DNA of 61,961 bases, counting the filler, from Deltaproteobacteria bacterium (GTDB taxonomy: Bacteria > CG2-30-53-67): the NCBI GenBank assembly GCA_013151235.1. It is 3 parts of 3 records of this genome, joined end to end, with 100 filler letters (N's around TTAATTAATTAA, not from the genome) between each part and the next. Parts side by side here need not be neighbours in the genome. Positions count along the whole stretch, not along the records: positions 47,881 to 61,961 come from JAADIO010000070.1; 2 more parts are not named here. The stretch is one strand, 5' to 3'. This document shows, one piece after another, positions 1 to 61,961 of this stretch. Each line of letters opens with the position of its first letter. Position 1 is the first letter of the stretch. The notes beneath the pieces are model-generated. The model did not search any database. It was not told the DNA's origin and saw nothing but the letters and a program-made list of their open reading frames with translations. The position numbers and the translations under genes were made by a program.

Positions 1-54
1 AGAGCACAGAGAATCCCTTCCCAGTTAACTACAAAAAACAAGAGCAAAAAGCAA

Positions 55-470
55 GAGCATTAAACCACGGGGAACTCGGGGTGTCACGGGGGAAAGGCAA
101 AGTCAAAGGCAACGGCAAAGAGGTATTCACCACCTGTCTGCGTGCGGGTCGCCCGCACAGGCAGGCGGAGACTTCGGAGAACACAGAGAAAAGCCTACTG
201 GTTACAACAGAATCGGGGTCAACGGCCGTTTCACCGCAAAGGCGGTAGAGGACGCAAAGAAATGCGGGGGACGGCAAGGACAAACCTCCCTCTCGCCAAA
301 CACGCAAAGACCGCCGAGAAGATCCAATAAATTTCATAACCAAGAACTATTTCCGCCTTTCTCCGCGCCCTTGGCGTCCTTTGCGAGAGGCCGGTTTTGC
401 TTTTACCTTTGCCTCTGATGCTGCTCTGTGCCTCTGTGCCTTTGCCCCTGGGTTTTATGCCCCTCGTCTT
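55..470. repeat. Cluster of REP-like/low-complexity palindromic repeats
   Basis: Unit accacggggaactcggggtgtcacgggg (~65-92) recurs in reverse complement at ~25856-25883. cctctcgccaaacacgcaaag (~289-309) recurs in reverse complement at ~40535-40555. Hexamer runs aaaggc/aaagtc are present. No credible ORF. Confidence 0.6.
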
Positions 471-563
471 TCCCCTGCTTTACGCTATTAGTAACTTGAT
501 GAGAGCAAAAGTCGCGAAAATATTTGACTTGACAACTCCTGAACTACATTGTATACATGGCCC

Positions 564-842
564 ATGATTGTTTACGAGGCAAACATCCGGAAGTTCGTTC
601 GGAAAGGCTTATTACCCAAGGAGGTTTTTAAAAGATTCCACAATATTTTCATCGCCCTGGAGGCCACGGAAGATCTGGGTCTCTTTGATATCAAGAGATT
701 GAAGTCCACGGAAAGAAGAGCTTATTACCGATTACGAAAAGGGAAATACCGGGCCATATTTTTCCTTGAATCCGGCGATTATCATGTAATGTCCATTGCA
801 AAGCGAGGGGAGGTGTATCGAAAATGGGAGTCATTTCGGTAA
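564..842 (+). CDS. RelE/ParE-family type II toxin
   Basis: Basic ~92 aa protein with DIKRLK...YYRLRKGKYRAIF...IAKRGEVY, the RelE signature. ATG at 564 chosen over TTG at 549. Confidence 0.85.
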   Translation: MIVYEANIRKFVRKGLLPKEVFKRFHNIFIALEATEDLGLFDIKRLKSTERRAYYRLRKGKYRAIFFLESGDYHVMSIAKRGEVYRKWESFR

Positions 843-1039
843 GACTCAACAAGAAGGAAGAGAAGATCCTGAAAAAGCTGACGGAACATTTCGAGACGGA
901 CAAGTCGGCGCTGATCAAAAAATCGCTTCTGGAACTCTATGAAAATCTGGTCGATCTTGAATTTATCGAAGAATTTGAGAGGAAAGAACAAAAGGGCGAG
1001 GTCTCTTTCGTCCCGGCCGGAGAGATCCTGAAGGATTGA
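824..1039 (+). CDS. CopG/ribbon-helix-helix antitoxin (DUF6290-like)
   Basis: N-terminal VISVRLNKKEEKILKKL...KSALIK RHH pattern and acidic C-terminus. Overlaps the toxin 3' end. Confidence 0.8.
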   Translation: MGVISVRLNKKEEKILKKLTEHFETDKSALIKKSLLELYENLVDLEFIEEFERKEQKGEVSFVPAGEILKD

Positions 1040-1133
1040 AGGCAAAATCAAGGGGTAGATGCACACAGACACAGAGTGGCAAAGGCAAACCTTTCATCAA
1101 ATACCCCCGTCCCGGGTAAACCGTGGAAGACCA

Positions 1134-1388
1134 TCAGCGATATACATCTCTTCTATGGCCGATATGTAGAACGATCACCCTTCCCTCCTGGTCATCAATC
1201 TCATAGACAACCCGATAATTCCCTACTCTGATTCGCCATCCTTCACGACCGGTTAATTTGGTACAACCAACCAGCCTCGGACTGCTGCTCAGAGCACGAA
1301 CGGCATTGACGATACGTGGGACATGATCGTGGGGAACTCGCTCCAATTCTTTCTGCGCCCGCCTGAGAATATGAATCTCATACTTCAT
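1134..1388 (-). CDS. RelE/StbE-family type II toxin
   Basis: KLTGREGWRIRVGNYRVVYEIDD...IGHRRDVY is a classical RelE motif. Confidence 0.92.
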   Translation of the reverse strand: MKYEIHILRRAQKELERVPHDHVPRIVNAVRALSSSPRLVGCTKLTGREGWRIRVGNYRVVYEIDDQEGRVIVLHIGHRRDVYR

Positions 1389-1588
1389 TCGCTGGTCTTG
1401 TTGATCTCATCTACAGCCTGCTCAAAAGGAATCGTATCATCGCCGGACTTCTTCGCCCTGTCATATGCTCGTATCGATTCCAGTTCTTCCAGTTCTTGCA
1501 ACATTTTTCCGTAGTCCTTAATGCTGAGCAGCACACTGATCCGCTTCCCATTTTTATCAACGATGTAGTGTTCTTTTATGGAAGCCAC
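1385..1588 (-). CDS. Antitoxin cognate to the RelE toxin
   Basis: 67 aa, YIVDKNGKRISVLL...LEELESIRAYDRAK. GTG start after AGGAG. ATGA overlap with the toxin. Confidence 0.85.
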   Translation of the reverse strand: MASIKEHYIVDKNGKRISVLLSIKDYGKMLQELEELESIRAYDRAKKSGDDTIPFEQAVDEINKTSE

Positions 1589-1679
1589 CTGTCATCTCCT
1601 TATTAGCCTCTCTTGTCTGTACGTTTCATTATTATTGCCGAGGAGCCGGCTTCTGTCAATGAGAAACGACATTGTGCGT

Positions 1680-1844
1680 CATTCGGGGTCATCATCATTC
1701 GGGGTCACATCATTCGGGGTCAGGCTTCGCTAATTTTATATCTTGATCGCGGCCCCTTTCGAAAAGGGATAAAACGCTCCCTTCAGAGAACGCATAACCG
1801 ATTCCCCGGATGATATCAATATAGAATTAGCAAAGCCTGACCCC
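1680..1844. mobile_element. GGGGTC-ended miniature inverted-repeat element with iterated left end
   Basis: ggggtcaggcttcgctaattttatat (1716-) matches the reverse complement of the end at 1844 (26 nt, 2 mismatches). cattcggggtca occurs three times at 1680, 1696 and 1711. Confidence 0.6.
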
Positions 1845-2074
1845 GGCGTAGCCATGACCCCAGCGTAGCCCAATGCAGGGAGATGAAAAAGAAGGCCGTG
1901 GCCCGCTCGCTGCGCGGATTCCTTACCCGGGTGAGGCATGGATCATCAATCTCAGCCTTCGCGACGAGGAAACAGTCGGGGAGACGAAGGTGCGTTTCAT
2001 TCCTGTTTTTGAATTGTTGTAAGACAGGACAGGATTTGGAAAGGCAAGGGGCAAAGGCAAACCTCGCAAAAAAC

Positions 2075-2103
2075 TTGACAGAACAGTTTCATACATGTAA
2101 ATT
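2075..2103 (+). promoter_or_regulatory. sigma70 promoter of the vapBC module
   Basis: TTGACA (2075-2080), 17 bp spacer, TAAATT (2098-2103). Confidence 0.65.
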
Positions 2104-2152
2104 ATTATTGGATATGAAATATTTATTATTGCATGACATTCAGGTGAATAAC

Positions 2153-2401
2153 ATGATTACAAAAGTAGGCACACGAGGACAGGTTTCCATTCCGAAAGAA
2201 ATCAGAAAGAAGTTCAAAATCGAATCTGAAACCCGCATTGAGTGGTTCGTTGACGGGAAGACCATTCGGGTTTTGCCGATTCCGAAAGATCCGGTCAAAG
2301 CCTTCAGGGGCAAAGGGAACAGAACCTATACCACGGATGATCTCATAAAGGACCGCAAGCAAGAGCGCTCGCTGGAGGATGTCGATGACGGGAAAAAGTA
2401 A
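2153..2401 (+). CDS. AbrB/MazE/SpoVT-family antitoxin (VapB-like)
   Basis: MITKVGTRGQVSIPKEIRKKFKI is an AbrB fold signature. AGGTG precedes the ATG at 2153. The ORF-track start at 1883 lies upstream of the promoter. Confidence 0.88.
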   Translation: MITKVGTRGQVSIPKEIRKKFKIESETRIEWFVDGKTIRVLPIPKDPVKAFRGKGNRTYTTDDLIKDRKQERSLEDVDDGKK

Positions 2402-2813
2402 GAAGCCTTCAAGCTATGTACTGGATACCTCAGCGCTGCTGACATTATGGAACAATGAGGCAGGCGCCGACAGCGTTGAGAAGATCCTCCGGCAAGGAGC
2501 CACCGGAAGTGCAACCGTCTATCTTTCCTTTATCTCCTTTATGGAAATTCGTTACCGCTTTTATAAAACCCGAGGGAAAAGCGCCGCCAACGAGATCTAT
2601 CAGGCAGCGAGGATTCTTCCGTGCACAAGAATCGATGTGGATGAAAGACTGATCCTCCTGGCTTCGGATATCAAAGGGACAAACAGCCTTTCCGTTGCCG
2701 ACAGCTTCATTATCGCAACCGCTGTAAAAGAAAAAAGTACACTCGTACATAAAGATCCCGAATTTGAACAGGTTCGTGACACAGTGACTCTTCTCACGCT
2801 GCCCTACAAATGA
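2379..2813 (+). CDS. vapC: PIN-domain VapC toxin
   Basis: YVLDTSALL...E...SLSVADSFIIATA...LVHKDPEF carries the PIN acidic residues. Confidence 0.9.
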   Translation: MSMTGKSKKPSSYVLDTSALLTLWNNEAGADSVEKILRQGATGSATVYLSFISFMEIRYRFYKTRGKSAANEIYQAARILPCTRIDVDERLILLASDIKGTNSLSVADSFIIATAVKEKSTLVHKDPEFEQVRDTVTLLTLPYK

Positions 2814-2839
2814 TCTCCGCTATCCCCCCTTTTAACTAA

Positions 2840-2904
2840 GATGAAGTCGTAAAAAGTCCGTTCGACCCTTCGACCCGCTCAGGGCGAACGGTGTAAGTGA
2901 TTGA
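2840..2904. mobile_element. Truncated copy (left half) of MITE family A
   Basis: gatgaagtcgtaaaaagtc terminal repeat followed by cccttcgac..ctcagggcgaacgg, then the sequence diverges. Confidence 0.7.
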
Positions 2905-3088
2905 GGCACCTCTTAGGGTCAGAGCTACACATTTGACATTTTGCACGCGGACAGGCGCAGACCTCAGAGAGCACAGAGCTTGGGAAGTCTCATCCATCTC
3001 CCCCTTCCAGGCCATCCCCTTTGAAAAGGAGACCGAGGGGAGGGCAAGGTAGCTGCTGAATACCGGTCGCTGACGGTTTTATCCGATC

Positions 3089-5458
3089 TTACCCCAGTTT
3101 TGCCAACGCCTCTTGCGCCTTCTCTTTTTCCGAAAAATCATACGGAAAGGAAAGGGCCTTCTTCAGCGCCTCTTTCGCCTTCTCCGGCTGCTTGTTATCA
3201 CGATAGGCAAGCCCTAAATGGTAATAAACAGAAGGATTTTTGCCGAATTTCGCGATGCTTTGTTCAAACAGACCAATGGCCTTCGGATAGAAACTTTTTT
3301 TGTAATAGACCCAGCCGAGGGTATCCATAATCATCGGATTCTCAGGCGTTTTTTCCATAGCCTTCTGAACCAGATCCAGGGCACGGTCGGTATCTCCACC
3401 ATGTTCAAGGATGAGGTACGCCAAGTTATTGGACGCAGCAGGGTTGGCCGGGTCAATTTTCAGGACCTTCTCATAGTTGGCGATCGCTTTACTAACCTCA
3501 CCGGTCTTCTCATAGAGCATGGCAAGGCTCGCAAAAGGCTTGGGACTTTTCGGATCAATCTTTGCGGCCTGATGATAATACCCGACGGCATCCCGCATCT
3601 TTCCCTGCCGCTGTTCAAGCCGACCGAGCATCAAGGAAACTTCCAAGTTGCCCGGTGCCTTCTCCAGGGCTTGCCTCAGGGTCTTCTCCGCCGCGCCAAA
3701 ATCTTTTCGGACCAGATAGACTCCTGCAAGTTCGATGTAGAGTCCTCCGCTTTTGGGAGAGGCGGCAATCTGTTTTTCCGCACGGGCGAGTGCCTGATCA
3801 AATTTTTTCTCTGAAACAAAAATCTTAAGAATCTGGGAAAGGGCATTCCGGTAACCGGGATCCTTGGCAAGCGCTGTCTCGAAATCCTGCAATGCTGTAT
3901 CCTTCTCCCCTTTTACAAGGTGAGTCAAACCCCGGTAAAAATAGCCCTCCGGCAGGCCGGGCTTTAATCTTATCATCTTTTCCGATTCATGCGTCAGGGT
4001 TGCCAAATCCTTTATACTGCCGGCAGCCGCCGCACGCAGGGCATGCGCATCGTAAAGATCCGGCATCATTGCTAATATTTTGCCGGTTTCTTTCATAACG
4101 GATGAATATTTCTTCTTTTGCATGGCTAACTTTGCAAGGGTCAGGCGGACCTGGACGGAATGCGGACTGAGTTCGGCCGCCTTTTTCAGCTCCTCTTCCG
4201 CCAGGAGCGGTTCGTTATTCGCAAGATGCGCCATCCCGAGACGGTAATGAACCTCGGCGCTTTCTGGACGATCTTTCAAGACCACCCGGAATTCATCCAC
4301 GGCATCCTTGCCTTTTTTCTGCGCCATAAGGATGAGTCCTTTCAGGTAGTGTGCTTCCGTATCGTCCGGATTGTCACTCAGGATTTCTTCCGTTTTCTTT
4401 ATGGCCGTATCGTAGTCATTCTCTTTGAAAAAAACCTGTGCAAGCTTTCGTTTCGCCTCCAGCGATTCGGAATCGATCTCCAGGCATTTCTCATAAACCT
4501 TCTTCGCCTTGTCAAATTTCTGCAGGCTGGCGTAGAAGTCTCCCAACTGGATCCGTTTCGGGAGATCCTCCGGAGCGGCCTTCACTGAAGCGAGAAGAAG
4601 TTTTTCAGCTTCTTCTTTTTTCGATTCCTGCACGTAAAGTTGAACGAGTGATAGGGTAAAGGCGGAATTTTTCGGAAAGAGATTCATCCCCTTTTTGTAG
4701 GTTGCCTCTGCCATGGCATCATTTTTCTGCACGACATACAGCCCGGCAAGAGACAGAAGAAGTCGTTCATTTTCCGGATCGATGGAGACGGCCTTTTCCA
4801 TCATCCGCACTGCATTCTTCGGCTTTCGGAGATGCTGATAGAGTTGGGCCAGTCGTTGATAGGTGGGAATGTGTTTCGAATTAAGAGCAAGGGCTTCTTT
4901 GAGAATTCCTTCCGCCTTTTCCGGTTTTCCCTGCCGCTCATAAACCACCGAAAGGAAAAGCCGGATTTCCAGGTCCTTTGCGTCGATCTTCAAGACCTTA
5001 AGCCCCTCTTCAACGGCATGATCAAGATCCTTTCTTCCGAGGTAGCAGGACCCTTTGATTTTATGGGCGTCTTTGTTATCCGGTTCCTTTGCAAGTACCA
5101 GGTCCGCTTTTTCCTGGGCCTGATCATATTGGCGGGCGATCGTGAGGATCTGGGCCAGTTTAAGCTGAGCAGCAATCAGGTCGGGTTTGAGTTCCGCCGC
5201 CTTGGAAAAAGCCCCGTAGGCCTTGCGGATATCCTGCAACTTCATGAAGGTCCGCCCCAGTTCATAATATCCTTCCGCAAACTTCGGATCAATCTGGAGG
5301 ACATTCTTGAACTCGATCACGGCCTCTTTGTACTTCTCCTGCTCGTAATAGTTTTTTCCCTTCTCGAAATATTTCTGTCGCCGCTGCTCGATGGTTCCGC
5401 AGGAGGCAATCATGCCGATCAGAAAAAAGCAGTTGACCCAGACCATCATCTTTTTCAT
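3089..5458 (-). CDS. Large TPR-repeat lipoprotein (PrsT/PEP-CTERM-system-like)
   Basis: Lipobox MIASC followed by many TPR repeats and C-terminal ASNNLAYL...MDTLGWVYY. Start at MKKMM assumed. Confidence 0.85.
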
Positions 5459-5571
5459 ACGCTCTTTGCCCATTTCCACAGATCCCCCTTGTGAGAGTTA
5501 CTATCCGAGGAGGAAAATACCACACTTCCTGTATGATCACAAGAGTTTTGCCGGAGAGCAAAATCGGGCAT

Positions 5572-5607
5572 AAAAAACCCCGGCTTCTTCTTCCGAAGCC
5601 GGGGTTT
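5572..5607 (-). terminator. Rho-independent terminator after hppA
   Basis: ccccggcttc/gaagccgggg stem with an A6 run (U-tract on the minus strand). Confidence 0.8.
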
Positions 5608-5642
5608 GCCGGATGGCTATCTTTTAACGACGATCTTTCCCG

Positions 5643-7697
5643 TCACCGCATCGCCACCAGCGGCGCAATTACGAGGGAAACAATGGACATGAGCTTGATC
5701 AGGATATTCATGGCCGGACCCGAGGTATCCTTGAAGGGATCGCCGATGGTGTCGCCTACGACGGCAGCTTTGTGCGCATCGGAGCCCTTGCCGCCGAGAT
5801 GACCCTGCTCAATATATTTCTTGGCATTGTCCCAGGCACCGCCGCCGTTCCCCATGAAAAGGGCCATGAGGACCCCGGCCACGGTGGCACCGGCAAGCAT
5901 TCCACCCAGAGCCTCCGGCCCGAGGATGAACCCGACGAGGATCGGGGAGATGACGGCAAAAAGACCCGGCATGACCATTTCCTTAATGGCGGCGGCGGTA
6001 CTGATATCGACACACTTCTTGGCATCCGGCTTGACCCCTTCCTTCCCTTCGAGAAGTCCCGGGATCTCCTTGAACTGGCGACGGATCTCCGTTACCATTT
6101 CCATGGCGGCCTTCCCAACGGAGGTCATGGTCATGGCCGCAACGAGGAAGGGAAGGATCCCACCGATGAGAAGTCCGATCACCACCATCGGGTGTGTAAC
6201 GATAATCTGCATTTTGGGCAGATGATTTGTCAAGAGGGTATGATTGACGGTCTGTGAGTATGCGGTAAAAAGAGCTAGGGCCGTCAAAGCGGCGGAGCCG
6301 ATGGCAAACCCCTTCCCGATGGCGGCGGTGGTATTGCCGAGGGCATCGAGTTCATCGGTGATCTTCCGCGTATCTTCACCTAATTCCGCCATTTCCGAAA
6401 TCCCGCCGGCGTTGTCGGCCACCGGGCCGTAAGCATCAACGGACATGGTGATTCCGACGGTCGCCAGCATTCCTACCGCCGAGATCCCGATCCCGTAGAG
6501 GCCGGCATATTTGTTCCCGATGTAGATGGCCAGGGCGATGATAAGAACGGGGATCGCCGTACTCTCCAGTCCTACAGCAAGGCCGGTGATCACGTTGGTG
6601 GCCGCTCCGGTCTTGCTGGCCTCGGCGATCCGGCGGATCGGGCCGGCGGCGGTGTAGTATTCCGTTACCAATCCGATGGCAATCCCGGCAATCGTCCCGG
6701 CGAGAACGGCCCAGAAGACATCTTGATTGACCCCCACCGGGTTGAGGATCACATAAGTTCCCGCAAGGAAAAGACCCGCAGCAATAAATGTGGAGTAGCG
6801 AAGGGCCGCCGCCGGATTCCAGCTCTTCAAAATCTTCATGGAGAGGATCCCGATAAGGGAGGCGATGAGGCCCGTCATGGCCAGGATGATGGGGAGGGCC
6901 ATGTAGCTCAATTTGGTCGTCTCCGTGATCATGGCGATGGTGACGCCGCTGGTTGCGGCAATGGCGATGGTGGCAATGATGGAGCCGACATAGGACTCGA
7001 AAATGTCGGCGCCGAGCCCGGCCACGTCGCCCACGTTGTCGCCCACGTTGTCGGCGATCACACCGGGGTTTCTCGGGTCGTCTTCGGGAATTCCCGCCTC
7101 GATCTTTCCGACCAGGTCGGCGCCGACGTCGGCCGACTTCGTATAGATCCCGCCGCCCACACGGGCGAAGAGGGCAATGGAACTGGCCCCCATGGCGAAG
7201 CCGTTGATGTTGGCGATCCCCGATGCATCACCTTTGCTGAAGACGTAGTAGGCAATCCCGATTCCAATCAGCCCCAGACTCGCGACGGAAAGACCCATGA
7301 CGGCGCCTCCGGAAAATGCGGTGGAAAGCGCCGGTCCGTGATCCGGCTTGTTCGCTTCCGCTGCCTGTGCCGTACGCACGTTGGCCATGGTGGCGGCGTT
7401 CATCCCGAAGTATCCGGCAAGAATAGAGCATAATGCCCCGCCGAGGAAGGCAATCGCCGTCGCAAGGGTCACTTTCCAAGCCAAAAGGGCAAACACAATA
7501 ATGATAAAGATGGCGAGGACCTTGTACATCCGGAACAGAAAGGTCAGCGCCCCTTCGTGAATCTGGTCCGCAATATCACGCATCCGATCGGTACCAACAG
7601 GCTGCTTCTTCAACGCACCGAAGATAAAAAAGGCGACAATCAGCCCGACGGCTCCGATAAGGGGTGCATAGGTTGCATTCAATACTGCATTCAACAT
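5643..7697 (-). CDS. hppA: Membrane-bound pyrophosphatase, K+-dependent type (probably Na+-translocating)
   Basis: Motifs [35 protein letters not shown] and [16 protein letters not shown] has Ala at the K+-dependence position. Confidence 0.95.
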
Positions 7698-7740
7698 TTT
7701 TGTCCTCCTTCTTGGAAAATAATGGTAAGACCTCTGAAAC

Positions 7741-8298
7741 TTAATGATACCGATTCATGGATTCCTGAAGACCGTGCTGTAGAAGAAATTCCGTGATCTC
7801 CACGGCTCCGGCAATCCATTCCTTCACCACCGCCGGCTGAGAAAAATTGCCCAGCACATAATCAGCGGGATCGAGGCCGCCTTCCGGACGACCGATACCG
7901 ATCCGGATCCGGATAAAGTCTCCCGATCCGAGCCGTTCGATAATGGAGCGGAGACCGTTATGTCCTCCGTGCCCGCCTCCATCCTTGATCTTGATCCTTC
8001 CCGGTTCGAGATCGAGATCATCATGAACGATAATGACCCCCTGCCTCCCTGCTTTACGCCGGGAACACAAACAGGCAACGGCATCTCCGCTTCGATTCAT
8101 AAAAGTCTGCGGTTTGGCAAGAATCACCGCCGCCGCGCCGATCCGTCCTTCCCCGATCTCTGCATTGCACCGTTTCCGACGGATCGGAATTCCTGCCTTT
8201 TCGGCCAGTACTTCGATGACCCTGAAGCCGATATTGTGTCTGTGCTGTTGATATTTTCTACCCGGATTACCGAGACCAACAATCAGAAAATCCGTCAT
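7741..8298 (-). CDS. pth: Peptidyl-tRNA hydrolase
   Basis: [40 protein letters not shown]. Confidence 0.97.
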
Positions 8299-8404
8299 GG
8301 AGCAGTGCCTTTGTGATCAATGCTTGTGACAAACAGCCAACAGCACGATATCCGGAACGGGACTTCCCGGGAGATATTGCACCGTTCCAAGACCGCTCTC
8401 TGTC

Positions 8405-9064
8405 CTATTCAGGCTCGCTCTTCTTTTCGGATTCTTCCGCTGACTTTTCCGCCTCAGCACTCCCTTCCGGGGCAACACCCTCATCCGTCTCAACGGCCTC
8501 GGGCTCCTTTTCAAGGGTCGGAGCCACCACATGAAAGAGGACCTGATCGCCGGGTGTCAGGATCTTCGCACCGGGATCGGGGATGTCCGAAACATGGAAA
8601 GCGTCTCCCACATCAAGATGGGCAAGATCGACCTCGAAGGACTCGGGGATCTCCATCGGAAGACACTCCACCTCTACACTGGTCAGCGTATGTGTCAGGA
8701 TGCCCCCCTTTTTGAACCCTTCGGGATCGTCCCCAATCTGGCGGATTTCCACCATAACCCGGATCTTCTTGTCCATGGAGACCTCGAAAAGGTCGGCATG
8801 GATCGGCACCAGACGAATCGGGTCCACCTGGAGATCCTTCAGGAGAACCGTCTTCTTGTCTCCATCGACAGAGATTTCCAGGATGGCGTTGACACCCTGA
8901 TCCGATTTCAGGACCGTTTGCAGATCTGTGAGGCGCACCGACAGACTGCGGGCACCTTCATGCCCATAGAGGACGGCGGGTACCAGCCCTTGCCGGCGGA
9001 GTTTGCGGGCAACCCCCTTGCCGCTCCCGTCCCGGGCAAAAACATCAAATACTTGTGAAGCCAT
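8405..9064 (-). CDS. rplY: 50S ribosomal protein L25/Ctc
   Basis: GKGVARKLRRQGLVPAVLYG, HADL, TL5 C-domain and an acidic tail. Confidence 0.96.
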   Translation of the reverse strand: MASQVFDVFARDGSGKGVARKLRRQGLVPAVLYGHEGARSLSVRLTDLQTVLKSDQGVNAILEISVDGDKKTVLLKDLQVDPIRLVPIHADLFEVSMDKKIRVMVEIRQIGDDPEGFKKGGILTHTLTSVEVECLPMEIPESFEVDLAHLDVGDAFHVSDIPDPGAKILTPGDQVLFHVVAPTLEKEPEAVETDEGVAPEGSAEAEKSAEESEKKSEPE

Positions 9065-9085
9065 GGTTTGTTGTACCTCCAGTCA

Positions 9086-10018
9086 TTAATCGAAGAGTCT
9101 GCTCACGGACGTCTCTTCGTTGATACTGCGAATGGCCTTGGCAAAAAGCTTTCCCACGGAGAGGACTTCTACCTTGCCGCACTTGTCACCATTGCAAAAA
9201 GGAATACTGTTGGTGGAAACCACCTTGTCCAGCCTGGACTCACTGATTCGGGTCAGGGCAGGACCGGAAAGAATCCCGTGAGAGCAACAGGCGGAAACCG
9301 ATTCCGCTCCCTGGTTCATGATGGCATTGGCCGCCTCCGCCAGGGTTCCCGCCGTGTCAACCATGTCATCCAGAATCAGGGCCTTCTTTCCCACCACATC
9401 CCCGATGAGGTTCATCACTTTGGCCTCGTTCGGTTTGCTCCGCCGCTTGTCGATGATTGCCAGCGAGGCATGGAGCCGCTTGGCAAAGGAACGGGCCCGG
9501 AGAACCCCTCCCGCATCGGGCGAAACCACGACCGTGTCGGTTCCTTTCCATCCATTGTTTAGGCAAAACTCCGCCAGAATCGGTGCGGCATAAAGGTTGT
9601 CCACGGGAATATTGAAAAAGCCCTGGATCTGTCCTGCATGGAGATCCATGGTAAGGACCCGGTTGGCCCCGGCAGCCGTGAGAAGATCCGCCACTAATTT
9701 TGCTGTAATCGGCACACGGGGAAGGACCTTCCGATCTTGTCGGGCGTAACCATAATAAGGGAGAACGGCCGTAATCCGGCCGGCCGACGCCCGCTTCAAA
9801 GCATCGATCATGATCAACAATTCCATCAGGTGGCGGTTCACCGGATGGCAGGTCGATTGAACCACGAAGCAATCCCGGCCCCGAACGTTCTCATTAACCT
9901 GAACCATGATCTCGCCGTCGCTGAAGGTTCCCACAACGGCATCCCCCAGCGGGATGTCCAGGTGATTGCAGATTTCTCTGGAGAGTTCCAGATTGGAATT
10001 GCCGGAAAAGATTTTCAT
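9086..10018 (-). CDS. prs: Ribose-phosphate pyrophosphokinase
   Basis: KIFSGNSN, FSDGEI, YYGYARQDRK, VSPDAGG, DDMVDTAGT. True start is ATG 10018 or GTG 10033. Confidence 0.97.
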   Translation of the reverse strand: MKIFSGNSNLELSREICNHLDIPLGDAVVGTFSDGEIMVQVNENVRGRDCFVVQSTCHPVNRHLMELLIMIDALKRASAGRITAVLPYYGYARQDRKVLPRVPITAKLVADLLTAAGANRVLTMDLHAGQIQGFFNIPVDNLYAAPILAEFCLNNGWKGTDTVVVSPDAGGVLRARSFAKRLHASLAIIDKRRSKPNEAKVMNLIGDVVGKKALILDDMVDTAGTLAEAANAIMNQGAESVSACCSHGILSGPALTRISESRLDKVVSTNSIPFCNGDKCGKVEVLSVGKLFAKAIRSINEETSVSRLFD

Positions 10019-10155
10019 CGTCTGCTGAATCACCCCATTATAAAAGTCCGTCCCGGATAAACCGGGACGCAACACTTTGTTATGCTTATAGTTCGGCCCT
10101 CTGCGGAGAACATCTGCGGCCCTATAATTAAGTCCGGCACCGCCGATCGTCATGC

Positions 10156-10229
10156 TGGCTCGGGGGCAGGGATTCGAACCCCGATAGCCAGAACCAAAAT
10201 CTGGAGTCCTGCCATTGGACGACCCCCGA
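10156..10229 (-). tRNA. tRNA-Gln (anticodon TTG)
   Basis: Minus strand tcgggggtcgtccaatggcaggactccagatTTGgttctggctatcggggttcgaatccctgcccccgagcca folds as a cloverleaf with encoded CCA. Canonical ispE-tRNA-Gln-prs position. Confidence 0.95.
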
Positions 10230-10285
10230 TTCATACACAGCAGGGTATCAAACGAATGAACCTTTTAGAATCTCTTGCTAACGTT

Positions 10286-10567
10286 CTACCCTTTCGCGGC
10301 GTCTTCCGAACGGATATGCATCTTGTCCCGATAGACGCGCAACACCTGCTCCTGTATCCGGTTACGGGTCTGAGTATCCAGAGGATGGGCGATATCCCGA
10401 TAGCTGCCATCGGCCTGCCTCCTGCTGGGCATGGCAACAAAGATCCCCTTCCTCCCCTGAATCACCTTCATGTCCCGAACGACGAAACAGTCATCAAAGG
10501 TGATGGCCACATAGGCCTTCAACATCCTGTCTGCTACAGGGTAGATCTGAACCTCAGTAATTTCCAT
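10286..10567 (-). CDS. spoVG: SpoVG family nucleic-acid-binding regulator
   Basis: MEITEVQI...LKAYVAITFDDCFVVRDMKVI...FVAMPSR...DIAHP. Confidence 0.95.
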   Translation of the reverse strand: MEITEVQIYPVADRMLKAYVAITFDDCFVVRDMKVIQGRKGIFVAMPSRRQADGSYRDIAHPLDTQTRNRIQEQVLRVYRDKMHIRSEDAAKG

Positions 10568-10632
10568 AGAACGAAAATCACCGCCTTTCTGAGGATTGAG
10601 TATGGGTTGATCAAGAAAGCGGCAACGAAAAT

Positions 10633-11499
10633 CTATGCCGGAATGGTATCAAGCGTGTGTACCAAGGTGACCGAAAGGCCCTTTCTGTTTTCCAACTCCG
10701 TCCCGGCTGCACATGCCGCCTCCCGATCGGGAAAGATCCCGAAAAGGGTTGAACCGCTGCCGGACATTGCACCTTCCAGCGCCCCCAGATCCAGGATCGT
10801 TTCCTTGATCTCCCGAAGCCGGGGATAAGCCTCGAAGGTAACCCGCTCCAGGTCATTTGAAAGTACTGAATGACCCCTCGTAAAGGTTGTGACCAAAAAC
10901 CTGCGTATGCTAATATGTTTATTTTTTGTTGTCAACCCTAATTTTACCCCTTGGTAAACCTTCTTTGTCGATATGTGAAAACCCGGATGGACCAGAAGAA
11001 TCCAGAGGGGAGGCGAAGGGGAGGGAAGCCGTTGAAGCTTTTCTCCCCGCCCCGTGGCCAGGGCCGTTGCCGAAAAAAGAAAAAAGGGGACATCCATTCC
11101 GAGTTCCGCCGCCAGTTCCATCAACCTCGACAGGGGAAGAGGATTCCCCCGGAGCCGGTTGAGAGCGGCCAGGGTCGCTGCCGCATCGCTGCTCCCGCCG
11201 CCGAGACCGGCGCCGACCGGGATCTTTTTTTTCAAACCGATCCGTAGATGAGGCGTTTTCCCAATTTCCCGGTAGAACCGCCCGGCCGCCCGCACGACAA
11301 GATTCTCCTTTCCGGTCGGCAGGCCGGGGGTATCAAGGGTCAGCTCGATCCCCTCTCCCCCCTCTTCGATGAAAATCTCGTCATAGAGAGAGACCGTCTG
11401 AAGAACCGTTTCAATCTCATGGTATCCATCCGGTCGTTTTCCCCGAACGAGAAGACCGAGATTGATCTTTGCCGGAGCCGACAGCGTCAGACCACTCAC
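10633..11499 (-). CDS. ispE: 4-diphosphocytidyl-2-C-methyl-D-erythritol kinase
   Basis: APAKINLGL, GYHEIET, KKIPVGAGLGGGSSDAA, MSGSGS. Confidence 0.97.
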   Translation of the reverse strand: MSGLTLSAPAKINLGLLVRGKRPDGYHEIETVLQTVSLYDEIFIEEGGEGIELTLDTPGLPTGKENLVVRAAGRFYREIGKTPHLRIGLKKKIPVGAGLGGGSSDAAATLAALNRLRGNPLPLSRLMELAAELGMDVPFFLFSATALATGRGEKLQRLPSPSPPLWILLVHPGFHISTKKVYQGVKLGLTTKNKHISIRRFLVTTFTRGHSVLSNDLERVTFEAYPRLREIKETILDLGALEGAMSGSGSTLFGIFPDREAACAAGTELENRKGLSVTLVHTLDTIPA

Positions 11500-12266
11500 C
11501 GCTCGCCTCCTCCCGGAAGTACCGGAGGAACTTGGAAGAGCCCCGGATCGAGGGGGCGGTTCAGAAGGATCGACTGATAACGGAGGGACAGGAGTGTCTC
11601 TCCTGCGACTTCCAGGCGGATGCGAAAAGGGAGCCGCATCCCTTTGACTTCACGGAAATCTCCGAAAAGCAGGCTCTCTTCCACGGTTCCCCCACCGTCC
11701 AGCCGGTCCCAGCGCAGGAGATCCCCCGACCCGTTCATCCGGATCCGCTGACAAACCCGCCCCTTTTTGAGAAAAGACAGAATGATTGCGCTCCCATCAC
11801 GTTCACTGCGGATTTTTTCGGGAGTGAGGAGGGGCAGGGGAGGCATTCCAGCCAGGAGCCGGATCAGTTCCGAAACGGTCAGGTTAACTCCGAGGAAGTG
11901 ATACAAATTCTTTTTTTGCGGGGAGAAAACCCGGACGGACGACTTCGCAGGGAAGAGTAACGCCCCCTTTTCCTTCTTCGCCACAAGAAGCATCTGCAAT
12001 CCCCCCAGTGGATCATGGATCTCCAGGTGCAGCCTATCGGGAGCCTCAAGATGAATGACTTCGGTTCCGACAAAGCGGATCTTCAGGTTGTTGATCACCA
12101 CCCGGGCCATGCCTGAGAGAGTCCGGACCGCAGCCTCCCGCGCCTTGAGCCTTCCGATAATTTCCCGGTGAAAGGGTGCCTCGCCGGGGGAAAGAGGAGG
12201 AATGGAAGGGCGCGTACAGGCGGCAAAAAGCAGGCAGAGAAGAATGAATTTCCAAAGGGGCGGCAC
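11496..12266 (-). CDS. LolB-like/DUF4292 outer-membrane lipoprotein
   Basis: Lipobox LFAAC and a beta-rich body, in the conserved TPR-lolB-ispE position. Confidence 0.7.
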   Translation of the reverse strand: MPPLWKFILLCLLFAACTRPSIPPLSPGEAPFHREIIGRLKAREAAVRTLSGMARVVINNLKIRFVGTEVIHLEAPDRLHLEIHDPLGGLQMLLVAKKEKGALLFPAKSSVRVFSPQKKNLYHFLGVNLTVSELIRLLAGMPPLPLLTPEKIRSERDGSAIILSFLKKGRVCQRIRMNGSGDLLRWDRLDGGGTVEESLLFGDFREVKGMRLPFRIRLEVAGETLLSLRYQSILLNRPLDPGLFQVPPVLPGGGER

Positions 12267-12273
12267 GGATTCC

Positions 12274-13986
12274 TCAGGGAGAAAGACGGTCGATTTTCTT
12301 GCGGAGTCCCTGATTATCGGGGTCCCCCTTCAAAGCCCGCTTCCAGACCTCAACAGCACGCCCGGTCTTTCCGGCCTTTTCGTAGGCATCTCCCAAATGC
12401 TCCAGAACCAGCGGATCCCCAGGAATGTTGTGGTTGGCCTCCTTCAGATATTTCAGGGCCTCCGGATAGCGCCCCATCTTGTAATAGGTCCATCCGAGGC
12501 TGTCCTGATAGTAGCCGTCCTCAGGACGAATGGCCAGTGCCCGTTTCACCAGCTCGGCCGCCTCGTCCAGGTTGATCCCCCGATCCGCAAACATATAGCC
12601 GAGGTAATTGAGGGCATCATTGTGCTTCGGGTTCAGTTCGATCGTTTTACGAAAGGCCGCCACGGCATCATCAAAGCGTTTCATCTTTTCATAAACAACC
12701 CCGATCTGAAAGTAAATCCTGTCGTCGTCACTTTTCAGGCGGAGCGCCTCCTGGAAGGAGTGAATTGCCTCTTCGTTCCGGTCCATGGAAGCATAGACGG
12801 TACCGAGAAGGAGGTAGAGGTCGGAATTATCGGTAACGGTTTCCAGCGTCTTTTTCAGCAGGGTTACCGCCTTGTCCGGATTTTTCATCCTCTCGTAAAG
12901 CTCGGCCAGTTGGAAGACGGTGTCCAGCTCCTCCGGAGAGATTCCCAGTACGGTTCGGTATTCCTTCGCTGCCCGGTCAAACTGTTTCAGTCCCTCGTAA
13001 GCCGCCCCGAGATAGAAGTGGGCTTTGAAATGTCCGGGCTGCAGAGCCGTGACAATCCGGAGTTCTTCCACGGCTTTCTCAAGTTTTCCCTGCTGCATGT
13101 AGAGCAGACCCACTTTGAAATGTGCATCGGCGTTATTCGGCGCGAGTTCACCGAACTCTTCCAGTTGCCGGATTGCCTTGTCCAGCTGGTTCCCCCGAAC
13201 GTAGAGAAGGCTCAGCCGCTTCTGGATGGGGGCAAACCTCGGGTCCACCTTCAAGGCACGTTCATAGACACGGATCGCTTTGTCCGGCTTCTTCTCGATT
13301 TCATAGAGGGCGCCAAGGCTCAGGTAGGCCTGCATAAAACGGGGCTGGCTGCGGAGGGCCTTTTCAAAAAACTTCCGGGCTTTTTGATAATCCTTTCGGT
13401 TGGCATAAATTCGCCCTAAGTAGTAGTCCCCCACCCCGTTGTGCCCATGGATAGTGGAGAGTTTGTTGAAAAGGTCAATCGCTTTCTCCGTTTTTTCCTG
13501 CTGCAGATAGAGCGTCCCGAGAAAGACATAGGCCTCACGAAAATACGGGTCCTGCTTCAAAACCTGCTCGTAGAGTTTAATCGCCTCATCAGGCCGGTTC
13601 AGGCTGGAGTAAATCCCGGCGGCAAGCATCAAAAGCCGCGGGGAAGGAGGCTCCATGGTCATTGCCCGCTCCACCGCACCAACGGCCTTTTCAAGGTCTC
13701 CCGTCTGCAGATAGAGTGAGGCAATATCGCTCTGAAGAAAAGACGATTCAGGATCCGCCTCCAGCGCCTGTTCCATCTCATCCACCGCCCGATCGAGATT
13801 GCCGTCCATCCGGTAGGCATTGGCCTGCAGATAATGGCCGTAGGCCTCCGGTGAGGCAATCCGTGTCGGACCGGAGAAAACCTTCTTCTCCATATGAAGT
13901 TTTTTTGCGATTGCCGGTGCGGGAGAGGAAACCCGGGGCGTGCAGGCTGCAACCGGCAACATCAAGATCAAAAATAATGAAACCAT
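12274..13986 (-). CDS. TPR-repeat lipoprotein (5' end interrupted by a MITE)
   Basis: Lipobox VAAC, many TPRs, ALNYLGYMFADRG...DSLGW. The native start appears to be ATG 14146 before the MITE insertion. Confidence 0.88.
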   Translation of the reverse strand: MVSLFLILMLPVAACTPRVSSPAPAIAKKLHMEKKVFSGPTRIASPEAYGHYLQANAYRMDGNLDRAVDEMEQALEADPESSFLQSDIASLYLQTGDLEKAVGAVERAMTMEPPSPRLLMLAAGIYSSLNRPDEAIKLYEQVLKQDPYFREAYVFLGTLYLQQEKTEKAIDLFNKLSTIHGHNGVGDYYLGRIYANRKDYQKARKFFEKALRSQPRFMQAYLSLGALYEIEKKPDKAIRVYERALKVDPRFAPIQKRLSLLYVRGNQLDKAIRQLEEFGELAPNNADAHFKVGLLYMQQGKLEKAVEELRIVTALQPGHFKAHFYLGAAYEGLKQFDRAAKEYRTVLGISPEELDTVFQLAELYERMKNPDKAVTLLKKTLETVTDNSDLYLLLGTVYASMDRNEEAIHSFQEALRLKSDDDRIYFQIGVVYEKMKRFDDAVAAFRKTIELNPKHNDALNYLGYMFADRGINLDEAAELVKRALAIRPEDGYYQDSLGWTYYKMGRYPEALKYLKEANHNIPGDPLVLEHLGDAYEKAGKTGRAVEVWKRALKGDPDNQGLRKKIDRLSP

Positions 13987-13992
13987 ACCCTT

Positions 13993-14134
13993 GATGGTGT
14001 CGTAAAAAGTCACGAAGCCCTTCGACAAGCTCAGGGCGAACGGTGTAAGTGATTGATATTCCGTTCGTGGTGAGCCTGTCGGAGCCTGTCGAACCATGAA
14101 CGGAATCCGGAAAACGACTTTTTACGACTCCCTC
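13993..14134. mobile_element. MITE family A copy, 6-bp TSD ACCCTT
   Basis: gatggtgtcgtaaaaagtc...gactttttacgactccctc flanked by accctt at 13987-13992 and 14135-14140. Internal 10-bp duplication gagcctgtcg. Confidence 0.9.
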
Positions 14135-14336
14135 ACCCTTTATCATCGTTAAAAAACTCCTTAAAATTACCGATAGTTACATTTCTAAAAAACTAACTGA
14201 TTCTCCGGGGGATGTCAAAAGAAAAAAAGAGGATCGGCTTTTACTTTGGGAAAATGTGTGTTAACTTTCATAAACTGCAAAGACACAAACCTTATCGACA
14301 GGATCAACAGGATAATAAGGAAAGAAACCCAAGAAG

Positions 14337-15281
14337 ATGAATCCCACCAAAACTCATCCGGTCATCAGCGCCCGGGGCCTCACCAAGGATTTCGGGACGG
14401 TTCGAGCCGTCCGTGGAATCAATTTTGAAATCCGTGAGGGTGAATGTTTCGGTTTCCTGGGCCCGAACGGGGCGGGCAAGAGCAGTACCATCCGGATGCT
14501 CTACGGATTTTCTCCCATGACCGCCGGAATGCTGAAAATCCTGGGGATGGATATTCAGACCTCCGCCCGGAAGATCAAGGCCCGGCTCGGCGTGGTCCCC
14601 CAGGACAACAATCTTGATACCGACCTGACCCTTTTGGAAAACCTTCGGGTCTATGCCCGCTATTTCGATCTTCCGGCAAAAGAGGCCGGGGCACGAGCCG
14701 AAGAACTGATTCATTTCATGCAGTTGGAAGGGAAAAAACAAAACCGGGTCGATGACCTTTCGGGGGGGATGAAACGGCGTCTTATCCTGGCCCGGGCTCT
14801 GCTCAACTCTCCCCGGATCCTCCTGCTCGACGAACCGACGACCGGCCTTGATCCGCAGGCCCGGCACCTGATCTGGCAGCGTCTCCGTTCCCTGAAGAAG
14901 AGCGGGGTCACACTGGTCCTGACAACACACTACATGGAAGAGGCAGCGCAACTTTGTGACCGGATCGCCGTGATGGATCAGGGCAAAATCATCCTCACCG
15001 GCATTCCCCGGGAGATGATCCGGGAGCATGTCGGTACCGAGGTGATGGAGTTCCGGGCCGAAGAGAGCGGAGATGACGAGATCCGGGAGACACTGTCCGA
15101 CCTGGCCGTCGAAACGGAACGGTTCGGGGATACCCTCTACCTCTATCTTTCATCGGAAAAGGATCTTTCCCGGCAGGTCACACAGCGGCTGATGGAGATA
15201 AACCACTCCGAAATGATTCACCGGCAGGCAACGCTGGAGGATCTGTTTCTAAAGTTGACGGGGAGGGATCTGACGGAATGA
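14337..15281 (+). CDS. ABC exporter ATP-binding subunit (NodI/DrrA-like)
   Basis: Walker A GPNGAGKS, LSGGMKRR, LLLDEPTTGLDP, TTHYMEEA. Confidence 0.93.
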   Translation: MNPTKTHPVISARGLTKDFGTVRAVRGINFEIREGECFGFLGPNGAGKSSTIRMLYGFSPMTAGMLKILGMDIQTSARKIKARLGVVPQDNNLDTDLTLLENLRVYARYFDLPAKEAGARAEELIHFMQLEGKKQNRVDDLSGGMKRRLILARALLNSPRILLLDEPTTGLDPQARHLIWQRLRSLKKSGVTLVLTTHYMEEAAQLCDRIAVMDQGKIILTGIPREMIREHVGTEVMEFRAEESGDDEIRETLSDLAVETERFGDTLYLYLSSEKDLSRQVTQRLMEINHSEMIHRQATLEDLFLKLTGRDLTE

Positions 15282-16063
15282 TGCACGAAATCCTGCAAGT
15301 TCCCCAGGTCTCCCGGCGCTGCCTCCGGGTCTGGCAGCGAAACCGTGATGCTTACATGAAATTCTACCGGCTGAGCCTGCTGGGAAGCCTGGGCGATCCG
15401 ATCCTCTACCTTCTTGCCATGGGATACGGCCTCGGCCGCTTCCTCAATCAGATGGAAGGGATGAGCTATGTCGAGTTTCTGGCGCCGGGGCTGGTTATCT
15501 CTTCGACAATGTTTTCGGCCGCGTTCGAGTGCACCTACGGTTCCTTTCTCCGGATGATCTACCTGAAGGCCTATGACGCGATCATTGCCACACCGCTCAC
15601 GATCGAGGATGTCGTCGCCGGGGACATCCTCTGGGGAACGACGAAGGGCGTATTCAACGGCCTGATCATGTTTCTCATCATCACGGCATGCGGACTCGTC
15701 GATTCCTGGTGGGCGGCGGGCATCCCCCTGCTGATTCTTCTCGTCAGTTTTCTTTTCGCCTCCCTTTCGATGATCACCACGGCCTTCGTTCCCACCTTTG
15801 AGGCCTTCAATTATTACATTACCCTCTTTCTCACCCCCATGTTTTTCTTCTCGGGGGTCTTTTTCCCCTTGAACCGGCTGCCGGAATGGGTCACGATCAC
15901 CTCCCGGTTTCTGCCCCTGACCTATGCTGTGGAGATCTCCCGGTCGCTGATCTATGGACGGCCTTCGTGGCGGATCCTCACGGATGCACTGATGCTCCTG
16001 ATTCCGGCGATCGTCTGTTTCCAGGTGGCCGTCAACCTGGTCAAGAGGAGAGTCATCAAATGA
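15278..16063 (+). CDS. ABC-2 type permease (NodJ-like)
   Basis: About six hydrophobic segments and PMFFFSGVFFPL. Overlaps the ATPase stop. Confidence 0.92.
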   Translation: MMHEILQVPQVSRRCLRVWQRNRDAYMKFYRLSLLGSLGDPILYLLAMGYGLGRFLNQMEGMSYVEFLAPGLVISSTMFSAAFECTYGSFLRMIYLKAYDAIIATPLTIEDVVAGDILWGTTKGVFNGLIMFLIITACGLVDSWWAAGIPLLILLVSFLFASLSMITTAFVPTFEAFNYYITLFLTPMFFFSGVFFPLNRLPEWVTITSRFLPLTYAVEISRSLIYGRPSWRILTDALMLLIPAIVCFQVAVNLVKRRVIK

Positions 16064-16320
16064 CGATCGATACAACCAGTCTCATCGGTTTCACTGCCGC
16101 CGCATTCACCACCGTATCCTTCCTTCCCCAGGCCTTCAAGAGCTGGAAGACCGGAGCGACGGATGACCTCTCTTTCTTCATGCTGGCCTTCCTGTCCGCG
16201 GGACTTTTCCTCTGGTTCATCTACGGCCTGCTGTTGAAGAACCTCCCGATCATTTTCTCCAACGGAATCGGATGCACGCTGGTCTTCTCCGTCCTCTATC
16301 TCAAGATCCGCAGCCGGTAA
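16060..16320 (+). CDS. SemiSWEET/PQ-loop transporter
   Basis: IGFTAAAFTTVSFLPQAFKSWKT...DLS...LWFIYG...PIIFSN, 86 aa. ATGA overlap with the permease. Confidence 0.9.
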   Translation: MTIDTTSLIGFTAAAFTTVSFLPQAFKSWKTGATDDLSFFMLAFLSAGLFLWFIYGLLLKNLPIIFSNGIGCTLVFSVLYLKIRSR

Positions 16321-16398
16321 TCCCGCTCTCCCCCTCTTCGTCTTTAACCGCGGTTCCTGAACGGGAAAACCGGTAAATGAAAAAAACCGAAAAACTAC

Positions 16399-16427
16399 TT
16401 GACAAAAATCCATCAAAAAGCTAAATT
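16399..16427 (+). promoter_or_regulatory. sigma70 promoter of the rpsU operon
   Basis: TTGACA-17-TAAATT. Confidence 0.7.
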
Positions 16428-16470
16428 TAATGGTTACATAAATCACAAAGTGGAGGGAGGCGAAAAATGC

Positions 16471-16668
16471 ATGTTAGGAATCAGACTTCGAGAGGGTGAA
16501 CACTTCGAAGCTGCCTTGAGACGATTCAAAAAACTCTGTGAAAAATCCGGAGTTCTTTCGGAGATTCGAAAACGGGAGCACTACGAAAAACCCTCCATCA
16601 AGAAAAAGAAAAAGGCACTGGCCGCACGAAAAAAGGCCCTGAAGATGCAGCGATTCGGAAAACGCTAA
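16471..16668 (+). CDS. rpsU: 30S ribosomal protein S21
   Basis: EAALRRFKK...[12 protein letters not shown], preceded by GGAGG. Confidence 0.97.
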
Positions 16669-16809
16669 GCGACCCTGCTTGTACAAATACTGCGGCACAC
16701 CGAGTGTACCGCAGTATTTGGTGAAGAGGGCTACCCAGACCGATTCAACCAGGATTACAGCCGTGATGGTCTCTTCGGCAGGACGGCTTGATCTGAATGA
16801 TGGAGGCGG

Positions 16810-17253
16810 ATGTCTCTCAGGGAGAAGCTCGATCAAGACCTGAAGGAGGCCATGAAGGGACGGGAGAAGGAACGTCTTTCAGTCCTGCGGATGGTCCGGT
16901 CGGAAATCAAGAATCAGGAAATCAGGGATCGCCGGCCCCTGGATGAAAGTGCTCTTCTCACCCTGCTTGCCCGGAGCGCAAAACAGCGGAGGGATTCGAT
17001 TGATCAGTTCCGAAAAGGGGGCCGGGAGGATCTGGCCGCACAGGAAACCCGGGAGCTTGAGATCCTTCTTGATTATCTGCCAAAACCGCTGACGGACGAC
17101 GAACTGCGGAAAGTGGTCGAGAAAACGGTCACCCGTATCGGCGCCATATCAATGAAGGAAATGGGTACCGTCATGAAGCAGGTCATGGCGGAGGTCGGCG
17201 GACGAGCTGACGGGAAACGGGTCCAGCAGATGGTACGGGAGGTCTTGTCCTGA
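16810..17253 (+). CDS. yqeY: GatB/YqeY domain protein
   Basis: DLKEAMK...LRMVRSEIKN...KQRRDSIDQF...GR.DL...MGTVMK...ADGK. Confidence 0.93.
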   Translation: MSLREKLDQDLKEAMKGREKERLSVLRMVRSEIKNQEIRDRRPLDESALLTLLARSAKQRRDSIDQFRKGGREDLAAQETRELEILLDYLPKPLTDDELRKVVEKTVTRIGAISMKEMGTVMKQVMAEVGGRADGKRVQQMVREVLS

Positions 17254-17331
17254 AAAAGGGGAAGATCTCCTTTTTTTCTTGAGGGAAAATTCTTCCTGAG
17301 CATACGACAGAAGACTGCAACACAGGCTCGC

Positions 17332-19680
17332 ATGGATAGCAAGACCCTACGTACCCTTGAGTTTGACCGGATCCAGGAAATCCTGAAACGCTATGCCGCT
17401 TCCAGCCCGGGAATCTCGGAGATTGAACATCTCCGGATCGGGCATCAACCGGAATCCATTCGGCAAAGCCTTGCATGCGTCCGGGAGATGCGCTTTCTTC
17501 TACAAAACCGGGGGAGATTGTCCCTGCAGGGGAATGAGGAGATTCGCCCCTGCCTGCAGTCCATCCGGGTGGAGGGCGCATCCCTGAAAACGGATGATCT
17601 CGTTCTCCTCCGGAAAGTCATCCGCACGGGACAGGTTGTGAAGGACACTCTGGACGGAGAGAAGGAGACCTGTCCCCTGCTCCACCGGGAGGCCCGGCGG
17701 CTTGAATCGTTCCGGGGCCTCGGGGAAATTATTGACCGGACCATCGATGAACGGGGACGGCTCCGGGATTCGGCCAGCCCCGATCTGCAGCGAATCCGGC
17801 GCAGAATGCAAACATTGAGGCAGAGCGTCCGGACCCGGCTGGAAGAGATCCTCTCTTCGGCCTCTCTCGGTCCGATGGTACAGGAGAAACTGGTCACAAT
17901 CCGGAACGGCCGCTACGTGATTCCACTGAAACCGGATTTCTCCGGAAAGCTGTCGGGGATCATCCATGACCGATCCGCCAGCGGTCAGACCGTCTACGTC
18001 GAACCGGCCGCAACGGTGGAGATGAATAACCGCCTTTCCCGGCTGCTGTCGGAAGAGACGGCGGAGATCCGGAAGATTCTTCTTCGGATCACGGAAAAAG
18101 TCAGAGGAGCGGGGGAGGGCCTGGCCCGAAACGTTGCCGTACTGGCTCGTTTTGATCTCCATCAGGCGAAGGCCCTTTACGCAGAGACCATCAAGGGAGT
18201 CAATCCGAAACTTGTTGATTCCAAAATGATTGATTTTCAGCAGGCGAGACATCCCCTGCTGCTGCAACGCACAGCGCCGGACGGTCGGAAACCGGTGGTC
18301 CCGGTTGACCTTCGTCTCGGAGAAACGTGCACAACCCTGCTGATCACAGGTCCGAACACAGGCGGCAAAACCGTCGCGTTGAAAACCCTCGGACTGCTGG
18401 TCTTAATGGCCCAGGCGGGAATTCCGGTTCCCGTGGCGGAGGGAAGCCGCATGGGAGTCTTTCGGGAGGTCATGGCCGATATCGGAGACGCGCAGAGTAT
18501 TCAGGAGGATCTGAGTACTTTTTCCTCCCATATTGAAAACATCGTCTCCATTCTAAAAGGAGCGGAAGAAGGGGCACTGGTCCTCCTCGATGAATTAGGG
18601 ACCGGCACCGACCCCCGGGAAGGAGCAGCCCTGGGAATCGCCATTTTAGAGAAGTTGGAAAATTCGGGCTGCCTCACGGCGGCCACAACCCACTACGAAG
18701 AGGTTAAACAGTTTGCCTACACCCGCCGGGGGATGATGAACGCCTCGATGGCCTTTGACAGGGAGCACCTCCGGCCGACTTATACGCTGCTCTACGGCCA
18801 TCTCGGGACCAGCCACGCCTTCGAGGTGTCGGAACGTCTTGGAATACCGCATGCCGTCCTGCGGCGTGCCCGGGAAGAAATCTCTGATTTCGACCGGAAC
18901 CGGGATCACCTGATTGAAGAACTCGAAGGACGGATTGCGGAAACCCGGACGCAGGCAAAATCCCTGCTACAGAAAGAAAAACGGATAGAGATCCTGAAGA
19001 AAGAGATCGAAGAGGAAAAAGAGAAGACCCGGAAAGAGACCGAAAAGATCCTGGCGGAGGCCCGGGCAAAAGTTGACCGGACCCGGAAACAAGTACGAAA
19101 GATCCTGAAGGCCGCCGGGCGGCAAGCCGACCGCAGCCGTCTCGAAAAGGAATTGACTGAACTGCAGAAGGAACTCCCGGAAGAGGAGCAGGTCATCCGG
19201 ACGAACCGGAATGCTCCCCTTCCGAATATCCCGGTGGGGTGTACCGTCGAAGTCATGGGGACCGGAAAGCAAGGGGTGATCTTAAACCGCCCGAACAGGA
19301 AAGGGCGCGTCCGAATCCTCTGCAACGGAATCCGGATGGAGGTTCCGGCGGCTCGCCTGCAGGAGATCTCCCCCGATACGCCTCTCCGGGGGGTCGTCGT
19401 AAAGCTCGATGCGGAAGAACACCAGGAGGTGGAAGTTCCCTCCCGGATTAATCTCCTCGGACTTCGGGTGGAAGAAGCGGTACGAAAGACGGTACATTAC
19501 ATTGATCAGGCCCATATGAATTGCATGCGTCATGTGGAGATCGTCCACGGCATCGGTACCGGTGCCCTGCGGAGGGCCGTGGCGGAAACCCTGGAGGCAC
19601 ACCCCCTGGTCATGCACTTTGAAAACAGCGGGGACAACCACGGCGGCGCCGGCGTCACCATGGTCCAACTGGTATCCTGA
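17332..19680 (+). CDS. mutS2: MutS2 (Smr-domain ATPase/endonuclease)
   Basis: ITGPNTGGKT, LSTFSSH, LLDELGTGTDP, coiled coil and Smr IVHGIGTGALR. Confidence 0.95.
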   Translation: MDSKTLRTLEFDRIQEILKRYAASSPGISEIEHLRIGHQPESIRQSLACVREMRFLLQNRGRLSLQGNEEIRPCLQSIRVEGASLKTDDLVLLRKVIRTGQVVKDTLDGEKETCPLLHREARRLESFRGLGEIIDRTIDERGRLRDSASPDLQRIRRRMQTLRQSVRTRLEEILSSASLGPMVQEKLVTIRNGRYVIPLKPDFSGKLSGIIHDRSASGQTVYVEPAATVEMNNRLSRLLSEETAEIRKILLRITEKVRGAGEGLARNVAVLARFDLHQAKALYAETIKGVNPKLVDSKMIDFQQARHPLLLQRTAPDGRKPVVPVDLRLGETCTTLLITGPNTGGKTVALKTLGLLVLMAQAGIPVPVAEGSRMGVFREVMADIGDAQSIQEDLSTFSSHIENIVSILKGAEEGALVLLDELGTGTDPREGAALGIAILEKLENSGCLTAATTHYEEVKQFAYTRRGMMNASMAFDREHLRPTYTLLYGHLGTSHAFEVSERLGIPHAVLRRAREEISDFDRNRDHLIEELEGRIAETRTQAKSLLQKEKRIEILKKEIEEEKEKTRKETEKILAEARAKVDRTRKQVRKILKAAGRQADRSRLEKELTELQKELPEEEQVIRTNRNAPLPNIPVGCTVEVMGTGKQGVILNRPNRKGRVRILCNGIRMEVPAARLQEISPDTPLRGVVVKLDAEEHQEVEVPSRINLLGLRVEEAVRKTVHYIDQAHMNCMRHVEIVHGIGTGALRRAVAETLEAHPLVMHFENSGDNHGGAGVTMVQLVS

Positions 19681-19691
19681 GGATCAAAACT

Positions 19692-21485
19692 ATGCTCTTC
19701 CCCGAGGAATTCATCACGGAAATCCGGGAAGCGAACGATATCGTCGAGGTCATTTCCAACTACGTCTCCCTAAAAAAGGGGGGCGCCAACTACAAGGGAC
19801 TCTGCCCTTTTCATTCGGAGAAGACCCCCTCCTTCATGGTCAGTCCTGCCAAGCAGATCTTTCACTGCTTCGGGTGCGGCGAGGGAGGCAACGTTATCCA
19901 TTTCATGATGAAACAGGAAAAAATGCACTTTCCCGATGCCGTCACCGCCCTGGCGGAACGATGCGGAAAACCGCTGCCCACCCTGGAACGGGTCCCGGAA
20001 GATCCCGCACGAAAAGAAGCAAAGGCGAGACTGTATGAAATCAACCGGGCCGCATGCGAATTTTTCCGGCAGGCACGGCTCGGCAACCCGGCAGCCCTTC
20101 GTTATCTGAAGGACCGGGGAATCCTGGAAAAATCACTTTCGACCTTTGCCATAGGTTTTGCCCCCGATGCATGGGAGTCTTTGAACCGGCATCTGACCCG
20201 GCAGGGATTCAAGGCCCGGGAGCAGGAGCAGGCCGGACTGGTCCTGCAACGGCAGAAGGGAGACGGGGTCTATGATCGCTTCCGGAACCGGGTGATCTTC
20301 CCCATTGTCGATATCTACGACCGGCCCATCGGTTTCGGCGGGCGGGTCCTGGACGATTCCACACCGAAATATCTCAATTCACCGGAGACCCCGATCTTCG
20401 ACAAGGGGGCAAACCTCTATGGTCTGAATCTGGCCTATGAGGCGATTCGCAAACAGGATTATGTCATCCTGGTGGAGGGGTATATGGACGTCATTACCGC
20501 CCACCAGGAGGGAATCTTAAACATCGTGGCCACCCTCGGGACGGCTCTGACGGAACGGCATCTCAGGAAACTGCGGCGTTATACACGCAACCTTGCCCTC
20601 TTCTTCGATTCCGATGCCGCCGGCCTTAAGGCCGCGGAACGGTCGTTCGACCTCTGCGTCCCGGCGGGGATAAAAGTAAAAGTCGTCACTCTCCCGGACG
20701 GGGAGGACCCAGACAGCTTCATCCGTGCGCGGGGGAAGGCGGGGTTCTCCGAGGCCATGGCCGGCGCACAGCCGATTATGGATTTCATGATGGAGCAGTC
20801 TACGGGCGGGAAAACCCCGGAGACCGTGGAGGAGAAAGTCGCTGTGACGGAAAAACTGGCACCCCTGCTTTCCCGGATTCCGGATGCTGTGGAACAGGAG
20901 CTTTATCTGAAAAAGGCAGCCTCCCTCCTCGGGGTAAAAGACTCGACCCTCTTACAAAAGATGCAAAGCGGCAGGAGGCGTCCTTCCCCAGGGAAACGTG
21001 CCGCGAAAAAACCGGAGGAGAAAAACAAAAAGAGGAGGATTCCCGTCTGGGAAAGGGATTTCGTCGGTTGGATGGTCGAACATCCGGAAGAGATCGGGAA
21101 ACTTCGGGAAAGGATCGTACCGGGCCATTTTCTGGACCCCGGACTCCGAAAGGTTGTGGAGGCCATCCAAAAGCTGCCTGACTCGGCGTTGGACCGGGAA
21201 ACCGTTTCGGCCCGAATCCAGCAGACGGACCCTCAACTGGCCGGTTCCCTGTCTCAATACTCTCTCGAAGAGCGGGACCTCCCCGACATACAGGGTCTGC
21301 TTGGCCGCCTTGAACTGGAACATCTCAGGAACCGCTTGACGCGACTTCAAGAGAAGTTGATCAATACTGAAAAGGGAAGTGAGGAGGAAACTCAATTCTT
21401 GCTGGAGAAAAATCAACTACGACTGCAGGTGGAAAACCTGACGTCCGAACTCGGAAGGGAAAAAAGAGCATGTCCATCAAATTAA
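19692..21485 (+). CDS. dnaG: DNA primase
   Basis: CPFH..CFGC zinc finger, [13 protein letters not shown], Toprim DSDAAG, DPD. Confidence 0.98.
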
Positions 21486-23299
21486 AACGTATCCCGGAGA
21501 TCAAATCGCTCATTGCGCAGGGGAAGGAAAAGGGCTTTATCACCTATGATGAGCTGAACGATTCCCTCCCGGAAGAGATGGTCAATTCGGAAAAGATCGA
21601 TGAGCTGATCATACTGTTGGGCGACATGAACATTGAGGTCACGGACCCGGTACAGGAGGGAGGACAACCGGCCAAGTCGATCATCGATCACGAAGATGAC
21701 GGCGTGAAAGAGGTCGATGTCAACTTTAAAGAAGGCGAGGAGGATCCACTCAAACATGACGATGAAGAACTTGCTCTTGACCTGACGCCCGGTGCGATCG
21801 GCAAGACCGACGACCCGGTCCGTCTCTATCTCAAGGAGATGGGAACCATTGCCCTGCTCGATCGCGAAGGAGAGGTCCGGATCGCCAAGAAGATCGAGGC
21901 CGGGCAGCAGAAGATTACAAATGTTCTTATGACCTCACCGGTCATCGTTCCGATGGTCCTCTCGCTCGGAAAGAGACTTCGCAAAGGCAAGATCTATATC
22001 CGGGATGTCGTTTGCGGAACGGATGAGGATTTCGATGAGTTTTCCTCCGGCACTTCGGACAGCGAGCTGAAGATGCAGACCCTGGCCCGGATCGACGAAA
22101 TCCAGGAACTGATGGAATCTCTCGACTATCTGAGGCTCCGCATGGAGGACCCGAGGATCAAGAAAAAAGAGACCCGTGAGAAATACCGCCGCCGGATTGA
22201 TGAGACGCAGAAAAAGATCTTTTCACTCATCTCCCAGCTCGACTTTCATCCCGACCGGATCGAGGCCTTCACCCTCCGGCTCAAGGCAATCGTCGATCGA
22301 ATCAACTACCTCAACCGGGAAGTGCGGCTCTGTGAAAAAAACGCCCGCCTCTCCTCCGAGGATATACTGGCTTACTCGAATGCCCGGCGGAAAACTCCGC
22401 GCATGAAGAAGATCGAAAAGGCGGCCCGTGTGCAGCCACAGCGGATCAAACAGATCGGGCTTCGGTTGAAAAAAGCACGGAAGCAACTCCGGATGATCGA
22501 ACAGACCTATCGGGTTCCTCCGGAACACTTCAGGAACTCCCAGAAAAAACTTCGAAGCGGTGAGGCCCAGGCTCAGGGGGCCAAGGCGGAGATGGTCGAG
22601 GCAAACCTTCGACTCGTTGTGAGTATCGCCAAGAAATATACGAACCGGGGACTGCAATTCCTCGACCTGATCCAGGAAGGGAACATCGGACTCATGAAGG
22701 CCGTAGACAAGTTCGAATACCGGCGGGGCTATAAATTCAGCACCTACGCCACATGGTGGATCCGGCAGGCGATCACCCGGGCGATTGCAGACCAGGCCCG
22801 CACCATCCGGATCCCCGTACACATGATCGAAACGATCAACAAACTGATCCGGACCTCACGCCTTCTGGTCCAGGAAATGGGGCGGGAACCGACCCCCGAG
22901 GAGATATCGAGAGAGATGGATCTCCCCCTGGAAAAGGTACGCAAGGTCCTGAAGATCGCCAAAGAGCCGATCTCTCTGGAGACTCCTGTGGGCGAGGAGG
23001 AAGACAGCCATTTAGGAGATTTTATCGAGGACAAGAAGATCATGTCTCCCACGGAGGCGGTGGTCAAAATTAATCTCCAGGAGACGGTCGTAAAGGTCCT
23101 CCAGACCCTCACGCCCCGAGAAGAGAAAGTCCTGCGCAAACGTTTCGGCATCGGCGAGGCCACCGACCATACCCTCGAAGAGGTCGGCCAGGAATTCAAC
23201 GTCACCCGGGAGCGAATCCGGCAAATCGAGGCCAAGGCACTACGCAAGCTGCGTCACCCGACCCGCAGCCGGATCCTGAAGGCTTTTATCGAAGGGTAA
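21470..23299 (+). CDS. rpoD: RNA polymerase sigma factor RpoD
   Basis: Region 1.1, [42 protein letters not shown]. Confidence 0.98.
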
Positions 23300-23318
23300 A
23301 AACGACGGCAAAAAAACC

Positions 23319-23347
23319 TTGACATTTATACCGGCCTTTTCTATAAT
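23319..23347 (+). promoter_or_regulatory. Consensus sigma70 promoter for tRNA-Ile2
   Basis: TTGACA (23319-24), 17 bp spacer, TATAAT (23342-47). Confidence 0.85.
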
Positions 23348-23401
23348 ATATAGTTCTATTATGAACGGCCGGAAAAAGGACGAACGGGAAGAATGAAGAA
23401 T

Positions 23402-23534
23402 GATAAAGTCGTAAAAAGTCCGTTCAACCCTTCGACACGCTCAGGGCGAACGGTGTAAGTCATTGATATTCCGTTCGTGGTGAGCCTGTCGAACCATGAA
23501 CGGAATCCGAAAAACGACTTTTTACGACACCATC
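23402..23534. mobile_element. MITE family A copy, 6-bp TSD AAGAAT
   Basis: gataaagtcgtaaaaagtc...gactttttacgacaccatc flanked by aagaat on both sides. Confidence 0.9.
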
Positions 23535-23558
23535 AAGAATAAAAAAGAGAGATCACCT

Positions 23559-23635
23559 GGGCCCATAGCTCAGTTGGTTAGAGCCACCGGCTCATAACCG
23601 GTTGGTCCCAGGTTCGAGTCCTGGTGGGCCCACCA
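23559..23635 (+). tRNA. tRNA with CAT anticodon, most likely tRNA-Ile2 (lysidine-modified)
   Basis: gggcccatagctcagttggttagagccaccggctCATaaccggttggtcccaggttcgagtcctggtgggcccacca. Fully paired acceptor stem rules out the initiator. Position after rpoD is typical of ileX. Confidence 0.9.
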
Positions 23636-23708
23636 AAGCGTGCAACAAAGGACTATGAAAAACAAATATCTTTTTCCAGGCAGAATCACAAAGATTACGC
23701 GTAAGCTG

Positions 23709-23743
23709 AAATGCACTTTAGAAATCTAAAGTGCATTTTTTTT
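23709..23743 (+). terminator. Rho-independent terminator after the tRNA
   Basis: aaatgcactttag/ctaaagtgcattt stem followed by a T run. Confidence 0.8.
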
Positions 23744-23757
23744 GTCCCTTAAAGAAC

Positions 23758-24555
23758 ATGAAACTACAGCAGATCATCGACATTCTGGAGGAGATCGCCC
23801 CTCCACAGTACGCCGCATCGTGGGACAATTCCGGTCTTCAGGTCGGATCCCCGGAAGCGGAGGTCTCATCCATCCTCGTCGCCCTGGACATCACGGAAGG
23901 AGTCATCCGGGAAGGAGCCCGGAAAAAGACCGATCTCATCGTGACCCATCATCCCCTCTTTTTCCATCCCCTCTCCCGGCTGCAAACCAATACCGGCATC
24001 GGCAAGCTCCTCCCGCCTCTGCTGCAGGCGGGAATCTCCGTCTATGCGGCCCATACGAATCTCGATGTCGCTGCAGGCGGTGTCAACGACCAATTGGGAC
24101 GGGCATTAAAAATTGCCCGCTGGAAGGAACTGCCGGGGGGAAGAACCTCCGAGGTGAAAGGCTTCGGAGGCATTGGGAAGCTGGAGGCCCCGCGGCGGAT
24201 CACGGAAATCATCACCGACCTTAAAAAATCCCTGAAGATCCCCACCGTTCGTCTCGTAGGGTCCAAAGAGAAAACCGTGCAGAAGATCGCCTTCTGTTGC
24301 GGAAGCGGAGCCGATCTCTTCCCCGAGGTCTGCCGTGCGGCACCGGATCTTTTCATCACGGGGGATTTGAAATACCACGATGCCATGAATTTTCTCCTGG
24401 AGGGGATCCCTGCCCTGGACCTGGGTCACTTCGCTTCGGAAGCGGGTATCCGGAAACCTCTGGCGGAAAAGATTCGTCAAGCCATCTACAGGAAAGGGGA
24501 ACACCTTACCGTGCAGGTATCCCGCACCGAACGTGACCCCTTTCAGTTCATCTAA
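23758..24555 (+). CDS. Nif3-like dinuclear metal centre protein (YqfO/YbgI)
   Basis: WDNSGLQVG, THHPLFF, AAHTNLD, TGDLKYH, GHFASE. Confidence 0.93.
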   Translation: MKLQQIIDILEEIAPPQYAASWDNSGLQVGSPEAEVSSILVALDITEGVIREGARKKTDLIVTHHPLFFHPLSRLQTNTGIGKLLPPLLQAGISVYAAHTNLDVAAGGVNDQLGRALKIARWKELPGGRTSEVKGFGGIGKLEAPRRITEIITDLKKSLKIPTVRLVGSKEKTVQKIAFCCGSGADLFPEVCRAAPDLFITGDLKYHDAMNFLLEGIPALDLGHFASEAGIRKPLAEKIRQAIYRKGEHLTVQVSRTERDPFQFI

Positions 24556-24568
24556 AAAGGAGCCGATC

Positions 24569-25300
24569 ATGACCTTACAAGAAGACCTGCAACAACTGAT
24601 CCACCTTCAGGAGGTTGACAACCGCCTCGGTGAAATCAAAGAAAAACGGGCGGAAGTGAAACAGGCCATTTTGCATGTCCGTGAACCCTTAACGCAATTG
24701 GAAACGGAAAGAGACCGACAGATCGAAGAGGTCACAAAACTTCGGGAGGAAGCTCGGGGACTGGAGCTGGCCACGCAGGAATTTACCGAAAAGATCCGAA
24801 AATCGCAAGAAAAGCTTTCCCGGATTAAAACCCAGGAAGAATATTTTGCTCTGCAGAAAGAAATCGAGGGAATGGAACGAAAAAAGAAAGAGGATGAAGA
24901 GAAACTCCTCGCAAACATGGAACTCCTGGAGTCCTCACAGAATCAAAGGGACGAACTGGCCACACAGTGTCAGGAGGAAGAAGCAAATTTCCGGAAGAAA
25001 CAGGAAGAGATGCTGGCCGATTCAACCCTCTTCGACAGCCGGGAGAAGGAACTCAACGCCCGGCGGGATGAGATTCTCCGGACGATTGATCGCCGCCATC
25101 TGGCATATTACAGTAAAATTTTCCAGCACAAAAGCGGCCCGGCCGTCGTACAGATCATCGACGGCAACTGCCAGGGATGTCACATGACCCTGCCCCCCCA
25201 GCTTTTTAACAATGTCCGGAAGGGAACCTCGATTATTACCTGTTCCTTCTGCAACCGTATCCTCTACGTCGAGAATCAGGTATGTCAAAGCGAATCCTGA
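24569..25300 (+). CDS. Coiled-coil protein with C4 zinc ribbon (DUF164/CT398-like)
   Basis: LQEVD start, long coiled coil, CQGCHMTLP...CSFCNRILY. Confidence 0.9.
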   Translation: MTLQEDLQQLIHLQEVDNRLGEIKEKRAEVKQAILHVREPLTQLETERDRQIEEVTKLREEARGLELATQEFTEKIRKSQEKLSRIKTQEEYFALQKEIEGMERKKKEDEEKLLANMELLESSQNQRDELATQCQEEEANFRKKQEEMLADSTLFDSREKELNARRDEILRTIDRRHLAYYSKIFQHKSGPAVVQIIDGNCQGCHMTLPPQLFNNVRKGTSIITCSFCNRILYVENQVCQSES

Positions 25301-25707
25301 TCCATACCGACGGGGCGGCGAAAGGCAACCCCGGTCCGGCAGGCATCGGATGCATCGCCTGTGCAGAGGATGGAACAGTCCTCTTTGAACACTGCCGGTA
25401 TATCGGAGAGACCACCAACAATGTTGCGGAATACAAAGCGCTCATTGACGGACTGACCCGGGCGCTGGAAGAAGGCGCTTCCGAGGTCCGGGTCGCATCC
25501 GACTCCGAGCTCATGGTCCGGCAACTCCACGGGATCTACCGGGTCAAGCAGCCCCATCTCCGGAAACTCTTCGACGAAGTCACCAGGCTCAGCCGTCGCT
25601 TCGACCACTTCGAGATCGCGCACATCCCGAGGGAAGAAAACCGCGAGGCCGACGCCTTGGCAAACCGGGCGATCCGGCAGCATAATCCGGCAAGACAGAA
25701 TTCATAA
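25282..25707 (+). CDS. rnhA: Ribonuclease HI family protein
   Basis: TDGAAKGNPGPAG, TNNVAEY, DSELMVRQ, HIPREENREADALAN. Confidence 0.93.
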   Translation: MSKRILIHTDGAAKGNPGPAGIGCIACAEDGTVLFEHCRYIGETTNNVAEYKALIDGLTRALEEGASEVRVASDSELMVRQLHGIYRVKQPHLRKLFDEVTRLSRRFDHFEIAHIPREENREADALANRAIRQHNPARQNS

Positions 25708-25712
25708 ACCTT

Positions 25713-25835
25713 CAAAAACTTTGGATTTCATGTGGTTCGACCGGTTCACTATGCTCGGAAAGTTTAATGGACCGTTCGTGGTGAGCCTGTCGAACCATGA
25801 ACGGAACCCGAAAAATGACTTTTTACGAGACCATC
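25713..25835. mobile_element. MITE family A copy with a degenerate left end, TSD AACCTT
   Basis: Right end gactttttacgagaccatc followed by aacctt (25836-41). aacctt also occurs at 25707-12. The left terminal repeat is not recognisable. Confidence 0.7.
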
Positions 25836-25929
25836 AACCTTTGTGCTCTGCTTTTCCCCGTGACACCCCGTGTTCCCCGTGGTTAAATGCTTTTCGTTTC
25901 TTGCTTTGATTTTGACCTTGATTTTGCCT

Positions 25930-25958
25930 TTGCCATGAACGCTTTTCTTCGCTACAAT
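25930..25958 (+). promoter_or_regulatory. sigma70 promoter of rnpB
   Basis: TTGCCA-17-TACAAT, 6 nt before the RNA 5' end. Confidence 0.7.
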
Positions 25959-25964
25959 AGGGCC

Positions 25965-26328
25965 GTCCCAAGCAGATCGGGTAATCGCTCCGGTTTTCCG
26001 GAGAGGAAAGTCCGGGCACCACAGGGCAGGATGCTTCCTAACGGGAAGTCCCGGTGACGGGCAGGAAAGTGCCACAGAAAAGACACAGCCCCGGGAATCC
26101 CGGGGTAAAGGTGAAATGGCGGGGTAAGAGCCCACCAGTGTCCGGGTGACCGGGCAGCTCGGCAAACCCCATCCGGTGCAAGGCCAAATAGGGAGGCGTT
26201 TGAGGACGGCCCGTCCGAAGCCTCCGGGTCAGGTCGCTTGACCCCGGCGGTGACGTCGGGGCTAGATGAATGATTACCGTCCCGTCGCAGACGGGATACA
26301 GAACCCGGCTTATAGGTCTGCTTGGGAC
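25965..26328 (+). ncRNA. rnpB: RNase P RNA (type A)
   Basis: GAGGAAAGTCCGGGC, GGAAAGTGCCACAGAAAA, GGTAAGAGCCCACC, GGCAAACCCC, ACAGAACCCGGCTTAT. P1 pairing gtcccaagcaga/tctgcttgggac. Confidence 0.97.
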
Positions 26329-26356
26329 GCTTTTCTTTTCCGAAGGAAAAGAAAAA

Positions 26357-27925
26357 ATGGAGCAATCGTCTGTTCTGCAGGCAATGAGGAACCCCGGCTT
26401 CTACCCGGAAGCAACCCGAAAGGTGGAACTCCGGGAGACCCATATCTCTACCCTCTTTCTCACCGACCGATTCGTCTACAAAGTCAAGAAACCGGTTGAC
26501 TTCGGATTCCTCGACTACACCACACTGAATGCCCGTCGTTTCTTCTGCGAACAGGAATTGCGCCTGAACCGACGCCTCGCAAATGATGTCTATCTACAGA
26601 TCCTTCCGGTCCGCCGGCAGGGTGACCGGATCACCCTTACGGGAGAAGAGGGAGAGGTGATTGAGTACGTCCTCAAAATGCGCCGCCTCCCGGCAGACAG
26701 GATGCTCGACACCCTTCTGATGGAAGGGAGCGTCGATCGTGAAATGATCCGCCGGATCGCCCTTCACCTGATCGGTTTTCACAGCCGGGCCGAGAGCACG
26801 CCGGAGATCTCCATCTATGGATCCCCCAGGCGCATCCGTAAGAATATCGAAGAAAACTTTGAACAGACCCGGTCCTTTATCGGTGAAACCATAGAGAAAA
26901 ACGTCTTCGAACGGATCCGAAACGATAGCCGGGCCTTCCTGGATGGAAACCGTTCTCTCCTTGAAAAACGTGTTACCGAAAAGAAGATCCGCGACTGTCA
27001 CGGCGACCTGCGCCCGGAACATATTTGCGTGCAAGAACCGATCGTTATTTTCGACTGCGTGGAGTTCAACCGCCGTTTCCGCTATTCCGACGTGGCCTGT
27101 GATCTTGCATTCCTCGCCATGGATCTCGATTTCTTCGAACAGCCCGAGCTTTCCCGCCACCTCGTCCACAACTATGCCCGCTACACCCGCGACATCGACC
27201 TGCTGCGGCTGATCCGCTTCTACAAGAGTTACCGGGCCTACGTTCGGGGGAAGGTGGAAAGCATGAAAGCGAAGGATCCCGCATTACCGGCCGGGGAGAA
27301 GGAGCGGACCCGGCGGGCCGCCCGCAGGTACTTCGCTCTCGCCGGAACTTATACCGGCGCCCGCCCGTATCTGATCATCACCTGCGGACTCACAGGGACG
27401 GGCAAGAGTACCCTGGCCTTACGCCTCGCGCAGGACCTCGACCTGCCTTTGTTCCGAAGCGATCTTGTACGCAAGGAGCTTGCCGGGATTCCCGCTTCCG
27501 CTCATCAGGATGTACCCTTTGGAGAAGGGATTTATGGAGAGGCGATGAGCCGCTGGACCTATGACGCGCTTTTAGAAAGAGGAGAAGAGGAACTCCGGAA
27601 AGGAAACCCGGTCCTTCTCGATGCGGCTTTCCTGAAAAAGGAGGAACGGAAAAAAGCGGGAAAACTGGCGCAAAAGATGAATGCGCGATTCTTCGTCATC
27701 GAAACACGCTGTCCCGAAGAGACTGCGATGCAGCGGATTCGGAAGCGGCACCAGGAAAGGGATGATCCCTCGGACGGCAGGGAGGAGATCTACCATGCCC
27801 AAAAAGAACGCTTTGATCCCGTCACAGGCCTTCCCGACGGGCCGCACATTGTCGTCAGCACCGCCGACCGGGGCGATCCCGCCCTCCGTGTGGAAATGGA
27901 AATTCTGCTGGCCGTGGAAACATGA
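26357..27925 (+). CDS. Bifunctional aminoglycoside-phosphotransferase-like / AAA_33 P-loop kinase
   Basis: ETHIS, YKVKKPVDFGFLDY, CHGDL..EHI, FDCVEFN, GLTGTGKST, RSDLVRK. Confidence 0.9.
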   Translation: MEQSSVLQAMRNPGFYPEATRKVELRETHISTLFLTDRFVYKVKKPVDFGFLDYTTLNARRFFCEQELRLNRRLANDVYLQILPVRRQGDRITLTGEEGEVIEYVLKMRRLPADRMLDTLLMEGSVDREMIRRIALHLIGFHSRAESTPEISIYGSPRRIRKNIEENFEQTRSFIGETIEKNVFERIRNDSRAFLDGNRSLLEKRVTEKKIRDCHGDLRPEHICVQEPIVIFDCVEFNRRFRYSDVACDLAFLAMDLDFFEQPELSRHLVHNYARYTRDIDLLRLIRFYKSYRAYVRGKVESMKAKDPALPAGEKERTRRAARRYFALAGTYTGARPYLIITCGLTGTGKSTLALRLAQDLDLPLFRSDLVRKELAGIPASAHQDVPFGEGIYGEAMSRWTYDALLERGEEELRKGNPVLLDAAFLKKEERKKAGKLAQKMNARFFVIETRCPEETAMQRIRKRHQERDDPSDGREEIYHAQKERFDPVTGLPDGPHIVVSTADRGDPALRVEMEILLAVET

Positions 27926-27999
27926 GGCGGCGGGCTGACAGCGGTGATTCCCGCACCATCCTCCTTTGCGGACGACGAAGAACGCCGATGGCCGGAATG

Positions 28000-29082
28000 T
28001 CATCTGAAGATCCCCGAGAGATTCTCAATCCCCGGGGGGGCACTTGCAAAAACCCGTTCCCAGACTTCCCGGCTCTCCATGCAGAGATAGACGGGAACCT
28101 TCGACCCGTAACTCCGGATCCACTCCACCATTTTTCGGTAGGCCGGAACCCGGATGGAGCGCAGATAGCGCATCTTCCCGTCCGGACAGGGAATGAATTC
28201 CCCCGTGACGATCGGACTCTCCGGAAAGCGCTCCCGCATGATCTCCTTCAGCGCCGGCGGAAAACGGAGCCCTCCCAGGCTGATCCATGCAATTCCTTCG
28301 GGATCAACGGATCTCATGATCGCCTCCACGACACCTGAATACGCCCCCTCCCATCCTTCATCGAGGATCATCGGATCAAAATGAAAGGCGATTTTGTACC
28401 CCGCCGCCCGGCACCGTTTTGCCGCGAGGAGACGATCCGTGAGAGACGCCGCTCCCCGTTCTTCCGCGGTAATGATTGCTTCGGGATTAACCGACCAGCC
28501 GATCACCGTCCGGCCGCGGGGATCAAGGTCAAGAAGATTCTCTATGTGATCGGTCTTGGTCTTCAATTCAAGAAGCGCATTTGTCTGCCGGGCGAAAAAG
28601 GGAACAAGTTCCCGGGAGAGACCGGTCAACGGGTCGAGGGCCAGGCTGTCCGTCAGCTCTCCCGTACCGATCCGGAAGATCCGACCGGGACGCGCTGCAA
28701 AAAGGGTCTCCAGCCGGGAGAGGATCTCCCCGGTATTCACAAAAATCCGGAGGATCGGATTATTCCGGAGGTAAAGCTGCAAGATACAGTAGGTGCAGTC
28801 AAGAGGGCAACCGGTGGCGGCATTGAGGACGGTATAGTTGCAGCAGATGAATCCCTGCGTACCGGGACACTTCTTAACGAACGCACCGGGGAAGGAGGAG
28901 AGAAAAAGAACCTGCTTGCCCGCCCCCTGCGGATCCCCCTCCTGCAGAAGGGGTCGAAAGATCGGATCAGGCTCATCCACAATCTCCGCGGGAAGGCCGG
29001 GAAAACGGGCGACAATCTCTTGTGTGACCGGCAAAGTTTCCACCCCGGCCTCAAGAAAGATCCGCTCTATTGGATATTCCAT
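28000..29082 (-). CDS. Spore photoproduct lyase-like radical SAM protein
   Basis: GCPLDCTYC radical SAM motif, RIGTGELTDSL, ELKTK, FHFDP, YLCME. Confidence 0.9.
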   Translation of the reverse strand: MEYPIERIFLEAGVETLPVTQEIVARFPGLPAEIVDEPDPIFRPLLQEGDPQGAGKQVLFLSSFPGAFVKKCPGTQGFICCNYTVLNAATGCPLDCTYCILQLYLRNNPILRIFVNTGEILSRLETLFAARPGRIFRIGTGELTDSLALDPLTGLSRELVPFFARQTNALLELKTKTDHIENLLDLDPRGRTVIGWSVNPEAIITAEERGAASLTDRLLAAKRCRAAGYKIAFHFDPMILDEGWEGAYSGVVEAIMRSVDPEGIAWISLGGLRFPPALKEIMRERFPESPIVTGEFIPCPDGKMRYLRSIRVPAYRKMVEWIRSYGSKVPVYLCMESREVWERVFASAPPGIENLSGIFR

Positions 29083-29110
29083 CCGGTATGGACCTCCCGA
29101 AAAAATCGAT

Positions 29111-30094
29111 CTATGAATTCAACTGTTTCAGAGAGGCCAGGATCTTTCCGGTTTCCTCCCGGTCCGCAATCCCATTCAGCGAGGCGGTCCGCTCCCGGAG
29201 TTCATCGACGGAGCCGAACCGGAAATGCACCTCAACCTTCTCTCCTTCCAGAAAAGAGGGGAGGAACAGTTGAACCTCCCGCGGACACACCTTTTTCAGC
29301 AAAGAATTCAGGGTTGCGCACTGTTCCGTAAGCTCCGGGAATCGAAATTCCCGCAAGACCTCCTCGACTCTTTCCCGAATCTGGGTGGACGTTAAGTCAC
29401 GGTTTTCCCGCAGGAGGGAGATTTCGGGGCGTTCCAGGATTTTTCCGGGTGTGGTTTTCTCCCTCAGGGCGATCTCTTCGAGGAAGTCGACCAGTTTCCG
29501 GAGAGCATTCCCGCCGAACGTGACCCTCTGCAGCATTCCCTCCAGGGAGCGTTGCCCCGTCTCCGGCCAGGCGGCAATACGGGTGCAGACCCGAACCGGG
29601 ATGTTATGCAAAACAACATAATTTTGGAGCTTGCCGGTCAACCGGACAAGACCCGCATACTGTTTGTAAAGACGATCGCACGGGGAGATCCCGAGTTGAT
29701 TCATCACCTCGTTGCGTGTTGCCCTATCGACGCCGAAGTCCGAGACCAGGCGATGGAGGCACCGGCCCCGTTCAATATTGTTGACCGGACGGACCGCCAG
29801 ATTTTCCCGGATGCCCGCCAGGTAAAGATCAAGATCACCAACCTCCACCCCGACAACCCGGGCCGGCACTTGCCGGATACCCACCCTTTTTGCAGCCGCC
29901 ACCCGGCGATGGCCGCAAACAATCCGGAACAACCCCGTACCGAGGTCCTGCAGAAACAGGGGAACCAAAACCCCCGACGCCTTTACCGAGGGAAGGAGTT
30001 CCTCTACATTCTCGGGGAAAGCGAAGGCAAACCGCTTGTCCGATCCATCAATCCGGTCCAGGGGAACCTCTTCAAAACGGTCGTATTTCATCAT
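29111..30094 (-). CDS. ParB/Srx N-terminal-domain protein
   Basis: SVKASGVLVPL...IVCGHRRVAAA ParB arginine patch, followed by ENL. Confidence 0.8.
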   Translation of the reverse strand: MMKYDRFEEVPLDRIDGSDKRFAFAFPENVEELLPSVKASGVLVPLFLQDLGTGLFRIVCGHRRVAAAKRVGIRQVPARVVGVEVGDLDLYLAGIRENLAVRPVNNIERGRCLHRLVSDFGVDRATRNEVMNQLGISPCDRLYKQYAGLVRLTGKLQNYVVLHNIPVRVCTRIAAWPETGQRSLEGMLQRVTFGGNALRKLVDFLEEIALREKTTPGKILERPEISLLRENRDLTSTQIRERVEEVLREFRFPELTEQCATLNSLLKKVCPREVQLFLPSFLEGEKVEVHFRFGSVDELRERTASLNGIADREETGKILASLKQLNS

Positions 30095-30124
30095 TTGCGG
30101 TCCTTTTACCCTCTATAATCAAAA

Positions 30125-30153
30125 TTGACAAGGCCCCCCTTTTCCCCTATGCT
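30125..30153 (+). promoter_or_regulatory. sigma70 promoter driving an unidentified structured RNA
   Basis: TTGACA-17-TATGCT. Confidence 0.7.
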
Positions 30154-30159
30154 TGCCAT

Positions 30160-30257
30160 CTGAGCGGCCGGGTGCTCCCTCTTTCACCGTAGAGGAAGGG
30201 AAGGGGCGCACCGGGTCAACCAAGACGCTGTATGTCGGTGTTCTTGCCGGCATTTTT
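30160..30257 (+). ncRNA. Unidentified structured leader or sRNA ending in an intrinsic terminator
   Basis: Long hairpin ggccgggtgc...gcaccgggtc, then atgtcggt/gccggcat plus TTTT. No ORF. Confidence 0.45.
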
Positions 30258-30415
30258 GATGAAGTCGTAAAAAGTCACGAAGCCCTTCGACCCTTCGGCC
30301 GGCTCAGGACGAACGGTGTAAGTTATTGATATTCCGTTCGTGTGGTTCGGAAAGTTTAATGGACCGTTCGTGGTGAGCCTGTCGAACCATGAACGGAATC
30401 CGGAAAACGACTTTT
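30258..30415. mobile_element. MITE family A copy running into the contig end
   Basis: gatgaagtcgtaaaaagtc...cgactttt followed by Ns. Confidence 0.85.
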
Positions 30416-30515
30416 NNNNNNNNNNNNNNNNNNNNNNNNNNNNNNNNNNNNNNNNNNNNTTAATTAATTAANNNNNNNNNNNNNNNNNNNNNNNNNNNNN
30501 NNNNNNNNNNNNNNN
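30416..30515. other. Assembly spacer
   Basis: N run containing TTAATTAATTAA, which gives stops in all six frames. Confidence 0.97.
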
Positions 30516-30516
30516 G

Positions 30517-30678
30517 ATCCGGCTCAAAAAAGGCGATTCCATAGACATCCCAAGGGGGGGGGTCCATCGCATTGAGAATACGACAACGGAAAACATGGCC
30601 TTTATCGAGGTACAAATGGGAGACTATTTCGGCGAGGATGATATTGTAAGGATTGAGGATGACTTCGGTCGAACGTAG
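30517..30678 (+). CDS. 3' fragment of a phosphomannose isomerase type II / ManC-type cupin
   Basis: Translates as IRLKKGDSIDIPRGGVHRIEN...FIEVQMGDYFGEDDIVRIEDDFGRT*. The 5' part is lost in the gap. Confidence 0.9.
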   Translation: MRLKKGDSIDIPRGGVHRIENTTTENMAFIEVQMGDYFGEDDIVRIEDDFGRT

Positions 30679-30683
30679 AGGAG

Positions 30684-31625
30684 ATGGTTTTGAAAAATCC
30701 GACGGTTAAACGATATGGGCAAAACCCCATTCTGACCCGGCGGGATATTCCCTATCCCGTTTCCACGGTTCACAATGCCGGGATGGTCAAGCATGACGGA
30801 AGGTATGTGATGCTCTTCCGCTCCCATCTTTTAAACGGCCGGTGCGTCATCGGCCTGGCGGAAAGCGAAGACGGTTACGCATTCACCGTAAATCCGGAGC
30901 CTTTCCTGGTTCCTGCAACCCAAGGCGTCTTCGCCGAATACGAAGAGTTCGGGGTCGAGGACCTTCGTATCTGCGCCATGGATGATCAGTACCTGCTCAC
31001 CTACAGCGCTTATTCCAGGCATGGCGTTAGGATCGCCCTGGCGCGGACCCGGGATTTCAAGAGTGTCGAGCGGATCGCACTGATCTCCCAACCGGATATG
31101 CGCAACGTGGTGATCTTCCCTCAGAAGTTTGACGGCCGCTATGTCCGTCTGGATCGTCCTCATTCCGAAATCTCTCCCTGGTCCATTTACATTTCCTATT
31201 CTCCCGACCTGGTCCATTGGGGAGACTCGAAGGTGGTCATAAAACCGGTGACCTATCACTGGGATGAGCTGAAGATCGGCCCCGGAGCTACACCCTTCCG
31301 GACGGACCAGGGGTGGCTGAATATCTACCACGGGGTCTACCGGACCATGTCGGGAGCGGTTTACCGGTTAGGCGTGGCGCTGCACGACCTGGAGGATCCA
31401 TCCAGGATAATCGGCATCTCCGATGACTGGATACTGGAACCGGAAGATCCCTGGGAGACCGTCGGCTATGTTCCCAATGTCGTGTTCACCTGCGGCGCCG
31501 TCCCGGAAGAGGACGGTACGGTAAAGATTTATTGGGGAGGGGCCGACACCGTCATGTGTGCCGGGTCCGCCCGAATCACGGACCTTGTGGAGATGTGCCT
31601 CAACCATTCAAGGGCACCCTATTAA
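30684..31625 (+). CDS. GH130 beta-mannoside phosphorylase/glycosidase
   Basis: NPIL, HNAG, EDLRI, YSAY, RLDRP, KIGPG, YHGV, GYVPNVVF, YWGGADT. Confidence 0.92.
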   Translation: MVLKNPTVKRYGQNPILTRRDIPYPVSTVHNAGMVKHDGRYVMLFRSHLLNGRCVIGLAESEDGYAFTVNPEPFLVPATQGVFAEYEEFGVEDLRICAMDDQYLLTYSAYSRHGVRIALARTRDFKSVERIALISQPDMRNVVIFPQKFDGRYVRLDRPHSEISPWSIYISYSPDLVHWGDSKVVIKPVTYHWDELKIGPGATPFRTDQGWLNIYHGVYRTMSGAVYRLGVALHDLEDPSRIIGISDDWILEPEDPWETVGYVPNVVFTCGAVPEEDGTVKIYWGGADTVMCAGSARITDLVEMCLNHSRAPY

Positions 31626-31636
31626 AGGAACATACG

Positions 31637-33106
31637 ATGCATCAGGAATCTCTGCGGATCAGAAGAAAGAAAAAACGGATCGAGTCAAAATCGTCCAGGG
31701 TGATCACCAAATTCTTCATGCCCGGCAGTCGGGAACAGATCGGTCATATGATTGATCGCGTACTGGGTCTCTCGGAAGAGGAAGTCAAGCAGAACCTGAA
31801 CCGGGTCATTGCCGACTTTTCCACACGCCACAAGAACATCCGGCAAGTGTTCGACAGGAACTATCATGCCGTCAAAGATTATCTCCCGAACGGCAAAGAG
31901 ATCTCCGGCGAAAGGCGGTGCTTGATCGGGTCTTTTTTTACCCATGAATACTCGATACAGGCGGCCGCCTTTTTTAATCCCTCCATCGTGGCACATCCGG
32001 ACCAGAGCAATCTGCACCCGGGATCCATTCGGGTGATCCTGAGTTTTCGTTCCACCGGCGAAGGGCATATCTCTTCCATTGAATTTAGAAGCGGCATTCT
32101 GGACGAAACGAATAACATGCACTTTGACGAAGTAGGCCGCTTTGTGGAGACCCCGGAAGTCATCAACAACCCGACGTATGACAAATACGTCTTTCAATTA
32201 AAGCTGGAAGATATGGGGTCGAAGAACAACGTCTCCGAAGAAATCCTGAAGGACCTGCCCGACAGGTTTTCCTTTGTTGAACTGCAAACCGCGATCCGGA
32301 AGAAGACCCATACCTGGTATGAAGAACCGCCTGCTTTACTCCATGAGACGACAGAGAAGATGCTCTGGCTTGCCGGATCCAATTATGCATTACGATTCAG
32401 AAAGGACCGGAGGATCTCGGAGAAAGTCATCTTTCCGGTCTCCGAAAACGAAAGCCGGGGAATTGAGGATGCACGGTTCGTTCGCTTCTGCGATGATCGA
32501 GGATCTGCCACATATTATGCAACCTACACCGCCTACAACGGTTTCGATATCCTTCCGATGCTTCTGGAAACCCGGGATTTTGACAACTTTAAAATCAGGA
32601 CCCTCAACGGCAAGGCGGTACAGAACAAGGGAATGGCTCTCTTCCCGAGAAAAATCAATGGGAAATATATGATGATCTCCCGTCAGGATGGAGAAAATAT
32701 CTATATCATGTCTTCGGATAACCTGCATTTCTGGCACGAAGCCCAACTCCTTCAGAAACCGGAATACCCATGGGAATTCATACAGATCGGGAACTGCGGT
32801 TCTCCCCTTGAGACCGAGTCGGGATGGATCCTGTTGACCCACGGCGTCGGCCCTATGAGAAAATACTGCATCGGAGCCTGTCTGCTGGACCTGGAAGACC
32901 CGACAAAGGTAATCGGCCGCCTGTCCGAACCGCTTCTTTCTCCCACGGAAGAAGAGCGGGAAGGTTATGTACCGAACGTGCTGTATACCTGCGGCGCCAT
33001 CATTCACAACAAGGAATTGGTTATTCCCTATTCCATGTCGGATACCTCGTCGGGAATTGCGGTTGTTTCGGTTAAGAATTTGCTGTCCCGGATGCTGGAC
33101 AGATAA
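31637..33106 (+). CDS. Long-form GH130-family glycosidase/phosphorylase
   Basis: EYSIQAAAFFNPS, GEGHISS, GIEDARFV, YTAYNG, NKGMALFPRK, HGVGPMR, GYVPNV. Confidence 0.88.
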   Translation: MHQESLRIRRKKKRIESKSSRVITKFFMPGSREQIGHMIDRVLGLSEEEVKQNLNRVIADFSTRHKNIRQVFDRNYHAVKDYLPNGKEISGERRCLIGSFFTHEYSIQAAAFFNPSIVAHPDQSNLHPGSIRVILSFRSTGEGHISSIEFRSGILDETNNMHFDEVGRFVETPEVINNPTYDKYVFQLKLEDMGSKNNVSEEILKDLPDRFSFVELQTAIRKKTHTWYEEPPALLHETTEKMLWLAGSNYALRFRKDRRISEKVIFPVSENESRGIEDARFVRFCDDRGSATYYATYTAYNGFDILPMLLETRDFDNFKIRTLNGKAVQNKGMALFPRKINGKYMMISRQDGENIYIMSSDNLHFWHEAQLLQKPEYPWEFIQIGNCGSPLETESGWILLTHGVGPMRKYCIGACLLDLEDPTKVIGRLSEPLLSPTEEEREGYVPNVLYTCGAIIHNKELVIPYSMSDTSSGIAVVSVKNLLSRMLDR

Positions 33107-33128
33107 CAATCCAGTACAGGAGGAACCA

Positions 33129-35384
33129 TTGAAAAAAATAGCAATCATCGGTAATTATCTTCCCCGTCAGTGCGGAATTGCAACCTTTACCAGCGATCTG
33201 TGTGACGCACTTGCAGGACATATAAAAAAAAGCGATGAACACCTGATCGTCGTTGCCATGGATGATGTGGAAGAAGGGTATGACTATCCGGGCCGTGTCA
33301 AGTTCCAGATTCGGGCAAATGTCCAGCGTGACTATATCCGCGCCGCCGATTTTCTGAATGTCCACAAGTTCGACATTGCCGTCCTTCAGCATGAATTCGG
33401 GATTTTTGGGGGAAGGGACGGAGCCTACATTATCAGTTTAATCAAGAACCTGAGAATGCCGGTGATAACAACTTTGCATACCGTGCTCCAGAATCCTTCC
33501 GACGGACAGCGTATCATCATGCAGGAACTGGCAAAATATTCCGAATCCTTTGTGGTCATGGCTCACAAAGCCCATTCGATTCTGCAGGAAGTATACGGCA
33601 TCGACAATTCAAAAATAGCATTCATCCCGCATGGAATCCCGGATACCCCTCTCGAACGTTCCGACACATTTCGCAGGCAAATCGGGTTAAAAGAGAAAAA
33701 AATTCTTTTAACCTTCGGTCTGCTGAGTCCGGGGAAAGGCATTGACATAATGATTCAGGCTTTGCCTGAAATTATCGAACGCCACCCCGAGGCAGTCTAT
33801 ATTGTTTTGGGCGAGATCCACCCCTATATCGTGAAGGAGTCCGGGGATTCCTATCTTCAGGGCCTTTACCAGATTGTCAACCGGCTCGGTGTCAACGATC
33901 ATGTGTTGTTCCGAAACCGTTTTGTCGGCCTGAAACCGTTGATGCAATACGTCCGGGCCACTGATATTTATATCACACCCTACGTCAATGAGCAGCAGAT
34001 CGTATCCGGCACGCTTGCCTATGCCGTGGGCATGGGGACCCCTGTTGTTTCCACCCCCTACTGGTATGCACAAGAACTGCTGGCCGACGGGAGAGGACGC
34101 CTTGTTCCTTTCAACGACCCACACGCCATCGCGGAAGCCGTCAACCATTTGCTGGATCACGAGGAAGAACGAATGGAGACACGCAAAAAGTGTTACCAAT
34201 TCGGTCGGTCAATGATCTGGGAGGAAGTGGGCCGAAGCTATCTTCAACTAACCGGCAAGGTACTCAAGCAGACCTATGACCGGGCCATACAACAATTTAC
34301 GGAAAGACCGGATGCCCGAATCGTCAGTGAACTTCCCGACATCAACTTGCAACATTTGAGAATCATGACCGACACCACGGGGATGCTCCAGCACGCAAAA
34401 TATTCCATCCCCGACCGTACCCACGGCTACTGCGTAGACGATAATGCCAGAGCACTCATTGCGGTCTGTCTGTACTACTCCCTGCGCAAGGATAAAGGCA
34501 TGGTCCCCTTGATCCAGACCTACCTTTCTTTCATGAATGACTCTTTTAATCCGGAGAACGGACGCTTCCGGAACTTCATGTCCTATGACAGACGATGGCT
34601 CGAAGAGATTGGAAGCGAAGATTCCCATGGCCGGTCCATCTGGGGGCTGGGTACCACCGTAAAATATGCACCGAGTGACTCGATTCTGAAAATGGCCGCA
34701 GGCCTTTTTTCGGACGGATTGCCTGCCGTCGAAAACTTCATATCACCCCGGGCATGGGCCTTTACCATTGTCGGTCTGCAAGCCTATATGGAAATCTTCG
34801 GCGGGGATGCAACGGCCCGCCGGTTGCGTACGGATCTTGGGGGGAAACTATTTAACCTCTTCCAGGAAAGGGCCTCGGAGGACTGGCCGTGGTGTGAAGA
34901 TCAGGTAACCTATGCCAATGCCAAATTGCCCCATGCACTGATCCTCGCCGGCCAATGGATACCAAACCCGGAAATGTTCGCAATGGGAATCAAAAGCCTG
35001 AAGTGGCTGCTCGCCAGACAGACGGCACCGGATGGTCACCTCTCCATCATCGGGAATTCCGATTGGCACAACCGGAAAGGCGATTCATCGACCTTTGATC
35101 AACAACCGATCGAGGCGATGTCTCTGATAGAAGCCTGCGCCGAGGCCTTTCGTGCCACTGGAGAGAGGACGTGGATCGAAGAGGGACAGCGGTGCCTCAC
35201 CTGGTTTCTGGGACGAAACGATCTGAATGCACAGATCTATGATTTTGAAACAGGAGGCTGCTGTGACGGGATTCAGCCTACCGGCGTGAACGCGAATCAG
35301 GGCGCAGAGTCCACCCTTTCCTGGCTTATTTCCCTCCTCACCATGTATAAAATCCTTGAACAGGAAGTCCTCGTTCGCAAATAA
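33129..35384 (+). CDS. GT4 glycosyltransferase fused to a C-terminal six-hairpin-glycosidase-like domain
   Basis: PRQCGIATF, QHEFGIFGG, FGLLSPGKG, SGTLAYA. C-domain QHA...GYCVDDNARAL, FDQQPIE, NQGAESTL. TTG start after AGGAGG. Confidence 0.88.
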   Translation: MKKIAIIGNYLPRQCGIATFTSDLCDALAGHIKKSDEHLIVVAMDDVEEGYDYPGRVKFQIRANVQRDYIRAADFLNVHKFDIAVLQHEFGIFGGRDGAYIISLIKNLRMPVITTLHTVLQNPSDGQRIIMQELAKYSESFVVMAHKAHSILQEVYGIDNSKIAFIPHGIPDTPLERSDTFRRQIGLKEKKILLTFGLLSPGKGIDIMIQALPEIIERHPEAVYIVLGEIHPYIVKESGDSYLQGLYQIVNRLGVNDHVLFRNRFVGLKPLMQYVRATDIYITPYVNEQQIVSGTLAYAVGMGTPVVSTPYWYAQELLADGRGRLVPFNDPHAIAEAVNHLLDHEEERMETRKKCYQFGRSMIWEEVGRSYLQLTGKVLKQTYDRAIQQFTERPDARIVSELPDINLQHLRIMTDTTGMLQHAKYSIPDRTHGYCVDDNARALIAVCLYYSLRKDKGMVPLIQTYLSFMNDSFNPENGRFRNFMSYDRRWLEEIGSEDSHGRSIWGLGTTVKYAPSDSILKMAAGLFSDGLPAVENFISPRAWAFTIVGLQAYMEIFGGDATARRLRTDLGGKLFNLFQERASEDWPWCEDQVTYANAKLPHALILAGQWIPNPEMFAMGIKSLKWLLARQTAPDGHLSIIGNSDWHNRKGDSSTFDQQPIEAMSLIEACAEAFRATGERTWIEEGQRCLTWFLGRNDLNAQIYDFETGGCCDGIQPTGVNANQGAESTLSWLISLLTMYKILEQEVLVRK

Positions 35385-35523
35385 GAAAAGAGGAAAGGAT
35401 CTACATAAAAGACTGGTTCAAAGATCAAGCCACACGAATATTTTGCTTGACAGGAGTCGATCAAAGATGTTAGCGTGGCTTATTAATTAACGCTGTTCCT
35501 GGTAAAAAACGAATATTCGAAAG

Positions 35524-35550
35524 CCCCGGAATGCATCCGGGGTTTTTTTT
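35524..35550 (+). terminator. Intrinsic terminator in the leader of the DEAD-box helicase gene
   Basis: ccccgga/tccgggg stem plus T8, downstream of TTGACA (35447) and 25 nt before the ATG. Confidence 0.7.
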
Positions 35551-35575
35551 ATGGGAACAAGAAAGAAGGAGTTTT

Positions 35576-36811
35576 ATGGATTTCAACGTATTTGATTTAC
35601 ACCCCAAGGTCAAAGCCGGTGTCACAGCGGAAGGTTTTGTCACCCCCACACCGATCCAGGCAGAAGCCATCCCCAAGGTTTTACAGGGGCACGACGTCAT
35701 GGGTCTGGCACAAACCGGCACAGGCAAGACAGCCGCCTTCGTCCTCCCCATTCTGCACCGACTGATGGAAGGCAAACGGAGATGTGTCCGAGCCCTGATC
35801 GTCACCCCTACCCGTGAGCTGGCCGAGCAGACACATGAGGCCATCGGGAAATTCGGGGCCGGGACCGGCATCCGGAGCGTAACCGTTTATGGAGGTGTGG
35901 GCATTCATCCACAGGCACAAAAACTTCGGCAGGGCCCTGAGATCGTTGTCGCCTGTCCCGGCAGAATTCTGGACCATATCGGACGGGGAACGATTGATCT
36001 CCGCCATGTGGACGTCCTGGTCCTTGACGAGGCGGATCATATGTTCGACATGGGTTTTCTCCCGGACATCCGGAAAATACTAAAGAATCTTCCCCGGAAA
36101 CGCCAGACCCTGCTTTTCTCGGCCACCATGCCGAAGGTCATCCGGCATCTTGCGCAGGATGTCTTGACGGATCCGGTAACCGTTCAGGTAGGAACCACCG
36201 CCCCGGCAGTCACGGTTCATCATGCGGTCTACCCGGTCGAACCGCACCTTAAGACCCGTCTCCTGTTGGAACTGTTACGCAGTACCGACACCGAATCTGT
36301 GCTGGTCTTCACCCGCACCAAGCATCGAGCCAAGCGACTGGGAGAACAACTCACCAAAGCGGGCTACCGGGCGACCTCGTTGCAGGGCAACCTGTCGCAG
36401 TCACGACGCCAGGCCGCACTGGAGGGCTTTCGACGGGGCAAGTTCCAGATCCTCGTTGCAACCGATATCGCCGCCCGCGGGATCGACGTGGCCCGGATCT
36501 CACACGTCATCAACTACGACATCCCCAACACCACCGAAGCCTATATCCACCGCATCGGCCGGACAGGCCGGGTGGCGCGGAGTGGTGATGCTTATACGCT
36601 GGTAACGGGGGAGGACAAAAATATGGTACGATCCATTGAGCGGATTCTGAACCGCCCGATCGATCGCCGCACCGTAGCTGACTTTGATTACAAAGCTCGC
36701 AAAACGGGCAAGACAGATCGACCGGTTCAAAAACCGGTTCGAGGCGGCAAAAGGACCTGGAACCGAACAAGAAGTGAACAGACATCTTTCAGCATGCCTC
36801 ACCCGTCATAG
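35576..36811 (+). CDS. rhlE: DEAD-box RNA helicase (RhlE-like)
   Basis: PTPIQ, AQTGTGKT, PTRELA, DEAD, SAT, ARGID, HRIGRTGR. Confidence 0.93.
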   Translation: MDFNVFDLHPKVKAGVTAEGFVTPTPIQAEAIPKVLQGHDVMGLAQTGTGKTAAFVLPILHRLMEGKRRCVRALIVTPTRELAEQTHEAIGKFGAGTGIRSVTVYGGVGIHPQAQKLRQGPEIVVACPGRILDHIGRGTIDLRHVDVLVLDEADHMFDMGFLPDIRKILKNLPRKRQTLLFSATMPKVIRHLAQDVLTDPVTVQVGTTAPAVTVHHAVYPVEPHLKTRLLLELLRSTDTESVLVFTRTKHRAKRLGEQLTKAGYRATSLQGNLSQSRRQAALEGFRRGKFQILVATDIAARGIDVARISHVINYDIPNTTEAYIHRIGRTGRVARSGDAYTLVTGEDKNMVRSIERILNRPIDRRTVADFDYKARKTGKTDRPVQKPVRGGKRTWNRTRSEQTSFSMPHPS

Positions 36812-36841
36812 ATCCGTAAGTCTTTATGATCTCAAAAGCTT

Positions 36842-37075
36842 GATGAAGTCGTAAAAAGTTGTTTTCCGGATTCCGTTCATGGTTCGGCAAGCTTCCGAGT
36901 ATGGTGAGCTTGCCGAACCACATGCTCGGAAGCTCGCCGAACCACACGAACGGGATATCAATAACTTACACCGTTCGTCCTGAGCGGGCCTGTGCTGAGT
37001 TTATCGAAGCATCGAAGGACCTGTCCTGAACCGGCTGAAGGGTCGAAAGGCTTTGTGACTTTTTACGAGACCATC
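36842..37075. mobile_element. Expanded (234 bp) MITE family A copy, TSD AAGCTT
   Basis: Both terminal repeats present, flanked by aagctt, with extra nested gagcttgccgaacc and ctgagt..atcgaag units. Confidence 0.9.
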
Positions 37076-37094
37076 AAGCTTCACGGGATCCTCT

Positions 37095-37634
37095 TTACAT
37101 GACATGGCAGGCCAGACAGAGATCGGTCTCCCTCGGCCCCACCGTCAGGCTGCCCCATTCCGCCAGGCAGCCATCAGCGGCATTGTCGCTAAATTCCGCG
37201 TCCACGATTCTCTCCGGATCAAGCACCCCCGGACGGAGTTTATGACAGGAGATACAGGTTACCTTTCCCTCCTCCAGACGGACATCCTGAGGCAAGGCAT
37301 CGGAAGGTGTGTAATGATTCGGTTTTGCAAGGGCATAACGGTCGTAACTCATTCCGATGGGGTGATTGACCGTCTGGTGCCCCCGGTACTGTATCGGGGT
37401 CCCGACTTCCCGGACGACGATCAGACTGGCCGTCGCGCCATCATGACAGGCGATACATTGAGCCGAAACGCCGCCAGGGGGAACAACAGGGGCCGATGGA
37501 GCCACGCCATAGGCTTCAGCATCCGTTCCTACAATAAATTTCCGAAAAGCATCTGCAAAACGTCCGGCGTATGCCGTCTCAACGAACATCAGCACCAACG
37601 TTAAGAAAACCAAGAGGACTTTGTGGAGTTTCAT
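37095..37634 (-). CDS. Exported triheme c-type cytochrome (cytochrome c3-like)
   Basis: Signal peptide ending AYA, and CIACH, CISCH, CLACH plus NHPIG. Confidence 0.88.
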   Translation of the reverse strand: MKLHKVLLVFLTLVLMFVETAYAGRFADAFRKFIVGTDAEAYGVAPSAPVVPPGGVSAQCIACHDGATASLIVVREVGTPIQYRGHQTVNHPIGMSYDRYALAKPNHYTPSDALPQDVRLEEGKVTCISCHKLRPGVLDPERIVDAEFSDNAADGCLAEWGSLTVGPRETDLCLACHVM

Positions 37635-37703
37635 GCTTCTTCCCTCCCTCCCAGTCCGGAAACAAAGGAACGAAAGAGGGGGAAGCGCCGTACGGGCGAG
37701 GAC

Positions 37704-37741
37704 AAAAAAAGACCTGTCCCGGATCGGAAACAGGTCTTTTT
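37704..37741 (-). terminator. Terminator (expression platform) of the riboswitch
   Basis: gacctgtttcc/gggacaggtc stem plus T7 on the minus strand, between the aptamer and the cytochrome start. Confidence 0.75.
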
Positions 37742-37761
37742 CTCCCGTAATACTTCATCGG

Positions 37762-37855
37762 TCTCTCCGGCAGCCCCTCTACCGTAACCTTTCGGTCCCA
37801 GGCAGGTAGCTTTGCGCCCTGCACCTTTCGGAGCAGGTTGCCATTGTCACGAAAC
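37762..37855 (-). promoter_or_regulatory. Cyclic di-GMP-I (GEMM-I) riboswitch aptamer
   Basis: Minus strand GGCAA-cctgc-tccGAAAgg-tgcagg-GCGCAAAGC-tacc...ggtag-AGGGGCTGCCG matches the GEMM-I architecture (GNRA-capped P2, CGCAAAG junction, GGGYYRCCG end). Confidence 0.85.
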
Positions 37856-37872
37856 ATCTTCTCTATCCAGAA

Positions 37873-37900
37873 CTATCGGATGAGACAGCGTAAAACTTTA
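37873..37900 (-). promoter_or_regulatory. Possible sigma28 (FliA) promoter
   Basis: TAAAGTTT-N12-TCCGATAG versus the consensus TAAAGTTT-N11-GCCGATAA. Confidence 0.5.
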
Positions 37901-37913
37901 GCTTTTTTTAAAA

Positions 37914-38032
37914 GGGGTCATTAAAAGGGGTCAAGTCTGCTCTTGGGTCATTAAAAGGGGTCAAGTCTGCTCTTGGGTCACCTTACGAAAAATTTTTCTG
38001 GATCAAGGTGAGTCAAGAGCAGACTTGACCCC
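37914..38032. mobile_element. GGGGTC-ended miniature inverted-repeat element with a tandemly duplicated left end
   Basis: Perfect 30-bp direct repeat at 37921-50 and 37951-80. A 28-nt inverted repeat (2 mismatches) spans 37957-38032. The right half recurs at 47881-47914. Confidence 0.7.
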
Positions 38033-38196
38033 TTTCGTCCGGAAAATCCTTGATTCAGAGCAAAGGATTATGTTAATATTTTATACTTTTGCAAGTGGCT
38101 TAACACAAAACCGATAGCACTCTGACGCCAGGAGCAGGCAGGTTTTTCATATCCCGATGCCGGTTTATTTAATGATCTCAGAAGGAGAGATTTTCC

Positions 38197-38952
38197 ATGT
38201 GCAACTTCTGTGGGACATTGTTGATTTGTCTCTTGTTTGCCCTTCCGGCCTATGCCCGGCAGTCCATGTTCGATCTCCCTCCCGTCGCATCGCCTCCTCT
38301 CTACGGAAACATCCTGATCAACCGGATCTCCACGAAAAATCATCAGCTCCCCGTCGTTTTTTCCCATTGGGAACATCGAGCAAAAGATACCTGCCGCGTC
38401 TGCCATTTTGAATTAGGCTTTATGATGCAGAAAAACACAACGGAGATCACGGAAGAGGCAAACCGGAGGGGGAAATTCTGCGGAGCATGCCACAATGGAA
38501 AAATCGCCTTCGGCCACACCAAAAAGAACTGCAAAAAGTGCCACAACGGAAACCGGACGTACGGCTGGCAGAAGTTTACGGCCTTCTCGGCAAAACTGCC
38601 CCAGGCTCCGACGGGCAACAAAATCGACTGGGTCAAAGCGGTAGAGGAAGGCTTGATTAAACCACGACAAAGCCTGACGGACAAAAACTATACACCTATG
38701 CCCTACAACAAGGAGCTTCAACTCCGGGCAGAGTGGAACATGATTCCTCCCGCCTTCTTCCCGCACAAGAAACATAATCTGTGGCTTGATTGTGCAAACT
38801 GCCATCCGGACATTTTTAATATCAAAAAGAAAACGACAAAGCATTTCTCAATGGTCAACAACTTAAAGGGGAAATTCTGCGGGGTCTGTCATCTAAAGGT
38901 CTCCTTCCCCATGAATGATTGTGGCCGATGCCATCCCAAGATGGCATACTGA
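38197..38952 (+). CDS. Hexaheme cytochrome with two c7-type triheme domains
   Basis: Signal peptide, CRVCH, CGACH, CKKCH, CANCH, CGVCH, CGRCH, and the VVFSH/FFPH and GKFCG repeats. Confidence 0.9.
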   Translation: MCNFCGTLLICLLFALPAYARQSMFDLPPVASPPLYGNILINRISTKNHQLPVVFSHWEHRAKDTCRVCHFELGFMMQKNTTEITEEANRRGKFCGACHNGKIAFGHTKKNCKKCHNGNRTYGWQKFTAFSAKLPQAPTGNKIDWVKAVEEGLIKPRQSLTDKNYTPMPYNKELQLRAEWNMIPPAFFPHKKHNLWLDCANCHPDIFNIKKKTTKHFSMVNNLKGKFCGVCHLKVSFPMNDCGRCHPKMAY

Positions 38953-39026
38953 AATGTGCAGGTCCTATAAGATCTGTTCCGCCTGCATGGTGCATCTTCT
39001 CAATACTCAAACGGACAATCAACAGC

Positions 39027-40412
39027 ATGCGTGACAACCATATCAAATTCACTGCTCTGGGGGGGTGCGGCGAGATCGGCGCCAACGCCTATCACCTTGA
39101 GCTCGATGGAACCGGAATCCTTCTGGATGCAGGAATTCACCCCAAGAAGTACGGAAAAGACAGTCTTCCCCTGCTGGAAGGACTTCGCAAAAAAGAGATT
39201 CATGCAATCCTGATCAGTCATTGCCATATCGACCACTTAGGCGCCCTTCCGGTCGTCCTGAAGTATTTTCCGACGCCGAGGATCTTCATGACCGGCCCCT
39301 CCTTCCCCATCTCCATGCGGATGCTGCACAACACGGTCACCGTTATGGAACGGCTGAAGGAAGAAAAGGGCGTCTCCGAGTATCCCTTCTACACACACCA
39401 GGAAATCGACATGATCGCCAACCTCTTTCAGGCGATGGAGTACGGGAAGGCCTTCCGGATTCCCTCCATGAACGGCTATCATCGGGAGGAACTGGAAGGT
39501 CTTTTTCTGGATGCCGGGCACATTCTCGGATCTGCCGGGACCCTGATCCGGGGCAGAGAAAGGACGGTCTTCTATACGGGAGACACCTGCCGGCATGACC
39601 AGACCGTCATCAAAGGCGCCCTCTATCCCAAAGAAGCGATCGATCTTTTGATCCTCGAGAACACCCTCTGCTCCAGTCCGGAAGCGGAACGAAAAAAACG
39701 GGGGAATGAAATCCAGCGTCTCGCTGCGGAAATCCGTCGGGTCATCGACCGGGGAGGAACGGTCCTGATTCCGACCTTTGCGCTGGGCCGGACCCAGGAA
39801 CTCCTCTCGATTCTTAACCGGTTGAAAAAGCGGGACCGCATCCCCGATGTCCCGATCCTGGTCAGCGGTATGGGCAAGGTCTTCTCCAAAATCTATGATC
39901 GGTTCGCCCTCCATACACGCAGGAAGGACCCGGAACTCCTCTTTAAAGATATCCCAACCCGGTCGCTGAACTCCAGAAACTCGCTGACGAAGAAAAGCTT
40001 CAAAAACCCGAGCATCATCGTTGCCACCTCAGGAATGTTGAGCGAAAAAACACCCGCCAATCAGCTCTCCTGGGGAATGGTGGAAAACCCGAAGCATGGG
40101 ATTTTCTTCGTCGGATACCTCGATGAAGACACCCCGGGATTTCAACTCCTGAATACTCCCCAAGGTCAGGAGGTCACCATCGACAGATTGCTTCCCCCCC
40201 GCAAGAAGGTCTGCGATGTCCTCACCTTCCGATTTTCAGCCCATTCTCACCGGCAAGAGATCCTGCAGATTGTAGAGGACCTGACGCCTAAAAAGGTGAT
40301 TCTCGTTCACGGAGAAACCGGATCGGTCGGTTGGACGGCGGAGATGATCCGGCAGATGGAAAAGGGGATCGAGGTGATCATCCCGGAGTTGGGAAAGGAG
40401 ATCTGCTTGTAG
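39027..40412 (+). CDS. MBL-fold beta-CASP ribonuclease
   Basis: LGGCGEIG, SHCHIDH, AGHILGSA, YTGD, FALGRTQE, FSAH, LVHGE. Confidence 0.92.
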   Translation: MRDNHIKFTALGGCGEIGANAYHLELDGTGILLDAGIHPKKYGKDSLPLLEGLRKKEIHAILISHCHIDHLGALPVVLKYFPTPRIFMTGPSFPISMRMLHNTVTVMERLKEEKGVSEYPFYTHQEIDMIANLFQAMEYGKAFRIPSMNGYHREELEGLFLDAGHILGSAGTLIRGRERTVFYTGDTCRHDQTVIKGALYPKEAIDLLILENTLCSSPEAERKKRGNEIQRLAAEIRRVIDRGGTVLIPTFALGRTQELLSILNRLKKRDRIPDVPILVSGMGKVFSKIYDRFALHTRRKDPELLFKDIPTRSLNSRNSLTKKSFKNPSIIVATSGMLSEKTPANQLSWGMVENPKHGIFFVGYLDEDTPGFQLLNTPQGQEVTIDRLLPPRKKVCDVLTFRFSAHSHRQEILQIVEDLTPKKVILVHGETGSVGWTAEMIRQMEKGIEVIIPELGKEICL

Positions 40413-40447
40413 AAACAGAAGATCGCCAAGAGCAAAAACCGGAAAAG

Positions 40448-40466
40448 GACTTTTTACGACTTCATC
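40448..40466. repeat. Isolated right terminal repeat of MITE family A
   Basis: gactttttacgacttcatc followed by aaaggt (A-N4-T). Confidence 0.6.
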
Positions 40467-40558
40467 AAAGGTAAACTTGCAACAGATTTTGATTTTGACC
40501 AAGATTTGAATATGCAGTTGCAGTTCTTGGGATCCTTCGTGTGTTTGGCGAGAGGCGG

Positions 40559-41530
40559 TTATCTTTTTTCCCGGATCATCTCCAGCGCTACACCCGCAGC
40601 ACCAATGAGACCGGCGTTGTCTCCTAATTTCGCCTTCAAAATCTTCGCCCGTTTCCTGGGCACGACAAAGGCCCGGGCCCGCACTTCTTCGTTAACAATT
40701 TCTATAAAATCCTTCCAGGCCGCCGTCACACCGCCGGAAAGGACGACCATGTCGGGATTGAAGAGATTTACCAGGTTGGCAATCCCGATCCCGAGGTAGC
40801 GTCCCATCTGCTCGATCACCTTCAGGGAGACCCGGTCCCCTTTCTTCGCTGCCCGAAAGACATCTTCAGCCCGGAAGAAATCCTCCCGTCCCTGGAAACT
40901 TTTTTTCAAAAGGGAACCTTCCCTTTTCATACGCCGCCGAACTTCACTAACGATCCCGGTGGCCGAGGCATACACTTCCAGGCAACCCGTATTTCCGCAC
41001 TTGCATTGGGGGCCGTCCGGATTGACCGTGGTATGACCTACCTCGGCGGCCATCCCATCTTCCCCATGCCAGACCTTCCCGTCAAGAATGATTCCACCCC
41101 CGACACCGGTCCCAAGCGTCAGGCATATGAGGCTGTTGGCTCCCTTGCCGACGCCGACCCATTTTTCCCCAAAGGCCGCCGCATTGGCATCATTCTCTAC
41201 AACAACAGGGAGAGCAAATTCCTTTCGGATCATTTCTTTCAGGGGGACATTCAGCCAGTCGGGCAGGTTGGGAGAAGAAACGATGATTCCCCGACGGGCC
41301 AGGATCACACCGGGGACGCCGACGCCGATAGCCACCGCTTTGCGCCCCTCCCGCTTTTCCCGTTCCAGAGCATGCCGGATCCTTCGGACCAACTTTTCGA
41401 TGACGGCATCTTTCCCGCACTCCCCTTCCGTTGAAGCCTTGCGACGCTGGAAGATCTCTCCCCGAAAGGAGATCCCGGCGACCCGGATATTCGTCCCGCC
41501 GAGATCGACACCGATTAATGATTTACGCAT
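40559..41530 (-). CDS. glk: ROK-family glucokinase
   Basis: GVDLGGT, ENDANAAA.GE, TLGTGVGGG, EVGH, CKCGNTGCLE. Confidence 0.92.
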   Translation of the reverse strand: MRKSLIGVDLGGTNIRVAGISFRGEIFQRRKASTEGECGKDAVIEKLVRRIRHALEREKREGRKAVAIGVGVPGVILARRGIIVSSPNLPDWLNVPLKEMIRKEFALPVVVENDANAAAFGEKWVGVGKGANSLICLTLGTGVGGGIILDGKVWHGEDGMAAEVGHTTVNPDGPQCKCGNTGCLEVYASATGIVSEVRRRMKREGSLLKKSFQGREDFFRAEDVFRAAKKGDRVSLKVIEQMGRYLGIGIANLVNLFNPDMVVLSGGVTAAWKDFIEIVNEEVRARAFVVPRKRAKILKAKLGDNAGLIGAAGVALEMIREKR

Positions 41531-43726
41531 TCACACACTCCACATGATCGCTTCAAAATCCTTCGAAGGGACCTCAAAGGAGAGATAGGCACCCAACGGC
41601 CATTTTTCCAATTCCATCTGTTCCCGTTTGACGAGAACAAAAAAACTAACCTGCTGACCAACGGGCACGTTCAAGGCAACAAAGGGAATTCCCATCTCGA
41701 TAATCCGGTCATAGGCGACCCTGGAAAGTTCTTGTTCCTGATTCTCTCCGCGGAGGAATTTGGCCCGCAATTTACCTTTTTCAAAAAACGCAACGATACG
41801 AATCCCGGGTGGCCCGACAAAATGAATCTCGAAAGTTAAGGATTGGAAGAGTTCCGCATCGAGATTCCGCGTCGGATCCATGCGAAGATAGAAGGTATCA
41901 AGGTCAAAGCCGTAGTAGATCCGCCGGATCAGGGAATCCGCTTGGTGCATGGTACCGCCCACGGTGGATACATCATAGAGGGCGGCGGGAATCCATTCGT
42001 AATAATTCGTCACCTGTCCGTCGATCTCGGGATACATGAAGGCGGTAATCTCCGATGTAATCTCCACCCTCTTCTCCCGAAGAATGGGCAGGAAGAGATG
42101 GTCCGGAGGGTCCTCCCCCATCAGGGTGTAGACATTGGCCAGATGTTTCCGGTAGAGTTCATCGAAATCCCGGTCGTTCTGGGAGGAATGGTCGTCCCCG
42201 TACCACCAGTTCCAGTCGCTTCCTTCGGCAATAAAGATCTCCTTCCAGGCCCGCTCTAATTTCTCCGGATCGATATTCCCCTTCTTTTCCTGTTCCGTAC
42301 GCACCAGAAATTCCCGCGTTTCGTAGAGAGCATCCCAGGAAAGATTGTCTTCCTCATGCCCGATCCAGACACGAAAGTTATGGTTGATCCAGGAACCGGC
42401 ATGAAGGCGGGATAAGGTTGTCTCCGGTGGAAAACGATCGAGATAGCTGCGAACTGTCGTGGTCTCGATCAGGGGATCATGACTCAAGCGGGTGTAGAGT
42501 TCCGTGAAGAAGTCCCAGCCGTCGTTCCTGTAGTGCTCCCATGCATTTTCCCCGTCAAGAATGATCGTTACCAGCGGCGCCTTTCGGCTCCCCAGCGCGG
42601 CATCCCGGATCTGATGCAGGTGATGGAGAAAGTCCTTCGCCGCATCGGCCGGATCCCACCGGGAATAAACGAACCCGATGAGATCCGAAAGTCCGTGATC
42701 CCGGAAGAGGATATCGAGTTCCCGGCCGTCTACCTTCACCCGGTAGGGCTGAAAAAGAAAATCCTTCTTTTCCTTCTTCGCCTTCACCAAGTCCGGGAGA
42801 AGGGAACAGGTCAGAATCTCCTCGTCGGTGGCGATCCAATGAATTCCGGCATCGGAGATAATCGGGATGATCTCCTCCGACACGGAGCCCTCCGAAGGCC
42901 ACATCCCCACAGGTTTCGACCCGAACAGTTTTTCATGGTAGGCCGTGGCCATCTCAATTTGTTTACGTGCATCTTCGGGATGGATGAAGGTCCGCCGGGG
43001 CAGGGTAATCTGCGGACAGGCATCCCGGGCGCGATCGGTGTTGCAGAGAAGCGGCAGGATCGGATGATAAAATGGCGTGGTGGAGATCTCCACCTGCCCG
43101 GTTGCGGAAAGAGCCCGGTACTCGGGAACAATCCTCCGCAACACCTCAATCTGCTTCTGCATCAAAAGGCCCTTCTCTTCTTCGGTAAAACCTTCTCCCT
43201 TTCGCAACAGATTCTTCAGAAAGGGGTCATTCTTTTTAAAGAGCGGGTCGAACCAGGTAAGATTGAACCAGACCTGGAGGTCGAGAAAGTCCTGTTCATT
43301 AAAAATCTTTTCCACCTGTTCCAGCCGGTTTTCATCCGCCCGGAAGCCCCGTTTCTTCAGCAGGTGCCAGTAGCGAGGCCAGGGCTTGATCATATTCTCC
43401 CACTCGGCGAAAAAGAAATTGTGGAGGATGGAAATACGTTCCGCCTTTTTCAAATCCTTCGCCGGTTTCAGGGAGAGATCGGCAAAGAAATCTTTGGCCT
43501 GATGGTCGGTGTAATCTTCGAGCTGTTCAAGGAGGCAGGGAACGAGATTGAAGTTCTGGTGGATCGAAGGAAACTCCCGAAGGATGGAGACCATATCGAA
43601 ATAATCTTTGATCCCATGCATCCGCACCCAGGGAAGACGGTACTCCCGCGTAACCAGATCTTTGTAGTAGGGCTGGTGCATGTGCCAGATGATCGCGAGA
43701 TAAATGGGATCCCGGCTCGTGGGCAT
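41531..43726 (-). CDS. GH57 glycoside hydrolase (amylopullulanase-type)
   Basis: WHMHQP, PWVRMH, YHPILPLL, WPSEG, ILDGENAWE, AEGSDWNWW. Confidence 0.92.
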   Translation of the reverse strand: MPTSRDPIYLAIIWHMHQPYYKDLVTREYRLPWVRMHGIKDYFDMVSILREFPSIHQNFNLVPCLLEQLEDYTDHQAKDFFADLSLKPAKDLKKAERISILHNFFFAEWENMIKPWPRYWHLLKKRGFRADENRLEQVEKIFNEQDFLDLQVWFNLTWFDPLFKKNDPFLKNLLRKGEGFTEEEKGLLMQKQIEVLRRIVPEYRALSATGQVEISTTPFYHPILPLLCNTDRARDACPQITLPRRTFIHPEDARKQIEMATAYHEKLFGSKPVGMWPSEGSVSEEIIPIISDAGIHWIATDEEILTCSLLPDLVKAKKEKKDFLFQPYRVKVDGRELDILFRDHGLSDLIGFVYSRWDPADAAKDFLHHLHQIRDAALGSRKAPLVTIILDGENAWEHYRNDGWDFFTELYTRLSHDPLIETTTVRSYLDRFPPETTLSRLHAGSWINHNFRVWIGHEEDNLSWDALYETREFLVRTEQEKKGNIDPEKLERAWKEIFIAEGSDWNWWYGDDHSSQNDRDFDELYRKHLANVYTLMGEDPPDHLFLPILREKRVEITSEITAFMYPEIDGQVTNYYEWIPAALYDVSTVGGTMHQADSLIRRIYYGFDLDTFYLRMDPTRNLDAELFQSLTFEIHFVGPPGIRIVAFFEKGKLRAKFLRGENQEQELSRVAYDRIIEMGIPFVALNVPVGQQVSFFVLVKREQMELEKWPLGAYLSFEVPSKDFEAIMWSV

Positions 43727-43771
43727 TGATTCCTCCTCATCCCCCGGCTTTCATCCGGGCGACGACCGTCA

Positions 43772-44158
43772 TCAGGGAACATCCTTCTTCGGGGACAACG
43801 CCCCCTCCACATCATGGATCCGGTCGGAATGAAAGAGATAAACGATCTCATCCTTCCGGACCATCCCCAACTCATCCCGGGCGATCTTCTCCACCACAAA
43901 AGGATCGTGACGAGCCGATTTGATCTTCACCCTGAGTCCCCCGTTCTCCTTCACCAGGGCGGCGTTCTCCCGAACCCACCACTGACGGGCCTGTTCCATT
44001 CTATGCAACTGGAAAAGACTTTTATCCCCCAACAACGAGGTAAAAAGGAGAAAAACGGCGGAGAGAAAAGCAATCATCGCCAGGGCAAACTTTAGATTCC
44101 GCTGTTCACGGGCCGGGTTCTTCCTTTGACTTCCCCTGGACGAGCGTTGTTTCTTCAT
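43772..44158 (-). CDS. ftsB: Septum formation initiator (FtsB/DivIC)
   Basis: One TM helix, GDKS, coiled coil, VEKIARDELGMVRKDE. Confidence 0.88.
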   Translation of the reverse strand: MKKQRSSRGSQRKNPAREQRNLKFALAMIAFLSAVFLLFTSLLGDKSLFQLHRMEQARQWWVRENAALVKENGGLRVKIKSARHDPFVVEKIARDELGMVRKDEIVYLFHSDRIHDVEGALSPKKDVP

Positions 44159-44173
44159 TTTCCCCTGACCGGA

Positions 44174-45592
44174 TCAGTTCAGAATAAAATCCCGACCGGC
44201 CGATGTCAAAGCATCGAGCGTTGCCTCCGATGCGGCATCGATATAAAACCGGGCGACCGGTTCCGTCCCCGAGAGACGCATCAAGACCCAACTGCCGTCA
44301 TCCAGAATCAACTTCATCCCGTCAATCGTCACCACTTGCGCGACCTTTCGGCCGGCAAAGGATACCGGAGGATCCGACATTTTTACGGCAAGGTTCTCTT
44401 TCACGGACGGTGTCAGTTTCAGGTTCACCCGGCGGGTCAGGACGGTACCCACTTTCTCGTAGATCGCTGCAAGAAGTTCCCCGACGGATTTTCCCTCCCG
44501 GGCCACCATCTCGGCCACCAGAAGACCGGCAAGAATTCCGTCTTTCTCCGGGACATGTCCCCGGATGGTGAGGCCGGAACTCTCCTCGCCTCCAATCACC
44601 ACCTTTCCATGAGCGATCAGATCGCCGATATACTTGAATCCCACCGGGGTCTCATAAACCTTCCGGCCGTGAAGTTCCGCCACCCGGTCGATCAGGTGGG
44701 AAGAGGCCACGGACCGGGCTACCCCTCCTTCCCAGCCGCGGGTTCGGATCAAATAATCGAGGAGAAGGGCGATGATCATGTTCGCTTCGATATATTTTCC
44801 ACCCCGATCAACGATCCCGAAGCGGTCGGCATCCCCGTCGGTTCCGAGGCCTAAGTCGAGCCCCTCTTCCCGGACGGCGGCAATCATCTCGTGAATATGC
44901 TCTTCCGAAGGCTCGGGCGGCTTTCCGCCGAAATAGGGATCCCGCCGGTTATGCAACAGGCGGACCTTCAAACCGGTCTCTTCCAGCAAACGGTCCAGGT
45001 ATCCCCGGCTGGTCCCGAACATCGGATCAACAGCCACCTTCAGACCGGACGAACGGATCACCTCGAAGTCAACCAGTTCACGGATTCTCTTCAGGTAAGC
45101 CTTCCGGCCATCGAAAAAGCGGATCAATCCCTGCTTTCTCCCCTCCTCAAAAGGGAGGAAGGCAAATCGTTTCCCGACCATCCCGGCACGGGCAAGCGCC
45201 TCGATCCGTTTCGTCGTCTCCGGCAGGGCCGGCCCACCCCAGGCGGGGGAAAATTTCAGCCCGTTGTATTGGGAAGGATTATGACTCGCGGTAAAGTTGA
45301 TCGCCCCTGCCGCGGCACATTGCAGAATCTCGTAAGAAAGGGCCGGTGTCGGGATGTCCCGGTCACTGAGAAGGATCTGAATCCCGTTTCCGGCCAGGAC
45401 AGAGGCCGCCGCTTCGGCGAACCGATCCGACAGAAAGCGGGGATCATAGCCGATGAGGATTCCCTTGCTTTTCAATCCGGACTCAACAATATGGTCGGCG
45501 ATTGCCTGGGTGACGACCTTCACATTTTCGAAGGTAAAATCATCAGCAATCACTCCCCGCCACCCGGACGTACCAAAGTGGATCTCCGCCAT
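44174..45592 (-). CDS. Phosphoglucomutase/phosphomannomutase
   Basis: FGTSGWRG, TASHNP, DGDADR, GEESSG, RLSGTEP. Confidence 0.95.
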   Translation of the reverse strand: MAEIHFGTSGWRGVIADDFTFENVKVVTQAIADHIVESGLKSKGILIGYDPRFLSDRFAEAAASVLAGNGIQILLSDRDIPTPALSYEILQCAAAGAINFTASHNPSQYNGLKFSPAWGGPALPETTKRIEALARAGMVGKRFAFLPFEEGRKQGLIRFFDGRKAYLKRIRELVDFEVIRSSGLKVAVDPMFGTSRGYLDRLLEETGLKVRLLHNRRDPYFGGKPPEPSEEHIHEMIAAVREEGLDLGLGTDGDADRFGIVDRGGKYIEANMIIALLLDYLIRTRGWEGGVARSVASSHLIDRVAELHGRKVYETPVGFKYIGDLIAHGKVVIGGEESSGLTIRGHVPEKDGILAGLLVAEMVAREGKSVGELLAAIYEKVGTVLTRRVNLKLTPSVKENLAVKMSDPPVSFAGRKVAQVVTIDGMKLILDDGSWVLMRLSGTEPVARFYIDAASEATLDALTSAGRDFILN

Positions 45593-45749
45593 TCTTTCCC
45601 CCTCTATGGTTCTCTGAAATTCAGATGAAATCATAGCACAACAAGGGGAGGATGCAAACGGATTTTTCGGATTCGAGCCTGACCAGTCCGGCAGACGGAC
45701 CTTCTACTGATCTGTTTACGTTATGTGAACGACAGGGGAAAGCACTCCA

Positions 45750-46478
45750 TCATCCATGATCATTTACGGCCCAGTCGACCTGCCGGAGGATCCCCCGGAG
45801 GATCCGCACCTCCCGGTCATTTAATTTTGCCCGGCCGAAAATCCGCCGGAGATCCCGCATGATGTGCCGGGGATTCTCCCGATTTAGAAAGCCGATCCGG
45901 GACAGGGTCTCTTCCATCTGAGAAAACATCTGCTCCTGTAGTACGGAATCAGCAATAGAGCGATCCGCCCTTCCCGACGCACCTCCATCCACGGCATAGA
46001 TCTCGTAGGCAATCACCATAACCGCATGGGAGAGATTGAGGGAGGGAAAGGCCGGGTGCGACGGGATCGTCACGAATTCATGGCAGAGATCGAGTTCCTC
46101 GTTGGAAAGGCCGTGATCTTCCGTCCCGAAGAGAAGAGCGATCCGGTCGTCGGGATGGACCGTCAAAAGGCGTTTTGCCATCTCCCGGGGCAAACGGCTC
46201 TCTCCCTGAAAGCGGGGCCGGTCGGGGGGAACGGTCCCCACAACAAGATTGCATCCGGCAAGAGCCGCAGGAAGATCGACGAAGACCTCCGCCCGGTGGA
46301 GGATCTCCTTCGCCGACACAGCCATCCACTCGGCAATCTCGGCCCTGTGATCGCAGGGTTGGACAAGCCGGAGCCTCGACAACCCCATGTTTTTCATCGC
46401 CCGCACAACGGAACCGACATTGCCGGGATGGAGGGGGTGGGAGAGTACAACAGTGATCCGGTCAAGATGTTCTTTCAT
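45750..46478 (-). CDS. trmJ: TrmJ/LasT SPOUT RNA methyltransferase
   Basis: PGNVGSVVRAMKNMG, FGTEDHGLSNEEL, SLNLSHAV, EVRILRGI. Confidence 0.9.
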   Translation of the reverse strand: MKEHLDRITVVLSHPLHPGNVGSVVRAMKNMGLSRLRLVQPCDHRAEIAEWMAVSAKEILHRAEVFVDLPAALAGCNLVVGTVPPDRPRFQGESRLPREMAKRLLTVHPDDRIALLFGTEDHGLSNEELDLCHEFVTIPSHPAFPSLNLSHAVMVIAYEIYAVDGGASGRADRSIADSVLQEQMFSQMEETLSRIGFLNRENPRHIMRDLRRIFGRAKLNDREVRILRGILRQVDWAVNDHG

Positions 46479-46505
46479 TTTTTTCCTTGGAAAAAACCTC
46501 AAGGA

Positions 46506-46534
46506 TTGCAATTGCATCTTTTGCAGTGTATAGT
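46506..46534 (+). promoter_or_regulatory. sigma70 promoter of selD
   Basis: TTGCAA-17-TATAGT. Confidence 0.55.
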
Positions 46535-46575
46535 TTTTTCAGAAGGGATGCAAGATCCGACCTGCTCTAAACATT

Positions 46576-46706
46576 GATGAAGTCGTAAAAAGTCGTTTTC
46601 CGGATTCCGTTCATGGTTCGACAGGCTCACCACGAACGGAATATCAATCACTTACACCGTTCGCCTGAGCTTGTCGAAGGGCTTCGTGACTTTTTACGAC
46701 ACCATC
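46576..46706. mobile_element. MITE family A copy, 6-bp TSD AACATT
   Basis: gatgaagtcgtaaaaagtc...gactttttacgacaccatc flanked by aacatt. Confidence 0.92.
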
Positions 46707-46728
46707 AACATTGTACCAGGAGGAATGA

Positions 46729-47780
46729 ATGGGACTTTTCAACAAAAAGACGCGGCTCATGAGTCTTTCCAGCGGCGCCGGCTGAGCCTGCAAACTCAGT
46801 CCTTCGGACCTGGCCCAAGTTCTGGGACAGCTGCCCAAAATCGATGATCCCAATGTTCTGATCGGGAGCAACACCGCCGACGATTGTGCCGTTTATCGCA
46901 TCAACGATCACCAGGCCCTGGTACAGACCGTCGACTATTTCACCCCGGTAGTGGACGACCCCTTCCGGTACGGGGAAATTGCGGCCGCCAACGCCCTCTC
47001 CGATATTTACGCCATGGGGTGTAAACCATTAATCGCACTCAACATCATCGGATTCCCAGGGAACCTCCCCATGGGAATCATGGCAAAAATTCTCCAGGGA
47101 GGGGCATCCAAAGCGGCCGAGGCGGGAATTCCCATTGTCGGGGGCCACACCATCAACGACCGTGAACCCAAATACGGCCTTGTCGTCACGGCCATCGCAA
47201 AGATCGAAGAGATCCTGACCAACGCCGGAGCAGAAGTGGGCGACGAGCTGGTCCTGACTAAGCCACTGGGATCGGGAATCGGGATCACTGCAACAAAAGC
47301 CGGGGCCGGAGGAGAGGCACTGGTGGAAGAAATCACCAGCCTCATGTCGACGTTGAACAAAGATGCAGCAACGGCCATAAAATCCGTCTCCCCCCATGCC
47401 GTAACCGACGTAACCGGATTCGGTCTTTTAGGACACCTCCATGAGATGACGGCGGCCTCGAAAGTCGGCGCCGAAATCCTGTTTGATCAGGTGCCGCTGC
47501 TTCCCTCGCTTCCGGACCTGGCCCGGAAAGGATATATCCCCGGCGGAACCAGGACCAATCTGAAATTTCTCGATGGGGACGTTCTCTGGGAAGAGGGAGT
47601 CTCCGAGATCGACCGTCTCATTCTCTGCGATGCACAGACTTCGGGAGGCCTTCTAATCTCCGTTCATCCTGGGGAAAGTGATCAGCTGATCAAAGAATTA
47701 CAGAAGGTGGGAGCCCTCGCCTCCCACCGGATCGGAACCATTATTGACGATCCTTCGGGAAAGATCCGGGTTCGCTCAAA
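46729..47780 (+). CDS. selD: Selenide,water dikinase, selenocysteine-containing (UGA at 46783-46785); 3' end at the contig break
   Basis: AGGAGG then MGLFNKKTRLMSLSSGAG-UGA-ACKL...DDCAVY...QTVDYFTP, in frame with ANALSDIYAM, GGHT, TDVTGFGLLGH and DAQTSGGLL. Confidence 0.95.
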
Positions 47781-47880
47781 NNNNNNNNNNNNNNNNNNNN
47801 NNNNNNNNNNNNNNNNNNNNNNNNTTAATTAATTAANNNNNNNNNNNNNNNNNNNNNNNNNNNNNNNNNNNNNNNNNNNN
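47781..47880. other. Assembly spacer
   Basis: N run containing TTAATTAATTAA. Confidence 0.97.
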
Positions 47881-47932
47881 TGGATCAAGGTAAGCCAAGA
47901 GCAGACTTGACCCCTTGGGGAGTGGATTTGGG

Positions 47933-47961
47933 TTGACTCTTCCGGGTTTCTTCAATATATT
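47933..47961 (+). promoter_or_regulatory. sigma70 promoter of the zinc-ribbon cassette
   Basis: TTGACT-17-TATATT. Confidence 0.6.
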
Positions 47962-48018
47962 TACATTGTATATGGAATGAAGAAGAAATTTCATTGTTTG
48001 GAAAGGAATGAATGAGCG

Positions 48019-48228
48019 ATGCCCTTTTACGAATATTCCTGTTCTGCATGTGGTGAAATTTTTGAGATCCTCCAGAGACTCGGCGCTTCGGCCGAGGGGG
48101 TGCAGTGCCCGAAGTGTGGCCAGGGTGATTGCACAAAACTGATGTCCGCTTCAACAATTCATGGATCCTGCGGTGATGGACTCACGCAGGGAGGCGGCGG
48201 CTGTGTTCCCCGTGGTGGGTTTTCGTGA
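48019..48228 (+). CDS. FmdB-family zinc-ribbon protein; the terminal UGA may be Sec (extension to 48237 or beyond)
   Basis: MPFYEYSCSACGEIFE...CPKCG...KLMS motif, and a Gly/Cys tail ending GGFS-UGA-GS-UGA followed by a hairpin. Confidence 0.88.
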   Translation: MPFYEYSCSACGEIFEILQRLGASAEGVQCPKCGQGDCTKLMSASTIHGSCGDGLTQGGGGCVPRGGFS

Positions 48229-48264
48229 GGGAGTTGATCCCTGCCGTCGGCAGGAGTAGCCATT

Positions 48265-48420
48265 ATGAATGAAATCTGGGTCTGGGTCATTCTGACCGTT
48301 TTTATTGCTTTGCTCGGCCTTCTCTCCTACAAGGGGGGCGGGTGAGGCTGGAAGAAAGTTCCCCCGGCGGGGGAATCAAGAGAAAACTGCCGTAAAAAGC
48401 ATCCCGGTCGATCTGCGTAA
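48265..48420 (+). CDS. Small single-pass membrane protein, candidate selenoprotein (UGA at 48343-48345)
   Basis: AGGAG at 48252-56. MNEIWVWVILTVFIALLGLLSYKGGG-UGA-GWKKVPPAGESRENCRKKHPGRSA-TAA, with a 7-bp hairpin after the UGA. It is 26 aa if UGA is a stop. Confidence 0.55.
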
Positions 48421-48527
48421 TTCCGGTGTTTCTTTCCATCTTTTTTATTATTCGGGTTTTTAATAGATGATCTTACCCCACTTCGCAAAAAGGGGCAAGG
48501 AGGGGACCTGTGCCGGTTTCTACAGGA

Positions 48528-50702
48528 TCAGTGAACAATCTCGGAGAGTTTTTGCAGGACCTGCGGGTCGAAATGGACGTTGGCGAGGTTTTGCATTTCT
48601 TGCAGGGCGGCTTTTTCGGAGAAGGGCTTCCGCCATGCCCGATTGGAAGTCATGGAGACGAAGGTGTCTGCAACGCAAAGGATTCGGGCCGGCAGGGGGA
48701 TCTGGTCCCCTACCAGACCGTAGGGGTAACCGGATCCGTTTAATTTTTCATGATGTTGCAGGACCGTATTTTTGACCTCTTCTTCCTCGGTCGCCAGGGC
48801 ATCCAGGATCTTCCAGCTGAAGAAGGGATGGCGCCGGATGATGGCGGTCTCCTCTTCGGAGAGCTTCCCTTTTTTATTGTACAGTTCACTCCGGATAGCG
48901 ATCTTTCCGATATCATGCAGCCGGGCGGAGAGGATGAGCCTTTCGGTCTCCTGTGCTGTCAGCTTCATCCTTTTTGCAAGATTTTCCGTATACCGGGCAA
49001 CACGCTCAGAATGGCCGTTGTGGAATGTGTCCTTGGCTTCCAATACCATGGCCAGCGAAGCAAGCGCTGTTTTAGAGAATCTGTTCTGAATTTCTTCGAA
49101 GCGGAGCCCTTCCTTGAGAAAATCAGTCAGGTGAGCACTTAATGGGAGGATTTTCCGTAAGTCCTCTTCCGTGAAGGTTCCTCCGTCCGTTTTGTTTGAG
49201 AGGTGAATCACCCCCAGAGTTTTCCCATCCATCCGCAGGGGGATCGACAGGAAAGATCCGTTTTTGTAGTCTTTGTAAAGATTCTTGTGAACGGCGGGGA
49301 TGGATTCTATGGTTTCCGCCACAACCGGTTTTCCTCCTGCAGCAACCCAGCCGGTCACTGTTTTGTCCGCCGGAACCCGGGTATTCTTAATCAATTCGGT
49401 GTAGTTCCCGAAACCGCAGGCCGCCCGGATAACAAACTGGCCGGTGCCGGGTTCCGCAAGGAGGAGGGAGCCTTTCTCTGCATGGAGGGTCTCCATGGCG
49501 ACTTCCACAATCAGCTCAATCAGTCGTCCCATATTGAAAACGGAATGAATTGTGCGGGTGACCCGGTTTAAATCGAGTTGCTGTGTAAGCGCCTCGGGTT
49601 CCGCTGCACGAGGATCCTGTTGCGGATATTGGGTGACCTGGTCCCCCCCCTGCTCCCGGGCGGTCTGCAGGGCCTCTTCCATGGAATGAATCAGGGCCAT
49701 CTTGTCCTTCGCATCAAAGGGAAAGGTAACCAACCCCGCACTGATGCTGATCCGTACGGATCGCTCTCCCGTTTCATCCTGAAAGAGGTGACGACTGATG
49801 GTTTCCCGCAGCCGGTCGGCGAAAACCAATCCGCCCTTCCGGTCGGTTTCCGTCAGGATCAAAGCAAATCGATCTTCGCCGTACCGGCAGACGGTATCGA
49901 TCTGCCGGATCTGATCCATAAGTATGGTGCTGATTTCACGGAGTGTTTGTTCACCTTTGAGATGTCCACACTGCCTGACATATTCGTCCCAATGGTCCAT
50001 TTCCATCAGGAGGAGGGACATGGGATTTTTCCGACGTTTCGCTCGTCCGATCTCCCGGTCCAATTGTTCATGGAACTGCAGGAGATTTGCCTGTCCCGGA
50101 AGGTTGTGCAGGGGAACAGCGGTGTCTTCCTGCCCATTGGTTTCATAATCCCGGAAGAGTGCTTCGGACTGTATCATGAGCAGCCAGAGGAGTTTTGCGG
50201 CATCTTCCGAAAAGGAATTCGTTTCCTTGCTGAAGAGTTGCAGGGTTCCGATAATGTTGTTGCTTGCATAGATCGGCACGGAGATCATCGAGGCGGCATC
50301 GGCATAAGTCAGGCACCGGTTCACTAAGTCGTCGCTGCCGCAGGGAACAAAGAAGGTCTTCCCGCTCTGCATACACCATTCTACAAAAAGGTTCCCCTGT
50401 GTCAGGGGTCCTGCAATCTCCTGAGAAAATCCTCGAATAATGAAGGGTCTGACCATATCGAGGTCGTTGTTCCGCAGGTAGAGCAGGGCCCGGTCATAGG
50501 GGATCATTTCGCTGACCAGGTCACAAAGAACATGCAGGGAAACCTTGAACTCCATGTTCAGGTTGGAGATCATGCCCGCCTTCAGCAGGATGTTGATCTC
50601 CTGGAATTTTCTGGAAGCAAAGTCCTGACTGATTTCCGGGGAGATGTCGAGCATATATTTCCGGGCAATCGGATCTTTGATAAATCGTCCGGTGTCAGAC
50701 AT
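48528..50702 (-). CDS. GAF - degenerate GGDEF - GAF - HD-GYP cyclic-dinucleotide signalling protein
   Basis: Two GAF domains. GGDEF domain has RQID and YGEDRF. HD-GYP domain has GHSERV, LHDIGK, HHEKLNGSGYP and VAD. Confidence 0.9.
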   Translation of the reverse strand: MSDTGRFIKDPIARKYMLDISPEISQDFASRKFQEINILLKAGMISNLNMEFKVSLHVLCDLVSEMIPYDRALLYLRNNDLDMVRPFIIRGFSQEIAGPLTQGNLFVEWCMQSGKTFFVPCGSDDLVNRCLTYADAASMISVPIYASNNIIGTLQLFSKETNSFSEDAAKLLWLLMIQSEALFRDYETNGQEDTAVPLHNLPGQANLLQFHEQLDREIGRAKRRKNPMSLLLMEMDHWDEYVRQCGHLKGEQTLREISTILMDQIRQIDTVCRYGEDRFALILTETDRKGGLVFADRLRETISRHLFQDETGERSVRISISAGLVTFPFDAKDKMALIHSMEEALQTAREQGGDQVTQYPQQDPRAAEPEALTQQLDLNRVTRTIHSVFNMGRLIELIVEVAMETLHAEKGSLLLAEPGTGQFVIRAACGFGNYTELIKNTRVPADKTVTGWVAAGGKPVVAETIESIPAVHKNLYKDYKNGSFLSIPLRMDGKTLGVIHLSNKTDGGTFTEEDLRKILPLSAHLTDFLKEGLRFEEIQNRFSKTALASLAMVLEAKDTFHNGHSERVARYTENLAKRMKLTAQETERLILSARLHDIGKIAIRSELYNKKGKLSEEETAIIRRHPFFSWKILDALATEEEEVKNTVLQHHEKLNGSGYPYGLVGDQIPLPARILCVADTFVSMTSNRAWRKPFSEKAALQEMQNLANVHFDPQVLQKLSEIVH

Positions 50703-50795
50703 TCTTTTTGTTTCCCATCATAAGTTGCTCCTGTCGTAGAAACGGGCCGAATCTGGAGAACCACTGCAGTGAACCGAAACTACTGATAGATAGAT

Positions 50796-50927
50796 GATGG
50801 TCTCGTAAAAAGTCACGAAGCCCTTCGACAGGCTCAGGGCGAACGATGTAAGTTATTGATATTCCGTTCGTGGTGAGCCTGTCGAACCATGAACGGAATC
50901 CGGAAAAGGATTTTTTACGACACCATC
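50796..50927. mobile_element. MITE family A copy, 6-bp TSD ATAGAT
   Basis: gatggtctcgtaaaaagtc...ttttacgacaccatc flanked by atagat. Confidence 0.92.
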
Positions 50928-50940
50928 ATAGATGTAAAAT

Positions 50941-50956
50941 AGCAAAAGCCGTGCCA
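50941..50956 (-). promoter_or_regulatory. sigma54 promoter of the HD-GYP gene
   Basis: Minus strand TGGCACGGCTTTTGCT matches the consensus TGGCAC-N5-TTGC. Confidence 0.8.
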
Positions 50957-51268
50957 AAGGCTGCGGCCCGGGTTTTTACTGCCCCTCCTCTTTTCAGTAT
51001 CGAACGGCAGCCTTTGTATCACAAGGAGTTATACGGAATCTGTTCGCGAATCTTCTATCCGGATTCATGATCTTTCATTTCTTCGGCGGGGTGACAGTGT
51101 GTAAAAGTTTACAGAAAAAAGGAAAAACTTTTCACTTATTAGGTGATTTTTTTCCCATAGTGCAAGATGCGGTACTTTTGAAAAGAGTGGGGTGATGCCG
51201 TTGGAGGGGGAAGCCTTGCTCCGAAAACATGATGCAATAGAATTCCGGAAAGCAGTATGAAAACAAAT

Positions 51269-51357
51269 AAAAAGGCGTCCACAAATTTCGGGACGCCTTT
51301 TGGGAATGACATCATGGGGGGATGATGTCAGACGCTTGTTTTCTTTTCATTACCGAT
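51269..51357 (-). ncRNA. Candidate sigma54-dependent sRNA 1
   Basis: Follows the sigma54 motif. Contains a 9-bp stem tgacatcat/atgatgtca with a CCCCCC loop and ends in the terminator ggcgtcc/ggacgcc plus T5. Confidence 0.6.
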
Positions 51358-51367
51358 ACATAGACGA

Positions 51368-51383
51368 AGCAATCAACATGCCA
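51368..51383 (-). promoter_or_regulatory. sigma54 promoter
   Basis: Minus strand TGGCATGTTGATTGCT. Confidence 0.7.
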
Positions 51384-51687
51384 ATTCACCTGATGTCGGT
51401 TAAATGATCCATAACCTATTGAAACAAAAGGTGTAATCTTGTTGCAGGTCCTGTTTTTCTCGGGACTGGCCTGGAAGCAATTGGGACAAATCACCACCAT
51501 GCAAGAAGGCTATATATTAATAAATGTAATGATTCTAATAAGTTAAGCTACTGTGGCAAAATTGTCTCGCGGTGCGTCATTCCGCACAGCCTCAGGTCTT
51601 GCACGGTGTCGGCAAGTCTCATGCTCCTGCCGGTGGAGCGTTACGGAAAATACGTGACATCCTTTCCGGGGTATGGTAATAATCTGA

Positions 51688-53070
<1,383 letters not shown>

Positions 53071-53077
53071 TTTCGAG

Positions 53078-53956
53078 ATGATGGAGATCTCCCGTCTCAG
53101 GCAATCTCTCGAAGATCTCTACCGGACGTACGATATCCGTTATCTGCAGGCCGACCCCCTTTCCATGGTTCACCGGTTTTCCCGGCCGGAAGACCGGGAG
53201 GTGGCCGGTTTGATTGCGGCGGCTTTCTCCTATGGCAGGGTCCCGCAGATCTTAAAGACCCTGAAGGGGATCTTTGCCCCCATGGCGGGGGCGCCCTATG
53301 CCTTCGTGCAAAATTTTGATCTTGTGCGGGACGGTCCGAAATTCTCGGGGTTGGTGCATCGCTTCAATAACGATCAAGACCTGATCTGCCTCCTGATCGG
53401 TTTGCAGCAGGTCTTGAAGGAATTCGGATCTGTAAAGGGTCTTTTTCTGGCCGGTTATGCTCCGTCCGAGCCCGATATCGGCCCGGCTCTGACTCGTTTC
53501 GTGGAGTATATTCTTGCCCTTGATTATTCCCCCCTCTACGGGAAAAGGCCTCTCCCTCCGACGGCGGGGGTCCGTTTTCTGCTCCCCTCTCCCCGGAAAA
53601 AAAGCGCCTGCAAGCGGCTCAATATGTATCTTCGCTGGATGGTCCGGTGCGGTGATTCCCTTGACCTGGGACTATGGCGGGAGATTTCTCCGGCCAAGCT
53701 TCTGATTCCCCTGGATACGCATGTCGCGCGGATTGCGAAACGGATCGGACTGACGAAGCGGACGGCGGCCGACTGGCGGGCGGTTCGGGAGATTACGGAG
53801 AAACTTCGGCGCCTCGATCCGGAAGATCCCGTCCGGTATGATTTTGCCCTTGCCCATCTGGGGATTTTGCAGCAGTGTGGAAAAGAGGTAAATGCCGCCG
53901 GGTGTGCCGCCTGCGTTCTGGAGTGGACCTGCAGGAAAAACTCCCGGCAGCGATGA
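53078..53956 (+). CDS. TIGR02757/DUF2400 family protein (HhH-GPD-like)
   Basis: DP, DREVAGL, YG, SACKRLNMYLRWMVR, IPLDTH, DPVRYDFAL and a C-terminal Cys cluster. Confidence 0.88.
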   Translation: MMEISRLRQSLEDLYRTYDIRYLQADPLSMVHRFSRPEDREVAGLIAAAFSYGRVPQILKTLKGIFAPMAGAPYAFVQNFDLVRDGPKFSGLVHRFNNDQDLICLLIGLQQVLKEFGSVKGLFLAGYAPSEPDIGPALTRFVEYILALDYSPLYGKRPLPPTAGVRFLLPSPRKKSACKRLNMYLRWMVRCGDSLDLGLWREISPAKLLIPLDTHVARIAKRIGLTKRTAADWRAVREITEKLRRLDPEDPVRYDFALAHLGILQQCGKEVNAAGCAACVLEWTCRKNSRQR

Positions 53957-54067
53957 TTGTTTCCTCACATTATGGATGCCTATTGGTCATGAGGTGGGTT
54001 GCCCTCCGTGATCATCATTTTCCGACGCTGCATGATCGTGGTGATCCCGCAGGGTGCGAAAATGTCT

Positions 54068-55276
54068 TCAGGGCAGCTCATAGATCAACAGGCGGGTTTT
54101 TTGCCGGAAAGGAATCATTCCCTCCCGGAGGAAGAGGATCAGATCCCTTTTCCCGTTGTTATCGATATCTCCCACGGCCTGGTCGATAATTTTTCCGAAG
54201 ATCGGCTGGGTATCCCAGTACTCCCTGACCTGACCGTTGGCCAGGACAAGATCGGCTACGCTCTCCCGGGTCAACAGACTCCTGATGAGCCGGACATTCA
54301 GGATCGGCCGCTGCAGGATCAGGAGTAACTCATCCCGGCCGTCCTGATCGTAGTCACCGGAAAGCATGCGATTGGGAATCTTCAATTTTTTCTTCAGCGT
54401 CCCCCCTGCGGGATTTTGCACACGGATCTTGTATGTGTGAAAATCGGGAAGTCTGAAAGCATCGATTTTTGTGATCTCCCGCAGGTCGGGGGCATAGAAG
54501 CGGAGTTGCCCCGTTCCGGAGAGGCTGTAATAGGCGGAGCCGTCGGCATCCCGTGAATAGTGGCTTCCCGCAGCATAGAGAGCCGCTCCGGGCGGGAAAT
54601 TCAGCGGTCCTGCCCGCTGGATCCGTCCTCCCTCCCAGTGGTAGCGGCCGATCTTGTCCCGGCCCGGGGTAAAAGACTGTCCCGCCAGGAAAGGATGATC
54701 TTCCGGATCCCGAAGGATCTGCAGATAGACGCCGGGAATGACCGCCCTCCGAAAGTGTTTCTCCTGAAAGGTCAGGATACCGGAGAAGAGTTGATGGTTC
54801 CGAATTCCCCGGTAAAGGATTTCATCCCTGCCGTCGCAGTTAAGATCACCTGCGTCGAGGGAGAGGTAACGGATCTTCCTGTTATCTTGGTTGACGGCAT
54901 CGAGGGGAGATTCGGCGTCTTTATGTTTCCAGATCCGGAAGGAAAAGAAACCCTTTTTCTCCTGCTCTTTCGTGCCGGGAGTTAGGAACCGTCCGTATTT
55001 CCACTGTACGATACGAAGGATCCTTCCATCCGTGGTGATCAGTTCGTTTTCCCCATCCCCGTCGAGATCTCCGATGACCGCGGAGCGGACCGGGAAAGGG
55101 AGCACTTTTTCCTTCCACACTTTCTGCATAACCTGTTTCCGGATATAGGTCGGGATGACGGCCGGGAAGTCGTTTTTCTTCACGGTGTTCCCTGCGGCAT
55201 GCGCGACGACCGGCACCGGGAACCGGAGCAGGGGAAAGAGGCCGAGGAGGACAAGGATCAGCAGGATACGTTTCAT
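54068..55276 (-). CDS. Exported FG-GAP/VCBS-repeat protein
   Basis: Signal peptide ending AHA, and GDLDGDGENE, GDLNCDGRDE, GDYDQDGRDE, GDIDNNGKRD. Confidence 0.85.
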   Translation of the reverse strand: MKRILLILVLLGLFPLLRFPVPVVAHAAGNTVKKNDFPAVIPTYIRKQVMQKVWKEKVLPFPVRSAVIGDLDGDGENELITTDGRILRIVQWKYGRFLTPGTKEQEKKGFFSFRIWKHKDAESPLDAVNQDNRKIRYLSLDAGDLNCDGRDEILYRGIRNHQLFSGILTFQEKHFRRAVIPGVYLQILRDPEDHPFLAGQSFTPGRDKIGRYHWEGGRIQRAGPLNFPPGAALYAAGSHYSRDADGSAYYSLSGTGQLRFYAPDLREITKIDAFRLPDFHTYKIRVQNPAGGTLKKKLKIPNRMLSGDYDQDGRDELLLILQRPILNVRLIRSLLTRESVADLVLANGQVREYWDTQPIFGKIIDQAVGDIDNNGKRDLILFLREGMIPFRQKTRLLIYELP

Positions 55277-57474
55277 GGAGACTCCCTCAGGGTTTCGGTT
55301 CGATTCTCAGTCGTTTCCCCCTGCCGTATTGAAAGATCACTCATTTCCATGTTGAGTTGCAGGAGGGCTTCTTCCCCCGGGGCCAGACGCATTTCCCAGT
55401 GCAGAAGAAGGCAGGAACCCTGATAGATTTTCTCAAAGCCTCCTTCCGACTGGGAGACGGTTTCGATCGGAAAGCGCCAAAGGCCGGCCGGTTGCCGTGC
55501 AGTGATCCCCCACCGAATGCCGCTCCATTCATCCGTCAGGACGAGGCGTTCCACTCCGTCCATCGCTCCCGTTCCGGCAAGATGAGGGGGAACCGGTTTC
55601 TCCCCGTTGATCCGGTAGTAACGGTCCGGGGCATTGCCGGCCAGCAGGGTGATGTTGAATTCAATCCCGAAGCGGCCGGTAAGATCGTCCGGTCCCGTGT
55701 TGCGGATGCTGTAATCGATTGTCACCGACGAAACCCCGGCGGTTGCGTGGATGGTTTTTGTCACCCGGACTGTTTTCGGCCTCCCGGCCCCCTGCGCGGA
55801 ACGGACGGCGCCTTTCCGGGTCAGCGAGAGACCGGTCCCCTTCCCGGTGGTCGCGAGGGAGGCGGTGTAGGCTCCGGCTACGAAGTCTCCCTCCTCATCG
55901 TATTTCCCTTGCTGAAAGGCCTCCATGGATGTTTTGTCCGGGAAGAAATGGTCGATCAGGGAATGTCGGGGATAGGGATCATAAACAATCCGTTCCGCCA
56001 GTCCTTCTTCTTTCGCCATGACCTGATGATGAATGGTCTGCACACCCCCCTCCTGCGGAGCGGTGAGGGCCCGGCTGATCTCCTGATGATAAAATTCAGG
56101 GATCCGGGTCAGGGTATCCTGCAGGTTGAAGGAGCGGGGTTTGAAGTCGAGGCCGATGAGTGTGCCGCCCTGGTGGGGGGCGAAGATCATCGTATAGCTT
56201 TCCGAGTTCAGAATCATCTCTTCAGCGCCGTCTTTGTCGAGATCGGCATGAACGGTGTCCAGCCAGACCGACCGGCCGTCATGCAGGAGGGTGTCGGCGA
56301 TGGCCTCGGCCCGGATCAGGTGACGGTAGATGCCGGCACGCAGGTGGGGCAGGTAGAGCCCGCCGAAGACACCGTGCCAGTAGGCATCGTTGCACTGTCC
56401 CTTCCACAGTTCATTGAGGGCGGTCTCTTTCTCCTTTCCGTCAGGGAGGTGGTGAACCTTGTCGCTGACAAAAAGCATCTTTTTGTGCATCCGGTTGCTC
56501 TCCGGATATTTGGAAAAGAAGTTTCGCCAGAAACCACCGGCCAGGAAGGGGCGGGCCATTTCTTCCAGACCGGCTTCGGCGAGCCGATCTTTCAAGTGCC
56601 GGAACTCTTCCGAAGCGTTCTGCAGCAGCGACCATTCGGCCATTTCCATATAGGAAGAGGTGGGAAGATAGATCCGTCCTCGGGGGGCGTGGCTTTGAAG
56701 GACCTCGGAGAAGAGTTTCGGCTCAATCCAGTCCCGGTTTTCGTCCAGGGCCTCGAAAAAGCGGGAGAGCCAGCCTTCCTCGTAGACGGAATGATAGGTC
56801 CCGGGCCATACGCCGAACTTTTCTCCATCGTCTCCCATAATCGCAAGCGGGGTCTCCGAGGTATTCCGCATTTCGTCAAGGTAGGCGAGGGTTTCTTCCA
56901 CCGGGTGGAAAGGAATCAGGTAGCGCAGGCGTTCGCTGCCGGGAAAGACATTCAGGATCTTTCCCTTTTCTTCCGTGATGTAATATCCGTGAAGGGACTC
57001 CCCTCGAAGACCGGCCATGATAAAATGGTGATCATCGATGACGATATACTTTGCCCCGGCGTTATGGAGCGATTCCGCCAGGTGGGGCTCCCAGACCCGT
57101 TCCGCCAGCCACATCCCCTTCGGTTCGGTCCGAAAGGTCTCCCGGAGAAAAGAGGTCAGCTTGCTCATCTGTCCCTGTTTGTCCGATTCATAGAGCGTGG
57201 TCAGGATCGGTTCGTAAAACCCTCCGGACATGAGTTCGACCTGATTTTTTCCCACCAAACTGCAAAGTTCTTTGATGAATTCCGGATGGTTTTCCTTCAG
57301 CCATTCCAAAAGGAAACCGGAATAGTGGAGAGTCACACGTATATGGGGGTGTTCCGTCAGTGCGCGGGCGAAGGGAAGATAAGCTTTTTGGTAAGAGGTT
57401 TCCAGTACCTGGGAGAAGTTGTCTACCGGTTGATGATTGTGGATTGCAAGAAGGAGTGTAACCGGTTTTGCCAT
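55273..57474 (-). CDS. GH57 alpha-amylase/4-alpha-glucanotransferase (DUF1925/DUF1926)
   Basis: HNHQP, GGFYEPIL, WLAERVW, DDGEKFG.WP, QCNDAYWHG.FGGLY, SQSEGGFE.IYQG. Confidence 0.93.
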   Translation of the reverse strand: MAKPVTLLLAIHNHQPVDNFSQVLETSYQKAYLPFARALTEHPHIRVTLHYSGFLLEWLKENHPEFIKELCSLVGKNQVELMSGGFYEPILTTLYESDKQGQMSKLTSFLRETFRTEPKGMWLAERVWEPHLAESLHNAGAKYIVIDDHHFIMAGLRGESLHGYYITEEKGKILNVFPGSERLRYLIPFHPVEETLAYLDEMRNTSETPLAIMGDDGEKFGVWPGTYHSVYEEGWLSRFFEALDENRDWIEPKLFSEVLQSHAPRGRIYLPTSSYMEMAEWSLLQNASEEFRHLKDRLAEAGLEEMARPFLAGGFWRNFFSKYPESNRMHKKMLFVSDKVHHLPDGKEKETALNELWKGQCNDAYWHGVFGGLYLPHLRAGIYRHLIRAEAIADTLLHDGRSVWLDTVHADLDKDGAEEMILNSESYTMIFAPHQGGTLIGLDFKPRSFNLQDTLTRIPEFYHQEISRALTAPQEGGVQTIHHQVMAKEEGLAERIVYDPYPRHSLIDHFFPDKTSMEAFQQGKYDEEGDFVAGAYTASLATTGKGTGLSLTRKGAVRSAQGAGRPKTVRVTKTIHATAGVSSVTIDYSIRNTGPDDLTGRFGIEFNITLLAGNAPDRYYRINGEKPVPPHLAGTGAMDGVERLVLTDEWSGIRWGITARQPAGLWRFPIETVSQSEGGFEKIYQGSCLLLHWEMRLAPGEEALLQLNMEMSDLSIRQGETTENRTETLRESP

Positions 57475-57567
57475 GCATATTTCTCCGGGGATCTTTGAAA
57501 GTCGTTGCGATTATAGACAAAGAGCTGATCGAAAGCAACCTTTGTCAGGATCGAAAGCGCAAAAAAC

Positions 57568-57784
57568 TGTAACGACTCAGGTTGCTTCTATTTTTCGGCA
57601 GGACAAGGCGTGAGGAGCGCAAAACCGGAGGCGTATTTTTATACGTTGAGGATTTGAGCACCGGAACACCCCAAGATCCCTTATTCCTCAGAACCGCGGA
57701 AAGCGGCAAAGATAAATCTCAGGCGGGGCACGCCGAAGGCGTAACCAGTCATGCGGGAAAAGAGGGGTGACCTGAGTCGTTACA
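57568..57784. mobile_element. MITE family B (TGT...ACA ends), 6-bp TSD AAAAAC
   Basis: Perfect 15-bp inverted repeats tgtaacgactcaggt/acctgagtcgttaca, flanked by aaaaac at 57562-67 and 57785-90. 217 bp, no transposase. Confidence 0.85.
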
Positions 57785-57881
57785 AAAAACTGACCGGCCC
57801 GAGAGCCGGTCAGTTCAAGAAAGGAGGACAGACTTAATTAAGCGGCCTGTTAAAAGGAAACTTAATTAAGGTGCTTTGTAT
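57784..57881 (-). ncRNA. Candidate sigma54-dependent sRNA 2
   Basis: Follows the sigma54 motif. cttaattaag occurs twice and can pair. CCUCCUU lies just before the terminator aactgaccggc/gccggtcagtt plus a U-tract. Confidence 0.6.
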
Positions 57882-57891
57882 ATAGTTGCAC

Positions 57892-57907
57892 TGCAATCTG
57901 TGTGCCG
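57892..57907 (-). promoter_or_regulatory. sigma54 promoter
   Basis: Minus strand CGGCACACAGATTGCA (GG-N10-GC). Confidence 0.7.
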
Positions 57908-58124
57908 AATCACTGGATATGGATAAGTCATTGAATACATGTGGTTTTGCGACTGTTCTGAAAGTATGCCCGGTTCCCGTTTTGTCCATTTTTATCCATG
58001 TTTTCTTTCGGGTTCCATCTCCTGTCCGGGAAAGCGGTGCAGGACAAGGGCTGAGCGCTTGTGCAGAAAAGAACAGGGCAAAGTGCAATTTTGCACAAGA
58101 AGATTTCTCTCGGTGATGGAATAT

Positions 58125-59765
<1,641 letters not shown>

Positions 59766-59786
59766 GGTGCAACCTCCTGCGAACAA

Positions 59787-59815
59787 ATTATAGACAGGGA
59801 AGGAAAAAAGATCAA
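59787..59815 (-). promoter_or_regulatory. sigma70 promoter of hflX
   Basis: TTGATC-17-TATAAT on the minus strand. Confidence 0.7.
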
Positions 59816-59941
59816 GGCGGACCTTGCGACAATCGGTCGCTGCTTGCCGCAAGATTCGGAAAGAAATATTTGCCTCTCCTTCCGCTTGCGTGGTAATTTA
59901 GATTTCGCAGAAAATGGTAGAGGCTTTCAGGAAAGAGGACA

Positions 59942-60478
59942 ATGGCACAAGGGGAACTCTGCTATGCCGAGTTTGCTTCGCCTTTCGGCCCGGTCTGGGT
60001 CAGCGGGAACGATACCGGAGTCACCGCGATCGTCTTGTCGCCGCATGAGGTGAAGCGGGCGCAAAGAGAGCTTTTGAAGCGGTTCCCTGGGATCCTGCGG
60101 GAAAACTCCGGAAAGTTGGCGCCCGTCATCCGGGAAGTGAGTCGATATCTTGACGGATCTTCCGAGGAGATTGCCCTGCAGGCCGACCTGACCGGGTTGC
60201 CCCCTTTTCGGCAACGGGTCTTGAAGGTTCTGCAGACGATCCCTTACGGGGAAGTGCGAAGTTATCAGTGGGTCGCAGTGCAGGCGGGAAGTCCCCGGGC
60301 CTTTCGGGCGGCGGGTTCCGCCTGTGCCGCCAATCCACTTCCTTTACTGATCCCCTGTCACCGTGTGATCGCCGGGGACGGCTCACTCGGCGGATTCCGG
60401 GGCGGGACCCTGCTCAAAAAACGGTTGCTGGCACTGGAGGGGGTTGACCTGTCTTCGATGACCCGGAGGCGAAGATGA
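59942..60478 (+). CDS. ogt: Methylated-DNA-protein-cysteine methyltransferase
   Basis: IPYGEVRSY, RAAGSACAANP, IPCHRV. Confidence 0.95.
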   Translation: MAQGELCYAEFASPFGPVWVSGNDTGVTAIVLSPHEVKRAQRELLKRFPGILRENSGKLAPVIREVSRYLDGSSEEIALQADLTGLPPFRQRVLKVLQTIPYGEVRSYQWVAVQAGSPRAFRAAGSACAANPLPLLIPCHRVIAGDGSLGGFRGGTLLKKRLLALEGVDLSSMTRRRR

Positions 60479-60532
60479 AAATTACTTCACAGCAGGGGAA
60501 AGGGGGGAGCGACCGGTCTGGAGGGAAAAGGG

Positions 60533-61474
60533 ATGGGACAGGCGGATAATGTGAAAAAGATCGGTGCGGCACGGTTTTCCGTGGGGGCCGCCCTCGGTCT
60601 TGCCGTTCTGAAATTAACGACCGGTTTTCTGCTTCATTCCCTTGGGATGATCTCAGCCGGTGTTGATTCTCTCATGGATCTCATTGCTTCCGGGATCAAT
60701 TATTTCTCCATGAAGCAGGCGATCAAACCGGCCGACCGGGAACATCCCTACGGTCATGGGAAGATCGAGAATATCGCCTCTCTCTTCCAGGCGGGGATCA
60801 TCGGTCTGGCCGGGTTGTTGCTGATGGGGGAGGGGATTCGCCGGATGCTGCTTGTCGAGGCCGTTCCCGTCTTCGATGTGGGGATCTTTGTGATGGCTCT
60901 TTCCGGCGTGATCAGTTATCTTGTGGGAAGACGTCTGGCCCGGTTCGCCCGGATGACCGATTCCCCCCTTCTTGCAGCCGACGCCCTCCATTTCACCATC
61001 GATACCTGGACCAATACCGGCGTTGTGCTGGCCCTGCTTCTTTCCCGATGGAGTGGAAAAATCTTCTTCGACCGGGCGGCGGCAATCCTGATCGGAGGCT
61101 GGATCCTCTATGCCGCACTGAAGCTCTTTCGGAATGCCCTCGCCGCCCTGATGGATCAGAACATCTCCCCGGAAATGGAGGAAAAAATCGACCGGATCAT
61201 CCTCGATCATTGCGAGGAGATCATCGGTTATCATCGGATGCGGACCCGGCGGTCGGGTTCAAAGAAGATGATCGATCTTCATCTGGTGATCTGCAAGGAT
61301 ATCACTCTTGACGAAGCACACGGAATTACGGAGGAGCTGGAGAAAAAGATTGAAGAGGATATCAATAACTCCGACGTGATGATCCATATCGAGCCCTGTG
61401 ACATGGAATGCCCCCGGATACGGGAGCAGTGCCTCTACAAGACCGAACCTTCCTCCCCCGCAGATGGGTCTTGA
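60533..61474 (+). CDS. Cation diffusion facilitator (FieF-like)
   Basis: DSLMD, KPADREHPYGHGKIE, ADALH..ID, cytosolic domain HRMRTR...DLHL...AH...IHIEP. Confidence 0.93.
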   Translation: MGQADNVKKIGAARFSVGAALGLAVLKLTTGFLLHSLGMISAGVDSLMDLIASGINYFSMKQAIKPADREHPYGHGKIENIASLFQAGIIGLAGLLLMGEGIRRMLLVEAVPVFDVGIFVMALSGVISYLVGRRLARFARMTDSPLLAADALHFTIDTWTNTGVVLALLLSRWSGKIFFDRAAAILIGGWILYAALKLFRNALAALMDQNISPEMEEKIDRIILDHCEEIIGYHRMRTRRSGSKKMIDLHLVICKDITLDEAHGITEELEKKIEEDINNSDVMIHIEPCDMECPRIREQCLYKTEPSSPADGS

Positions 61475-61681
61475 TCACTCATCGGCCACCGGGACCCCTT
61501 TGATCTTCTGACCGAAAACAAATTTTTTCTTCGGATTTGCCGAGGTCATAAAATGATGGTGACCGCAGATCGGGCATTTGTAGAAGTAGCTTTCGCTCAG
61601 GATCGAAAAGTTGTCGATCCCGTTGGATTCATAATTCATGCTGGCCTTGTACATGGTTGAAGAACACTTGGGGCAGGTCAT
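61475..61681 (-). CDS. Small zinc-finger protein
   Basis: MTCPKC...YKCPICG, with an AAGGAG RBS and a TTGACT-16-TATAAT promoter at 61751-61778. Confidence 0.7.
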   Translation of the reverse strand: MTCPKCSSTMYKASMNYESNGIDNFSILSESYFYKCPICGHHHFMTSANPKKKFVFGQKIKGVPVADE

Positions 61682-61782
61682 CGTTCGCTCCTTTATCAGA
61701 AAACGGTTTATCTATAAGTCTACAAAGTAGAGTAATTTGATCCTGTTTGTATTATATAGCGGTTTTTCCAAAAGTCAAGGAG

Positions 61783-61961
61783 GATGCTCTCGTAAAAAGT
61801 CGTTTTCCGGATTCCGTTCATGGTTCGACAGGCTTCCGAGCATGGTGAGCTTGCCGAACCACACGAACGGAATATCAATCACTTACACCGTTCGCCCTGA
61901 GCACGCCTGTCCTGAGCTGGTCGAAGGGTCGAAGGGCTTCGTGACTTTTTACGACACCATC
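61783..61961. mobile_element. MITE family A copy at the window end
   Basis: gatgctctcgtaaaaagtc...gactttttacgacaccatc with nested extra palindromic units. Confidence 0.88.

Follow-up and report, generated by a model that had tools for sequence, protein, structure and literature searches.

An FmdB-type zinc ribbon gene and an adjoining membrane micropeptide gene appear to represent two widespread, unannotated families of tiny selenoproteins

Results

The window analysed here is a stretch of 61,961 nt from a Deltaproteobacteria bacterium assembly (GCA_013151235.1), consisting of three parts of the genome joined by filler. On its plus strand, a single reading frame runs from an ATG at 48019 to a TAA at 48418-48420 and is interrupted only by three TGA codons at 48226, 48235 and 48343 (Table 1). 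An earlier note, made from the sequence alone, had proposed that this frame holds two tiny selenoproteins, each with a SECIS-like hairpin, and re-reading confirmed the frame and all other coordinates that it gave. The loop of the first hairpin (cctgcc-GTC-ggcagg) begins 17 nt past the end of the TGA at 48226 and that of the second (ttccccc-GGC-gggggaa) 20 nt past the end of the TGA at 48343. On the plus strand, both hairpins lack a following T-run, and neither qualifies there as an intrinsic terminator. The ATG at 48265, which lies downstream of an AGGAG sharing bases with the 3' arm of hairpin 1, opens a hydrophobic ORF of 26 codons up to the TGA. Hexamers of the TTGACT/TATATT type, as found upstream of the cassette, are also visible in two relatives (L001, L002).

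Table 1. Positions of the cassette features in the window
Feature	Position	Strand	Remarks
Promoter-like TTGACT-17-TATATT, upstream of cassette	47933..47961	+	10/12 consensus matches; consensus match alone
FmdB-type zinc-ribbon gene	48019..48237	+	proposed 72 aa, ending GGFS-U-GS; real stop TGA 48235-48237; PF09723 and TIGR02605
Proposed Sec codon 1 (UGA, FmdB residue 70)	48226..48228	+	TGA in 37/37 subfamily members
SECIS-like hairpin 1	48240..48254	+	stem of 6 bp; loop GUC, beginning at +21 from U of UGA; -8.8 kcal/mol
Shine-Dalgarno-like AGGAG for micropeptide ORF	48252..48256	+	read in the sequence; overlaps 3' arm of hairpin 1
Single-pass membrane micropeptide gene	48265..48420	+	proposed 51 aa: 26 aa + Sec + 24-aa charged tail with Cys; stop TAA 48418-48420
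Proposed Sec codon 2 (UGA, micropeptide residue 27)	48343..48345	+	TGA in 8/8 of window clade, 27/27 and 12/12 in wider branches
SECIS-like hairpin 2	48359..48375	+	stem of 7 bp; loop GGC, beginning at +24 from U of UGA; -12.0 kcal/mol with G-U closing pair

The reading of the first ORF as an FmdB zinc ribbon is borne out by profile scores above the curated cut-offs (PF09723, 55.7 bits, cut-off 34.4; TIGR02605, 57.3 bits, cut-off 31.3) for the N-terminal domain, which spans about 45 aa and contains two CxxC motifs. In translation, C8, C11, C30 and C33 of the window protein are all Cys, and the TGA falls at residue 70. The relatives used for comparison are MAGs found via the FmdB protein. In the window clade (the window and seven relatives), all eight copies end with F-[S/T]-TGA, two further codons and a stop, which is TGA in seven and TAG in one. 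An ending of TGA and a second stop is also present in L006, L011 and L014. Likewise, all 26 F-[S/T]-ending FmdB genes among the 30 loci of the Desulfobacterota-like sample stop at TGA. Here, the next stop follows after one codon in 13 genes and after two codons in the other 13, and is TGA in 13, TAA in eight and TAG in five. Across this subfamily, which shares the end pattern C-x(3-8)-[G/R/A/S]-F-[S/T/G], the first stop is TGA in 37 of 37 members examined, and a second in-frame stop lies one or two codons further on in 34 of them; the residues past the proposed Sec, just one or two in most members, are variable. As a control, 20 genes of a paralogous FmdB subfamily with a Cys-rich tail use all three stops (TAA 10, TAG 7, TGA 3). 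No Cys counterpart of the proposed Sec site was found among the best 150 of 15,596 profile matches. The sole match of a search with the tail profile, which covered the “longer” length class outside 23-73 aa, was a truncated form, and when the read-through FmdB protein served as query, a word-based protein search returned five matches only, each of 69 aa.

The small ORF comprises exactly 26 codons followed by TGA in all eight members of the window clade, with final stops divided between TGA (4), TAG (2) and TAA (2). Of 13 genomes from the phylum to which the relatives belong, seven carry it, with one in-frame TGA apiece. A profile of the Desulfobacterota-like peptide has matches in 114 of 251 Desulfobacterota-like and in 53 of 301 Nitrospirota-like genomes, while the window-clade profile gave noise only (E above 5e-4) in the same 301 Nitrospirota-like genomes. 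One TGA is present at the site in 114 of 116 peptide profile matches, the remaining two ending short of it, and all 12 Nitrospirota-like loci that were read carry TGA there. Strict TGA use had been suggested as a check on the selenoprotein proposal, and neither TAA nor TAG occurs at the FmdB site (37/37) or, at the DNA level, at the peptide site (47/47; 8 + 27 + 12 copies).

Downstream of the peptide TGA, 26 of 27 distinct Desulfobacterota-like peptides contain [S/A]-Cys, with the Cys at U+5 in 24 of the 26. The Ser before this Cys is encoded by AGT (8), AGC (1), TCC (3), TCA (3) or TCG (3) and the Cys by TGC (18) or TGT (8), and the 27 peptides finally stop at TAG (11), TAA (10) or TGA (6). 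Judged from the U-x4-C arrangement and the switching of Ser between AGY and TCN codons, the residues past the TGA are kept by selection at the amino-acid level in this branch. Conservation of the downstream codons, whose absence the earlier note would have counted against the proposal, is seen in the Desulfobacterota-like branch but is weak in the window clade, where the differences summed over three independent pairs come to 16, 11 and 19 by codon position and the tail Cys is replaced by Arg in L029. Alternation of Cys and TGA, a further check suggested by the earlier note, was seen in the wider peptide family, whose public members include full-length forms with Cys: among 35 public homologues examined, 17 have Cys exactly at the TGA site, 15 have W and three are truncated. 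Truncated forms of 29 aa make up 85 of the best 120 public matches listed. Profile comparison with hhalign joined the window clade to the two wider branches with U aligned on U (E about 4.5e-5), at probabilities of 69% and 68% that concern sequences consisting largely of a membrane helix. By this remote homology, the window micropeptide is probably a divergent member of a large family.

The bacterial SECIS predictor bSECISearch looks for a hairpin just 3' of the UGA whose apical loop opens with G, and both window hairpins are of this kind. Nevertheless, the 60-nt folds at both sites do not surpass shuffled sequences (z = +1.27 and -0.95), and Rfam returned neither a SECIS nor any other relevant family at the window at E up to 10, so that the evidence beyond chance comes from the comparative data and not from the window alone. 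SECIS-like hairpins follow the FmdB TGA in 27 of 37 cases, their loops being of the G(G)UC type and placed at +20 to +26, and the peptide TGA in 16 of 35, compared to 1 of 35 final stops of the peptides and 8 of 180 control TGA stops taken from ORFs that are 150 aa or longer. Within the window clade, a perfect stem of 5 bp or more is missing from hairpin 1 of L003, and the hairpins 1 of L026 and L029 do not reach the energy cut-off. RNAalifold found no consensus for hairpin 1 across phyla, as the alignment set the hairpins out of register, and for this reason each hairpin was scored singly. For hairpin 2, covariation, which the earlier note had proposed to look for, was seen by RNAalifold in eight sequences, with five of five predicted pairs kept and two of them showing compensatory UA-to-CG changes. 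Its loop is GGC in the window versus GUC or GGUC(A) in the seven relatives, and its distance from the plus-strand TGA is constant in 8/8. At the level of sequence, the comparison shows that both UGA codons, the hairpins and the downstream frame are conserved, and that Cys and Sec are paired in the peptide family.

With regard to linkage, the peptide gene has an FmdB-U gene on the same strand at a distance of no more than 1.5 kb in 8/8 members of the window clade and at 9 of 29 Desulfobacterota-like peptide loci. In the window clade, the gap between the FmdB gene and the micropeptide ORF varies from 38 to 155 nt and is not conserved. This also bears on the suggestion that readthrough might couple translation of the second ORF to selenium supply. 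Hairpin 1 does sequester the ribosome binding site in the window; since the spacing to ORF 2 is not conserved, however, coupling to selenium would be local at best. Where the peptide gene occurs without FmdB, its neighbours are mixed (secretin, SSB, DUF4147/MOFRL, DUF364 with ArsR, HD, epimerase, 3D domain) and give no functional clue.

Five of seven relatives have a LysR gene divergent from the cassette, and the two LysR copies that were scored match NF040786, “selenium metabolism-associated LysR”, with 260.8 and 263.6 bits (cut-off 250). Besides, selB and selA were each detected in 5/5 relatives tested, and genomes G001 and G003 encode a tRNA-Sec scoring above 60 bits. Co-occurrence with selA is uninformative, because 233 of 251 Desulfobacterota-like genomes have the gene (107/114 peptide carriers versus 126/137 non-carriers). 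A Sec-type selD with an in-frame TGA (46783) is located on the neighbouring part of the window, and the earlier note was right to give its proximity no weight.

Discussion

The comparative evidence favours the central proposal of the earlier note, namely that the locus encodes an FmdB protein ending in GGFS-U-GS and a 51-aa membrane selenopeptide, each served by a SECIS-like hairpin. The region is probably a two-gene operon that yields two very small selenoproteins by way of ordinary SelB/SECIS recoding as used in bacteria. In this scheme, the first gene would yield a cytoplasmic FmdB-type zinc ribbon with a Gly-rich tail that contains a conserved Cys and then ends in GGFS-Sec-Gly-Ser, a C-terminus of the “U-x-x-stop” type. 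Hairpin 1, located just beyond the true stop at 48235, would help to decode the UGA at 48226 as Sec. The second gene would give a membrane peptide that spans the membrane once: a short acidic N-terminus would lead into its one helix, Sec would follow at what is predicted to be the cytoplasmic end of this helix (...YKGGG-U), and then a 24-residue basic tail with one Cys. Here, the UGA at 48343 would be recoded with hairpin 2, which lies inside the coding sequence of the tail. Actual Sec insertion, membrane topology and function are inferred.

An alternative to two selenoproteins is that both TGAs are ordinary stops, giving a 69-aa FmdB protein that ends in GGFS and a 26-aa membrane peptide. The hairpins would then be conserved RNA elements that do something else: they might stabilise the transcript, bind a protein, or bind SelB in a regulatory capacity with no Sec being inserted. 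Public annotation lists exactly such products (69-aa FmdB, 26-29-aa peptides), and this reading also agrees with the result that no Cys homologue was found at the FmdB site among the best 150 of 15,596 matches or in the tail search of the “longer” length class, with the weak coding signature of the tail in the window clade and with hairpins that, taken alone, are no more stable than shuffles. We nevertheless consider it unlikely, as ordinary stops sit badly with the 17 examined peptide homologues that have Cys exactly at the TGA site and with a sequence downstream of the peptide TGA in which Ser switches between AGY and TCN and Cys between TGC and TGT. Moreover, TGA is invariant at both sites, whereas all three stop codons occur among the final stops and in the paralogous FmdB subfamily; a second in-frame stop follows the FmdB TGA within one or two codons in 34/37, and hairpins occur at a fixed distance in 27/37 compared to 8/180 controls.

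It is quite improbable that the membrane peptide is the sole selenoprotein, the FmdB TGA being a true stop and its hairpin serving, for example, to control the downstream ribosome binding site. It is indeed the peptide family alone that shows a Cys/Sec pair and a coding signal downstream, and the hairpin after the window FmdB gene overlaps the AGGAG of ORF 2. On the other hand, L006 has the FmdB ending of TGA and hairpin with no small ORF following, a small membrane ORF lies downstream in just 3 of 26 Desulfobacterota-like FmdB loci, and TGA in 37/37 FmdB genes contrasts with the mixed stops of the paralogous subfamily. The earlier note had further raised a 133-aa fusion with three Sec and an FmdB protein with a UxxU motif, both of which we reject as barely credible. 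The two ORFs share a frame in the window, L002, L026, L028 and L029, but they are out of frame in three of seven relatives (L001, L003, L027) and 38-155 nt apart, and L003 has TAG and then TAA in the FmdB frame; a UxxU motif is contradicted by the second FmdB stop, which is TAG in L003 and TAA or TAG in 13 of the 26 wider relatives. Finally, a terminator scan lists hairpin 2 for the minus strand, where its tail is CTTTCTTCCA, but that it terminates the convergent minus-strand GGDEF/GAF/HD-GYP gene is exceedingly doubtful, given that it lies about 150 nt beyond the stop of this gene, that L003, L027 and L028 have no T-run on the minus-strand side and that its distance from the plus-strand TGA is fixed in 8/8.

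With both genes read as selenoprotein genes, the FmdB ending resembles the C-terminal “star” selenoproteins (UXX-star families 1 and 2, the GUXX-star fusion and KCU-star) listed in the part of a 2026 review available to us (PMC13188914). In the star families, as far as this part describes them, and in the window FmdB alike, Sec is placed two or three residues short of the actual C-terminus and the SECIS hairpin at or beyond the real stop, and this position near the end leads gene callers to truncate the protein. The star families in the same part are, however, glutaredoxin-like or otherwise unrelated, whereas the window protein is an FmdB zinc ribbon ending in F-[S/T]-U-x or F-[S/T]-U-x-x. In line with this, the UXX-star models NF041114, NF041211 and NF041212 do not match the read-through FmdB proteins at E up to 10; NF041211 matches other loci in G001, G004 and G005, not the FmdB loci. 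FmdB selenoproteins as such have precedent: according to the accessible portion of the Global Ocean Sampling study (PMC2398784; Zhang & Gladyshev, 2008), two FmdB-family sequences contain CxxU, next to 807 Cys homologues, and excerpts of later reviews give the Sec motif as U/CxxU or UxxU. These predicted selenoproteins belong to the same family as that of the window (COG2331 / TIGR02605); as judged from the motif in these excerpts, their Sec would replace a zinc-knuckle Cys, in contrast to the window FmdB, which has four knuckle Cys and its proposed Sec at the far C-terminus. Neither the FmdB-Sec family nor the peptide family fits any Pfam or NCBIfam selenoprotein model, and neither is among the families in the available part of Table 1 of the 2026 review (PMC13188914). 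Within the portions of PMC2398784, PMC9312934, PMC13188914, PMC12013277, PMC13326102 and PMC1794560 at our disposal, neither is described, and Haft & Tolstoy (2025) or the supplements might list them.

The FmdB gene and the adjoining 26-codon peptide gene thus both appear to read UGA as selenocysteine and to represent two widespread families of tiny selenoproteins that lack annotation. If both are real, they would add two very small protein families to the bacterial selenoproteome, the peptide family spanning 114 of 251 Desulfobacterota-like and 53 of 301 Nitrospirota-like genomes sampled and the FmdB-Sec ending being present at 26 of the 30 FmdB loci read in the Desulfobacterota-like sample. 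For FmdB zinc ribbons, this would mean a second, C-terminal mode of Sec use. Both families would have stayed invisible because gene callers cut the products at 69 aa and at 26-29 aa, and for FmdB no Cys form was found. This points to a blind spot of annotation, as UGA-cut products of 26-29 aa, or the loss of just two or three residues, escape gene callers, and pipelines based on Sec/Cys homology, which on their own account depend on Cys homologues, would miss such products too.

What the two proteins do can be suggested only tentatively. Their pairs of Cys and Sec (C...U in FmdB, U...C in the peptide) might serve selenol/thiol redox chemistry or the binding of a metal or chalcogen at the cytoplasmic face of the membrane, under the control of a LysR regulator of the selenium-metabolism type. 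It is conceivable, though rather less than likely, that the pair forms a previously unseen selenium-dependent membrane module, widespread in anaerobes and controlled by LysR, which acts as a selenol/thiol relay or in the hand-off of a metal or chalcogen. The link to a selenium-metabolism LysR would offer a testable way to find out what the long-unexplained FmdB family does.

In their form, the hairpins are similar to canonical SECIS elements, being short and having a G(G)UC, GGU or GGA loop that starts 19-28 nt from the U of the UGA. In the E. coli fdhF SECIS, the apical loop is GGUC, with G23 and U24 contacted by SelB, and L006 has a comparable placement with the GU of its loop at +23/+24. 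In contrast to the canonical element, hairpin 1 lies wholly past the true stop and the stems are short (5-9 bp); SelB binding is putative here. In eukaryotes, SELENOK and SELENOS are small membrane proteins of the single-pass type, in which Sec is located in a disordered, Gly-rich tail on the cytosolic side. The bacterial micropeptide, which would be a counterpart to such small membrane selenoproteins if it is real, is also small, Sec-tailed and, by prediction, single-pass, and kinship in sequence is not expected. It differs from them in having its proposed Sec directly after the helix, with a Cys 5-15 residues later.

Conservation of the cassette among close relatives

Every coordinate of the cassette in the earlier note proved correct on re-reading of the sequence, and the micropeptide frame stays open from hairpin 2 as far as TAA 48418. 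Since the folding stability of the two hairpins showed no excess over shuffled sequence (z = +1.27 and -0.95) and an Rfam search of the cassette region returned nothing relevant, the window alone provides little proof.

Features of the cassette, with the selenium-related genes in the window and two relatives
Feature	Position	Strand	Detail
FmdB-type zinc ribbon	starts ATG 48019	+	PF09723 55.7 bits; TIGR02605 57.3 bits
FmdB ORF end	TGA 48226; TGA 48235	+	...GGFS TGA GGG AGT TGA; sequence reading
Hairpin 1	48240-48254	+	cctgcc-GTC-ggcagg; sequence reading
AGGAG	48252-48256	+	overlaps 3' arm of hairpin 1
Hydrophobic micropeptide ORF	ATG 48265 to TGA 48343	+	26 codons, ends KGGG; sequence reading
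Hairpin 2	48359-48375	+	ttccccc-GGC-gggggaa; sequence reading
LysR (divergent), L001	1943-2842	-	reaches NF040786 ("selenium metabolism-associated LysR")
LysR (divergent), L026	2048-2959	+	reaches NF040786
Sec-type selD	46723-47780		in-frame TGA 46783, ...GAG-U-ACK...

Scanning species-representative genomes with the window FmdB protein gave 14 loci, three of them close (65-83% identity), and the read-through micropeptide matched 7/13 genomes of the relatives' small phylum with exactly one in-frame TGA each. In all eight members of the window clade (the window and seven relatives) FmdB ends F-[S/T]-TGA followed by two codons and a stop (TGA in seven, TAG in one), and the small ORF has exactly 26 codons before its TGA, the extended frame closing with TGA (4), TAG (2) or TAA (2). 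The distance from this TGA to hairpin 2 is fixed across the clade; RNAalifold on the eight sequences kept all five predicted pairs, two of them with compensatory UA-to-CG changes. The Cys in the micropeptide tail is kept in 7/8 (TGC 5, TGT 2; CGT 1). The coding signature of the tail is weak (in three independent pairs taken together, differences at the three codon positions total 16, 11 and 19), unlike that of both ORFs upstream of the TGAs, where third-position bias is strong.

Two further products considered in the earlier note did not survive this comparison. A UxxU motif conserved in FmdB is ruled out by TAG as the second stop in one of the eight, and a 133-aa fusion with three Sec by the spacing of the ORFs, which varies from 38 to 155 nt, and by their differing frames in 3/7 relatives.

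The gene order in the clade is Lon, LysR (divergent), FmdB, peptide and a convergent GGDEF-GAF-HD-GYP gene. The latter encodes a 724-aa signalling protein in the window (48528-50702, minus strand) and is syntenic with the cassette in four relatives (including L001-L003, at full length) and partly seen in others.

An FmdB subfamily ending in TGA

The read-through FmdB profile matched 15,596 proteins among 1.84 billion representatives. Among the best 150 of these, 92 end in x-F-[S/T/G] with a Cys a few residues before, and none continues as F-[S/T]-C-x-x, the Cys form of the proposed Sec site. At the DNA level, FmdB genes were present in 249/251 genomes of the Desulfobacterota-like sample, and the stops within FmdB among the 150 matches listed were "1 TGA" or "none", never TAA or TAG. 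Strict use of TGA holds for the F-[S/T]-ending genes, with 26/26 such genes among 30 Desulfobacterota-like loci and 8/8 in the window clade stopping there; FmdB genes from other phyla (L006, L011, L014) do likewise. In the 26 genes, the TGA is followed by one sense codon (13) or two (13) and a second stop that is TGA in 13, TAA in eight and TAG in five. As an internal control we took 20 Desulfobacterota-like FmdB matches with "none" as in-frame stop; every one falls in a paralogous subfamily whose tail is rich in Cys, and they stop at TAA (10), TAG (7) or TGA (3).

This paralogous subfamily (L118-L137, L044, L057, L061, L068) occurs in the same genomes and combines a C-terminal C-x2-C-x4-5-C-x2-C-[H/K] cluster with mixed stops. 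The FmdB gene of L006 (Nitrospirae, 3196-3290) has the ending GGG-TGA-GGA-TCC-TAG, after which come a hairpin, with its GGU loop at +22, and a clear intrinsic terminator. The TGA of this gene aligns with the conserved tail Cys of other members, which may be a Cys/Sec pair within FmdB tails or an alignment artefact.

A membrane peptide family with a Cys/Sec pair

In L005 (Desulfarculales), the small membrane ORF downstream of FmdB is not the one seen in the window clade, but it too ends in TGA, with a hairpin and a hydrophilic tail after it. A profile built from three such ORFs matched 114/251 genomes of this phylum (the Desulfobacterota-like sample). Here too TGA use is strict: 114/116 matches have one TGA at the site, the remaining two end before it, and TAA, TAG or a sense codon was found in none of the 116. 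Parsing 29/30 loci gave 27 distinct sequences with the consensus ...ILPKLGIST-U-MK.SC..., of which 26 have [S/A]-Cys after the TGA (Cys at U+5 in 24 of those 26; TGC 18, TGT 8), and the final stops are TAG (11), TAA (10) and TGA (6). The Ser codons downstream of the TGA switch between both codon families (AGT 8, AGC 1, TCC 3, TCA 3, TCG 3), which at the sequence level is a mark of selection on the amino acid rather than the RNA; the stretch after the TGA is thus apparently translated in this branch.

The profile also matched 53/301 Nitrospirota-like genomes, with TGA at the site in 12/12 loci read and some tails (e.g. ...VPPKGPEDSKNCK) similar to those of the window clade (...VPPSGDPKDCPKK). 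Against 5.8 billion public proteins it gave 840 matches, and 85 of the best 120 are 29-aa truncations annotated "hypothetical protein". Among 35 public proteins inspected, 17 are complete and carry Cys precisely at the TGA site (...GIST-C-MSGAC...), three are truncated and 15 (P0162, P0164, P0167 and 12 others) have W there. The Cys/TGA alternation that the earlier note suggested looking for is therefore present in the wider family, and such homologues are the classical Cys/Sec signature. The W forms, from the protein records alone, suggest that the source's gene caller read TGA as Trp; perhaps some pipelines applied a TGA=Trp genetic code to these short contigs. Hhalign placed the window-clade peptide with the two wider branches (probabilities 69% and 68%, E about 4.5e-5, U aligned to U), which is suggestive of homology, not conclusive, the sequence being largely helix. 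Pfam and NCBIfam 20.0 hold no model for any branch of the family.

SECIS-like hairpins

To be counted, a hairpin needed an unbroken stem of 5 bp or more, a 3-8 nt loop with G among its first two bases, a loop beginning between +17 and +38, and an energy of -7.5 kcal/mol or lower, in line with bSECISearch. Of the FmdB TGAs 27/37 passed (21 distinct hairpin sequences), and of the peptide TGAs 16/35, versus 1/35 of the stops that close the peptide genes and, as a control, 8/180 of the TGAs that terminate ORFs of 150 aa or longer anywhere in the DNA examined. In the FmdB hairpins that pass, the loop begins at +20 to +26 and is in most cases GUC or GGUC; a GGUC loop with GU near +23/+24 presumably resembles the E. 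coli fdhF SECIS.

Proposed products and known selenoproteins

Both UGAs are conserved, each with a conserved hairpin at SECIS distance; the wider peptide family shows Cys/Sec pairing and, in its Desulfobacterota-like branch, a tail that is translated. From these comparisons, the membrane peptide is very probably a selenoprotein and the FmdB protein probably one; the main interpretation, a cassette of two tiny selenoproteins, is supported by the conserved UGAs, the hairpins and the peptide Cys/Sec pair and is likely to hold in that form. Nothing unusual is needed for decoding: SelB and Sec-tRNA would decode UGA 48226 and UGA 48343, and termination at 48235 and 48418 would yield a 72-aa FmdB ending GGFS-U-GS and a 51-aa peptide. 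The positive-inside rule would place the basic tail and Sec of the peptide on the cytoplasmic side, where the Gly-rich C...U tail of FmdB could meet them. As to function, our guess is redox chemistry or metal/chalcogen binding, and it is less likely than not to be right.

In the parts of the literature accessible to us, the FmdB-family selenoproteins on record come solely from ocean metagenome reads and have a CxxU motif (PMC2398784), from which we infer that Sec replaces a zinc-knuckle Cys; later reviews give the motif as U/CxxU or UxxU (PMC9312934, PMC13188914). Selenoproteins that end in "U-x-x-stop" have precedents (UXX-star, KCU-star; PMC13188914); the models for these are glutaredoxin-like, and the cassette proteins have no match to them. 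The same 2026 review counts 119 selenoprotein families and subfamilies, its table containing nothing that resembles the membrane peptide, and deep-Sep reports Cys homologues for all its new families. As far as our searches reach, the two protein families, their size, linkage and absence from annotation are new; Haft & Tolstoy 2025 may have priority.

Linkage and selenium context

FmdB-U (the FmdB subfamily ending F-[S/T]-TGA) and the peptide gene share a strand and are at most 1.5 kb apart, whichever comes first, in 8/8 of the window clade, 9/29 Desulfobacterota-like peptide loci and 0/12 Nitrospirota-like loci. Four genomes of the window's phylum without the peptide have selA and no detected FmdB; a fifth non-carrier (G008) has a different FmdB type. 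The relatives tested have selB (5/5) and selA (5/5), and G001 and G003 have tRNA-Sec with scores above about 60-70 bits. In the Desulfobacterota-like sample selA is near-universal (233/251; 107/114 peptide carriers, 126/137 non-carriers), so that its co-occurrence with the peptide is uninformative.

The LysR gene is found at the cassette in 5/7 relatives, and the two copies scored reached 260.8 and 263.6 bits against the NCBIfam NF040786 cut-off of 250; a counterpart in the window would fall past the contig start. As the earlier note had rightly held, proximity to selD is not evidence: positions 47781-47880 consist of N runs flanking the spacer ttaattaattaa, and the DNA from 47881 on comes from another contig, so adjacency across concatenated contigs is meaningless. 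Read by eye, the hairpin after the selD TGA has a UUC loop that is not G-first; the organism's SelB may therefore accept loops beyond GGUC, or this hairpin may fold differently. In a single Desulfobacterota-like case (L082, 522-2050), the peptide gene is flanked on one side by a DUF364/DUF4213 gene ("putative heavy-metal chelation") and on the other by an ArsR-type regulator.

Follow-up and report, generated by a model that had tools for sequence, protein, structure and literature searches.

The locus considered here raises the question of whether the DNA between hflX and a GH57 alpha-amylase/4-alpha-glucanotransferase gene carries a gene of its own. An earlier note, made from the sequence alone, had read it as a sigma54-driven non-coding RNA of ~98 nt with a perfect anti-Shine-Dalgarno (anti-SD) sequence, which would block ribosome-binding sites in trans in the manner of the Qrr RNAs. 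We examined the locus in the window (the whole stretch of DNA that was analyzed, 61,961 nucleotides with filler included) and in related genomes. The features that had been listed, namely the promoter, the palindromes, CCTCCTT, the hairpin, the IHF-like site and the dyad, were all found where they had been placed. We hold it very likely that this is a real, conserved sigma54-type small RNA (sRNA) gene. The reading that we prefer, and consider probable, is that of a self-contained gene for an enhancer-dependent, Hfq-independent sRNA of ~98 nt that pairs with mRNAs, with ftsZ as the best predicted target.

Layout of the intergenic module

Promoters of the sigma54 type have a GG at -24 and a GC at -12 with fixed spacing (TGGCAC-N5-TTGCW), and rpoN-dependent transcription starts ~12 nt downstream of the GC. 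Their activators bind at upstream sites, and an IHF site commonly lies between these and the promoter. The parts of the module at this locus, together with the two neighboring genes, are given in Table 1 in the order in which they are met on the minus strand.

Table 1. Positions of the module, its parts and the neighboring genes in the window
Feature	Sequence	Positions	Strand	Relative to predicted +1	Remarks
hflX		58125..59852	minus		Upstream neighbor; Pfam GTP-bdg_N, GTP-bdg_M, MMR_HSR1; stop at 58125
sRNA module		58096 to 57784	minus		First dyad to U-tract
Distal dyad 1	GTGCAAAATTGCAC	58083..58096	minus	-215 to -202	Proposed site of an enhancer-binding protein
Distal dyad 2	GTTCTTTTCTGCAC	58061..58074	minus	-193 to -180	Inverted counterpart of dyad 1
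Conserved block near -110	GGAnnAAAnnGnnCA	57983..57997	minus	-116 to -102	Aligns in all sequences
IHF-like site	TTCAATGACTTA	57924..57935	minus	-54 to -43	~27 nt upstream of the promoter GG
Sigma54-type promoter	CGGCACACAGATTGCA	57892..57907	minus	GG at -25/-24, GC at -13/-12	GG-N10-GC spacing
Predicted sRNA, ~98 nt		57784..57881	minus		+1 near 57881 from promoter geometry; 3' end within the U-tract
5' hairpin		57833..57870	minus		Two copies of CUUAAUUAAG paired, plus a small inner stem
Unpaired seed	UCUGUCCUCCUUUCUUGA	57815..57832	minus		18 nt; invariant in 10/10 sequences
Intrinsic terminator		57784..57816	minus		Hairpin 57816-57787, 13 pairs; T6 at 57789-57784
GH57 alpha-amylase/4-alpha-glucanotransferase gene		55273..57474	minus		Downstream neighbor; identified by Pfam

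The two distal dyads are separated by 7-8 bp (8 bp in the window) and jointly form an imperfect palindrome of ~36 bp near -200, which is nearly perfect in one relative (L088). The consensus of dyad 1, GYDC-WAAAWD-GNWC, is conserved in all ten of the sequences compared, as is the pattern A-TCAA-N4/5-TA of the IHF-like site; one version of the latter (in L005) reads AATCAATGTGTTA, and the consensus for IHF is WATCAANNNNTTR. Between these elements, the block near -110 has nine positions that are invariant in a nine-sequence alignment, while the alignment of ten sequences shifts three rows by one base. This block is possibly a second protein site. A small open reading frame, either in this block or in the RNA, was considered and rejected: relatives have AAG or TTG in place of the ATG of the block, which is therefore not a conserved start codon, and the conservation is not codon-like.

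Within the RNA, the predicted fold consists of a 5' hairpin and a terminator hairpin, with the unpaired anti-SD seed between them. The two copies of CTTAATTAAG, at 57870-57861 and 57842-57833 of the minus strand, pair with each other, and CCTCCTT at 57827-57821 of the same strand is left unpaired. The pairs counted for the terminator include closing A-U and G-U pairs, which use part of the U-tract. Reading the sequence directly, we found no ATG, GTG or TTG after the AAGGAGG of the plus strand, and no ATG inside the 98-nt RNA.

The folding energy of the 98-nt RNA is -36.3 kcal/mol (z = -7.0), and none of 200 shuffled sequences folded equally well. The motif GGCAY-N5-TTGC occurs three times in the window against an expectation of 0.9, and 7 of 100 shuffles reach three; the promoter motif count within the window alone is not significant. 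A simple consensus scanner, run over positions 57300-58400, called neither a terminator nor a sigma70 promoter. Given these last two results, the case that the module is more than chance depends on its conservation and on the covariation of the fold.

Conservation in relatives and independence from the neighboring genes

Relatives were collected through similarity to HflX, and the phylum comprises 13 species genomes. The closest relatives, whose HflX identities are 83, 80 and 66-69%, carry the titles Nitrospirota or Nitrospirae and are metagenome-assembled genomes; the label CG2-30-53-67 is found on two relatives. In a blastn comparison, the intergenic module of the two closest (L001 and L002) aligns to the window from 58097 to 57784/57776, in other words from the first dyad to the U-tract, where the similarity stops; the spacer beyond is not conserved. 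Only the RNA body was matched in three others (L004, L005 and L006). Six sequences were used to build a covariance model, which scored 109-119 bits in 6 of 81 sources; its remaining matches were weak ones on the opposite strand of the palindromic hairpins or, in one case (L037), had an E-value of 0.3.

When this model was applied to the 13 whole genomes, eight were found to contain exactly one copy of the sRNA. The five genomes that do not contain it form a deep sister group: FtsZ identity to them is 56-58%, while the sRNA-bearing genomes share 80-95% among themselves. Metagenomes scanned for the 18-mer of the seed yielded 33 contigs, of which five match the covariance model: one is a new variant (L144), and four score the same as the sequence of L087. 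The other 28, which the model does not match, were discounted as chance occurrences. Our counts of conservation use the ten distinct sequences, whose model scores range from 74 to 119 bits.

Promoter, IHF-like site, -110 block, dyads, seed and hairpin are conserved in all ten sequences among variable spacers. The earlier note had allowed for the GG-N10-GC motif not being conserved; instead, GGCA[CT]-N5-TTGC is invariant at all ten homologous loci, and it is the flanks that vary, the window having CGGCAC-N5-TTGCA and seven relatives the fuller TGGCA[CT]. The comparison with relatives that it had proposed as a check thus found promoter, seed and terminator conserved throughout, and the enhancer layout that it had described, with distal dyads, IHF-like site and -24/-12 elements, is likewise conserved.

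The fold of the RNA covaries. In an alignment that was itself fitted to the covariance model, 99.3% of the cells are paired and 11 of the 27 pairs change on both sides; none of 500 shuffles reaches the observed covariation, and slid controls pair at 18-54%. The 5' hairpin accounts for 14 pairs, with 98.5% of the cells paired and three pairs changed on both sides, and the terminator for 13 pairs, with 100% of the cells paired and compensatory changes in eight. An independent MAFFT/RNAalifold analysis of six sequences gave the same structure with five compensatory pairs. The seed is unpaired in the minimum-energy fold and in the consensus fold.

We also searched the genomes with a composite pattern of the two dyads. 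It occurs once per sRNA-bearing genome, in 8 of 8 cases at the sRNA gene, and it has no occurrence in the five sRNA-less genomes and no match in the reversed control. Because it was built from the very sites that lie at the sRNA gene, its uniqueness shows just that there is no second full copy; a wider regulon, sought with the same pattern, yielded no site besides the sRNA gene.

We next turn to the neighbors. In 8 of the 10 distinct loci hflX lies upstream of the sRNA, and GH57 lies downstream in 8 of the 9 loci whose downstream side is known, at a distance from the sRNA that ranges from ~110 to 380 nt. The INDEPENDENCE of the module from both neighbors is seen at the remaining loci. The module is intact in L085 (genome G003), where an HD-domain gene takes the place of hflX, in L087 (G008), where the gene next to it upstream is divergent and matches nothing in Pfam, and in L088 (G007), where a gene other than GH57 lies downstream. 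Because it is kept where hflX (two cases) or GH57 (one case) has been replaced, the module is neither a mere hflX terminator nor a GH57 leader. The suggestion that the hairpin is simply the terminator of hflX, which the earlier note had named as a way in which its reading could fail, is refuted by L085 and L087.

Only 28 nt separate the stop codon of hflX from the first dyad, and hflX therefore probably shares the terminator of the sRNA. On the other side, GH57 has a sigma70-like TTGCTT-N17-TATAAT at 57538-57510, seen by eye and not called by the consensus scanner. An hfq gene was looked for upstream of hflX; none is there, and the upstream neighbor of hflX is a divergent methylguanine methyltransferase gene.

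The machinery that such a promoter calls for is present in the phylum. A match to Sigma54_DBD identifies rpoN in all 13 genomes, and Sigma54_activat has 25-35 matches per genome in each of the five genomes searched. With the promoter conserved, the enhancer layout conserved and rpoN present throughout, the interpretation as an sRNA gene is supported, and we infer that the RNA is expressed and that its expression depends on sigma54 and an activator. A gene for an enhancer-binding protein beside the sRNA was sought and rejected: there is none in the 62-kb window, which encodes no GAFTGA-type protein, and one fragment was seen among 13 further loci (in G002). The Hfq Pfam model matched none of the 13 genomes, while controls match, and ProQ was found in none of five genomes; CsrA was found in four of five. 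CsrA sponges of the CsrB/RsmZ type display several GGA motifs in their loops. No GGA occurs in the 98-nt RNA, which is therefore not a CsrA sponge.

The seed and its predicted targets

The 3' end of the 16S rRNA in this phylum reads ...GGATCACCTCCTTTCTAAGGAG at seven loci, and is given for the phylum as ...GGAUCACCUCCUUUCUAAGGAG. The seed includes CCUCCUUUCU, 10 nt that are identical to this tail; it therefore carries a copy of the ribosome's own anti-SD sequence. Eight further invariant bases flank the 16S-like core, UCUGU on its 5' side and UGA on its 3' side.

Candidate targets were sought by pattern and by pairing energy. The 14-mer complement of the seed, TCAAGAAAGGAGGA, has 38 occurrences with at most one mismatch in the eight sRNA-bearing genomes, eight of which are the gene itself; its reversed control has 13, and the five sRNA-less genomes have none. 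Part of this excess is explained by SD-like composition. A 16-mer complement to the 5' half of the seed, allowed up to two mismatches, gave 54 matches (again with eight in the gene itself) compared with 55 for the reversed control, and this approach to targets was dropped, with neither enrichment nor a shared orthologue. Among the matches of the 14-mer are the ftsZ starts of two genomes (G002 and G005), and the starts of FadL/TodX-type outer-membrane proteins bear it in two (G003 and G004).

ftsZ was noticed post hoc, from the pattern search in two genomes; it was then taken from all 13. The predicted duplex between seed and ftsZ has an energy of -31.3 kcal/mol in G007, -29.7 in G004 and G006, -28.3 in G001 and G002, and -25.5 in G005; it is weak in G008 (-18.6) and G003 (-16.2). 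The range is thus -25.5 to -31.3 kcal/mol in six of the eight sRNA-bearing genomes versus -14.7 to -18.9 in the five sRNA-less genomes, in energies that ignore the accessibility of the mRNA. The ftsZ sites differ from one another by purine-to-purine changes facing U's of the seed, and the pairing is preserved. When the CCUCC core was kept and the flanks of the seed were shuffled, none of 1,000 seeds reached the observed sum of ftsZ pairing. The result was again 0 of 1,000 when only G007, G004 and G008, which had no part in finding ftsZ, were used.

In 169.5 kb of mixed loci, ftsZ starts make up five of the six non-self sites at or below -28 kcal/mol, in a set where 8 of the 20 sources are ftsZ loci by design. 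In 782 kb of G004, ftsZ is first among 2146 candidate translation starts (mean -11.8, sd 4.2). In a scan of all sites in the same 782 kb, ftsZ (-27.0) is only about 21st, with 12 other sites at or below -28 and 41 sites at or below -26; most of the best 30 sites are at no usable start, and several lie in G-rich stretches. The ftsZ gene is not in the window. The translation starts of GH57, hflX and ogt were also tried as targets and rejected, with none at or below -24.5 kcal/mol; in the scan of the window, ogt reached -23.4, and -22.4 was obtained at 7697 for the gene of an H+-pyrophosphatase. A seed that copies the 16S tail will score well with any strong extended SD sequence, and the specificity of the pairing is therefore uncertain. 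We give the ftsZ translation start somewhat less than an even chance of being a real target of the sRNA.

Known small RNAs, alternative readings and a possible mechanism

A search of Rfam had been suggested as a check on the RNA. Against Rfam 15 at the gathering score, no family matched anywhere in the window, Qrr included. The best matches below threshold were to LhrC at 24 bits (threshold 110), SorX at 21.5 (46.6) and MicF at 19.9 (79), and these are noise. The Qrr model (RF00378) also gave no match over 57400-58200 at E-values up to 10. In the literature, where the lineage was searched for by label only, we found no sRNA reported from it.

The architecture and logic of the sRNA match those of CJnc230 (FlmE) of Campylobacter jejuni, which the part of PMC11187230 that we draw on describes as RpoN-dependent, 98 nt long and composed of two stem-loops around a single-stranded anti-SD. 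However, there is no detectable sequence relation, and the anti-SD of CJnc230, as given there, is CCUU within 12 nt, whereas the locus described here has an invariant stretch of 18 nt with the full CCUCCUUUCU. It also differs in having an elaborate enhancer ~200 bp upstream, and it lies outside a flagellar context. C. jejuni is not known to have Hfq. The CiaR-dependent csRNAs of streptococci are presented in the relevant portion of PMC3091779 as two stem-loops with an unpaired anti-SD region that is thought to block translation initiation. According to the same portion, an anti-start codon accompanies the anti-SD (CAU in 53 of 61), while this sRNA has none. In addition, csRNAs are controlled by a response regulator at ordinary promoters and occur as several paralogues; here the promoter is of the sigma54 type, the gene is single-copy and there is no sequence match.

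In Qrr of the Vibrionaceae, to follow the sections of PMC10162802 used here, a dedicated enhancer-binding protein acts from two upstream sites to activate a sigma54 promoter, and in 20 of 21 taxa a putative Qrr gene is oriented opposite to luxO. The analogy with Qrr that had been drawn holds for the regulatory logic: both have a sigma54 promoter with two upstream sites, which in the present case are putative activator sites, a small RNA that ends in a terminator and regulation by base pairing, which is predicted in the present case, and here, too, no locus but the sRNA gene has the dyad pattern. It does not extend to the RNA itself or its setting, for which there is no Rfam match, no adjacent activator gene, one copy per genome, no Hfq in any of the 13 genomes and, between the two hairpins, a seed that is an anti-SD copying the 16S tail. 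The action of Qrr depends on Hfq.

DicF of E. coli pairs at the ribosome-binding site of ftsZ and so represses its translation; it is encoded by a prophage, arises by processing of a longer transcript and associates with Hfq. It is the subject of PMC5069750, which treats it as a small regulator of cell division and discusses it with reference to ftsZ. Control of cell division is also the outcome proposed here, with the link to ftsZ being a predicted one, but the two sequences are unrelated. The sRNA belongs to none of CJnc230, the csRNAs, Qrr and DicF: no model matches it, Hfq is absent from the genomes searched, each bearing genome has a single copy and the anti-start codon is missing. It forms a new family within a known type of RNA.

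Other readings of the same data have to be weighed against an sRNA with specific targets. The RNA could be a general mimic of the 16S tail that lacks specific targets and either competes for all strong SD sequences or titrates a factor recognizing the tail, with a global damping of translation as the result. The identity of CCUCCUUUCU with the 16S 3' tail at seven loci, the many good sites in G004 (the 41 noted above) and the linkage in 8 of 10 loci to hflX, which encodes a ribosome-rescue GTPase, all fit this reading. On the other hand, the eight invariant bases outside the 16S-like core suggest selection beyond SD pairing, shuffling the flanks of the seed makes its pairing with ftsZ far worse, and stoichiometric competition against ribosomes demands very high levels of the RNA; we consider the general mimic unlikely. 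We think it improbable, too, that the invariant stretch serves for recognition by a protein and not for pairing, for instance in a sponge or in an RNA that associates with the ribosome. Its 18 nt exceed most sRNA seeds, the arms of the 5' hairpin are more conserved in sequence than structure alone needs, and CsrA is present in four of five genomes, but the RNA lacks the GGA motif that marks CsrA sponges, the genomes searched contain neither Hfq (0 of 13) nor ProQ (0 of 5), and the invariant stretch is a textbook anti-SD.

A cis-acting element would be another account of the locus, with the promoter serving GH57, a glycogen gene, through a hairpin attenuator, or with the hairpin terminating hflX next to an idle promoter motif. 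The usual presence of both neighbors (GH57 in 8 of 9 known loci, hflX in 8 of 10), the 28 nt between the hflX stop and the first dyad, and the probable use of the terminator by hflX are what such an element would lead one to expect. Yet the module persists without GH57 in L088 and without hflX in L085 and L087, its conservation ends at the U-tract while the distance to GH57 varies from ~110 to 380 nt, and GH57 appears by eye to have a sigma70-like promoter of its own. Moreover, the starts of GH57 and hflX show no seed pairing at or below -24.5 kcal/mol, and an idle motif would not remain invariant, along with the IHF-like site and dyads, in all ten sequences. We regard a cis element as very unlikely.

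The reading that we prefer is therefore still that of an sRNA, and that it acts by pairing in trans and occluding ribosome-binding sites is in our judgment likely. Under this interpretation, an enhancer-binding protein would bind the two inverted 14-bp dyads ~200 bp upstream, and a bend of the DNA at the IHF-like site would bring this activator to sigma54-RNA polymerase at GGCAC-N5-TTGC. Transcription would begin near 57881 and end at the GC-rich hairpin and U-tract, the same terminator at which read-through from hflX would probably stop. The 5' hairpin and the terminator hairpin would expose the unpaired 18-mer UCUGUCCUCCUUUCUUGA, the core of which copies the 16S 3' tail. Without Hfq, the 18-mer would then pair in trans with purine-rich Shine-Dalgarno regions, exclude 30S subunits and repress translation. 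As the best predicted target is the ftsZ start, cell division would be slowed in response to whatever signal the activator senses.

The module is compact and complete, with enhancer, IHF-like site, sigma54 promoter, seed and terminator, and it occurs in genomes that lack Hfq and ProQ. Its 10-nt identity to the 16S tail raises the question of how an anti-SD sRNA gains specificity. Should the link to ftsZ prove true, a chromosomal sRNA with its own sigma54 promoter would couple an environmental signal to cell division; should this be just another anti-SD sRNA, it would still be a useful new RNA family for annotation. A more far-reaching proposal, which we offer as speculation and think rather unlikely, is a sigma54-controlled brake on cell division, in which a mimic of the 16S tail would beat ribosomes at the unusually long purine-rich SD of ftsZ without Hfq or ProQ, under a signal-sensing activator and alongside a second sigma54-driven sRNA, and would perhaps act on FadL-type mRNAs as well. 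In that event, sigma54-driven riboregulation would be a major layer of control in this uncultured phylum.

A second candidate for a sigma54-driven sRNA, with a C6 loop, is encoded 6.5 kb away at 51357-51262. It could pair with the same GGGGG-type SD sequences.

A second sigma54-type sRNA candidate

In addition to the first sRNA, the predicted ~98-nt anti-Shine-Dalgarno RNA between hflX and the GH57 gene, the window holds a second sigma54-type candidate, whose elements are listed in the table. Its predicted fold has an energy of -28.7 kcal/mol (z = -4.3), and it is carried by 6 of the 13 genomes of the phylum. Among seven aligned sequences, the promoter is conserved in six and the hairpin in all seven, and the differences in the terminator are paired changes. 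The two sRNAs lie 6.5 kb apart in the window; in two relatives, G004 and G006, both are on one contig, with the second ~8.6 kb from the first. A third sigma54-like motif is followed, ~240 nt downstream, by the gene for a GGDEF-GAF-HD protein.

Features located in the window
Feature	Position	Strand	Basis or detail
Bacterial RNase P class A RNA	25969-26328	+	Rfam, 306 bits
c-di-GMP-I riboswitch	37766-37852	-	Rfam, 61.2 bits
GGDEF-GAF-HD (HD_5) protein, 724 aa	48528-50702		third motif ~240 nt upstream
Third sigma54-like motif TGGCACGGCTTTTGCT	50941-50956	-	sequence motif, candidate
Second sigma54-type sRNA candidate	51262-51424	-	motifs, fold, comparison with relatives
its IHF-like TTTCAATAGGTTA	within 51262-51424	-
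its sigma54-type promoter motif TGGCATGTTGATTGCT	51383-51368	-
its hairpin UGACAUCAU-CCCCCC-AUGAUGUCA	within 51262-51424	-	loop C6
its terminator and U-tract	within 51262-51424	-
Imperfect inverted repeat, 37 nt	57568-57604 + 57748-57784		78% complementary, perfect 14-nt core
hflX	58125-59852	-	N-terminal extension of ~230 aa ahead of first Pfam domain

Further sites complementary to the seed

The seed of the first sRNA is an invariant unpaired stretch of 18 nt. An exact 14-nt complement of it, TCAAGAAAGGAGGA, occurs in two relatives (G004:C5:10906, locus L174, and G006:C182:2031, locus L173), followed in both by a conserved mini-ORF of five codons, GTG...TGG TAA. The predicted duplex of this site with the seed, at -29.3 kcal/mol, is among the best for non-self sites in G004, and the site is possibly a leader peptide or a further target of the first sRNA. 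Strong seed complements were also seen at the translation starts of three genes (G003:C138, L186; G004:C1, L182; G006:C55, L099), two of which encode FadL/TodX-family outer-membrane proteins; the remaining one is a 416-aa ORF with a hydrophobic N-terminus and no Pfam match.

Sigma54 regulation and the neighborhood of the first sRNA

Five genomes of 2.3-3.2 Mb (G001, G002, G004, G005 and G007) have 25-35 Sigma54_activat matches each; judged by these matches, sigma54-dependent regulation is unusually abundant in the lineage. Neither Hfq (0 of 13 genomes searched) nor ProQ (0 of 5) was found.

The 37-nt inverted repeat flanks ~215 bp between the terminator of the first sRNA and the GH57 promoter. 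The spacer at this position is 310 nt in the window, as against 166 nt in the relatives' loci L004 and L006, and the bracketed stretch may be a small insertion that accounts for the greater length. In HflX, the first Pfam domain begins at residue 233, and the extension preceding it is conserved, with relatives' matches beginning at query residues 2-35.
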